In this document: one piece after another, positions 1-64,000 of the stretch
Layout of the letters: each line of letters starts with the position of its first letter
How positions within the stretch are numbered: position 1 is the stretch's first letter
NCBI GenBank assembly: GCA_904063045.1
Contig: CAJFCJ010000016.1
Location: forward strand, 372,001 to 436,000
DNA length: 64,000 bases
Source of the DNA: Dimorphilus gyrociliatus
Lineage: Eukaryota > Animalia > Annelida
Direction of reading: 5' to 3'
The notes under the pieces: generated by a model
What the model was told of the DNA's origin: nothing
Seen by the model: the letters and a program-made list of their open reading frames with translations, nothing else
Database searches by the model: none
Translations under genes and position numbers: made by a program

Positions 1-55
1 CTAACAAATATCTATTAATAGAAATATTAGTAATATAACGATGAGTGTCTCTCTC

Positions 56-1094
56 CTAACCGGAGGTTATAACTTGAGGTAAATGCCCAATATCGCCAAT
101 AGATTTAACAAAAACTTCCCCATTGTAGTCTATTTCAATTCTCGTAATACTGGCGTGACCAACAGGCAACTGCAGCCACCTCTGACTCGGTAGTTGTAAA
201 GATCTAAAGGCGGAATAAAATATAGAATATATTGCTAAAGTGTCATGAATTTTCATTTCTCAAAACCTTAGTATAAGAAATCCAATAATATTCCCATGAC
301 ACACAAATATATCATTGATATCTTTCTTACTCTGACTCCTATGAAATAATACTTTAAATGATTTCCAAAGTCGTGGACCGTCTTCTACTATTTCCTAATT
401 ATTAATACACTTTGCGGTAAAATAAAGATTATTCATTTAATCTTGCTCATACTTTATCATCTTTTCTCCAGTATGCTGGAGCAGGGTCAGGGAATACTGG
501 TCTACCTTCTCTTAGGAAATCAGTGACTTTAACTCTTTTATCCGGAAGGTACTTGTTAATTATGCGAGCTGTATGTTTAGCTCTTTTGAAAGGTGAAGTA
601 TAAATATTAGTAAAGTTAATGTTCATTGTTGCTAAACGTTTTCCCAGTAAATTAACCTGTCTAACACCTGAAAATATTAAATATTCTATCAATATTAACA
701 TCCATAACTAATAGTATAAAACTCATACCTTTAAGTGATAATGAATCATTATAATTACCCAATTTTCTTATGAAATGCCCATGCCTTATAAGGTAGATTG
801 TTCTCACATATTTTGGTGAATTATATCCTTTATGCCTTATTATTTCATAACAGAGAGATAATTTGAATAAATTAATTCAATGAATATATAAATAGTATAC
901 TTGTCCCATTCATTATTCCATTTCCAGTAGTCGTTTGCAATTTGATCAACAAGACTACCGTCGATAGAGTCCATACCTGTCTCTTTATCGTTCTTCTCTC
1001 CATCTTTCATTTGATACGAAAAAAAAATTAAAATTAGTAAAGTTTGGCAGACAAACAAGAAAATGTGCCCCAGTATCAAATACGTCTGCTTCAT
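56..1094 (-). CDS. PGAM5: PGAM5-like histidine phosphatase, about 5 coding exons, N-terminal hydrophobic anchor
   Basis: Spliced product: MKQTYLILGHIFLFVCQTLLILIFFSY (TM)...WKWNNEWDK | HKGYNSPKYVRTIYLIRHG... | GVRQVNLLGKRLATMNINFTNIYTSPFKRAKHT...LREGRPVFPDP | EDGPRLWKSF...DIFVCHGNIIGFLILR | SLQLPSQRWLQL...GDIGHLP. RHG, R, LREG and CHGN catalytic motifs are in PGAM5 order; introns are short GT-AG. Confidence 0.88.
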
Positions 1095-1342
1095 TTTCTC
1101 CTTTTTTAGGGATCCTAAGCCTACAATACTTTAAAAGAAATTTCAATATAGAAGTTAAACGAAGCGTAAAATCCATTATATAGGCCTTGGAGATTTAAAT
1201 ACTTTTCAATACAGATTCACTATAAATATTCATTATAATATTAATAATTTGAATAAATTTAAATAAATCGTTTGAAAAATTTAAGTCATTCAAAATAATT
1301 TAAATATAACATTTACATATTTTGTAAAACAACTGTATAACT
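1095..1342. promoter_or_regulatory. Probable bidirectional promoter (PGAM5-like / 638-aa ORF)
   Basis: Divergent start codons are only 248 bp apart. Confidence 0.55.
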
Positions 1343-3259
1343 ATGGAAGGAGAAGTCGTTGACGAAGAAGAAGCAGAAGAAGAGGAAGAGGAGGAGGAGG
1401 AGGAGGAGGAGGAGGAGGTAGAAGAAGGTGAAGAAGTAATAGAACAGGAAGACGATGATGAAATAGAAGTTATGGAAGAGACAAATAATAACATATACTT
1501 TTTAGACGCTTTCGATACTAAAAATGGTCTATTAACAACTTGTCTAAAATGGTCTTTTCTCAACGGTCCCAGCTTTAAAGACATAGTTGAAAGAATTTCA
1601 CAAAACACTAAAGGTTTAATCAATCTAAGAATTCTATCCAACTACGAAATACATTGTAAAACGGGTGAAACTTCATCAAAATCAATCCAATTTTTCGGTT
1701 ATTATAAAGAATTAATATGGCCAATATTAAAACTATTAATACAACAAGATAATCAGGATAATTTGAATATCTTTCTAAATCTTTTATCATTAGATAATAC
1801 CTACTATTGGAAAGAGAATATTATCAATTGTTTATTATATTACAGCTGTAAAGTTGGTTCAAGTAATATAACTATTTACTTATTGGATAGATACAATTAC
1901 AATTTCAACATCTATAACGAAATAGTATTTAACTCGGTTGGTCTTTTATTTAAAAATCAGTCGAATATAGCGCATTTTATTGTGAAAACTAAGATGAATA
2001 TGGCTGAAAAACCATCTTTAGTAACAAAGTTATTAAAAAGTTGTATAAGCGTTAATACTAATATTTGGATATTTAAAAAGATATTCTATAAATTTAAAAA
2101 GAAAGCTATAAATAGACAATTTAATAATGAAAGTATAGAAGAATTAGCAATTGAATCGATTAAACGAAAGAATAATAAAGTATTTCAATTTCTAACTAGA
2201 TTTATTATTAATAAAATTGAATTAAATTTTGATATTAAATTATATAAAGATTTATATAATTGTTTCCCAACGAGTATTGGACGTTATCTATTCTTTAGAT
2301 ACGAAGATGAAATCGTTAAATGGATCTCTTTGGATATTGAAACAACTGGTGATAAATTCTGTACTGAACTAATACATTCTTTTCAATATACTTCTGGTCT
2401 AACACTTTTTGAATCTATATTTAAAATACGTAATTATGGATTATCACTTGCTAAGAAGCTATTGAAAGATTTACTAGAAACTGGTTCAATTCTTTTACCT
2501 TATTTTGAACCATTAAAATTATTGAAATTTATTAATATTGTTGTCAATTTTTCAACACATTACGAATTGCCTATGGATTATTTAACAGATTATTTCCTTA
2601 CTTGTTTAGATGAGCTCCATTCTGGAGGCAACGAATTTAACCGAGCTCACGTTACACTTTCTATAATATCTGTGCTATCCATATTTATAAAACATGGTAC
2701 TTTATTTAAATTTGTTTTTAGAGGAAACGTTGACAAGAGAATTGCTTCACTTATGTGGCTATCGCTAGACAATAGGATCACAATGGATGTAAATTGGCTT
2801 AGAAGTAACGAACTACCCCTAGTAAGACCTCTTTCAGTTCTTTGTTCCTGCGTTTTAAGAAGGCACGTTAAACAACCATTTTCAAAAAGTATACGTCTAT
2901 TAATTCAAAGTTGTGAACATTTGAAAGAAGTTATCACTTTAAAATCGTATACTGAGCATTATATTGTTCAAGGTTTTGAGGCGATTAAACAAAAAGAATC
3001 GGAAACTCCAAATGAAGCTGGAAATTTTCAAATGAATTTCTTGGATGAAGATAGTAACGATTATTGCGGAATGATAATTCCGAATGATCTAATAAAGAAT
3101 TACTATTCAACCCAATTAAATAATAGCGCCGAGAGTTTATCATCTCAACAACTTTTAACTGGTCTCCCACTCCTAATTGCTAATATCTTTAATGACGAAG
3201 ATGCAGGCGAAGGTGAAGGTATGGAACAAAACGAAGAAGAAGAAGCCAATAACAACTAA
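1343..3259 (+). CDS. Intronless 638-aa protein: poly-Glu N-terminus, degenerate ankyrin-like repeats, C-terminal SOCS/BC-box-like segment, acidic tail
   Basis: Uninterrupted 1.9-kb ORF in AT-rich DNA. Ankyrin-like segments LLYYSCKVGSSNITIYLL and LAIESIKRKNNKVFQFL; SOCS-box-like VRPLSVLCSCVLRRHV...IRLL...EHLKEVITL at about 2822-2941. The ORF itself is solid; the domain calls are tentative. Confidence 0.7.
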   Translation: MEGEVVDEEEAEEEEEEEEEEEEEEVEEGEEVIEQEDDDEIEVMEETNNNIYFLDAFDTKNGLLTTCLKWSFLNGPSFKDIVERISQNTKGLINLRILSNYEIHCKTGETSSKSIQFFGYYKELIWPILKLLIQQDNQDNLNIFLNLLSLDNTYYWKENIINCLLYYSCKVGSSNITIYLLDRYNYNFNIYNEIVFNSVGLLFKNQSNIAHFIVKTKMNMAEKPSLVTKLLKSCISVNTNIWIFKKIFYKFKKKAINRQFNNESIEELAIESIKRKNNKVFQFLTRFIINKIELNFDIKLYKDLYNCFPTSIGRYLFFRYEDEIVKWISLDIETTGDKFCTELIHSFQYTSGLTLFESIFKIRNYGLSLAKKLLKDLLETGSILLPYFEPLKLLKFINIVVNFSTHYELPMDYLTDYFLTCLDELHSGGNEFNRAHVTLSIISVLSIFIKHGTLFKFVFRGNVDKRIASLMWLSLDNRITMDVNWLRSNELPLVRPLSVLCSCVLRRHVKQPFSKSIRLLIQSCEHLKEVITLKSYTEHYIVQGFEAIKQKESETPNEAGNFQMNFLDEDSNDYCGMIIPNDLIKNYYSTQLNNSAESLSSQQLLTGLPLLIANIFNDEDAGEGEGMEQNEEEEANNN

Positions 3260-3824
3260 ATTTAAGATTAATATATATTTCCCCGTTTTACTAAAAGATT
3301 AAATAATGTATTATTATACTTTTAAAATGTTCAAAAATCAAGAATCTGCAATACAAAGATTTTAATAAATAACAATCAATCAATCACCAATTTGAACAAA
3401 AAAAAAACAATGAAAGAAGACATGTTTCCCATTGGAAGAATCTAAAATAAATCATACATAAAAAAAAAACAACATAAACCAAACAAACTAATAATTTCTC
3501 AAGATAATCTATTCATTTGTGTTTTTCTGTTTTTTTAAAAAAAAAATATTATTACTTGTAATAAATTATTTCTTCATTCTCTTCCATAATCTATCATTCT
3601 TCGTTAAGTCTTTTTCCCTTATTTTCTTTTCGTATTTTGATAGAGTATGCATTGTAATGGCATAAATAGAAACAGTATAAACGTTAAATAACAAACATTA
3701 CATTTTTCTTTATAAAATATATATCTTAGACAACAAACCCGTATAATCCACTTATACACAATAGTTAATTTTGAAGAAAGACACAAATCTATCCTCCTTT
3801 ACGAAAAAACAGTATATACTTTTC

Positions 3825-6671
3825 TTAGGCACTATTATCTGAGCTATGATTATTTAACAAAGGAACTATTTTTGTATCGTTATGATCTGCATTACCATTC
3901 ATATCATTTTGATGAGTATCTTTGGTTTTATCTACGACTATATTATCCATTTCAGTGATACAGTTGCCATTCTTTTGATCAGTTTTAACAGGTCTGCGAT
4001 ATCGCCATCTACCGATTACCGCCAATACTGTTGAAGTAGCGTGTATAAATATTTGTAATACCATCATTTTAAGAGCAAGGGATTTAACGTCATAAAGATC
4101 ACATGATCCTCGAGCACCACATTTACTTTTCCACAATTTACATGCTGAATCAAATATGATTCCCATGCTAAATGGACCAAAAACTGGACCTATATTTAGA
4201 AAAAAAAGGAAATAAGAGAACGTGTTTAATACATTTAGAATAGATTATTGTTTTTTTTTTGAATTAACTAATTGTAATACCAAACTGTAAAGGATATTTT
4301 ATATTCGTTTGTATATATGGGCTTTTTTTTTTAATTAATCCTGTAGTTTAATTTACTAATTGTAAAAGATACTTTAATTTACTTCATAATTCAATAATTT
4401 CTTATATCCTTTTGTTAGTTTTTTATCTACAGTTGATAACTAAACGATTTACCTTTAACCTTCCTTTATTTAAGATAAATTATATGTTATCTCTTTTTTA
4501 GGTTTCAATACTAAAAGTAGAACAAAGGTACTTACTGATGACACGGATACCAATCCATTTTAAGGCTATTGCCATAGGCCTTTGAGGTGCTCCAACAACT
4601 CTTACAGTAGCAGTTGTTGCTAATGTTTGCTCAGCAAAGAGTAAAGCACAAAAAGCAAACACCATACCGAGGAAACCATATAATCTCCAACCGCATCCAG
4701 GATGGGGACAAGGTCCTGCTGTGGCTGTCCTTGATGGACTACTTGTACAGCCGCAACCTTCGAATATCTAATTTTATCAAAATTTATCAATAAAAGATAA
4801 CCTTATTAATAAGAACAGGAGAAGCTTACCGCCGATGAATTGGTTGAAGTACAACCAGCGTGACAAGCTGATTTATACGTATAACCGTCAGCACCACATA
4901 CCGCTTGAATTTCCGCATCAGTGCATTTACAAACTCCAACTGAGCAAGTTTCATTTGAAATTCGCAATTCCGAACCTTGGCAAGGAGTTAATAAAGTGGG
5001 CGCAAAGAGACAGACTGTCAAAGATATAACACAAACCCATGTCATAAGTGTTCGACAAGATAACTTTAGTTTGTTACTGAGGACTGTGGCCGCTATTGTT
5101 CCAACTGGTGCGGCTAATACTAAAGTTAAACCAGCTGCCACAGCAGCACTAGGTGCACTGAGACCAAATCCAGTCTGCACGAGCTTTGGAGCAAAATCAG
5201 CAAATCCATTCGTAGTGGAATAGTTAATGGAATAGTAGAGAGCGAGAGCAACATAGGGACCATTTGTTATAAGTCTTTTGGCGTGTCCCCCTATATCTCT
5301 CCAATGAACAAATATAGCAGTTTCATCATCGTCCTGTCCCTTATGAGCTTCGGTTTTGCGACTCTTCCTCATTAAGTCAGCCCCAGGCAGATCTCTAGGA
5401 AAGGCAGCAATAGGAAGAGCAACAACAGCGGTGGTTACAGCTATAACGATATAGCTTAACCACCAAGCACCTACGAAATTCGGGCTCGATTTAGGAAAGT
5501 CAGGTTTATAGGGCCATGTGTGTGGTAAATTGAGAGTTGCAGCACCTGCTAAATATCCAATTGCTGTTCCTACCATCATCGACATATTCAATGCGGCGAC
5601 AGCTATATTAAATTGTTCCTTTGGCGCAACATCATGCATGTAATTATAAGCCAATGTATTCAATGGTGTATTTCCAAAGGCACATAATATTCTAGCAAAA
5701 ATTAGGGCTACCAGCGCCCAATGAGTAGTGGAAACAAGCTCCGTTCCGACCTTTGAGCATCCTTTGAAATCTGAATCACCGCAAAGACTTATAGTTTCGT
5801 TATCACTATTTTGTAATTGCGGCATATATGTTGTTGATGAGAAATGAGGTATCACTGTAATTACGCACGAAAGACTCAACATTATCATACCAACTGCAAT
5901 GGCTCTAGGTTTATGGCACTGAGCACCTATAAAGAACGATAAATGCATATTACTAAAAAGTAAACATTGGTACATAACTAATTAGGTTAGATCAAATTAT
6001 CTTTCCGACTATAATAAAAGAATAATGACTTTAAAAATTTATAAAAAGCAGCCCTCTATATTTTTTATAATAAGCCTATTCATAATTTCCTGGTTAAAAA
6101 AAGGTTATTGATAATTTTTGATAAGAAAACTCATATAAAATTAGGTTAGAACTATTACGTAATTTTTATATAGGATTATATATAATAAAGATTACATTAT
6201 ATAAAGAAATGACTTTTTAAATCCGCTTATATATAAAATCATTTCTATTGTATATTATAGAAGAAGAAAGAGTTATGATATATAGATATTAAATCTAAAT
6301 CTAAAAGATATCTATTCGTTCAACAAATATATCTATATATAAACTATATAGAACTTCAAAGATATACCTAGAACGCATGCTAAGATTAGAGCTGGAACGC
6401 TTGCGAAATCAAAGATTGCAATGAAAATTGAAGATTGTCTGCTAGTAAATCCAAATCTTTTTTCAACATGTGGTAAGGTAGCACCAACAACTCCGGCAGT
6501 TAAAACAGTTGATAAAATTTTTGCAATGGTTAACCAAAAACAGGCCATAAAGGCGTTGTTGCATTTTTGTAGAACTTTGGGATAGACACCAAATACTCCA
6601 AAACGGTACTGTGATGTGCTATCTGATAGATTGGTGTTAGAATTTCTTTCTCTTTCGTTCAAGGTATGCAT
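3825..6671 (-). CDS. Organic anion transporting polypeptide (OATP/SLCO), 4 coding exons (about 6671-6369, 5928-4830, 4770-4537, 4190-3825)
   Basis: OATP signatures LPHVEKRFGFTSRQSSIFIAIFD, GAQCHKPRAIAVG, NFVGAWWLSY, Kazal-like VCGADGYTYKSACHAGC and GIIFDSACKLWKSKCGARGSCDLYD. Splice phases are consistent. The subfamily cannot be assigned. Confidence 0.95.
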
Positions 6672-7277
6672 TTTCTCCGTCTTTTTTCATCAAGTGCAAT
6701 CAACAAAGGAAACAGCTGTGTCGTCCGATTTAGGCGCCTTCTTTAGTCTAAATATTTATACGGTACGTGATCCGCATCGTTAATGGTTAAATTAATAAGA
6801 ACAAAGCATACCGTACCATTAAAAACTAAATGTATTGCGCAAAATATTTGCCGGGTACGAAGAAAATTCAATAAATATTACGATATTTATAGCTACTGCA
6901 AACACTCGTTTGTTGTTCAGAATGTCGGCAATATATAACTTGTTTATGCATATTATCATTTGATGAGTTTTTTCAATAATTAAGCATGAAAACAACTACT
7001 TCAATGAACTTGTGCACTTGAATCAAATAATGGCATTGTTTTGTTCAATAGCCAATCAATTAAAGATCAATAATACTAGTATTCCATCTTGTGCAAATAT
7101 GTATATAACAAACAAAGACAAAACTAAATAAACAGTTTATTAACACATTCAAAAGTTTTATATATTGAAAATTATATCTATTTTTCCTCATCCAAGGACT
7201 AAAAAGAAACTAAATGTAAATCTAAATATAGCTAATATATAACATTCTATTAGATAAATATTTAATACGCCAGCTGA

Positions 7278-7289
7278 TGCCATCTAGTG
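7278..7289 (-). promoter_or_regulatory. CTCF-like site CACTAGATGGCA
   Basis: Close match to the CTCF core in the divergent region between OATP and the 8233 gene. Confidence 0.45.
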
Positions 7290-8232
7290 TATCTATTAAA
7301 TTATTTTTTTATTTGATAGTTATATTTCAACAAAAGATAAGAAAAATATACATTTTCGATAATAGGCTGATTAAATAAAAAAATATTGCAATTAAATAGG
7401 CCGAATTAATTGCTAATCTAGAAATAATTTTATAGAATATGACCTTTGCTTAGATTTTACATTTCAATTAGAAAAAAAAACATAAGAAAAGGTTTAACAA
7501 TAGCCGAAATGTCGTTTGTCAAGGTTAATTTGAAAAATTCTTTAAGCTAGAGTACTTTAATATCCATAGAGCTTTAATCAAGAAGCTTTTGTATTTCCGT
7601 CTTAGTGTCAAGCTTCATCACGTAGTATTCTTCTCCATTTTTACGTATTGTTTATGTTTCTTTTTTCCCTGAACAGTAGATAACCTTTTACTCCTTTTTA
7701 ACATATGAATATAAATGGAGAGAGAGGGAAGGAAAGGAAAGAGAGTAAATTTGTTCACAAGTACTTATTAATCTACTTTTATTTTATATATAAATATATA
7801 ATTTTTGAGGCATGTTATCTAAATCTCAAAAAGCTAAGATTATATTTGAGAGTTATTACTTTCTTGGGTATGGGTAATGTACTAAGGCGCCACCTGTGAA
7901 TGAATTTATTATTATTTGTTTAATAAAAAATTAGCCAATTCAATACTTGCGGATATTTTTCCAAGTATTTTGCAATATTGATATGGAAATAACATAATAT
8001 AAAATATATGCGATTTTTTACAAGTATTTTTAAGAAGCTTCAAATCTCATTGTTACGAAAAGAACATAAGCAACTTGAGCATGTGTTAACTTCATAATAA
8101 CCATGTAACTTATAGTTGGGTTAAGAGTTCCTAACAGAAAATTTACTTAATTAAAGCTGACCCGTCCTGAAGCCAGTAAGTTCAGAAACGTTCCGTAGAA
8201 CGTAGTAAAAACCGTCGAAAGTAATCTGGAAA

Positions 8233-9082
8233 ATGTCCTCTTCTCCACTCTCAATGTTCTATAACTATGTACAGTTAAGTACAGTCTCAGTTTTTCTGGC
8301 TTTAATAATATACCTTATGACATGGCCAAACTGGGCAAGGACCACAAGACAGTACTTGTTAATGATATTGTCTGTGGAGTGTGGATTTGAAGTATTTCTT
8401 TTGTCAAATACAGCGGTAATATTTTCTATAAGTTGTTGTTCTACTTACTACTTCATTTCTATAAATATAATACTTATAGTTCAAGGAAGCTGTAAAAGAT
8501 GGTTTGTTTCACATAAGATGTCTATTTTGGGCGATATCGGCAACCATATATTTTTACGGCATGATGACTTTTACGGTAAAGAAGCCAGAGCAGACAATTG
8601 ACCCTGATCTTTTGACAAAAATAGAAAGAAACACCAGCTTGCAATATAATGAATTAAAAAGATTGAATGAATTAAATGAGCGAAGTAGGTTTTTGTATCG
8701 TTGATTTCCGTTTTCTAACACGTGTTTTCTAAATGTAGTGAACTCAACTATTGAGGATACGGAAAGTTCTGACGACTCTGAAGACGATTCGGATTACATT
8801 GATTCCGCAGACGAAAAAGAGATTTCAGGAGACGAGCTTCAAGATTTAGAGAAACATACGGACTATGATCTTCCTGGATTTCGCAAAAGAGTAAATCCAA
8901 TTTGCATACCGCATGCTAATAATACATAGAAATCTATATTATCGTCCTACACTTTACAGCCAGATTATTACAACGACAACATGAACGAAAGCCCGAGCGA
9001 GTTTAAACGACATGTGGAATATCTAGAAAAAATGTCGGCAAATCGTTCTAAGGAATTACGTTACGGAAATGGGGAAATTTAA
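8233..9082 (+). CDS. Multi-TM protein with acidic cytosolic tail, 4 exons (8233-8391, 8480-8684, 8739-8890, 8930-9082); weak resemblance to the C-terminal half of Kar5/GEX1/Brambleberry
   Basis: Phase-consistent GT-AG introns join overlapping ORFs into about 220 aa with three hydrophobic segments, an SSDDSEDDSD tract and a ...ESPSEFKRHV tail. The family call is from memory only. Confidence 0.6.
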
Positions 9083-9519
9083 AATCATTGGAGCGGATCT
9101 CACATATCCTAGACTTTTTCAAGTTTTACAATCCAAAATATCGTTTTTCGTAAAAATGTATTCTAATCTGTTTAATTACCATATCCTGATTTACTGATAT
9201 GCACAAAATATCTTGATTATCGTTACAGGGCAAAAGGCCAATATTCGAATACAAACAAGTACTTTATTTTTTAAATGACTTTTAGAACTCTTTCCAAAGT
9301 TAAACAATATCAAACAATATTATAAGACTCTCTTGTTCTTTAATAGAATATGTTAATTTCAAATTTGGTGTTAAAAAATAAGTTGAGGAAGATATAGTCT
9401 TGCTGTTGCAACTTGAAGATATATTTTGATGTTGTAGTCTTAATTGTTAAAGGTTTAATCATAAACTCATAAAAAAAAAATCTATATGTATATATATTTG
9501 AAAACGATGAAGCTCTGCC

Positions 9520-10249
9520 TTATTTAGGTGTGTCCTGCAGTATCACGATCTCTAACTGTTGAGATGAAAGTAAAACATTAGTGAGACAATTTAACAATCA
9601 ATAAATAATTTTTAGTTTTTAAAATTTCAAGGTAAGTAAGACTTTGAACAAATAACCTAATTCTCATATCAAATAAAACTACGTGATCGTCTTTTTAAAC
9701 TAAAATTAAAAAATATATATATAATATTTTTAACTAACCGTTCTAAGACCCCTTTCAATAGGATTAATTAACAATAAGTTCCTTGGAATATACACTTTGC
9801 TATTTTGCTCCTCAATGTAAGTTGATAGTTTATCGAGAACCTATTTAAAAACCAATGGTATATACATATGTATATTTATTATTTGTTTTGCTATAGTTTT
9901 TTTTACCTTATCGTAGTGAGTTTTAATACAGAACATCGAAAAATAGCAAGTTAAGCACGAAAAACAATTTTCACAGTATGCACTTCCTTTTAAAGCTTCG
10001 GCGTCCGCATAGAAATTATTTAGCTTTGTTATTGTTGATTCGTATGCTTGACGTTCGATCTGAAAGATAATACATTGCCAAAATTTCTTGTTTAATCATT
10101 ATAAAATTGTAATCTTTTTTCCATACCTTTCCCTCCAGTTCTGGAGGTAATCTACTTTGAAATTTGACAAACATTCCATCAGAAAAATCTCGTTGAACAA
10201 ACACTTTAGGACAATAATTTGTCGGTATTCGATCGATTGGTTGCTGCAT
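9520..10249 (-). CDS. GOLGA7: Golgin A7 / GCP16 (Erf4 family, DHHC palmitoyltransferase cofactor), 4 exons
   Basis: [27 protein letters not shown] | [51 protein letters not shown] | [34 protein letters not shown] | [11 protein letters not shown]. Colinear with GOLGA7/7B; an extra upstream exon is possible. Confidence 0.95.
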
Positions 10250-10795
10250 TTCTACCTCAAAATATAAAAGTAAGCAAATCGACCAAATTTCTCAGACTAT
10301 TTTGTTAATGCTATAATGATTTCTCCAATATATATTTTATGATTAAAAACAGCACTTTATTTTACGAATATTTAGGCGTTTTCGTTCAATAATATTTGGC
10401 AGATCTAATAAACATCCGGGCTCTGAAATATATTCTGCACAGCAGATAATAGTTATTTTCGTATTCGGAATTAATCTATTTTTGAATATAATCAACAATT
10501 TAACAAGTACTACTGTAATTTTTAGATACTATTTTGTTGAATTTTGCAATATAATATGAAAGAATTTTTAATTAACGCGGTGAAATTCAAATTTTTCAAT
10601 CAAAATGAACAGTTCTATACCCCCTCGTTTTTCCCTTTAATAATTAATATTAATCCAATACTTGATCGATTTACAAGCAGTTATTCTTTTGATGTACCAA
10701 GCCAGTCTAGTATTTACACACAATGCAATGCCAATTGTTGTTTAATTCTTTGGTAAATGATTATCAATAATTGAATTTATTTTATCTGAGAGCTC

Positions 10796-10808
10796 GCGCC
10801 ATCTGGTG
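10796..10808 (-). promoter_or_regulatory. CTCF-like site CACCAGATGGCGC between GOLGA7 and aPKC
   Basis: Close match to the CCASYAGRKGGCRS core. Confidence 0.5.
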
Positions 10809-12480
10809 AAAAAATTGCTATGAAAGCATAATAAAGTTCCTATTAAAATAAAATAAAAACAATTTATTTGGTTTAATGACTATAATCATAAATAGTTAAT
10901 AATCTGTGTTGGTGTCTTTTTCATGCCTGTCCAAAAGTTTACTAATCAAAAGTAAAATCAGCATAAATATTTAATCGAAAAATGTAATATCTTGCTAAGT
11001 AATAGCAGAAAAAAAAGGAATAAAAATAATGTGTCTACTCCCTAAAGTTTTACGCTCTGTTGATGTTTTCTATTAAGGTAATATGATTGCTATTGTACCA
11101 TCGGGTTTACAGTTTTGATTTATGATATGATATTAATTTCCCAGTAGAATTCAGTACTTTTTCTGACAGGAGAAATTATGCATTGTACATTTTTTGTCTT
11201 TAAACAACAGAACATAGATTTGCAATTACCTTTTTTTTTTATTGTTTGAAATTTTTCCTTTCATCTTTTCATTCGAAGTTTGCGGTAAAGATAAAAAGCA
11301 TTTTAAGTGTCATGCTTAGGCAGCAATAAACGATCGAATACTTTTGTACTATAACTCTTTTATTCTATAATAAAATATATATGTACTGTATTGGTGTCTC
11401 ATTGTCCTCCTTTTAAGCCTAATACAGATTATTATTATAGAACAGGTGAATAAGAATTAATAGTAAAAAAATTATCCTAACGCGTTTTCCCTTTTATCCT
11501 AATATGAAAATAAAGCATTAAAGGTTATTTTCGAATTACAGTGTAATTTAATGTCAGAAAGCGTAATTTCTCCTTCAAACCAAAATAATAATGATAATGG
11601 TGTCTTTACTTGAATTTTTAATACAAGTAAACTATATCTCCTTTCAGTTGTCTTTGTTAAAAATTATTATTGTTGTTGTTGCTATTGTTATTATTATTGT
11701 CACACAATATGATTTAGAAATATATGACAGTTTTTGGCAGCTATTGGAGTATCTAATTTCATATTTTTATCCATTGTTACTGTAATTTTACATAGTTCTT
11801 TGTGTAGGTATAAGGAATTGATATACCCTATAAAACTAAGTATTCGCCATTTGCCTTTTAGTCACATTTAAAATTCGTATAATGCAATAATTATTCGATA
11901 ATTCCCCCTCACTCTTCTTACCAACAAGAGTATGAAATTACAAACTGCCATCAAAGTATTGTTTTGTAGAGATACTCTTTAGTACTATTTTGAACTTTGA
12001 AAAAATCGACTTTAAGTACACCATCAAAGATAGAGAAACACTGAAATGGAGAATGTATAATTTCTTATTCGTTTTATCAACTTTCAAATTTTTTCTATTC
12101 GGGATTGATAGTCCTTTTTGACGTTATCAACTGATTAGAATTCGTAAAAAAAAATATTCTTAGGCCTATAAGAATTTTAAAATGGAACCGTATTCCTTTT
12201 CCAGATATATCGTCTATAGACCAGGAACCTGGTCTCATTTCTACCTCAGTTTAAAAATCGAAAAAATCGATTTACCTTAGTCACGTGATCAAGGAAAAAC
12301 AGTTTCAAGTTTTAACTAGATTAGCGTGATTTAATTAAGCTATATCAGCTAATTTAGGAAAAAGTGGACTTTTCCTAACTGAAATAATAAACTAAATCGC
12401 TGATTTCATTTCATCGACTACACAACGTAAAAAGGAACGTCTCACTCGATTAGAAGCACACCTGTCAAGGAATAAAAAGA

Positions 12481-15400
12481 ATGCCAGCTGTAGAAAGCGA
12501 TTTACATGCCATTCGTATGAAATGTCATTTCGATGGGTTAGTTTTACTAGTACTTTGTAGAAAATACTTAATTTGATAGGCAAAATAACACTGAGAAAGA
12601 GCTTTGAATTGTACGCCCGGCCGTATAGTTACATTGAATAATAACTAATCAATGCTTAACACTAAAAACGTTTATTTAAAGTCTTTAATATATTTAATTT
12701 AGGGACATTATGGTTGCGTCAATCGACAATGATATCACTTTTGAAGGAATGAAAATTGAAGTTAGAGATATTTGCAATTTTGATGCTCAACAACCTTTTA
12801 CAATGAAATGGATTGACGAAGAAGGTAAAAATATAAAAAAAAAAATGTTCATTCACACCTACCATCTCACTAAATAGAACTTAAAAAGAAACTGTCAACA
12901 AATAGAACAATTTTTTAAATAACTGTCCAAATATGAATATAAAGACGAAAAACATATTTTTTTTCTATTCTAATAATAATATTAAATAATCAAATCGAAA
13001 AGAAATGAGACGAAAGTTAATCAAGAAAGCTTTAATGAGATAAAATAATTCTTTAGTAGAATAAGAAAGTAAAAGTTTCAAAGTCAATTTCCGTAAAAGT
13101 AAAGAGGAAATTTATTCTGTTATTTACATAGGTATCCAATGACAAAAGTGATAAATCTTTAAAATACGACTTCTAAAGTAACTATGTCTTGTATTTGTTT
13201 CCATTTGTAAAAGATTCTTGTAAAGTAACAATAAAATTGAAACAATATAATATAAAGAAAAAGAAGGTGAACTAAATTAAAAGTAGTTATTACATCTATT
13301 TTCCTATTGTGCTAGGCCTAGTAGATGTATATATATATTAAGGTTAATGGAACTATCATTAGATTTTAGCAATGAAATGTATCGTTTTAGCAAAGTCTAA
13401 TGGAATTTTAAATGAATCAGAAAGTAGACTAGTATCGATTTAATTCCTAGCTAAAGGAAAAAGAAAAAGAAACGCTTAACTTCAATTTGTTTTGAAAGTG
13501 TTAAAAGGAACTATATAAAATTAAATAGGATAAATATGAGAACGTATAAAAAACATACCAAATAAATAAAAACTTAAAAATATGTGTGTTATTATTGCTT
13601 TAAATATTGATTATAATATTTTGCAAACTTGGATAATTTTAATATTGTTGGTATATAGATATATTATATAAACTCCATTATTTTATGTATTGTACCCTCC
13701 CCCCTCATAGGAGACCCTTGTACCGTATCCTCTCAAATAGAATTGGAAGAAATGCTTAGATTGCACGAAGTTAATGCCGATAACGAAGTTACCTTACACG
13801 GTACAGTATTATTTTTTAAAATAGTTTTCTTATCTTGTTTTTTTTTTTTGTAATCGTATTTTTGCTTTTCTCTCTTTTTCTTTCTTTCTATCTCTCTCTC
13901 AACCGATAAACAAAAGTTTTAGGATAAATTATAAATAAATATTAAAAAAAACAAAATTTGCATTGTCTATATTAAAGAAATAGGCCTTATTTGATTTTTA
14001 CGCCGTTTTATTTTATTTCTTTTATTAGATATATTTAATAATGTTTTTTTTGGTATATTGATTATTATACACTAAAAATATGATAATCGACTATTGTCTA
14101 TATTCAATTTATTAATCATTTGTGAAACTGTTAGAAATATGGAATATTTTAAATCATTTTTAAAGATCAGTTCATCAAATTTTATACCCATTTCACCAGT
14201 ATTCCCCAATGTACCCGAACTACCAGGAATGCCGTGTCAAGGCGAAGACCGTGAGTTTTAACATTTACTTTCAATATGTATCACGTGACTTTGACACTTT
14301 CTATCGTCTTGGAAAATATATTGTACCGTTATGGCCTCATTGTGCCAAAAAAAAGGGGGGGGGAGAATGTTTTACCTTTATTGAGAAAAGACTGAATATA
14401 CCAATTCATATAAATTACACAACTGATTACGACTCATAGTGAAGATAAGGAATTGGCCTTAATAAATATACAACTGCAGATATTTGTCATTATTTGGTGT
14501 GAGATAAGTTTATATCTCCTCAGGTTAATGGAATTAGAATAATTATAGAAAAACTTAACTTATTAGTGGACAAGGACAGTATGCACTTGAGACTATTGGG
14601 TCTACAATGGTCAGAAAGCAACGAAAGACAAGGAAAACGAAAAGACAACGAAAGTGTTCATTCAGCATCTGCGCTAAATTTAAATGCATCTTCTACCGTG
14701 CAAGCTAGCTTCGGTGTGCTTAAGAGAGCTGTATCGACAACCATCCACAGAAAAAAGGGAATAAAGAGAGAGCCTGATAATAACAATTTTGACGAGAAAG
14801 ACAATAAATCATTTTTAATATCTCTGAAGAAGAGAATTAGTGAATCTTTTGGGCGAAAAAAAGACAAATTAATAAAGGATGTAGATGAGTCACGTGATAC
14901 AGATGAAGGTATAAAGATTAGAAGTGGTAATGTATTTAAAAATGCTTTTCCAATCAGGGAATATGTATAGAAGAGGAGCAAGACGATGGAGAAAATTATA
15001 TAGAGTTAATGGCCATTTATATCAGGCGAAACGATTTTCCAGGGTAAGGGAATCCTTTCTTTAATATTAATGATATAATGTTATCGAACTGGGAAAAGAA
15101 TACGTTCAGGAATAATATAAGATATAGATGAATAGCATTTAAGTATCTATCACTCTACTTTCTTCCTCATCTATCTTTCTCATTTTTTCTATTCTTTTGT
15201 TTGTTATTATTGTTTTGGGCATAATGAATAATGAATCTAGATTTGACAGCTGCGTTAAGACCAGCTAGTGTCGCTCATTATTGTTATTATATCGTTTGAC
15301 ATTTACAAAATGAAACTAATTCAGATTATGTAGTTTTTTGTTTAGAGTACGATATACAACCCGATCAATAGATGGCGCTAGTCGTTATTGATTAAAATAA

Positions 15401-18400
15401 GATGAATAAAGGTTTACGTGATTTGGCGACACTACAAGTTATAAGTCAGAAACTACTAATTTTAGGTTATAAATGAGAAAATTCTAACCGAATTAAGTGC
15501 CGTGAACGATTTAGCGGCTAAATTTGGGTAATTCACAGTTGATAGGTAAATGCATAATATTTCCTGTATAAATATTCGGTAGGTCAGTAAATACCAATTA
15601 TCCAAACTCGATTTGAAAGAGAAAAATTGTGTACATTCTTAAAATGGATGGTTAGCTATTTTTGTTTCGTCAGACTATTATACAAAGAAGCTATATACTG
15701 TATATAATATATACATTATATACTGTATACTGCATATATGTATAAATTTATATGTATATAATTTATATACTAATATATATATATATATATATTGATACTA
15801 TAAGCTGAGTGTAATAGTATTAAACATGGATTATGGTAGATACTTTCCTAGAAATTAGATTAAATAAGCTATTTCATAGAAAAATATAATAAAAACAAAG
15901 AGGAGGGAGGGGGAAGTAAAAATATAACTAAATATAGCTTTTTCCCTTTTTTCTTTTTTCTTTTCTTTTCCTTTTTGGACGTTAATGTTTTATTGCCTTT
16001 TCTGATTTATTGGATTTATTAAAGTCGACGCAATGTCAATAGGATATCAATTTTTTTATTGTCATTACAAATTAGCTATACTCCTACCCTTGTTTCTTTC
16101 GACGTTGTAGCAATTGTAACCCGATATTAATCCTATCAATGAAAACTACGCTCACTTGCTCCAAATAAAGTTTTTTTTTCTCTAATGTTATCATTCCTCC
16201 CCAAAACCTCTTTTCTTCTCGTATCCCTATCTACAAAGAACACGTTCTGTATATATTAATACTCTTTGAGTTCGATATCACGTTTGGTTAAAATTAGTTG
16301 TTAATCGAATTTTTATATAAATGTATTAATTAGTCTACAATTTTTTATTTTATTTACAGAAAGTGGAATGCGCATTTTGTAATGATGGAATTTGGGGCCT
16401 AGGAAGACAGGGCTATAAATGTGTCAACTGCAAATTGTTGGTTCACAAAAAATGTCACAAACTGATAAAGTTGTCCTGCAGAGCTGTTTTTGTAAGTGTA
16501 TTTTATTAGGCGTATATTTATTCCTTCTTCTTTTCTTTCTATCTTATTTTTAAAAAAAGAATTATTTTATAGGACGCACCAGATAGTAGATTAAAGGTAC
16601 TAAATATAACATCTATACATTATGGTTAACAGTTTTTTTTTCAAAAATTGATAACATTAATAATAATAATAGTAATAAATATAAATATCAATTTTATATT
16701 TTTCTTTGATTGCTTTTTCCTATTAGTGATATCTTAGCTATAGAATTGTCTCATTTAACAGGAAGAAGCTGGACAGACAGCAGCCATTTCTAACAAGAAT
16801 AAAGGCTCTCAAAATGGCGAAAAACGTAATTATTCTATAATTTTCTTTCTTTAATTTTTTTTCATAGTTAATATAATGAGTTTTTACTGTGAAAGAAATA
16901 TAAATAAGAAAAAGAAATATTAGAAAATAGCGTTTTCTTTCATTTTCTCTTTTTAACCAAAAAAAGAGCTATTATATAAAAATGAAAAGAATAAATTTTA
17001 TAGTTGAATGCCTTGGAAAGTTTTCCCTTAAAAAAGAAACAAAAATTGAAAGAAAGAAACGGTTCTTTAAGTAAAATTTTGTAGTTTCTTCTTTTCTTAT
17101 TAGTTTTCTTTCAAAGTGAATATTTACAAGACATTTTGTACTTAATACGATTAATATTTACGGAATGTAAATACAGCTGCATCATCATCGGCGATACAAA
17201 CCCAAATAGCAATGGTAACTGATCAAGTAAATATACGATAATAACTAAATTACTTAGTTCACTTGGACTTTATATTGCTTACTTGTTATTTGTTAATGTT
17301 TTTTTAGATGAGAAAGGAAAATAATCCTGAGAATTGCGAGGTATGTTATTAGTAATTTTGTGAAAAAGTCATTTGTTGTCATTCTTTCTATTTGCAGACA
17401 AGCGCTGTTCAGGTGCAAAAGGTAAATAAATAGTTTATTGGTTATTATTTGTATAACCTTTAAACTTAAACAACTTTTTTTTTTTTGTAGACGGCGGACG
17501 ATTCTGCTCCAACTCGAGGTTTTTCGTTGGAAGATTTTGACTTGATTAATGTTATTGGAAGAGGCTCTTATGCCAAGGTTTGACATTTACACTCTCGCAA
17601 ATTTAGAAATTTACAATTTATCCCTATACAAGAGCGTTTCTAAAAGACAAAAAGTAAAGATAAGTGGTAGAAAATTTCTTTTTAAAACGACCTTATAATT
17701 AATATCTTAAACAGTTTTGTAAAAGAATGGTACAAATTGAATACTGGCTTAGTAGGCGAAAGTAAATGACTGTCAAATTAGATCGTAATAAAGTTATTTA
17801 ATGTTTCCATCCAACCTTCTTCTTAAGCTTGTAAAAAGGAAATAGAAAAGATAGAGAAAGCAAAAAAATATATTGTAAAACTAACAATAAATAATAACCT
17901 TTTTTACTAGAACTATATTTAATGAAGCTGAGTTGAATACTTTCGCTCAAGGTTGTAAATATTATATTATTCATTAATATTTGCTGCTAATTAACATCCT
18001 TAACGAAACCTTTTGATAATTAAATGAGAATATTTTATACTTTTATAATTAAGTTTTAATTATTAAGATAAAGATGGAGGCATAAGTTTTAGAATTGAAC
18101 ACAATCTTAGCATACAGTGTATACATACATAAAGCGAAATAAGGTCGGAGTTTGCCGAGAGCTTTCTTTCCAGTTGTCTACTTTTACTCCTTTACTTGAC
18201 TACTTGATCACGATTGCCGAAATGTACGTGCATAATAGACTATCTGAAACTATTTTATTATAGGTGATGGTTGTCGAGCAAAAGGAAACAAAACGTCTCT
18301 ATGCTATGAAAGTTATTAAGAAAGAAACAGTCGCTAATGAAGAAGATATAGACTGGGTTCAAACTGAGAAACACGTTTTTGAGGTGGCTTCCAACCATCC

Positions 18401-21400
18401 ATTTTTGGTCGGTCTGCACTCCTGCTTTCAGACTCCCAGTCGGCTTTTTTACATAATCGAATTCGTTAACGGCGGAGATTTGATGTTTCACATGCAAAGA
18501 CAAAGGCGTTTGCCAGAGGAGCATGGGAGATTCTATGCCGCTGAGTTATCACTTGCCCTACATTATTTACACGAAAGAGGGATTATTTATAGAGACTTAA
18601 AATTGGATAATGTACTGTTAGATTCGGAAGGTCATATAAAGTTGACAGATTATGGATTATGTAAGGTAATATAAACAGATTTACTTAGTTGTTTTTTTTT
18701 GTGTTTACCTACTTTTTAAGTATGCGGAGTCATTATTCATGATGTCACGCGCTAAATATTTGAACTGTCCTTTACAAAGTTGTGTGGGTGAAAATTCTTC
18801 CTCTTTAATTTTTGGAAACTTCTAAGTAAAAAAAAAATCCATGTTTTATATTGAGTAAAAATTTATCCCTGCCTTCTCATTTTAATCTGTAAGAGAATAT
18901 ACAATATATATGTTTCTATACAAAAAAGAATCGACGAGGGAATAACAGGAAAATGATATGAGAGTATAAAAAGAGGATTTTTGTAGATTTTATATCCAAA
19001 TCTTTAGGGTAGAGTCCATATACTATAAGAAATTCCTATAAAGCAAAAAAATGATAGAAAGGATATAAGACTACAGTAGAAACTTGGGTAGAGATAAAAA
19101 AATAAATAAATCTCCTATTTATGGAATGAAAGAACGCTGGATAATAATTATTTACATTAATATTGAACCAAAACTAATTTCAGTAGAAAGTAAATAAACT
19201 AATCCTCAATCCTAAAGGTTATTAAGATAAGTTTTTTAAGTATTGATGTAAATTATGCTTGTTTTTCTATCAGCTTAAGTGAATTCTTTTGTTTTGAATC
19301 TAGCACCTTTTTTTATGGAATATTCTATGTAATCGGAAATTGAATACGAAATTATGTGAAGTGCACGCATCAAAAGTAACTTAATCAGGAACTCTATTAT
19401 GTTATCTAGCTCACCACTTGCTATATTTAAATATAGTTTTACTGATTTTTGACTTTCAAGTTTGAAAAACAAGAAAAACACAATAATGTGCAAATAATTG
19501 GATTTTTAGAATAAAAGTATACTTAACTGTAGATGCAAAAACGCAAACTAATAGGATTAGATATATTTTTTAGTGGCCGTTTCCTTTGTTTAGCTTTTCC
19601 TTTTGTTTTCCTTTATTATATTTGTGTTAAATATGTTTAAAAGAAGAGGAAAAGAAAGAAAATCGAAATAGAAATACTTTTTTTAAACACCAGCCTGGTG
19701 GAGTAGTGGCGTGGAACGACTCTTATTAAAAAAAAATCTCTTCTGGCGTTTATTTTTAGAATAAATTAGACAAAAATATTTGATATAAAGAGACGGCTTA
19801 CTATATAATAGCTTTAAAATTTTTTACTTACCTCCAGTGTTAAATCCTTAATATTCAAACAAAATTTTTTATTGAATTATTCAAATTGAATATTAAAAAA
19901 CCCTCTTTTTATCGCTTCCTAAGTGAATTTACTGTAAATTATTTATATACACAAAACCCTATTCCTATTAAAGCCCATGGGTCGATAAATGCTTTATTTC
20001 ATTATCTTAAATATGTTAATCTTAGATCCGACTTGTATTTTTCTTATCGTATATTTAATGACTCAATTAAACTAATTTTTTATACTGCAAAACAAGTTGG
20101 CTTATACTTTGCAAGAGAGCTCGGAGATTATCTCATTGAAAAGATCTCATTTATCTTTTTATCTTAAAGATGTGGTCTTATTTAAAGGAAGAGCATATAT
20201 ATATATAATTAGCTATACTTTATGATACACAAAAATGAATTTACCAGATACGCCTTTGTGGACAAAGGAACCTTAAAAGGTATAAAACCGTTCTTTATAG
20301 CTACGAAACAAAGAGAGGCGATTCCTTATTCCAAAGTGGTTAAGGACGTCGATAACAGCATAGCTATCCATTATTGAAATGAAGGATATATCGATCACCT
20401 ATATATTTCTATACACTTGTATATATATATATTTATATATATAAATATACTATATGTAATTGTGCTAATAATATATCCTTGGGTGATTTCGGCGATGCGA
20501 TAAAAATCTTATGAATGAATCTATTAATAAAAGTCGAATGACTTGTAATAACCTTAAAATGCAAATGACATCTTGTTGTGAAGCGTGTGAAGTGTATCTG
20601 TGCTATATACTACACATTAGGCGTCTTCTCTAGATTAATTAAACTTTGAACTTATTTTCAAAGGAAAATCTGGCTCCTGGGGAACTGACGGCGACCTTCT
20701 GTGGGACACCAAATTATATTGCTCCTGAAATGCTACGAGGACAAGAGTATGGTAACTATCAAATACCCTGAACTAATTGGAAGATCAAATGTGTAATTTA
20801 TCAAAATTAATTATAATCTAGGCTATAGTGTTGACTGGTGGGCACTTGGAGTACTTATGTTTGAAATGTTAGTTGGTCGATCACCCTTTGAAATTGTTGG
20901 TCAGACTGATAATCCTGATCAAGATACTGAAGATTATCTATTTCAAGGTAGAAATATTTATTTCTCATAGAAAAAATTTAATATTGTTCGCAGAGCAATT
21001 AAACGATATTTAATAGTTTGATCTACACTTCGACAGGGTTTTTGAACTTTTAATACATTTTATTTCCTTTTTAGTAATCTTGGAAAAGCCGATTAGGATT
21101 CCCCGTTCATTAACTGTCAAAGCTGCAGGCGTATTAAAAGGATTTCTAAATAAGGTTTGTAAATCGGATTTATATATATTTTTTAATTGTACTATTTTAA
21201 GCATTATGATAATAAATTTCTATTTGCTTTTTCCCTTGCTGTAAAAGATCTTGATTTATTTCTGTTTTTCTATATTATTTAACTGAAGGGGCTGATTAAA
21301 ATGCTGATAAAATAAAGTTAGTGGGGAGCATGTGAGAGGGAGTAAAGGTTGTAAACATTCCAGACTATTAATCCCATTAAAGATTGTCGAAAATTCGATA

Positions 21401-24400
21401 TGGTTAAGAAAGGTGCTCGGGGTTTTTCTAATAACAATATTAACAGGCCAAAGTTTGTCCCCAGTTTGCAATGTTTGTTTGGTATAATGAAACCCAATAG
21501 ATCGCTTAAATCATATATACTTTATATATATATATATATATGTTTACATTTATTAACACTTTCGCTTTATAAGAGGATGAGAAGAGTATTCTATCTTATT
21601 ATCTAACAAAAATGTCGCATTTGAAGTATCGGTGGAATTAATTCATGTATCTTAATTTTCTTGTAATGATAGTTCCTCTAGAAATGTAAGACTTAATCTT
21701 CTCCTTCATCTTTTCTTGACGTATAGATCACTGTTTAATCACGTAGAGAACTTGGTTATTGCTAAACTTGAGTGCACGTTGAAAGAAAAAAGTAATTTTC
21801 AACCTTCAATTTCCTTCCAGAAGCGAATTATTAAATTCAAATCATTTTCTTATTATACAGTTTATTGTGGCACATAGGATATATGCAAATATATATTAGT
21901 ATATATATAAAGTAATAATTGTTTTTCTCCATACAGAGTCCACAAGATCGTCTAGGTTGTCATCCTGAAACTGGCTTTGAAGATATACAAACTCATCCAT
22001 TCTTTAGAGTTTTGGATTTTGATGCACTATATGCAAAACAAATTCCTCCGCCCTATAAGCCTCAAGTAAGAGGTGAACGGGATTTGGTTCACTTTGATCC
22101 AACATTTATTAAGGAACCGGTCGTTTTAACTCCAGATGATCCGTACGTATATCTAATAGTCGATTTACATTATATTTTCAAGATGAATAGCAGTAAATTA
22201 GGTAATACGGTCGTTACCGCAAGGTGTAATTATTTCACTCTAAAATTCATATACTAAATCGTACATACGCGCTGTAAGAAGATAAAAAGTAAATATAGAC
22301 CTTTTGGAAGAGCTTATTAGACCGGAAACTGTTATGCTTCCCCCTGGTATAGCTAGAGGTCCGAAGTGTTTTTTTTTTCTTTAAATCTCCCTCTTTAAAA
22401 TATTCTGTTATGCCTCTGGGTGGACATTATGCTTATCTCACTCTACGAAACATAAGTTGTACGTTATCGACGAAATTGCACGCTTTCCATGTCAGGGAGT
22501 GTTAATTTAATACATGAATTATCTACATCCAAATGTAATACGCTCCTTTTCACCTACTCGAACTGATTTCAGTATAAATCTAGCTTGGCTAGATAGTACA
22601 AATTTATAAAAAAAAAAATAATCATAAAAGAACGTTTAGTTGATTTAAGGTGTATCACTCCTATTTGGGAAGCATTAAAACGGATATAGGCGGCTAAAGG
22701 AATTGTCACAAACTTTATTTGTAAATAAGCTTGTTGTAAGATGACGAGGTTTATAGATTTAGTTCCGCTATTACTTAAAAATTTTCTTTGTTACAATTGA
22801 TTAGCGTTCTCTCTTTTATCGATTACGGGCGATTGTTGAGGGTAAAGGGAAAAATGAGGCGTTTCCTACACGACTTATGTATTATATATACTTATTTATG
22901 AATGCTTGCTAAATGTATTACATACTGTATAATTATACATCTATGTATATATATTAGTATAAATTAATATATACATGGGAATGCGGGAACTTAATCCATT
23001 TAGATTTAATCAGAGTACATTCGACTTGTACTATATTAATCGAAAGAATTGTGTTCATGAAATGTTGGGTATATTGAATAGGATGTGCCTTTATTTAATT
23101 AACCTTGTATGTTCATTAACATGTCGATCTGAAACGCACATGGCCTCCTATTAAGTTGTTGGATCCTTAACAGCTTCTATTGACCCTATTAAACTAGAAA
23201 AAGGGATAAAGGGGTAGTTTATCGCTCTAGTAAACTGGCGCCATCTCGAAAAAAAAGGAATAATCATCCCATGTAACGCATTTATCACGATAAAAGTCAC
23301 GTGATGTTTATGCCTCATGCGATCGTCCCAAAAGTGGTCATCAGAAGGTCGAATATCGAGGTGTATATTTAAAAATAAAATTCGGTTATGTTTTAAAAAT
23401 CGACCGGTTCGTTGCAAACGTCTTGGGGCGAGAAAAAACCGATCGATTTATCCGCATAATCAACATGAAGTGTGTCATTTTCCAGTTCACTCCTTTACTT
23501 TTTATGTTTAATTAATGAAAGGAAATGCCTAGTAGAAGTTGACTAATCTTTCAATGCTAATATCAAATCGCATTAAAATATATAACATTCTATACAAAAT
23601 TAATTCTAGATTAAATATAAATAGATATAATTTACTAATAGTCAGAATACACTATATATATATATATATATATCTCGTGTAGCTGTAAATATACAGTATA
23701 TTATGTTTAAGGCATACCCCTATTCATTCTTTTTATGCTAATATACTCAATTTTTCTATTAAACACAAGGAAACAAAAACAAACAAAAAAATTTTTTCCG
23801 TTTCAACGATTAAATTATGTAGAGCTCCATTGAAGCGTTTAGAGAAGGAACAAGGAGGAAAATTTCTTTATTCGTGCTTTGTTTTTTTTATATATATAAT
23901 ATATATATATATGTATATTTTTCCGCCTTCTCCTTCCTCAATCTCACTAATTCTCTCTCCCTCTGTCTACCTGCTTGTCTCTAATTTTTGTTTTCTTTCG
24001 TTTTTATTCCTGTTTTTTTCTCTTCTATCTGTTTCTTCTTTTAATTAATAGCAAAAGTTCATTAGTGTTTACAAGCATTAATAATAGTACAGTCTATATA
24101 TATATGCAGTATATATATAGATATATAGATATATGTATATTTCCTTATATCGCTATATTTAAAAGAAAAACCATATATTCTATTCCTTCCAATCTAGACA
24201 ATTTCTATTCTATATTATAGAAATTTATTACAAAATAGATTATTGAAAACAATTGTTTCTTTTCTCTCTCTTTCTCACTCTCTTTTTCTTTCTCTCTCTC
24301 TCTCTCTGTCTTTAGTATTATTTATACACTCAATTTCCCCTACAGATTTATGTTTGTATCCAATTATTAACCGATTTTTTTTTCCTTTTCTCTTTAATTT

Positions 24401-24957
24401 ATCTTTCTATTTTTCTCTCTTTTTCAACTTCTTTTCTTATTAATTAACTTGTTGTGATTGTCTTTCCTTAATAGTCTTTTATTATTATCATTGCATATTT
24501 GTAGGATTATGATCTATAGATCGATAATTGCTTTTTCAATATAAAAGATATAATTGTTTTGATAATTGAGGAAAATTGCGTATTAACATTTTTGCAATAT
24601 AGGTATTCAATGCTACTTCTTTAAAGTTGATCATCCTCTATGATCATCACATTCTTTTTTTTGTTTCTTAGAAAATTTACAAACGGTGACTTTTCATATA
24701 GTAGAATGATGGGGTTAGGGGAAAGGGGTGGAAGGTAGGCGGTTTTATTGAAAATGTTTCGTTTTGAGAAACGAGCTCTTACTGAGTTTTTACGGCCGTT
24801 TATTTGATTTACTGCTAGCTAGGCATTTGTTCCGCGCCAAATGTTCTATTTCGTGCACGTTTCTTCCAGCAAAGTGATAAGCAAGATCGAACAAAGCGAA
24901 TTCGACGGCTTCGAATACATTAATCCACTCCTCATGTCTCAAGAAGATTGTGTCTGA
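12481..24957 (+). CDS. aPKC: Atypical protein kinase C (PKC iota/zeta orthologue). Exons: 12481-12536, 12703-12824, 13711-13800, 14200-14250, [14567-14908], 14958-15043, 16360-16491, 16573-16596, 16762-16825, 17177-17214, 17308-17340, 17398-17421, 17491-17577, 18264-18665, 20664-20751, 20822-20947, 21075-21154, 21937-22142, 24870-24957
   Basis: PB1 ([23 protein letters not shown]), pseudosubstrate [12 protein letters not shown], single C1 domain, GRGSYAK loop, [20 protein letters not shown], turn motif LTPDD and terminal [18 protein letters not shown]. Splice phases are consistent. Confidence 0.98.
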
Positions 24958-27900
24958 GAAGAAGAAGAGAGAAAGAAAACGAGCGAAAAATAGACGGTGA
25001 AGAAAGGAAGAAAATATGGGTGGGATAGAATTGGGAAGGGATGGGATAGAAGGGAAGGGAAGGGAAGGGAAAGGGTTTAGGGGAAGAAAAGTAGACTTTT
25101 TGCCGGGTATGGACATTTAAAACTGAGAGGGATGGGAAATAGGGTGAAGCTACCTTCGGCTATGTAGTAGTCATTAAGTCAGTTTATCTCCTTGTTTGTT
25201 TGTTTTCTTTTTTTATATTGTTAGATAAATATTGTGATAGATGTTCAACTTTTGACAGTGCAGCCTGTAAGTCCAAGCCAGACTTTTATAACGTTATAAC
25301 TTATCGTTGGAATTTAATTTAAGCCAATACTTATGTGTATAAGTCTTGATAATATTTTGCGGTTTGGACCTGACAATTGGCATCGACAGGAAGTAGAATA
25401 TCCACTTTGTATTTATCTATAAGTTTTTTATATGCAACTTTTTTTAGTCGTTTATCGAATAAAACATATCAAAAGATATTTATGTCTGTTTATTTTACAG
25501 AAAGATTCACGCTATAATAATTAATCAAATTCTCGCTATTCCCTATTCATCTTCCCCGCCAAATCATGCATAAATGTTTTGCTAAGCGTTTGGGTAGACA
25601 CGCAAAACACTGTAGGCTTGTCATTTAAAGTATTCGTTTACCGACTAGTTGATTCCGTTAATTAAAAAAGTAACAGTTATTTTACTTCTTTATACTTCAT
25701 CTGTCTACTTGTATTATCGTTTCCTTTGTTTTTCTCTTGTTGGCTTTGTTTTCCATCAAATATATTTATACTTTCTTCATTCTCTCCTCTCTCTCTCTCT
25801 CTCTTCTCGTTCTTTATACTTACTTATCTAGATGTCTGTATATATCTATATATCTATATGTTTATCTATAATCTCCTTTATTTGTAATATTTAACCCTTC
25901 CTTGTCCTATTATAAAAATATTCTTGTACTAGTCTAGTTTGAAAATAGTTAAGAGTTCAAATAGGCCAAAACTTCCTTCACTCTTCGTTTTTTTGGCAAG
26001 GGATATAATAGAATTTTAATGTTTTGTTAGGACAATTAGTCTCTCTTTCATTCTCTTCTTCCATCTAAACAGTTATCTATCTCTTCGTATCAGCCTATAT
26101 GGTTTTATAAACGGCTTTTTAACCTTTATTTTTTTTTTATTATTTCATTATAGCATAAAAACAGGAAAAGATAATTAAAAGATCAGAATCTATATATATA
26201 AGGGAAAAAGAACGAGTGTCTTTTTGTGTCTTCTACTAACCCCTTTCTTTCATTCATCTCCGCCCACTTACTCATCCCTATCTCGATTTTCAAAAGATAA
26301 GATTTCTGGATTAGATATTGAACGCGTTTCTCAACTCCACCTATCGATCTACGACCCCGATCTCTTTATTCTTTTTCTTCCACTCCTTCTTCATTATCTC
26401 TTTTATAAGAAAATCATAAAGATTTATGTTTACAAGTTGATTAGATTATTAATTAATTCGATAAAGTCTGAAATGTGTACAATTATTTTAGCTATAGAAA
26501 TAAGCTTAATACAAGGGAATTTATCTTAATTTTCACTGGAGACTCTCGTTACGATGATTAATTGCCTGTTTAGATTTTTTTTTCTATTTTACGCTTTTGG
26601 CAACTCCCGTTTTTTCATTTATTTTCAAGGTAATTAAATAGAGAAAATGATCACGGAATAGGCAAACATGGCTGGCATGGCTTCAAACAACGAAAATCTA
26701 TCCTATAATTGCCTGGATGGGATGATTTTATCCTTCTTGCCTGTCTAGTAAAGATTACCTTTAATAGTTTCTGTGACTATATTGTCTAGACGGTCTTGTA
26801 GTCTTTATTTATTACAATTATGTCTCTTTAACTTTTTGCCTTCCCCTTATTTACCCTATTATTTCTATTAAATAGACTTCTATTGGCATACTTTTGTTTC
26901 CATTCCCTAAATTCAGATACATTATAGGGCTGCTGGTAAGCTGTAAGAAAATTACCTTTGACAGATATTCCGTCCCTAAGAACGGGTCTATATTAGTATG
27001 AGTTTTCTTTCTTTAATAATTAATAGTGATAACTTAGTTTTTGTTGCTACAAGACAGAAGAAAGAGTATAAATAAAGTTACGTTAGATATGCGGTACATT
27101 TTCTTAAGCTTTATTAATTTGATAGATTTGCATGACTTTAATCCTCTCCTCATCTCTCATCTAAATTGCATGCGATAGGCGACGGGACGGAACCGTCTTT
27201 TTTCTTTTTCTTACATTCCTTTCTCTCTCTCTCTCTGTCTGTCTGAGTCTTTTTCATCTAAATCCTTTATTCTTAACTAACTTCTTGAATATTCAAGCAG
27301 TTTAATTCAGCCCTGTTCGTATACGTCTTCTATTCTCTATGCAATAGGAGAAAAACATGGTGCTTCTGTAAAAATGCATTGTTATATATTAGAGGCAGGT
27401 GTAAGGCATTTATAGTACATAAATAAGAATGTGTCTGACATGATAGATAATCCGGCAAAGGAAAAGAGAAATACGGGAAGGTCAATAATTCTTTCATTTA
27501 CTATTTTATTCCTTCGACTCTAGCAACTTCTCACCGACGATTTTTCTTTTATCTCTCTGCCTCTCAAGCTTCTGTTGTCGGTCACTAAGAAGAGGGCATC
27601 TTAATTGAAAAAAACAGTCGATATGGCGAATCTGACGAATAAAATAGCGGGAAAAAAGGAAAAAAGAGTGGATTATTCCACAGAAATAAAGAGAAAAAGC
27701 AAAGGGCTTTTAGGAAACGTCGATGTGATCTATTTTCACTTAAAAGCTCAGCCACGTGTTAATGTGTGTATATATTCCTTAGCTAAGGTAGTTGTTGGGA
27801 AAAAGCGCCACTAAATTCTTTCAATCTTCCAACTCGTATTCTTATTTCGTCTATAATCTTCTTGATCTTCCTTATTTAAATCTATCTATCATTCTAAATA

Positions 27901-29904
27901 TCTTTATATATAGATATAAATAAAGATTGTTTACAAACTAACCCTGTTCAGTAGAACACAAAGAAATTGGTTATACTACTTGTGTTGATAAAAAATTGAT
28001 ACGTTCGGACAAAAAGTTAATCCGACTCCTAATGTCTGAAGAAGATAATACTTGAAAGGCTCTTTCTTACTTTCTTAACGATCCCTTAATCAAAACTAAC
28101 GACTGGAAGAGGAGTGTTTTTGGATTTGGATAAAGAAAATAAAAAGAAAGAGAAAGAAAAAAAACGTCTTTCAACGACGGTGGTGGTCCATTTTCGATTA
28201 GAATTTAATAGACGTCTATAAAAGGCTAGTTTGAATACTTATAAAAGAAAGGAATATATCCAAATTTACCTTCTGTTCTACTTTTTTTTGCCTTTATGTA
28301 CGCATTTGCTATTTTTGATGAAAAGTCGCGTAATAAAAATTCAAAAGATCACCTCGTAAAAGGATAGTTAAAAGACCGAATCGGCCTATTACCCTAAAAA
28401 GTCTCAAATATGTCTAGTGAGCCCCCTAAGGCAAGATATCTATGTCAATGAATAAGAATGAAACCTTGATATAGACCCTTATTCATAGCAATTTGGGCTT
28501 TCATCAACACCTTGAGAGTGTCTATTGTAAAGGGCGTGTATAGTTTCATAGAATAAAAACAAACAGATTATTATTCTTATTATTTTTATTATTTTAGTTA
28601 TTATTGAAATTATTCTCATTATGATTATTATTAAAAATGTTTCGACAACCAAAAAACAAAAATAAACCAACTGCAACATCACGTTTTAAAAAAAAAGACA
28701 GTTATTTTTTCCCCTTTCTACTGACGATAAAGAAGGCTCAAAATGGCACAAGATATTTTATTACTTTTTTAATTATTTTCCTCATTTTTTTTATATCTTT
28801 CTCTTTCTCTTTCTCTCAGTCTTCTATATCTCCCTCCCTCCCTCTCTCTCTCTCTCTCTCTCTCTTTCTGTCGTTTCTTAAGGAAAAATTTTCTACTATC
28901 ACATTCGTCTTTTTTTTTCTGTTACGTTACCAGATATAATTACTATGGCATCGAATTTTTAACCCGTAAATGCTTCTATCTCCCTTTTTCATTACTCATT
29001 TTCAAACATAATATATATATAATTAAACAGGAAAACTGTACAGGTAACAAAATGTACAATATAACTGTAAGAGAGATGTAAGGAAAAAAGCAGAGCCAAA
29101 TTTTGTGGAAACCATCATCCGTATCTTTCTCCCTCTTCATCTTTAGCTTCTTTATTTTTATTTCTTATATTTTTCTTCCTCCGTTTTTCTTTCATTTTTA
29201 CAAATAAAGAATTCAAGAGTAAAACGAGCTCGAGATATAAACAGCAATAGTTTTGGAAATTAATTAATTAATTAACAAGGAACAGAGGAATCCAAAATTA
29301 AGAACCAAAACAAAAAAATTTAATAAAAAAAAGAAACAAAAACATAAAAGAATTACTAAATTGAATGAATCAAGAGAGGACAAAATATTTATGTTATCAT
29401 TGTTATTTTCCTTTCTTTTTCCTTTTCCTGCCCTCTATATTCCTTGCAAAGCAATATGAGATTATGAGCAGTTTTAAATAAAGGAGAGGAAAAAAAAAAG
29501 AAGCTAAGACGAGATTTTTCGATCCTCTTTTCCTTACTTCTAACCCTTAGAAATTCATTTTGATATAAGGTGGGATATATCACGGTAATACTTAAGTAAG
29601 CAAAAAAAAAAAAAGCCATAATTATTTAAGAGAAAATTGTCTCACGGAAAAGGATTTGTTTTTTTCTTTCTTTCTTTGCTGAGTAGATAAAAAAAATTAC
29701 AAAAAAAAATGACAAGAAAAATGTGCAACATTTTCCCTGCCGCTTAACTGCACACTATAGTCTTTCTCATCTCTTTCATGTTTTTTGTATATACACGAAT
29801 GTATAATAACAAACAGCACCGTCTTACGAATCTATACAATAACAAACTCGGTTTTTTTGCAGCAAAAACCCAAAAAAAAAAATGAAAATAACAGTAATAA
29901 TAAA

Positions 29905-29906
<2 letters not shown>

Positions 29907-29961
<55 letters not shown>

Positions 29962-29962
29962 A
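29907..29962. repeat. (TA)n microsatellite
   Basis: About 25 TA units, directly visible. Confidence 0.95.
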
Positions 29963-30116
29963 TTAGGGGGGAAACATTTCTTTTCTGTTTCTCCCCCTTC
30001 CCCTTTCTTTTTTCAGATGCGATATGAGAACTATTCTGTCTCAATATAATATGGAATTGTTTGAGGTTACATATATAAGATGCTCCAATGTCTATAAGTG
30101 CTGGTGGTTTCGTTTC

Positions 30117-33100
30117 TTAACTGTATTTTCCTATTTGTTCACGAGCGCGAGCTAATTCAGTTTGTAGTTGAATATTTTGCTGCTCGGCTACAACTGCTCT
30201 CTTTCTGAAGTGCTCTGCTTGACCCTTGTACTTCGCTTTAACCTGTAACAAAAAAGAAATAGCAATGTCAATAAGCAATTATCATGTTTCTTGTTTTTTG
30301 TCTCATCTTATAAATGTAAATCAAGAAAGATAAATAATAACAGTATAAAGGTAAAAATAGAGAACCAAGAGAAAAAGGGGATCTAGTCAATTGACTTTTA
30401 ACGTAAGTAGTTTTATATATACTTAAATAAAGAGAACGGAATTAGGGGGAAGGCAGACGGTGGGGGTGAAAGTAGACTAAGAGAGAAAGAAAGAGACAAA
30501 AGAGTATGTATGTATATACTATACTGTATATACATCTTACCACTCTCTCCCCTTCTCTATTTCCAATAGAAACATTTGAAAAGCAAATGCGTAAAAAACA
30601 GAATTTGAGAAAGAAAAAAAGATTGATTGAATGAACGACAGGAAAGAAAACAAGATTTGAAAAACAAATGTCAATGGAATATGGGGCCAAGGAGAGTAAA
30701 CATTGACTAAATGTGAAAATGATTAAATTACACGTAAAAAATTGATTTAGTTTCTGAAATCGAAAGAATAAAAAAAAAAGAAAAAGAACAAACTTTTGTA
30801 GAAAAAGTAAATAAAAAGAAAATTCTTTAACTTACGTTTGAAATTTCGTTAGCATTTCTAGTCATCATTGCCTTCATTTGACTCTTCATTTGATGACAAC
30901 ATTGTTCGGCATTCTTTTTAGCTTCTTTACAGTCGTTTAATTCCTAATAGAGCGAAAGGAAAAACATTAATCGAATTTTTTTCACCGAAATGCCTATTCG
31001 TGCTTTTCAATTTCGCTCAACCGCAAAAAACTAACTGTAACAGACGAGTCGTATTACTTTACAGTCGATTAATAAAGCTCCTAACCTACGTTCACTTCCT
31101 CTAACTCTAACTATCTCATTCGATAATTAATTTAATTAGGAGAATATTGAAGTGCAGGAAAAACAACTGGATCGAGATGGAGAGAGTGAGAGAGTGCACA
31201 TCGCTACATGTCTTACGTTCGAGAACTATATCCTTCCCTAATTTTCACGGTTAGTGAAATTGAAACGTGTCTATCGCTAAAACGAGAAACCGCAAAAAGT
31301 ATCTCATTAATCTATTAATTAAGTTAGAAAGAGCTATAATTACGTATAACTATCAAAAGAATAGCTTGCAATATTCCATTGGGAAAATTTCCATAAATGT
31401 AACAAAGTCGGTCCCAAGTGAAACGTAATTTTGTAATGAGGCAGTCGACTAACACCGAGAGAGAAATACATCAACCTATTTCCAATTTTATGCGCAATAC
31501 TTGTTAGTGTATTTAATCATGTACATAAATTTCGGCTATAAATATATTATTGTAAATGGACTAGTCAAAGGGGGCGGCTAAATAAAATTTGAATTGAAGG
31601 GCAATAAAATCTGTTCTGGCAGTTTGCGCTACAACCTTCTGATCCATGACAACAACGAAGCAAACGCGACACCCTTGCAAACTGAATGATTAACATTCAT
31701 GGTAAAATATAGATAAAAAAAGAAGAGAGACAGCATGAAAGATCGAAAAGGTTATTTTGGTTAGACAGGAGGGGGAGGGGAGGGGGGAATGTTTTTGGCA
31801 ATCCATCCACTAAAGACACGATTCGGGTGGAGTTGAGCAAACATTTCCCAAAAAAAAAAAAGAATTTTATGTTCAACCTTATTCTTTTTTTTAACCGTGC
31901 ATTGTTGTGAGCGCGGGCAATGGTAGAGACGGACGGATAGAGAGAGAGAAGAAAAAAAAAAGAGAGGAGACTGAGCCAGACAGAGAAGTAAAGTGTGAGA
32001 AAGCTAAAAGGAAGTATACCCCGTATGATTGATTGATTGATTGATGAGCAACAAATGAGATCATTCTAAGTTAAAAATAAAATTTACATATCTAAATTCA
32101 ACTGTAATCCCGAAGAAGCGTTCACATTCTAATCAATAATTATCATTAAGCGAAAAAGGAAAAGAGTTGAAGGCGTAATTCAGCGCCTCCTAGATCTTAA
32201 AACGTAGAACGAAAGAACGGCATATGTCCATTATAGTACTATTTACCTCTTATTTAACTTGTCAAGTGTGAGTGGTGCCTTGTAAAAAATTTTGTCGAAT
32301 AATATTTACCTCTAAGTATAAAAGAACTACTTGTTCAAAAGTTTGTTATGGAAATAGAATGAAAATGTTATATCCATTAAATTAAATAAAGTGACTATTT
32401 AATGTTACATTACACATAAAGTTAGATATATAATCTGATTTCGAATCGTTATTTATGTATATTTTAATTCTTTCTATCACCTAGTTTAAAGACTTTTCGA
32501 GAAAATTATCATTAAACTAAAATAAAAGATAACGAAAGAAAGGAATTTAGCAATAGGGAATAAAGAATAAAAAATATATATAGATTAGATACTACTAATA
32601 AAAACATTTTATATATTTGTTTAAGTACACCAGAAAGGAGTAGAGAAGATATTTAACAGATAGAGAGAGAGAGATATGGAGAGGGGCGAGGGGGGACAGG
32701 GAGGGAGAAAAAATATCTAAGAGGGATAAAAAAACGGAAGAAATTAGATAAAAGGGAGAAGAGAAACAATTAATTCTATGAAAGGAGTAAATTAATTTTT
32801 AAAGTTAATTACTAAATATGTCCAATTAAGAAGGAAACCCGTTGTTTTTACTAAAAAGATATACAAATCTATTTATACATGCATAAAGTAGGTGGTATAA
32901 GAAAAGTCTCTTTGTTTGTAAATCTCATAAAAAACAATGGAAAAAGAACAAGAAAGAATGAAATCTATTTAACACGCGAACTTTCATACAAGTATGTATA
33001 CTGTATACTGTATATATATATATACGTAACAATGTAGGCAAAGTTAAAAAGAAAAATTACACTCCATCTGCATTACATATTTCACCATCAAACGAAAAAA

Positions 33101-36100
33101 ATTGCAGGCCAATAGTGTGAAAGCTTCTGGCTTCGGTTTATATAAAGAAAAAATGAAGAGGACAAGGTGAAGGATAGTTACAATAGCAAAGATAGAAAGA
33201 AGAAGAAAACGTAAAAAAAAAAAAGAGGCGGTCAAGTATATTTTTGCCTATATTTTGTTTTCTTTTTATTAAATAATCCGAGACCTTGACACGTGTACAA
33301 AAAAAAATCCCATATTTATATATGTTATGCAAAAGAACTGTTGCATATTCATACTAGATAACCTTCGGGCCTGGATACCCATCCGGTTTATTGAAATGAA
33401 TATAGAGTGGAATAAATAAATGGCCAAAGAGAAAAATATACAAGAATATTTTAAGAGCGTGGAGGGAGGGAGGGAGGGAGGGAGGGAGGTGGCGGAGTGG
33501 ATTTATAACAAGATCTTCGGCGGCTAAATATAGATATTTATATTCAACAAAACTAGCACTTTGAGAATAGATTGTTTGAAAGTTAAAGGAAAAAACTATG
33601 TCATATTTGTCACGTAAACATTTCTAGGTTCCTAGACTTAATCCTATAGAAAACAAAAAAAACTAATCGATGAAAGCCACTTATGTCAAATTTCATAACA
33701 CCCGATAAGATAATTCATATTACGTAATAACTTTTTACTGTCGACACAGTTAACATCCGCGTCCATGGTATACGCCTATCATTTTGTTTTTCAAGCACTG
33801 AAAGCTATTAGGAGCTATTTTTACCTAACTTTTCTCTGATTCTTTACTAATACAAAAGAGAATAGGAAGATAGGAAAATCGTACAAACCTTCTCTACTTT
33901 ATCTTTAGCTGTTTTCAATTTTGCTTCCATCTTCATAAAGTCGCTATGTTTATTATTATTATTTTGTCCGCTATATTGAGCCATTAATAACAGTTTATCA
34001 AGTATATCCACTGGTCCTTCGTCCGAATCGGATGGTGGAGTAGGGGTTTGTCGAATTGATATTCCAGCTGGCTTGTCAAATTTACATCGTTGATACCTTC
34101 GAGCATCAACTACGGTATTTTCATCGGGAGAAGACGGTGAAAGGTCACTACCCGAATCGGATGAAGTAAATTCGTAAGTGGAGGGTGAGACCCTTCTCTG
34201 AGGGGCCAATTCGACATTGGGTGCGACATGTTGCTCTTCGCATGTAAAGGGTATGACCCTGTCTGGATTTACCAGAGGTGGTGGCTTCTTGTAGGTATAG
34301 ACAATGTGTACATTTTTTTTATTTTTTGCCTGCTGGGTAGGCGTCCAAACTTGAGGGGTTTCAACTCGAAACTTTTTCGAATAGGCCTCTTCCGGATCCA
34401 CGGTCTGTTTTTAGGACAGGAATATATAATATTGCTTGTTTTTGTATAGATTACGTAAACATATAAAAAGCGTGGCGCCAATAACAGATGTTGAAAATAT
34501 TTTAATTTTTTTTTTATTCAGAAGACTCAACCATCCTCTTCCTAATCGAGACGGTATCAACTTTTTCATAACTATTGCGTAATTTTGTTTATTACATTTT
34601 TTAATTGTTTTATGTTTATTGATATTAAAAAGCTTCACAACCCGTCCCAAATCTAGACTTAGTAAATAATGGGACCGACAAGGTCCCGAACAGATCGATT
34701 ACATCTAATAAAAAAAACACACCAATTCATTTATCTTCCCATCCAATTAGTCAGTCTAGTCCCTTTTCATTTATTTTTAATCACCCCTTAGTAAGCAATA
34801 AATTAAAAAGACTACTGATATCTGTGGTAATTAACGCTTCGTTGCACTACTAGACATGCTCAAGTCAGCCGTTGCACACGCTTTTGCAAAATTCACTGCT
34901 TTATCTCCACGCGCCCTTATCGACATGTCGCGTGCAAACATTCAAAAATAACCCATTCAAGTATTTTTATTGATTAAAGATGTTTTGAATATTGACATCC
35001 GTATTTAATAACTACAATTCTTTTATTCCCCGCTTCGTTCACCCTACCCCCTACTGAACTGTACAACAGTTTTCGTTGCTGCACCTGCTTATAAACAGAT
35101 CGATCTCCCATTGAAACTATAACAAAAAAAAGAGTACATACTGTTAAAGTAAAGAGACAGAAAACTAAAAAATAGCGTTGTGGTGTTAATTAGGCGATTT
35201 GTAAAGGAAAAGCGTATCCGAAAAAGGCGGGGGTTTCTATCGTCATATGAATAATTCACAGCTTTTTTCGTCTCAAATAAAAACGACTCTGACGAAAGAC
35301 GAGAATTGAAAAATTTCCCATCTTTTTACCCATATGGTTTATATATATATATATATATGTCTTTTTACTTTCGTGACAAATATAATTATCTCCAATGTGC
35401 ATGTCAGGCGCTTTTCAAAATTTCATCCTTTTTCTTTCTATCAATCTAATCGTTGAAATATCTCTCATCTATTTTTTAAACAGTAATAGAAAGAAAAGAA
35501 TAAAAGAATAAAATAATAATAGATAGTGAACAGAAAAGAAAGAAAATAGAATATGATTGTATAGGCAAAGACTGAAACTACAACTCCTCCTACTTCCACA
35601 CCCCTAAAGCACCCTCCGCCCCATATCTCTCACTCTCTGTCTCTCTGTCTCTCTCTCTCTCTCTCTCTCCTTCTCCCTTCCTCCCTCCCTCTTCCTCTCT
35701 TTCTGCATGCCTTTTCTCGTTACTCTCTTTACTGCAGCCAGCTCAATATACTGTACTTGTTAGAGAAACGAAAAAAATTTTATTCTTGGCCTTAGGCGTA
35801 GACAAATATTGAAGTTGAATATATTGTCGTGTTAGATCTAAATTTCCCTCCATCTTTCCTTCCTCCTCTTTCCTTCGGGGTTGATGTCTTGTCAAACTCT
35901 TTCCCACTAATTACTTTTTTTGGAGTCAGAAGTCTTAACAGTTAAAAGCAAATAGATAAAAACAGGAAAGGAGACTGTTTGCGCTTTCTGGTACATTGGC
36001 ATATAACCTCACGCCTTATCCATCAATTTAATCTAGATCCTTTCAAACTCTTATAAGGTAACAGTCTGTAGTGTAAATGTCTAGCAATCTGCGTAAAGTA

Positions 36101-39100
36101 GCCGATGGAATTAACATTGTACCTAATTTTTTAAAGAGTACAATTTCCCGCGGGTCAAGATATCAATCAGTAGCGCATTTTTTAATTCAACTCTTATCTG
36201 AAAATATTACTTTTGTAATGTTTTTACACACAAAACTCTGTATATATTCGTATTCATAGGGTCTGTGTCTATAAATACATCTATTCTACTGTATTCTGCA
36301 TAACATATATATATATATATACCAATTGTCTCTATGTAGACATAAAAATCTCTATATATAAACAGAGGGAGGGAGGGGGGAGACGCTTATCTCAAACATT
36401 CCCCCAACGTCTCGTTTATTCCATGAAAAACTCCCAGGGTTCTTTTTCCACGAAGCGCGATATAACAACAAATAACATTTGATTGTTTACGACAAAAGGT
36501 ATGTTAGTCTAAAAAAATCGATTACATAGCCAATACAAATTTATAGAGTTGAAAGCCTAGTCATTCGCAACATCAAACGCATAATAAAAAAGGCGCGAAA
36601 AATACAACGCGTAATAATATACTTTGCTGAGGTCACAGGAGAGACAGACTGCCGCATTACTACGCGCAGACAAAATAGTTCCTCATTGACCTCCTTTTAT
36701 CTAGCCACTAACACTGGCATGTCTTTGATAATGGAATCGATAAAAAGTTTAAAACGATCGACCGACCTATTACACAGTAAAAAATGATCACTTCCTTTAA
36801 AGACGTCTAGACGACGTCTTACATAGGCCGTCGTAATAGAAGCTATTTCTAGGTAAATGAACATTTCTTCGAAATGATTACCCCATTTCCCTTTTCTTTA
36901 AGACCGCCTAACAAGATGATTAAATATGGAGACTTGGTTTAATTTACCCTCTCGTAAACAACATTGTGTCTTATCTACTCGTGATATCGGAAGGACAGAT
37001 AAGGGAAGCATGTCGTCATAGCTGAATTAGTCTTTAAATGGGTCTTTGACATTATGCGCGTGTCAATAATTGGTGGAGAGAGTAAGAAAAGATGAAAAAC
37101 GGCACAATAGCTACTAATCACGTGCAATTTAAAGACTGAACTTTACTCGGATATAATTACATAATAGCCTATGACTAAAATATATTTGACGCAATTTATT
37201 AACTTTTTTGCTCTCTACCCCCTTCACGCCTCCGCCCTCATTCAATCATTTCTTTCTTTCTTTTTTTCTTTCTTCTCGCTCTCTCCGTCCCTCCCTTTCT
37301 TTCCCTCTTTGTTTTCTCTCTTTTACACTTTGGTAAACAACATTCTTTTTTTTTTTTTTGTACTTGAAAAATATACTACGAAATATATAAATAAACACAG
37401 ATAATATAAAATATGAATATTCTAAAAATATCAAACTATACACTATATATGTATAATATCCATCTTATATTCTTTATATACACTGTTTTATTTAGATTTC
37501 ACTGTCCGAACATTCTATATTTAACAAATCTTGTATACACGCTAGTTAATTCTTATTGAAAAAAAATTTTTTTATAGCTTATAGGCCTATTTATTGTGAG
37601 GAGGGCGGGGGGGGGGAAGAGAAGGAATGGAAAGAAAGAGAGAGAGAGAGAGAAAAAATAGGATCTTTAAGTAGTTTTTATATTTAAAGAAAAAAAATGC
37701 ACATGTCCCAGGGTAATTTTTTTATAGAGCATCAAGTATAACGGTTCATGCATACATGAAGTTTTCGTGTCCCCCGTAGCCTTTCAGTCTTTGTACACAC
37801 TATTTTATATATATATATATATATAGAGTATGAGACAGAGACAGACAGACAGACAGAGAGCGGAGAATCTAAAAACCCTATTAAATAATCTATTTACTAT
37901 CTCCTTTTGAGGAAACTTACTAATGACTTTTTCTAGACGGTTTACTAGAACTAGAAATTGTTGGTTTCAATATTATATAATGATAATACATTAGATTAAA
38001 TATTAATAATAATAGTAATAATTGATGAAAAGGGTTAGATAGAAGTCAATTTAATCTTTTAATTAAAATGGCTTTATGAGTTAAATTTGATATTAAGCGT
38101 ATAATTTTGTTAATCTTCCCTCAATATGGTAAATACTGGGATTAAAATTAACTTGGAAATTGTTTACAAGTAGCACGAATAGGCCTTTGTTTTGCTAATA
38201 TAGAAAAGGGTTATCATGCGGGTTTTGGTATAATTATAAGTTTAGGAGGGTAATTTTTTCTCATTATGATTGATGATCTTTATGTATTTATATAGTCCAT
38301 ATTTGCTAGATATAGATACATTAAGTATATAGATTGGTTTGAAAAGCAAACATAAACAAGTTGGTGAATAGGGATATATTTACGAAAATTTGTTACAAAT
38401 ATGGACAGTAATAAAAACCAAACCGGATCAGCCCGGCCGCCGTCTAACCTCAGAAATTGTTACATTTGATCGGTGTATACTGAACAGCACACCCCCTTTC
38501 CACATTTTCCTCTCTCTCTCTCTGTCTATGTGTGCTAACCTATTTTTTTTTAATCACCGGAATATATACAGAATCAAAAAAATAAATGAAATGAACAGAC
38601 AGAGGAATGTTACGTTTAATCCTACGAAAAAATTTAAGACTGAGTATCAAAGGGTTTCCCATTCCAGCTTATCGAACCGTTGTTGACCATGTGCAGGCAC
38701 GCTAAGAAATTGTTACAATATAGATAGTAAATGAAGCCCGTTTGACCACGTGTCAGCTACGAAAATTGTTACAATATGTACAACTCTCGTTACTGAATAC
38801 TCTTTAGACGTTTCCCTTCCCCCTATTTTTCTATTATCAAAACGATCTTAATGATTACTAATTACGAAACCATTCAAACAAGAGCGTCACGTTAGATTGT
38901 TAAAATAGTAAGACTAATTTTCCCTACCTTTCTCTTTACTGTAGTATTAGGATCAAATTTGGCTTTAACATCTTCCAAAGCTCTTTCCAGCCGATCTCTC
39001 CTGCCCATTTGTTTGTTCGCTAACATCAGATAGTACCTCCAATTATCCGATTCGAAACCCCAATGGCACGTTTTACTCTCGTTTGGCTTATGAGAATGAC

Positions 39101-39626
39101 TGACAAACTTTTGAGGGGAAAACAATAAATTGCATTCGGTACATTTAATGCATGGGGACGTTTGTGTGTTATATAGTAGTGGATTCAGAATCCCTTTACA
39201 TTTACCAAAACATTCGTGGTATACTTGAAAAGCAAATGGGGAATCCGAATGCGATGATTCCGCCTTCTCAGCATCAGAATGTAATAAATAGCTACATAGT
39301 CTTTCAGCATCAGTTTTCTTTATCAGTCCACAAAGCTTTGGTCGTACGCTTAAAATTTTCTTTTCAATTAAATTTTCCAATTGCGAATCAGTGCAGTCGG
39401 TTAAAATTATATTCAAACTTTCACAGGCTTTTACTACTTGCTCCATTTCAAAGTAGTTTTTAAAAACTTTAGTTAAAAGTTCGGGCATGCAGAGTCTCTT
39501 CTCACCTCCAGTTGAGAAACACGAAACCGTAGTGTTGTCCAATACAGTAAAATCCAATCTGCAGTTTTCGATTTGCGGCTCCGTCTTTTTCCAGCCGGGA
39601 TCATAAAATTTCGGTAATTTTTTCAT
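30117..39626 (-). CDS. SKI: Ski/Sno family Smad co-repressor, about 482 aa. Exons 39626-38928, 34404-33889, 30943-30836, 30242-30117
   Basis: Ski/Sno/Dac domain (VSCFSTGGEKRLCMP...CGLIKKTDAERLC), SAND-like domain (VYHECFGKCKG, SPQKFVSHSH, TCHWGFESDNWRYYL), APNVELAP motif and a C-terminal coiled coil. All three introns are phase-0 GT-AG. Confidence 0.95.
33461..33492 (+). repeat. (GGGA)n repeat, G-quadruplex-capable
   Basis: ggagggagggagggagggagggagggaggtgg. Confidence 0.9.
38388..38776. promoter_or_regulatory. Homotypic TTGTTACA cluster with E-boxes in Ski intron 1 (candidate enhancer)
   Basis: Four TTGTTACA copies in about 390 bp; the last two sit in a degenerate 60-bp direct duplication, each preceded by TTGACCA(T/C)GTG. 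Confidence 0.5.
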
Positions 39627-40756
39627 ATTTAAAAAACCCTTTCAACCTTTTGGTTGATAACTCTCTAAAGATATAATGTTGTCACTCAACGATTCGTAAA
39701 AAAATGCTGTTTTACATGCACTCGTCCATTTCTATGGCGTGTCTGAAGAACCGGCACAATTAGGTTATTACCAAAATGGCCGTTACTCCCTGGATTTTTA
39801 TAAAAATATCTTGTATTTCCTTTAATTTTCAATAATTTTTTTAGATTTTTAATCAAAATTACTATATAAATACAAATTAATTTATATATAGGTCAAATGT
39901 TTTATAAACTTAAAGATTTAACCGCATTATTTGCAAGTTAATAGATTCTTATTTCTTTCATTTTCACAATTATGCACACCTTTGTCAACATATTATTAAA
40001 CAAAGTCACTACTTACTTCTCATATATGATTTAAGGGTGAAAATTATTTCAAATATATATTGTTATTCCAATAATACGTAGGTCACGTGACAACCTTTCG
40101 ACGCCCTTCCATTTTACTCCCCCCGATTATGCAGTAAACAGCGGCATAGACTAACTACAATCCATAGGCGGACCGGTCATTAAGTGCAATTCCTTGTTTT
40201 TTGCTCGATCCGTCACGCTTCCTGATTTCAACTAGGAACTGTCATTAACATGTCGCAATAAATGGCTACTGCCATAAAATTTAGATATTAATCAATTATG
40301 TAAAAGTTTTATTATTTATGTCAAATCCAAAAGTAAAAAGCGAAAATAGTAAGACTATAGAATTGAGCAGTAACATTTGTGAATGTCTAGTTTGCTTCCA
40401 AACCATACAGTTGTCTACATTCAGTTAAGCAAAAGTTTTGATCGTTTGTCTAAAATAATCATTAGGTCGTTAACCTACTTGTTTCTGTTTATCAATGCAG
40501 ATGTCGTTGCAATAGTTAAATTTCAAGTCAACGCCATCTTCCAAATAAGCTCAAATACATTTAATTTAGCAAATACAATATGGTTAATTTATTAGGAAAT
40601 GATGAATTGGTCAATTTATACTGGGCCATTTAGAAAAAAGATTATATGGTGAGAAATGAGAGGAGTGCAAAGGAGGGAGGGGATAGTCGATCCATTAAGA
40701 AGGGGAAGTGGGAAGGGGGAGGGAAGAAAGTTTACGAATTAAGAAAATGTATCGAA

Positions 40757-40770
40757 AGAAAGAAAGAGAG

Positions 40771-40812
<42 letters not shown>

Positions 40813-40915
40813 TGAGTGAGTGAATGAGTGAGTGGGTGAGTGAGAGAGAGAGGACAGAGAGAGAAAGAGAGAAAGAGAGAAAGAGAGAGAGATATATATA
40901 TAGATAGATAGAAAG
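40757..40915. repeat. Compound (GAAA)n/(GA)n/(GAGT)n purine tract upstream of Ski
   Basis: Directly visible; similar tracts at about 24265-24310, 35625-35700 and 42080-42165. Confidence 0.9.
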
Positions 40916-43305
40916 AGGGTAAAGGAGTAGTATTTCGTGCAAAGTGCATTTTTTTTCTTGCAGCACCAAACTTTGTACCTAACATCTGTTAGTTGTTTTA
41001 AAACCTACTAGCAATTATTGATTCAAATATACGTTTCACAATGTGTTACTCTTGTACATTCGGTTAGCTTCGGCTCCAGGTGATTATTGGACTTTCAACT
41101 ATATTAATTCTAAACGTTTTTTCAAGGTTTCACTGCTTAGAAATGAAAGTTGTTCATAATCTTCAAAACGTATAGAATATGCGTATCAGCAGTAAAATAG
41201 CTGTATAATATGTATAATATAGAGAGAGGGGAGGAAGTGAGGAAGTATTTCCACATAACATACTTGACTTTCTTCGGCGAACTGTCACAAATTTTCATAA
41301 AAAGAGTCAAATTTTTTTTATGTTCATGATAATTTTTAATAAAAGATTTCCTTTTTAATAAAGAAATGAACCATTCAATATTCAAGTCTTTTCTCCTTAA
41401 AATACTTAAAGGAATGAGGCTAAGTAGCATTATTATTATTGTACAGTTTGGCTATTTTGAATATGCTCTTTGAGAAAATAATGATAACGATCTCCATTGA
41501 GAGACTTTGTCAAAAACATATAAACTATATATATATATATGTATATACAGTATAATCGATATGCAATATGGGAAATCATATGGAACAATTAAAGTAAAAT
41601 CCACTATATAAGGAGGGAGAAAAGCATTGAAAGAGGAATGGGATAAAACAAAGAGTTTCCATTATCCTAAAAGATTTTAACCTAACTGGAATCTTGTTGA
41701 AAGAATTCAGAAAGGATATTTCAAATACAACTTAAATTGTTTAACACCGTACAGATAATTGCGATCAGGTGTACAAATAGGTTGGATTCCTCGAAAAAGG
41801 TTGTCTTATAGGTCTGATGGCCGATCGGCGAATAAGAAAAGCAGTCTAGCTTTTGACCTAAATCTAGCCATAATAATCAACTAATATACACAAGCAAGCA
41901 TTACATTTTCCAAAAACATATCAAAAGCATAATAATATGAATAGATTAATAGAACAAATAGCAATCGAATGATAATTTTTAATTATTGTTTTTCACCATA
42001 ATTCGTCTGTAGCTTGTCTACATTTTCGTGTCTTTACAAAATACCTGTCTGACTTTCTATATATATATGTATATATAGAAAGAGAGAGAGAGAGACAGAG
42101 AGACAGTCAGTGTGTGTATATGTATGTGCGTTTGTGAGTGACTGACTGAGTGAGTGAGAGAGAGAGATCAATACTAAAATTTTATATACAAGTGTATAAA
42201 AAATAATTAAGGAAAATCTAAGTAATTTCATCCCATATTTTCTCTCTATGATAGAAGTATACAAAAGAGACTTTATTTCTAAAAATAGCTCATTTTTTTA
42301 TTTTCAAATAATAAACTTTATCTGTAAAATCTCAAAGAAAGACTTAAATTACTTGAGAGGGGAAGAGGGAGAGGAGGGAGAGGAGAGAAGGGGGAGGGGG
42401 CGGGGGTGGTGGGTGAGAAAAAACAGGAGAAAAAACTTTTTTTTTAAATCAATAATATTTAAATTTTCGTTCATTAGAATCATTTTCTATTCTACAACCG
42501 TACTTGAAAATAATTGGAATTGTTATTTCTTTCGTTTTTGAAATTAGGCCTAGTTGGTTTTTAATTATGCTTATAAAATATATATATGTATAAATTATAC
42601 TGTATATAAACTAAAAAAGGCTGAATTATTAAGAAAGTGTGACTTTATCACTATCTATGCTTTGTATAGAGCATACTTTTTAAGATTGAAAATATTGTGC
42701 TATTCGATTTACAATAGCCGAGAGAGCTATAGGTTAAAGTTGCGATTAAACGTGAATGGCACTCCTTCTTTCATTCATATGCACATGTTATTCTTCAATG
42801 ATTTATATTTCGACTGAATTTTAATTTTAAATAATGTTTTTCTCTGTATTATTTATCATTTTCTCGGCAGTGCTATTCATTTAAAGGTTAAAAAATTGAT
42901 TTAGAATAAGGAATGTTGAAAATAAATGCTCTTTTTAGACGTAAATAGATTTATTTTTAGAAGTGATATAAAGTGATTTTAATCAACGATATTTATTAGT
43001 ATTATGCAATATTTACTCTAATAGCCATATATTACCTAAGATCTCTTCAAGAGAAGATATTGAAGGAGGAAAGAAAATGGATTAATTGATTAACCAATTA
43101 GTTATTTATAAGTAAATGTTCGCTCCAACAGTCGTTTTTATTTATTTGTTACAACAAAATTATAGTTGATTAGCATACTTTTTTCTTTTTCAAATAACCT
43201 TTAAACTATGTAGCTAATGCTTCGATTAAAGTATTTATCATCTAAGATAAACAAGTTATTTTTTTCTTTAAAAAAAAATTCCTTAGATTTTCAATCCATT
43301 CGTTC

Positions 43306-43378
43306 ATCTATCTATCTATCTATCTACCTATCTATCTCCCTTCCTGTCTAACTATCTAACTATCTATCTATCTATCTT
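43306..43378. repeat. (TCTA)n tetranucleotide repeat
   Basis: Imperfect tctatctatcta array. Confidence 0.85.
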
Positions 43379-44473
43379 TCTGTCTACTATTTTTTTATTC
43401 GTCTATATTTCCAGATAGTTTTTTTACATAATTTTCTCGCCTAACTCTCTTTATTCCTTGTTATGTAATTATAAGCCTCTTTTCCTAAATTTCCCATTAA
43501 ATTAAAAGCCTGTTCAGAAGAGTAAAGCGAAACCTGCAATAATTTAATTACATTTAATTAGGCTTGTATGTCCTTGGCAAGCTGTTCACCTGTTGGAAGA
43601 TATACATACATATATATATATAAATATAGTATATATGCATGGGTTGCATTTAATCTATTTAATATATATGCTTTAGTATTCTGCTATTATTAAATTTTAA
43701 AGTGCCTAGGAGTTTTTATTTATTTTCCTGAATAAATGTAGCATAATCAATATGAAAATTAAGATCTTTAAAGTACAAATTAGACAAACGATCAATATCG
43801 GCATATGTTTCCGACTGCTAAGCTTTTTTACTATAGTTTACTATTTACGAACGTTCCCATTAACAATGTACCATATGTTATTGGTAACACAGAACAATTC
43901 GTAATCATCATTCAACGGAAAGTATAACGATATTATCTCTTTCTCCTCTTGCCTTTTGGAAACAAAAAGTGACTTGTTATTAAATAGACTGTATATTATC
44001 TATATGATCTACATGTTAGAAATAGGATTAATCCAGTTAGATTACAATTATATAATAAAGGGAATTTCTACATCTATAGAAATTTTTACCCAACTTTAAG
44101 CTAGTAATTATAAATATATGCCACGTTTTTTTTATATTTAAAATACTTCCTACGGAGATTTGTCCTACTTTGGCGTAAGAGATACCTATAGGACGGTTTT
44201 TTTTTCTTTCATTATTATTATTATTATTGCCATTATTCTTATAACTCCACACGTAATGTACTGATTATATATATATTTTATTTCTTTCATTTTTCAATAT
44301 GTAATACAGTATACATTCATCATTTTAATTTCAATACAACTTGGACAGGGGAGGGAGGAACAATAAATGAAAATAAAGAAAAGAGTTATTCTCCTCTTTG
44401 TTGTTTAATTGGTTCACAATTGGAATGTTTTTTTATTCTATTTTTTTTAATGGCTATAGCATTTCGTAATTTA

Positions 44474-46208
44474 CTATTCGGCATCGAATTGACTGTAAAA
44501 GTTCAACTCCAATTGGACCATGTGATCAAAAATGTTAACCAACTTGGCTGAAGCCTCCTCTCCATGTTCAACAGCTTCTATGATATCACTGATACAGTTC
44601 TTTTCCAACTCACGCAAATTTTCAATACATTTCCGACCCTTTTCCGCTTCCTCTTCGTCGGAACAAGACAATTGTTCCATCAATTTATCGTGACCTTTCC
44701 ATAATTCGTGACGTCTATCAACTCTTTTCCTAAATCTCGGCTTTACTTTTGCTGGATCATCTTTATAAGTTGGAGAGATTGTTAGATTTCCGAATTTTAT
44801 GTTATCAACGAACACGAATGGCTTAAAAAATGATTCTGTAGGTATTGGTGTTGCAGTAAAGAAATGAATAGAATTTTCAGATAAGACAGATACTTGACTT
44901 CCGGCCGACCGAAAACAACCTTCCATACAAATTCCAGATTCCTTATGCCTAAGACCGATTTTTTTATAGATTTTTAATAAAAAGAGAGCAAGAAACCTTC
45001 ATTTTAATATTAAAAAAAGAGCTTAATTGTTTTTTCAAATTTCGAGATTTTAGGCTTATTTTCAGAGTTCAGAGATAAATAAATTCTTTAATTTCGTTAA
45101 AAAAAAACCGGCCTTAGAATATCCATCATTTTAGATACAGTAACGCCATCTACGGATGCTTCTTTCAATAACTTCGTTCCCCATAACTGTCTAGAATTTG
45201 GCTGTCCATCTCCTAGCTCGGTTTCTTCGAATTGAAAACTAAATACTTTGGCAAAATCGAATTCCTCTCCATCGTCCTTATTCCAAAGATTCTTCTCTAT
45301 AGCTATTTCTTTCATGTTTGTGGAATTCAGAGTTATATTCTTTCTGATGGTTAATTGATTGGAAATATTACGGATGCCTTCCTTAATTAACTCGGCTGCC
45401 CAGACATTACCAGCAGTTTCCAACACCCACGCCTCTTTAGGGTCAGCAATTAGGAAACTATTATGATAAGCAAATGAGCTTCCGCCTAATTGTTCGGAAC
45501 AAGGCCCCCCTTGACCGTAACGCTCTAATAAATTTGTAATGACTTCCAATGCCTCTCTAGCCGTTCCACCCCTTTCGAGTCCCAATCTCAATAAGTCCAT
45601 TCCCAGTAGTTTTTCTTGTAAATCTTCCTTACCACCCATATGAGTCCAAACAGCTTCATTCCCGATGGCTACCCCTTTCTCGTTCGCTCCCATTTCTGCA
45701 CCCCATATCCAAGCTGGCTTACTTAAGACAACCGCATAGGTTTTCTCCACTTGTTCAACTTCAATATAGGTGCACTGCACAACGGAATGCGATATTAAAA
45801 TATATTGAAAAACATCGGAAAATGGTAGATAAAGAATAGATTTACAGAGGCAACCGATCTGCTTTATGTAAAAGTGGTATATTGATGGTTTTTCCTCTTT
45901 CAAACAAATAAAGAACTAGGTTAAGTGACAGGAAAGAACAATGATTAAATAATAACAGATGGATTATTTATTTGCATGCTCAATAACAACAGCTAACGCT
46001 AGACGACCCATAATGGAATTTTAAGTGAATTGATTTTGAATTTGCTAAATGATAATACCTTAACTTTGCCACCAGCTGGATTTATTATCGAAGAAATGAA
46101 AATGACCTCTTGAACTTCATCATCCGGTCTATCTGCATTCTTTCCAAATACTACAAAATTGCCACCCGTTGCTGGAGGTAGACTAACGAAAGTGTCACAA
46201 CCAGACAT
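44474..46208 (-). CDS. SCRN: Secernin (peptidase C69 / Ntn-hydrolase fold), SCRN2/3-like. Exons 46208-46059, 45774-45113, 44948-44474
   Basis: MSGCDTFVSLPPAT...FGKNADRP..EVQEV, CTYIEVEQV, KPAWIWGAEMGANE, LLGMDLLRLGLERG, YHNSFLIAD, IHFFTATP...SFFKPFVF. Confidence 0.96.
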
Positions 46209-49200
46209 AATTATGACTTTTTCTTATTATCGCTCAATATTTTTCAATTTCTTACTGAAATATGTACATTTTTTGAGGACTTTTATTACATAAATAACCA
46301 ATTCTTGTACTAAATGAAATTCTTTAAATTCGATTACGATTAATTGATATTTACCAGTTAGTGGACAATTTACTGTTGGTCGGAATTATCATAGAGAATG
46401 CAAAACAGTTCGAAGGCAGGAAACGGAATGTACCGTTTCCTGATGAATAATCTTTTTTTTTTAAAATTACCCTATTTAGAGTAAAAAACCTTGATAAATA
46501 GACTTGGAAAGTTATAATTAGGGTGTAATCATTTCTCTTTGTTTCCATACTTTTATGATAAATTAATATATGTCTTAGAAGAAAGGCCAAAAAGACACTT
46601 GAGGTAAGGAGGGAGGGAAGGGGGGGGGGGGAGAGGGAGTGTGTTAGGAGACAGGGAGATAGATAGAAAGAAAATGATAGATAGATGGCGTTCCGAAATA
46701 ACAAACTTTTTTTCCAAAGTTATTATTAAAATCATATTTTTAATGTAATTAAAAAAGAATTTAAATAAATAAATGAATAAGTGCTTAAAATATCAATAAG
46801 TGTTTGCGTTGCTTATATACGTAAATGCAAATTTTTTACAGTATATACAGTATAACTAAAATATAGAATTTGTCTTCTTTTAATTCCAATAGATAGAAGA
46901 TAAATGTACAAATCTATACATTATATAGAAAGGAGCATTTATTATGTAACAATACAAGATGTAATCTATTGAAATTTTTTTTATTATCAGATGTAATATA
47001 AAAATATATTAGTATATATATATATATTTTATGAGATTATTTATTTGCACATCTTTGAATTATCCTATTTTATTGATAATATATTAGAAGAGAGCACACC
47101 TATAATCCATAAATTTTTTTATCTCAAGATCTCTTGAATCCTTTTATACTGCATACATTTCTATTATCGATATAAAACCTTCTTCTTTTCCTTTTTCAGC
47201 CTTTCTAACGTTATTTTTTAATTTTGGAATTGTTTTAAAAATAGTATCATTCTTTTATTGTAGCATCATAAGACATATTATAACATTCACCTCCATTTTT
47301 TTGGTGTTTTATTATATTCTTTTATATTTCTTTCGAACTTTTATTGTCTATTGTTCTTTTTCAAGGTTTCTTTCTATTTTTTTTCATGATTATTTTATAA
47401 ATTCCATACGGTTTCATTATATATATTCTAACAACAAAAACTTGTCATACTGCGTAAGAAAAGGTGGAGCTGGTATTTTTTTAATTATTTCTTTAATTTC
47501 AGTAATTAAAGTTAACTGTACTCTTTTTCTCTGTTAGAGGCTTTTATAAGAAGAGATAGGAGAAAAGGAAATAAACAAAACACGCCCATTAATACCTTCC
47601 CTGAAAATATAATTATTAGTCTATTGTCTTTACCCTCTTTATTTTTTGGTTGCTTGTTTGGATGCAGATGTCACCACTAGCCATTTAAAATTAAGCACAG
47701 AGGTCGCTGACTAAACCAACTTAATCATTCAATTCAGTATAAAAAAGTTTGGTATTAATAAGCTTTTCTAAGAATTAAGCCTGTATAGGCTTATGAAAAG
47801 TGAATTTAATAGAGTTAAGTATCTCACTTGATAAATTTTACTAAAACTAAATGATATATATGAAGGAATTATTATAAAAATTGAACCTAGTTTCGTCAGG
47901 ATATTTATTTTCGTTATTAATCATGCTAATGAATTAAAAAGCGTCGATGAATAAATGATTAGAAAGTAAACAATTACAGACACTACAAAGTGAAAGGTTT
48001 TTGAAAGAGAAAAGTTTTAAACAAACTCGTCAACTTTTTTTTATCAAAAAGAACCTCTTAAAGAAACTTGATTAAGTTAACACTTAGATAAACTAAGACG
48101 GATATAGAGATAGGGAAAGACAGGCGATATATATATATATATGTATATAGATAATAAGCAAATGTTAATAATATACAACTTAATTATATTATTAGTAATA
48201 GTAGTTCATTACATAGTATTGTATAGATATTCAATACCAGTTTATACTAGCTATAAAAAAATTTATTTAAAAAAGAATCAAGATTATTTTTTATGTGTGT
48301 TTTACATTTATTACATTTATATACAATAAAACGATTTAGTAAATATTTTATAACAGTCTCGAGAGTTTTTTTCCCACCGCCCCCTTCCCTCATTATCTAT
48401 TTTTGTTTAGAAGTAAATTTATCGATTTCTTATATGAAACGATCAATCTATTGCCAAAAAAAAAAAAATAAAAAGAAAAATTTCATTTTGCGGTCGATTG
48501 CCCATTTTGCTGTAGTATATCAATTATCTAGTGATATTTTTCTTCTTCTTCTTCTTCTTCTTCTTTTTATTATTATTATTTTACTTTAAGCAACAGATAC
48601 AAATCTTTAAATATATAAAGTATTTATATTTATACATCAATTTTTTTACTTCTCTTCTTCTTTATCTTCTCTTTCGTTCTTCTTATCTCTTGTAAAGGAA
48701 ATAAACCAGAATAATAATTTTTTTTTTTGGTGTTTCTTGGAATTGCGAAATTTTCCAATACTGATAAAGAAAGTTAAAAGTAGTCGCAAGTAAGATTTTC
48801 ATATAGAAACTAAAAGAAGAAGAAGAGAGGGACGCAGAATATCTTCATAGATTGTAAGGTGATAGGACTATATTTTTTGTAAATATTTAAGTTAATATAG
48901 ATCTTGTTCTTCACTCTCCTATTTCTTTCTCTTTTTTAATAGTGTAACTCTCCTGCATTTCCCTGGTGACATATAAAAAATAACAGCCCATTTAGATAAG
49001 AAAAATTGCATATAATAGCATTTAATTGAATTGTAATTCGATATAGATTAGAATCTTTCATCTACTAATTAAATACAATTAATTAAGGTATCACTTGAAC
49101 ATTTCTGAATATTTGCGATTAATTAGATTATAATAAAACTGAATAGTTTTAAATACTATATACAGAATATAACTTATATATATATATATATATATATATA

Positions 49201-49275
49201 TTTTACGTTTCGACCTATTGTCATGTGTACAGAAGGCAGCACAGTATTTGCATCGATAACACTCTAAGAGGAGAA

Positions 49276-52022
49276 ATGCGAGGCAACTATCTACCAACTC
49301 ATGAACCTTCTTATAGATTGGAGGGTAAAGCGGAACAGGAGGCGGAAGGTGAGCCAGAAAGTGAAGGTGAACCAGAAGGAACTACTCTTCCAAATAGTTT
49401 TGTTGAACCCGAACCCGAATGGAAGGAAGCTTTAAGGATTTGGGGAGTAGCTTATGATATTCAAGTTTACATTAGTGGTGCTTTATTCCTTATATTGGCT
49501 ATTTACTCTTTAACGGCAATTGTCCGTTTATATAAAAAGAAGAATCTACTATCTTTGCGCTATTTTGCATCATTAAATTCAATACTACTGTTAATGGGGC
49601 TTTCCAGGTTAGTTAAATATATACTTCTTTTGTCTTAGAAGTAAACTTATAGGCCAACTTTCTATTCAATTACAAACAGCTTTCTTTAAATAACAAATTT
49701 AAGGATGAACATGTTACAGTTAAACTTTTCAATATTCCTACTGATTTTCCCATCTATCAATGTCCATAAATCAGATAATGAATTACATTTATAACTTTAC
49801 TAATACTTGAACAATCAATAACCTACTTATGAGCTATTAAACATGCAAACTACTTGCGTAATAGGTTATTGACTTTTGTAATAAAATATGAATAATACAG
49901 GTACTCTGTTTTTTTTCTTTTTTAATTAGTTAACTTGACAATAATTAGGTTATTTGCATATTCATGATATCAAACTAAAGAAATCTATAAAAATTCATAG
50001 AAGAACCATTACTATTTTAGTAATTAAACTTTGAGAATAAAACTAGGGGGCACAGCTATCTGTGTCCTAACATTAACAGTTTTAAGAAATAGAATGAGAG
50101 TTTAATAAGGGAGAAAGAGAAAGACAGAGAGAGAGAGAGACAGGAAGAGAAAAAGAAGAGATAGATAGAATGAGAGTAAAAGTGAGAGAGAAATCTGGAA
50201 TATATTCTAATAACGCGTGCACTGGAAATTCTCCAAATCTTTTAAAATGCATCCACCACTTTATTTAGTGTAGATAGCTGTATACAGTATATATATATAT
50301 ATATATATATTATTAATTACCCTGTTATTTATATATTTATATTTAAATTATATAAATACAGAATATATAAATACTATATATCTAAAAAGAATGCATATGT
50401 TGAAATAGTGTTGATTTCATACCCCATTTTGCCTAAATAAACATTCCTGATTGTGTTTTCTTTATGGCTTCTGATATGTCCAAGCCGTCAGAGTGATGCT
50501 CCGGGGTTACTTGTAATTTTTTACTTTTTTCTCTTCCCCTTATTCCCTTTTCACCAATTGCTTTCTCATTCTTCTTCTTCCTCATAAACTTATATTTATT
50601 ATATGACTTATTATCATTACTCTTCTGTTTTTAAATAAAGACATGCCTTTTGTTAATGTTGAAAAGAAATAAAACAAGAAAAGTAGGCCAAGAAGTTTGT
50701 TAATTTTTTGTTTTTATAAAAAGAAATAAATTACTAACGCCTGGCAGTGTCTATACTACGTAATATGTTCTTATAGGATAAAGAATGATCGTTTTTCTGC
50801 CTTTTATTTTTCTTTTTTATCTTCCTAACAGATCCGTATATTTTCTAATTGATGGTTATAATGCAAGAGGAACTTTTCCGACAGCTGTCGCCTACTTTCT
50901 TTATACTACTGCATTTCCTTGTATAACATCTGCATTTAGTATTCTATTTTTAGCTTTGTTACAGGCAACAAAAATGGAATTTGTATCTCCGAAAATTCAA
51001 AAGTTACGTTATTTAGTAGCTATTATTGTCTTTCATTTCTTATTGTCGTTTATAACGGATATTGTTGTTGGCCTATACTATAATTCTAAAATTCTTCTAT
51101 TCGTTTGTCAACTTGCATCGGTTGTCTGGGGTCTATTACTATTTGTCGGCTACATTTATATATTTCACAGATTGTATAAGGCAGCTAGAAACAGGCAAGC
51201 TGACGTTTATAAACTAACATCGAGCGCCAATAATTTGGCCAACGTCTCGCCGGTTAGACGACCTAAATTGACGCTTAATCTAGCCGTTAAAGTGACTCTA
51301 GCGACAGCCTTGTTAGGTCTTGTATTTGCCGCTCTGCAGATTTATAGTATGGTTGGAGTTTATAGTATATTTTCTGATGAGTCTACTGTGAAAGCGTGGC
51401 CTTGGTGGGGTTATAAGTTGGGTTTAAGGATTACAGAGATCTCGATGAGTTTGGCTATGTCATTAGTTGCAACTCAACCATTCAGGTGATTAATAAATAT
51501 ATAAATAAGAGTATAATATTGTACAATAGGGAAAACAAAGAGATTTTATGGAAGAAACGCTACAATGAATTATTGTTTTTTAAAAGATATAATGCACACA
51601 CGAGGAAGACAACGTGGTGTCCATTCGTTAGATTGTTTTGTTCTTGCGGATCGGATAGAGAGGAGCCTGTCATGGAAATTGTTCGAATGAGCAAGCATCG
51701 ATCTCGGCCAGCATCTATGTTGATTGAGGAGAGAGGATTTGTAAGGATAAAAAGGGAGAACGAATTTTCAACAGATGAAGATTCCCTTCATAGTCCGCAA
51801 GAGAGAGAAGAGAGAAAACCATCGGGATTTAGTTTCGATCCTCCTCCATCAATTCATTTAAGAGATAGTATTGATAACGCTTTAAACGATATCTCTTTAA
51901 GATCCCCGGGTTGTTCATCAAACTCCTCAAGGCCACTTTTGGAGGGAAATGGTCTGGCTACTTTAGAGCCTAACGAACTAATGATTAAATGGAAAAACAG
52001 ATTAGATTATAGTGATGTTTAG
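49276..52022 (+). CDS. PRRT3/PRRT4-like multi-pass (about 7 TM) protein. Exons about 49276-49607, 50832-51485, 51587-52022; true 5' end uncertain
   Basis: EPE-rich N-terminus, EPEWKEALRIWGVAYDIQVY...LFLILA, SRSVYFLIDGYN, YTTAFPC and a final TM WPWWGYKLGLRITEISM, as remembered for the PRRT3/4 family. Phases are consistent. Confidence 0.8.
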
Positions 52023-52070
52023 AATCACCTCTTATCATTTATGTTATCAATTGAACTTTAGCTGTGAACG

Positions 52071-52641
52071 ATGACAGGTAAAGTTGTGACTCGTAACCGA
52101 CATAATTTAATTTTTTACTATTAATATTATCAAATTTATTCATCATTTAGAACTATCGCCAACCATTCGTGAACTAATCGACAGTTGTCAGAAGGCTAAG
52201 GGAAATGCATATTGTCCATACAGTAACTTTCGGGTAGGATCGGCTGTTTTGACTGAGAGTGGACATATCTTTTATGGATCAAATGTTGAAAATGCCTCTT
52301 ATGGCTTAACAATATGTGCCGAACGTTGTGCACTTTCATCCGCTATATGTCAAGGTCATCGAAAATTCAAAGCTATTGCTGTTTGTACTGACTTGGAAGA
52401 GTTTAAGGCTCCTTGCGGGGCTTGCAGACAATTTATTATTGAAGTAAGTAGATGGCGTTAGCTGTTGACCTTTTTTAAGACAAAATTAACTGTTTTTGTT
52501 GTATTTTTCTAATAGTTTGGAATTGATTTGGATTACTATATGGTAAATAACAGCGGTGAATTCAAGAAAATGGATTTCGCTCCGCTAGTTCCACTACCAT
52601 TTGCTCCAGAAAGCCTGCAACAAAGTCAAAATAAAGTATGA
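52071..52641 (+). CDS. CDA: Homotetrameric cytidine deaminase. Exons 52071-52077, 52151-52443, 52516-52641
   Basis: AYCPYSNFRVGSAVLT, GSNVENASYGLTICAE and PCGACRQ zinc motifs; C-terminal LVPLPFAP. Confidence 0.96.
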
Positions 52642-53562
52642 CAATAGCTGCTGCTGCTGCTCCTCTCTCTCTCTCTCTCTCTCTCTCTTTTGTTGTTGTT
52701 TTTCTTTACTTCTTTCCAACGCGAAAGAATATTTATATTTGAAGATAAAAAGAAGCATCTAAAAAAAGAGAATATGTAAAATAAAGTAAAAGAAAAATAA
52801 AATGTGTCTTTGACGGTAGATGGCATAAATAGTCTTAAATCACAGGAAGAGATTATAGCTTTTCTTTTAAAAAGAGAAAGCCAAATTAGTAAAAACAGAC
52901 AAAATTTATTAGAAATATAGGATTTCTTTAAAATCCTTTCAAATTTGGTATAAAGAGATAAGAAGATTATAAATTTATGTAATTTATATTTAAGGCGCTA
53001 GTTTTCAGAGAGAAATTTCAAGATCCTTTCCTTCTTGCAATATTTTTTCCCTTCAAGCCTCCCTCTCTCTCTCTCTCTCTCTCTCTTTTTCACTATCAAA
53101 ATCTCTTAAAGTTTGCTAAATTATCAATATTAGTGCTATTCAAAAAATAATTTGTTTGACTTGTCTTTTTCGATTATCATAGTCAACTTCTATACCCGAA
53201 AAACAGCTCGTTTAGTTCCAAGTTTTTTTCGTTCTTTGAAGAATTTCTATAAAATATTTATGTCAAATATATTTTTTATTCTTATCGATAAATAAAAAGT
53301 ATTTTATCGGATCATCGTCTAAAAATGAAAAAGATTACTTTTTGCGATTTATATAAACAATCTGTCAATTCCAAGTTAGTCATTATCAATTTAAAGTCAT
53401 TTTCTAATTTCTTAATTGTTGAATTGGATAAGTAACAGCTTGGTAAACAGTAGTTATTATTAATTGATTCGAATTTATTCATAACTCTTTAATGAATATT
53501 TTAAATAATTTTTGACTATGTTAATAATAATACTAAATTAGCATATTTAATTAATGTATATA

Positions 53563-53565
<3 letters not shown>

Positions 53566-53601
<36 letters not shown>
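53566..53601. repeat. (TA)n microsatellite preceded by TATACTG
   Basis: Directly visible. Confidence 0.95.
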
Positions 53602-53605
<4 letters not shown>

Positions 53606-54695
53606 GAAAGCGCTTCTAACAACCATAGATAACGTAATTTCCCAAAGGCTATTTGTTATATTCGATAAGAAAATGTACTCTTATTTCAGAAAACATTTAC
53701 GAAGGCATACACGAATAATAGCAACAACAAATATTAATATATTTGGGTTTATATACGTATACATAAAATTAACATGAAGGAATACATATATATATATTTC
53801 ATTAAAAAATCTCAAGATAAGCCGTCATTATCGAAATAATAAATAAATTAAAATTAATGAACCTAAGGAGATTTTTAATAAGAACAAAGATTCATTCTGA
53901 TAGCTTTCGTTTTGTTTTTATAAAGAAACAAAATATAATTGAAAAGAAATAAAGCCGTATTTTGTTCTCTTTTTTTAAAACTATTGTCGATATATTTCTT
54001 AAAATACTTTTCCTCCTCTTTTCCAAAATTTAAAAACAAAATAATACTTAATTATAATCAAAGAAAAAGAAAACTTTCCATATTCTATCCTCAGTTTATT
54101 TCTTTTTTTTTTTTGACCGGGAAGAGAGGACGAAAAAGGAGAGAAATTAGAGGAAGGATACACAATTATTTGATAGATCAGTAAGGATGTGTAAGGTAAA
54201 CCTCAAAGAGCAGGAAATAGGTTAGATTATGAGAAGAGCGAGAACGAGATAAATAGATAAATAGATAGATAGATAGAGCTTAGATAGGCTAGAACAAAAA
54301 TAAATTGAAAAAAGTAGTAAACCAAAATTAATTAAAAAGGAAAAAAATATGTAAATATACATATTAGGTTTACAAGTGCAATCTGAGAGAGAGAGAGAGA
54401 GACACACACACAGACACATTAAACGGGAAAAACAATAAAGTTTCAGCATAATAAATAGACAGATTTAAAAAAAAAAAAGGATTAAAAACTATTTTCTTTT
54501 CTTTGTCTCTCATTTTTATCTTAGACATTATTATTATGATTTAAATATACTTTTTTCTTGTTTTTTAACACATATATGTATAAATTATTCCTATCTTATC
54601 TCTTCCAATTGTCCAATATCATTCTTTTTTTTTTTTATATTAAAATCTCTTCAATCCTTCCAATATTTATATTTCATTGTTTTCATTAGTAATTA

Positions 54696-56007
54696 TTAAC
54701 AGCAATCTCTCTTCTTTTTACGGTTTTCACCGTTATTACTTAAATTTATTTTTTCTTTATTTTGTTCGTCGTTCGCTTGATTAAGCTTATTTTCTAGTAC
54801 TAATCTCGCAATGGATAGGAAACATTCATCAATATTTTTATTCTCCTTTGCCGAAGTTTCTATAAAATCAACTTCCATAACGGACGCGAAATCTCTACCG
54901 TCTCTTGTTGGAACACTTTTAGATCCTGGTTCATCATCCTTGTTACCAACTAAAAGAACCGGAACAGCTTCGCAGTTTTTCCTAATTTCTTCAAGCCATT
55001 TTTTAACATTGGAGAAAGATTGTGTAGAATTAACATCGTAAACAACTATAACGCCATGAGTCCCTCGATAATACGTTGTCGTTATCGTCCTAAATCTTTC
55101 TTGTCCTGAGGGAAATCAATTGTTTTTCTTATTTTGTTAATATTCCGCAATGACAACATAATTTAAAATAGAATCTAGAGAGATTTTACCCGCGTTTTTA
55201 ACTACAGTAATACAATCCTTTTAACAATTGTTTTATATAAATAATCCAAAATGTGATACACACCCTATTTATCGTATTAATAAGTATGTAATTAATTCTT
55301 ATATTGTTGTTCCTTAAACAGATAAATCTTTCAATGCTAAGCCTCTTTTTTATCTTGTTAAAGTGTCAATTAAGTAGTTTTTTTTAAAAGATATTTTAAC
55401 AGACGACATCGTTAGTTGTTTAATTCTTAGGGATAAATAGTTTGGTAATAAGAGAACTTTTCCAATTCGCTTCTTTATTTTCTAATAAAATAACCTATAA
55501 ACAGTCGGGTATTACTAAATAAAGTATAGTGAATCAGATTTTAGATGGGGAATAAATTGTTATAAATTAACGTTAATTTATTATATTGATTGTTGACTCT
55601 TTGGATTAAATAATTAACTGAATTTTTGTTAAGTCGGCAATACTGCCTGCTGATTGCTACAAATACAATATAGAGGAATTTTTCAATGCTATTATTATTT
55701 CAATTATACTGGTAACAATCAATTGTCATTCGTAAGGTAGCTAGAATGTGAAATTTCGTAGTTTGTGCGTATTTAATGAAAGAAAATTAGAAAAGTCTGT
55801 TACACCTGCAGTATCCCAAATTTGTAATTTCAACTTCTTTCCATCTACCAGAATTGTTTTTACTTTGAAATCCACTCCAATTGTTGTTATATAAGTTCCT
55901 GTATAAGTATTATCGGAAAACCGTAGTAGAATGGAACTTTTACCCACTCCAGAGTCCCCAATAATTAGTAATTTAAATAGAAAATCGTAATCTTTCGAAG
56001 TAGTCAT
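54696..56007 (-). CDS. RAB35: Rab35-like small GTPase. Exons 56007-55806, 55105-54696
   Basis: [71 protein letters not shown] and polybasic KKKRDCC tail. RGTHG and the tail favour Rab35 over Rab1. Confidence 0.88.
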
Positions 56008-56776
56008 TCTCTTCTTGTAACAGGAAGTTAGCTCCTCTTCCGGCTAATAAGAAAGTGGCGACATCTGTTTATTATTGTCATCTCATTTAAAGGCCTAATT
56101 TAAGCCTTGAATGGTTTATTTGTCAATTAGTCTAGTTGTTTTGAAAACTTTGTTGAACTTCAGTTGGTTCGGGAATGCATTAGAGAATATGTTATTTACT
56201 TTTGTTCTCTTCAATATATGAAGATTAAAATAGTATGGTTAATTCAGAAAATAATATGTGCTTCTAAAATTTAACCCCAAAATAAATTAGATAAATTAAA
56301 ACATACCTATTTCTTATTGCTTAAATAATTATCAATATTTTTTAATGGTTAAATAAGTACATTAAAGAGCTTTAAATATTAGCCTATAGTTACCCCTTAC
56401 TTTTAGACAAAACACTCACTACCAGTTTAAAATAAAATGTGGTTTTAAAATTTTCTATTCCCCAAACAAAATGTGTCGATCGCTGATTGGTTAATTTATG
56501 CACATGTGTCTTTTATGAAAAATTGCTAATTTAAATATAGAATTCAACATTCTAAGACTATTTGGAGATATAAAGGATTGATTGCATATCAATCTTGTAA
56601 CAATTTCCTCTTAAATCGATCCAACTTACTGAGAATACTTCAACCAATTATCTAAACCAACCGGATCAAAACACGTCAGCTTTACTCTACAAATACCGGA
56701 TTGACAATATTATGTCATTATTGGAATAGGCAACTTTGTTATGTAATGAAATTCTAACTAATAAAAACATATAAAA
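56008..56776. promoter_or_regulatory. Divergent promoter region Rab35/CRELD with CCAAT boxes and a UPRE-like site
   Basis: CTGATTGGTT at 56483-56492, CCAAT at 56644 and ACACGTCAGC at 56671-56680. Confidence 0.5.
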
Positions 56777-58172
56777 ATGAAATACGAAAAGACAATTACA
56801 TTCTGTGTATTACTTTCATTCATCTTGGTTTTGGATGCCGTTGATTTAACACCTCTAATGAAAATAACCAAAAAGTGCGATTCTTGTAAAAAGATCGTTG
56901 AAAAATTCTACGAAGTAAAGTTTAATTATATTAATACTAATACATTTCCATACTAACATTTTCAATTGACCTTTACAGGGTCTAAAGAAAACCAATAAAG
57001 CAAATTTTGGAGGTGGAAATACTGCTTGGGAAGAGAAGAGTTTAGGGAAATTTTTTTTTAGGTAAATATAACTAAATTCTTGATTAATTAATGATTAATT
57101 ATATATTAATATATACATATATATATATTCAACAGTGAAACTCGTCTATATGAAATTACGGATAGCATATATCAATCTAGTGATTCTGAGGTGATTACTA
57201 ATACATATACTTCTTTCATATTGAATATTCAGTTTATCTATTGTTTTCTTTCATTTAGACGGCTTCTATGTTAGGAGAATACGAAGAAGATGTTGAAGTT
57301 TGGTGGAAGGAACACTATAGCAAAAAGAAAGATCATATCAATTTATTAGAATATATTTGTATTAACAAGATTAAAGTTTGTTGTCCAAACGGAACGTTCG
57401 GTGAAAATTGTCAACCTTGCGTTGGTTTGTATACAAATCGATTAAATTCTTTGTTTCTTTTAAAAAACAGCAGAAATATTTGTATTGTCTTTTTCAATTT
57501 AAGGAGGAAGTGAAAAACCTTGTAATGGTAATGGTAAATGTGAAGGTGATGGAACTAGAGGCGGAAGTGGTGATTGCGAATGTAAGGAAGGTTATTTGGG
57601 TAATTTATGCGATACTTGCGCACCCAAATTTTATCGTGTATTGAAAGAAGATACTGAGGAGAATTCTCAGCAACCCTTAGAATGTAAAGCTTGTCACGAG
57701 TCATGTAAAGACAATTGCACCGGCCCAGGACCAAATTTATGTTTTAGGTGTAAACCAGGCTGGAACTTTGATGAGGAGGACGGTGTTGGTTGTGTAGATA
57801 TTGACGAATGTGCTGAAGATAGTCCTTGCAAGGATGATGAATACTGTAATAATAAGCCAGGATCTCATTCCTGCGAAAAGTGCCACGAGCATTGTAAGGA
57901 TTGTACGGGACCAGGAGCAATAGCTTGTAAACAATGTGCACCATTACACTTTAGAGATGAAAATACACTGGAATGTTCACCGTGTCATCCAGGTTGTGCC
58001 AATTCCTGTACGGGAAAAGAGGCAAATAAATGCGATGCTTGTAAAGAGGAAGGTTGGAAATTTAATGAAGAGAATAAAAATTGTGACGACGTTGACGAAT
58101 GCGAAAAAGAATCAGCATGCAGTGAAAATGAATATTGTTTGAATACTTTTGGATCGTTTGCCTGTCATAGTA

Positions 58173-58212
<40 letters not shown>

Positions 58213-59274
58213 CATAATTAATATTTAAATAATCTCCCTGACAGAATGTCACAAAGCCTGTCAAAAATGTTCTAAAGACGGTATCGAAAATTGTCTAACA
58301 TGCGCTAGCGGCTACGAAAAGAATGAAAACGACACAACATGTCAGGATATCGACGAATGTTCATTAGAAAATGGGCCTTGTAAAGACAGTAACGAGGATT
58401 GCCTAAATACAGTTGGCTCATTCACATGCGAATGTAAGAAGAATTTCGAAAGAAAAGATGGAAAGTGCTTACAGAAGAATTCTCAGAAAAGTAAGTTGTA
58501 ATTTAATTTTATTTGAATTCTTTCTATTGTCTTTTATTAGTAATTATTTATTTATTAATTATAATAGAAATATTAGTAATTATTTTAATTAAGAATTAGA
58601 AAAAGAGCGATTGAATGCGATTGAATCAATTTTATTTTTAAATATTTTTTTAATACCTTTCTATATTGTTTTTTATTTTTTTAATTGTTCCAATTAACTA
58701 GAATGAATGTTCACTTCTTCTTGATTGTTGTTATATTTTAATTAGATTTTTTTTATCGTCTTTCTGCATGCGATTAAAGCGCCCTCTATGTAGTTTTTTT
58801 GAAATAGTTTTCTTCTTTTTTTTTAACTGTTCGTTCATTGGTTAGACTTGGATATATAATAGGTGTATAATTCTTATTCACTCTTCTCTGTTAATTCTCC
58901 TCTAACCATCTTAAAAAGCAAACGAACAAACAAAAATGAAGGCTTCCTTTTTAGCTACGTTTTCCTTTTGCTTTGTTATTGTTGTTGTTGTTGTTGTTTC
59001 TTTTAAATGACTTACTTGAACTATTTCTTCGGTAGAGGGCGCTAAGAAAACAACGAAAAGTTCGCAAACGACGAAAAAACGAAAACTTATAAAACAGAAA
59101 GAGAAGGAAATGAATCTAGAAAATCTAAAATTATTCAGTTCAATGATCGCATTTGTAATTTTCAACTTTATATTTAGAAAGAGTATCCCTGCTCAAATAA
59201 TTTTTACTTGTACCTATGCAATTTACGTTTATTGGATATCTTATAGAATCGATTCAATTATGAAAAAGAAATAA
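56777..59274 (+). CDS. CRELD1: CRELD (cysteine-rich with EGF-like domains), CRELD1-type with two C-terminal TMs. Exons 56777-56914, 56979-57061, 57136-57190, 57259-57424, 57504-58169, 58245-58490, 59036-59274
   Basis: Signal peptide, CDSC, NFGGGNTAWEEKSL, SETRL, KVCCPNGTFG, CNGNGKCEGDGTRGGSGDCEC, furin-like and Ca-EGF repeats, two TMs ending YWISYRID...KKK*. Confidence 0.94.
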
Positions 59275-61599
59275 TAGCAATTAATATGTACATATACATA
59301 TTTAATTTGTTCAAACAGTTATTCGTCTACGTGTACGTTGTTAATAGATGTATTTCAATTTATTTTAATCATTCATTGCCATTATTATTCAATTTATTTA
59401 ATTTATATATTAAGAGACGATAATTAATTATAGTAGTTTTTTTTTATATAAAGATATATATATATATATATATAAATAAAAATTATATAAACATTGAAAA
59501 ACAGAGAAAAAGAGAAAAACGAAGAAAGTGAAAAAAGTTGAGGTAAATAAAGATAATTTAGCTGAAGAAAATTTGGAAAGTGAGAAAAATAAAGATGAAT
59601 TATGAGATAGAAAAGACTTAATTATCAACCTTGCTGTGATGTGCGTTGTTTTTTCTTTCTTTTTTTTTTTTTGAATATCTGTTTTATTGTTTTTTTGTCT
59701 TGTCTTTATTCTCATTATTATTATTATCCTTTGTTTCTCTTCTTCTGGCACTCTATTTTTTTTTTGACAGTCACTATACTGCTTGCTCCAATCCTCCACC
59801 CTGTCAAATAATTCTATACATATATATATATTTAAACAATCATATTCATCTCTTTCTCTCTTTCTCTCTCTCTCTCTCTTGCCATCAATTTGCAATTTTC
59901 TTGTCTTAAGTTATTAAATAATTATTACAATTATTTTTTTTTTCAATAAGAATTTCATTTGCAATCTAAGCTTCATTTGTTTCTATTATGTTATTATTAC
60001 TATATTTTGGGTTGAATTATATAGATGGCACCACTATCTTAATTTTGAATTTGTCCTTTTTTTTTTCCTTCTGGCTATCCAGAGATATTGAGGCCATCAA
60101 ATAAAAGTCGGAAAATGTTTGTTTGTTAGTTTACTTTACAAAAGTAATGAAATCGGAAATGGAAAAAAGAGTTTGTCAGTTGGATAATGATTTGTATAAA
60201 GAATTTAATGGCATGATAAGACGTGCTAAGTAAAGCAATTCCCGTCTCGAATGGCGAATTATTGACAAAGATTATCGATAGAGATTCTATACTGTAAAAC
60301 TAGCTAACAAATCCAAAAATGACGTCAGAAATGGCCAAAAAACATACGCTCGATTTATTTAAATTACAAAATAATTGGATGCTATGGCAACGTTTTATCA
60401 AAGAAAATCAGTTTTGGCCTTATTAGGATTACGCATAAGGTCGAATCCACAAGCTTTTTTTATAGTTTCTTTGTCTATAGATCCAGTATATCCTATTCCT
60501 CGGAGGGTTCCTGAGGCTAAAAAGAAGAAAATTATAATCCTCTTCCCTTGCCTCATCCTCTTCTTCTTTTCTCTATCTATAAATGTATATATATATATAG
60601 ATACGTTATATACAACAATAGATAATCTATTATTTCAAAAAAAACCGAATAAACTATTATACATGTTTTTATAAGATTGTATTGTATATATCTGAATAAA
60701 AACTATAAGCTTTACCAATGAAGAGAATGTACCAAAATAATTGTCTTATTCACCTTGCACTTGTCATTTGTGTCTGAAACAAAATAATGTTTTTGAAAAA
60801 TCATCAGATATTTTCTTGTTGAGGAGTAAATGAGAAGCTTTTCTTTTAGTAACAAATTAATTCCATCTTAATATTAATTGATCTCTTTATTAAAAATTAT
60901 TATCTTTGTTCTCTTACACCAAGATTCCTTTCACTTTTTACCAAGAAAGATAACAAAGAATTATATATATATATATTTTAAGAAAAATAATTGACAATAT
61001 AATTAATCACTTAAGTTTTGTGACATCTTAATTAGGTAGGAAACATATGTAGTTATGGTAACCTTTGATGTTCACGTTTCTTTCATGGTCTAGTTATAAG
61101 GGAAAATTGAAAGAGAGGATGTAGAAGGTAACGAAAAAGGAAGGAATACGACAAATAGAAAGACTTATAGAACCTTTAATATAGGGAGAAACATTATAAA
61201 GGTAAGTTTTGTAGGAGAAAACTGGTGAAAAGAAAGTAAAAGGTGAGCAAAGAGGGTGTAAAATCGACAAGTTAAGATTGTTTTCCTCCCTTTTTTAGAG
61301 GGGAGCTGTTAATCGTTTCGAGATCAAAGAAGACAACTATCCAATTTATCAAGTTGAAAGAGACAGAGAAGAAGAGATCTTGTGATTATTTCGTAAAGAT
61401 ACAATTTTATTAAGATAGAGTAAATATTTAATAATTTCTTCTTAGTCAATTTGGATTAAATGTTTTCTTTATTTTGAATACAAAATTATCTTCTTTTTTT
61501 ATAAAAAAAAATAACTGGAAAAGAACGCTTGTAGTCCGCTAAGTGAAGCGTCACGTGACTTTGACGCCGCACCGCTAACTATCGTCAGACTTTAGGAAT

Positions 61600-63575
61600 A
61601 TGCCGCATATACAACGACCGTCGTCCGTAGACGATCGTAGCGTTGCAATTGCAACATTTACGATCGAAGCGTCGCTAGTTCTTCTAAATATTCTTCCGTT
61701 ATTGACTGTATTAGTAGTAAAGAAGGAGAGGAGGTCAACCGACGAACTAATAGCTGCATTGAGCGTTAACGATATTCTTGGTGTTTTATTGCCTTTACCA
61801 GCCCGACTCACATCGTTTATCAGGAAGGAATGGAAGGGAGGAAGAATTGCTTGTCAACTTTATCAACTAACCGTCCATTGGACGCAATTAAACGGCATGT
61901 GCCTATTGACTTTAATTTGCATAGATCGTTTCTTATCCGTTCGATATTCGATTGAGCGAAAAACGCCCTATTCGAATGGAAAAATACGCATAATTGCCAT
62001 ACTCATTTCGTTTACAACTCTGTTTGTGTCCTGCTTACCATTGATGGGCTTAGCTCCAATAGCTTTTAAATCAAAACTATGCAGATCGTGGTTGATTGCC
62101 GAAGCATCCGACAACGTTCAAAGAGTATTTTACGCCGTATTCATAGCGGTAGCATCTTCTAATCTCCTAGTGGCTTTTGCCTGCAATGCAAAAACAGTGA
62201 AAGACGTTTACAGTATGAAAGATTCTCTCACAGATCAGAGACAGGTAGCAGAATTTTCACTACTGATAGCAGTGGTTACAATAGTTTTTTATCTGGCCTG
62301 GTTCCCTGTCTTGGTAAGTCCCATTTCTTTCTGTCCCCCTTTTTTTTCGTTGAAAGAAAATCAATAGCGGCGTTCATGAATAGAACTTTATTATGCTGGA
62401 ATCCTTCACACTGCAATTTTTACAGAGCACGAACAGCAAAAATATATTAGTTCTGGAATAAAGGAAAAACTATAATAGCAAAGTGTGTTTTTTAGGAAAA
62501 TAAAGCATATCCGCATTACGTCAGATAATCCAAAATCAGATAAGGTTTCTTTTTACTATCGATCAAGAAAAGCAAGAGATGCGCTTTGACAGTTTATTAT
62601 ATTATACTGCAATACGAAATTCTCCCAAGTAATATAATTTCCTCCTTTTCTTTCTCATCCTTTTATTTCTTTTCCCTATCTCTTCTTCTCCTCTTCAAAC
62701 TAAAAGGGTAAAGAGAGAGAGAGAGGAGAATAAAAGAGAAAAGTGAGGCTGAGAGGGAAAAATTACCTTAAATTATCCTGCCTACTGCAGAAAAATGGAT
62801 AAAAACAAACTTTTTTCTCTTCTAACGTAATAGAAGCTGGCGAACCGTGAAGGCGCACAGAACGAATATTGCAGTACTTCCCTATCAACTTCTGTTAAAC
62901 TGCGCGGAAAAATAAAAAGGAAATGTTTACAATGCGTGACTGGAATATAATTCAGCCTAAAAAGTCAAAGACTACTGCAAAAAATTGCAGATATGTAGCT
63001 TTTAATAAAAATTGATGATTAAAATTGGCGGATCTTAATTCCGTCATGCTTATGTAAATAGCGATTTATTGCAGTTGCACCCTTTTAGTTGAAATCCTCG
63101 ACTAAATAAACTATGTAATTAGCCTAAAGGATGGTTAATTAACTTTCTCTTTTCTCTTTAGGGCTAATTAAATGATATTTTTTTTACCCTCCAGGTAATT
63201 ATTCCGATGTCTCAGGCTGGTTATCAAGTGGGCCGCGTAGCAATCATTTACTGCTTAATATCACCCACTCTGACTGGAATGACAAACCCTCTCTTATACG
63301 CAATTTGCAGTAGTACATATCGTAAATGTTATACTGCTATTTTGGGGAAAATTTGCAAGCTTATTACAGGCTGTACGCCTAAATCATGTAGGACTGAAGA
63401 AGAATTGACTGCAACAACTGCATCGACTACAGCAAATAGCGTTACAGCTTTACTAGAGAGTCGGACAGCAAACGACTGTCTCCTGGAAGGTCGTCTAGGG
63501 ATTGCAGCGCAATATAATATTTTGAAGGGTTCGAAATTGAGTTTGCTCAGTTCAGAAGAAGATGAAAGGATGTGA
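61600..63575 (+). CDS. Class A GPCR, prostanoid-receptor-like. Exons 61600-62313, 63195-63575
   Basis: Seven TMs, TM2 LSVNDILG, C3.25, IDRF, TM6 YLAWFP and TM7 NPLLY. Single intron at the end of TM6 (TTG|gtaagt ... ccag|GTA). Confidence 0.85.
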
Positions 63576-63587
63576 AAGAGAAGTAAC

Positions 63588-63620
63588 GAAGAAGAAGAAG
63601 AAGAAGAAGACGAAGAAGAA
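63588..63620. repeat. (GAA)n repeat in the GPCR 3' flank
   Basis: Directly visible. Confidence 0.9.
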
Positions 63621-63805
63621 GTGGGCACAATGATGATAAGGAGGAGGAGGGGGAGGAGGAGAAACGGCAGCAGGTGAGGGTGAAAAGAGGAAAGGGAAAG
63701 CATATAACACAACGAAAAAGTTCTATTGAGGGAAAAAAAACGAAAACAATGAAATTATAGCAGGAAAAAAACAGAATTGGATGAAGAAAATTGATTTTTT
63801 TTTCA

Positions 63806-64000
63806 CTATCCGCCCACTTCTACCGTCATCCAGTCTATGTCTTTTTTCTCACCCTTCTCGCGTACAAAACAACTCCGCCTCAAGTCTCGAAAAGCTTGGT
63901 TAAACCAAAGAAGAATACGAAATTGAGGGACGTTAATTGAGAGAAATGCCGAACCGTAAATGATTTCTATCGAATTTCTACTAATCATTAGAATATATCT
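63806..64000 (-). CDS. Possible 3' end of a membrane-protein gene entering from the right edge
   Basis: The frame is open to the window edge (RYILMISRNSIEIIYGSAFLSINVPQFRILLWFNQAFRDLRRSC...GG*) and is GC-richer than its flanks. I recognise no family. Confidence 0.35.
   Translation of the reverse strand, partial: RYILMISRNSIEIIYGSAFLSINVPQFRILLWFNQAFRDLRRSCFVREKGEKKDIDWMTVEVGG

Follow-up and report, generated by a model that had tools for sequence, protein, structure and literature searches.

Five tiny hinge exons in the atypical PKC gene of the annelid Dimorphilus gyrociliatus, one of them a spiralian mini-exon and candidate splice switch

Does the atypical protein kinase C (aPKC) gene of the annelid Dimorphilus gyrociliatus carry a splice switch in the hinge between its C1 and kinase domains, and could such a switch bear on the formation of PKM, the constitutively active form of the kinase? 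The question is raised by a 64,000-nucleotide stretch of contig CAJFCJ010000016.1 (positions 372,001 to 436,000), referred to here as the window. A sequence-only reading of this stretch had picked out five tiny exons between C1 and the kinase domain, three of them symmetric, together with two adjacent ATG codons, and had proposed a combinatorial, probably neural, control of PKM. The molluscan precedent to which it appealed is as described: PKC Apl III of Aplysia has two hinge splice inserts that contain the main calpain site (PMC6539039, PMC5650170), and a hinge cassette enriched in the nervous system favours calpain cleavage to PKM (PMC5650170).

The hinge belongs to a gene that occupies ~12.7-24.95 kb of the + strand of the window, as delineated by stop-free stretches and by tblastn with database aPKCs; all coordinates given here refer to that strand. 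The window as a whole is AT-rich, with about 30% G+C. The encoded regions follow the aPKC order of PB1, pseudosubstrate, a single C1 domain, no C2 domain, kinase and C-tail. A PB1 exon (12704-12826) was placed by tblastn alignment to the PB1 region of aPKC proteins, the Pfam PB1 match on this single exon being weak and below the cut-off (E=0.0019), and tblastn with aPKCs likewise places the pseudosubstrate exon, with its ten-residue motif, at 14960-15043. The C1 exon, or C1b (16360-16491; 132 nt, phase 0/0), is recognized by Pfam C1_1 with E=1e-13 on 16330-16506, the largest kinase exon lies at 18264-18665, the Pfam Pkinase match has E=1.5e-33, and the C-terminal exon ends in ...SQEDCV. The 134-aa kinase exon finds its best database relatives among aPKCs (83-85% identity), and the closest proteins of full length, with 78% identity over 503 aa, come from spiralians. 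The gene is present once in the 77.9-Mb, 349-contig assembly, where the runner-up match to the kinase exon is only 53% identical. Its predicted PB1, pseudosubstrate plus C1, and kinase/C-tail regions identify it as an aPKC of the PKC iota/zeta type. Search queries were single window exons, left unjoined, or database proteins, and no aPKC protein or transcript of the species itself was found in the protein collections with the kinase exon, with a profile of aPKC plus exon rows, or with the nearest full-length relative. The last two queries did bring up many aPKCs of spiralians. The profile consisted of database aPKC and separate rows for the window exons, of which only the cleanly placed ones were kept, as MAFFT scattered the short hinge pieces.

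The C1 exon forms the upstream anchor of the hinge; it is 90% identical to its counterpart in L004, a contig from a related species introduced below, and measures 132 nt also in Aplysia, in a chiton, in Lingula and in Paralvinella. A Helix isoform that lacks a 132-base C1 segment is on record (PMC6539039), so that, with a worm C1 exon of 132 nt in phase 0/0, an in-frame worm isoform devoid of C1 is arithmetically possible. At the downstream border lies exon F (17491-17577; 87 nt), which was identified by tblastn to aPKC proteins and encodes the end of the hinge and the start of the kinase domain with its glycine-rich loop. It starts where the kinase-start exon (162-168 nt) starts in Aplysia, chiton, Lingula and Paralvinella; what is one exon in those species is interrupted in the worm by a 686-nt intron (17577/18264, between ...SYAK and V...).

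Between these borders lie five tiny exons, termed A to E. Exon A (16573-16596; 24 nt, DAPDSRLK, phase 0/0) is flanked by tatag and gtacta; exon B (16762-16825; 64 nt, phase 0/1) ends in ...SQNGEK; exon C (17177-17214; 38 nt, phase 1/0) ends in an ATG and together with B amounts to 102 nt. Exon D (17308-17340; 33 nt, 11 residues, phase 0/0) begins with an ATG between ttttag and gtatgt, and is separated by an intron of 57 nt, with no further exon inside, from exon E (17398-17421; 24 nt, TSAVQVQK, phase 0/0), which is flanked by ttgcag and gtaaat. Direct reading of the sequence bears out the position of all five exons, the symmetry of A, D and E, and the meeting of two ATG codons (17212-17214 and 17308-17310) at the 17214/17308 junction. 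It also bears out a second donor within E, an internal GT at 17413 that follows the first 15 nt and defines a nested form (17398-17412, TSAVQ).

Sequence by itself proves none of these exons, since the 1-kb interval of the hinge contains 14 open in-frame AG..GT segments of 15-45 nt of the type expected by chance. Ten of them are additional to the claimed exons, and it could be argued on this ground that some of the tiny exons are likewise chance segments that are never spliced in. A comparison is offered by two Logan contigs, L004 and L005, which represent genomic DNA of a different, related species and were reached by a word search with the kinase exon. The 135-aa product encoded there is 100% identical to that of the worm kinase exon whilst the DNA is 87% identical, the differences being essentially all synonymous, and introns are ~60% identical. 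L004 is collinear with window positions 11929-19441. In this contig A, D, E and the 15-nt form of E keep their AG, their GT, their frame and their open reading, whereas 10/10 decoy AG..GT segments, taken as a control, drop at least one splice dinucleotide. Exon A has 22/24 nt in common with L004, against 60% and 40% identity in its two flanks, and its AG and GT are kept. Exon B differs by a 3-nt in-frame indel, longer in L004, with sites and frame intact, and its QNGEK motif is common to the hinges of Aplysia and Biomphalaria. Exon C is 82% identical with intact sites, the 50 nt upstream of it being 74% identical. Exon D reads IKEENDPRNCE, with sites, length and frame preserved and synonymous sites that vary freely, and exon E reads SFPVQVNK, with its acceptor and both donors intact. 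The exons are taken as real because all five keep their sites and frame in L004, the decoys fail and B carries QNGEK. Survival in L004 is confined to the claimed exons, B possesses a motif found across phyla, and E combines a T-x-x-V-E/Q motif with nested donors, as set out below; an origin as chance segments is scarcely credible in the face of these observations. Judged by this comparison, A to E are all genuine and code for the aPKC hinge.

How such a hinge is built elsewhere was examined by mapping the hinge exons of three fetched genes, those of Aplysia, the chiton and Lingula; isoforms were obtained from NCBI by cluster look-up, and cassette status in these and other species is that annotated by the NCBI pipeline. 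Beginning with the C1 exon, the series of exon lengths is 132, 24, 64, 38, 33, 24 and 87 nt in the window. In Aplysia it is 132, 84, 42, 27, 48, 15 and 165, with the 27-nt and 48-nt exons alternative and the 15-nt exon encoding TAKVE; in the chiton it is 132, 99, 33, 24 and 165, with an alternative 24-nt exon encoding NAHVEVEQ; in Lingula it is 132, 129, 48 and 168, with an alternative 48-nt exon that begins TTKVE. In the genes examined from mollusc, brachiopod and annelid, the linker is pieced together from small exons, and the aligned spiralian hinges have, immediately 5' of the kinase-start exon, between one and three short cassettes that preserve the frame. The listed isoforms differ by cassettes of 9 aa and 16 aa in Aplysia (X2 lacks the 16 and X3 all 25), by two cassettes in all four combinations in Biomphalaria, by 10 aa in Haliotis, by 12 aa in Mya and Ruditapes, by 14 aa plus 5-6 aa in three scallops, by 8 aa in the chiton Liolophura, by 5 aa (TVKVE) in the vent snail Gigantopelta and by 16 aa in the brachiopod Lingula.

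Against this background, exon E falls into a class of mini-exons that we define by a length of 15-48 nt, phase 0/0, a position directly 5' of the kinase-start exon and V-E/Q at residues 4-5. A T/S-x-x-V-E/Q start is common to E and to the pre-kinase mini-exon of chiton, Aplysia and Lingula, and when the relevant introns of the window, L004, chiton, Aplysia and Lingula are scanned for T-x-x-V-E/Q, it is precisely this exon that comes up in each. The mapped hinge series show, moreover, that D and E have the sizes and the order of the 33-nt and 24-nt exons of the chiton. Donors nested after 15 and 24 nt are found alike in the chiton exon, in worm E and in L004, which makes the second donor at 15 nt, previously noted from the window sequence, probably an old feature; the donor of the 15-nt Aplysia exon occupies the position of the internal GTG. 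By position and motif, E is thus classed as an orthologue of an old spiralian mini-exon. In another annelid, Paralvinella, the gene was scanned for the motif as well, and no convincing T-x-x-V-E/Q mini-exon came to light. The Paralvinella gene model (L009) has two hinge exons, 5578-5685 (108 nt) and 10607-10717 (111 nt), neither of which occurs in a close relative's transcript (P0352); they are alternative exons or else errors of prediction.

The annotated use of this mini-exon varies between lineages. Isoforms differ by the E-equivalent exon itself in Liolophura, Gigantopelta, the scallops and Lingula, and by neighbouring inserts in Aplysia and Biomphalaria; in Aplysia the 15-nt E-equivalent (TAKVE) is constant and occurs in 4/4 listed protein isoforms. 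The inserts of Aplysia were derived from its NCBI isoforms, in which a 25-aa region matches the two published inserts. They lie between the equivalents of D and E, where the worm has its 57-nt intron, and there is therefore no worm exon orthologous to them; the alignment with the Aplysia inserts that the sequence-only reading had suggested as a check accordingly leaves the 27-nt and 48-nt cassettes without a worm counterpart.

The same reading had attributed in-frame skipping to A and D as well as to E. Of this proposal of a hinge splice switch, the part that concerns E stands, as a credible candidate backed by cassette use in homologues and by constraint, and the part that concerns A and D finds no skipping in homologues, where every annotated isoform examined includes their counterparts. 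At its start exon A resembles the exon that opens the hinge of Aplysia (DIPE...), a region that is constant in other species, and the stretch divided into A, B and C in the worm is a single exon, the first of the hinge, in Aplysia, chiton, Lingula and Paralvinella. The chiton 33-nt exon has the size and rank of D and is part of both annotated chiton isoforms. Cassettes directly after the C1 exon, the position of exon A, do exist in amphioxus (X19 versus X21; +17 residues in P0512 versus P0490) and in an annelid-like transcript (+27 residues in P0427 versus P0278), so that skipping of A is possible but unsupported. These facts also bear on a model in which A, D and E would be independent cassettes, used in combination and mainly in neurons to control a constitutively active PKM. 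All three exons are indeed phase 0/0, A is free of synonymous change, cassettes after C1 occur in the two cases just named, Biomphalaria combines its two hinge cassettes in every way, and the hinge cassette enriched in the Aplysia nervous system has a calpain site (PMC5650170). However, the evolution of D is unremarkable for an exon and both annotated chiton isoforms include its counterpart, A aligns with a constant first-hinge-exon start, the calpain-site inserts of Aplysia have no counterpart in the worm and neither UGC nor another neural motif is conserved, all of which renders three independent cassettes quite improbable.

A further line of evidence for E is provided by the pattern of constraint. 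Relative to L004, synonymous divergence (pS) is 0 in A and E, compared with 0.39-0.65 in C1b, PB1b, F and the kinase exon K2; this value is reached despite several amino-acid changes, and covers about 10 synonymous sites in all, in one relative. The 69-nt intron between E and F is 84% identical to L004, against an intron mean of 60%, and ranks 2/12. It harbours a conserved element immediately after E (17422-17477), of which the first 50 nt are 94% identical, and a 12-bp hairpin at 17432-17466 folds in both worm and L004 with modest z values of -2.1 and -2.4, one stem change between the two being accommodated as a G-U pair. An Rfam scan of 14000-19500 gave no match, and the conserved intron element is therefore one without a known RNA family. 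Regulated small exons usually show a conservation pattern of this kind, and the conservation of E and its intron, in the one relative compared, suggests regulation. The UGC near the acceptor of E is absent in L004, the acceptors of A and D lack UGC, and no conserved neural motif was found at these exons. Elsewhere in the gene, the pseudosubstrate region (14960-15133) has a pS of 0.12, against the 0.39-0.65 of C1b, PB1b, F and K2, and the next 50 nt are 94% identical. The intron at 14253-14566 is, at 86% identity to L004, the highest of the 12 introns (mean 60%), and precedes a 342-nt open segment (14567-14908) whose length is unchanged in L004, at 79.5% identity. Two blocks of at least 85% identity to L004, at 15366-15613 and 15978-16169 in the 1.3-kb intron between pseudosubstrate and C1, are candidate regulatory elements or an alternative first exon, and conserved non-coding blocks at 18151-18259 and 18666-18788 adjoin the large kinase exon on both sides.

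These observations have to be weighed against the view that all five exons are constitutive and that the hinge is merely chopped up in an intron-dense gene, with no switch at all. Together the five exons make a hinge of ordinary length in comparison with relatives, the equivalents of A, B, C and D occur in all annotated isoforms examined, and the orthologous 15-nt exon of Aplysia is part of every isoform listed. The splice sites of D, E and F are good, and the introns around them are short, close to the species median of 66 bp (PMC7854359). This view is, however, at odds with the use of the E-equivalent as a cassette in four other lineages, and neither the unchanged synonymous sites of A and E nor the conserved E-F intron can be put down to coding need alone; we regard the constitutive view as possible, if on the unlikely side. 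The reading that we favour, and to which we attach somewhat better than even probability, is that these are genuine hinge exons of which A to D most likely encode ordinary linker, whilst E is a spiralian mini-exon subject to a regulated splice choice. We infer the alternative use of E in the worm from cassette use elsewhere and from constraint. Points on the other side are that the strong splice sites of E also fit constant inclusion, that its Aplysia orthologue occurs in all four listed isoforms, that no counterpart mini-exon was found in Paralvinella, that the UGC at the acceptor of E is not conserved in L004 and that the z values of the hairpin are modest. Under the favoured reading, a T/S-x-x-V-E/Q mini-exon would optionally be lengthened by V-E/Q-Q/K through a donor 9 nt downstream. 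E would be skipped, included as 15 nt or included as 24 nt, and the linker adjoining the kinase domain would change by 0, 5 or 8 residues. The near-invariant intron segment and hairpin directly 3' of the exon would steer this choice.

The two ATG codons at the junction of C and D had prompted a separate suggestion, namely that a short PKM-like protein is initiated there, an internal promoter being used in the manner of vertebrate PKMzeta. The codons do meet at 17214/17308, and conserved non-coding blocks in upstream introns could in principle be promoters. Both codons, however, specify isoleucine in L004 (ATA and ATT), the hinge of which contains no methionine, and a PKM initiated at a hinge methionine is for this reason unsupported. 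The vertebrate PKMzeta methionine, for its part, sits elsewhere, directly after C1 (P0010). It is reported to be vertebrate-specific, having reportedly arisen with a vertebrate gene duplication, whilst invertebrates reportedly use proteolysis (PMC3517905), and no internal start came out of 5' RACE in Aplysia (PMC6539039). Initiation at the junction codons is very unlikely in the light of these data, and a tempting but unsupported idea for the worm is thereby set aside. PKM formation and a hinge-methionine start are, for the worm, matters of analogy only, and any effect of E on cleavage to PKM would be speculative.

What this locus does offer is one mini-exon, nested donors included, that is common to an annelid and a chiton. 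As an old splice switch beside a kinase domain, E is a concrete candidate, and one that can be tested at little cost in a worm whose genome is tiny and tractable. A literature search on microexons in the aPKC hinge found no paper on the subject. To our knowledge, Aplysia, where PKM is memory-related, is the only case in which alternative hinge cassettes of aPKC have been linked to a function. A more far-reaching proposal holds that the E switch is an ancient spiralian one which predates the split of annelids, molluscs and brachiopods, and that regulated, possibly neuronal, inclusion of the exon sets the release of PKM. We consider this proposal rather improbable; if true, it would make the memory-kinase mechanism of Aplysia one branch of a much older system.

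The closest known parallel to worm E is the cassette of the chiton Liolophura sinensis aPKC (X1/X2, P0262/P0261), which agrees with it in rank, in its 24 nt, in phase, in the nested 15-nt donor and in being preceded by a 33-nt exon, and the peptide of which, NAHVEVEQ, resembles TSAVQVQK. Skipping is annotated by the NCBI pipeline in the chiton, whereas in the worm it is what we infer, and the upstream hinge, which a single 99-nt exon encodes in the chiton, is spread over A, B and C in the worm. Compared with the bilaterian neural microexon programme of the Srrm/eMIC type, the worm locus has in common 24-nt in-frame exons, a disordered linker in a signalling protein and a conserved flanking intron; it differs in that its acceptors lack a conserved UGC and in that D, at 33 nt, exceeds the 27 nt that are the usual upper size of neural microexons. 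Vertebrate PKMzeta is a kinase without regulatory domain derived from an aPKC gene, as a PKM in the worm would be, but it is produced by way of transcription start and translation rather than cassette splicing, and from a methionine directly after C1, whereas the methionine codons of the worm lie elsewhere and are not conserved in its relative. Aplysia PKC Apl III, finally, resembles the worm gene in family, in the part of the protein concerned and in a hinge that is a string of tiny exons, but it has in-frame cassettes of 27 nt and 48 nt before the kinase-start exon, absent from X2/X3, that the worm lacks. Worm E corresponds to the TAKVE exon of Aplysia, constant in the listed isoforms, rather than to its inserts, and it is for Aplysia alone that enrichment in the nervous system and calpain cleavage have been shown. 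The worm gene can be placed, as the annelid representative, in a spiralian system of tiny hinge exons that resembles that of Aplysia.
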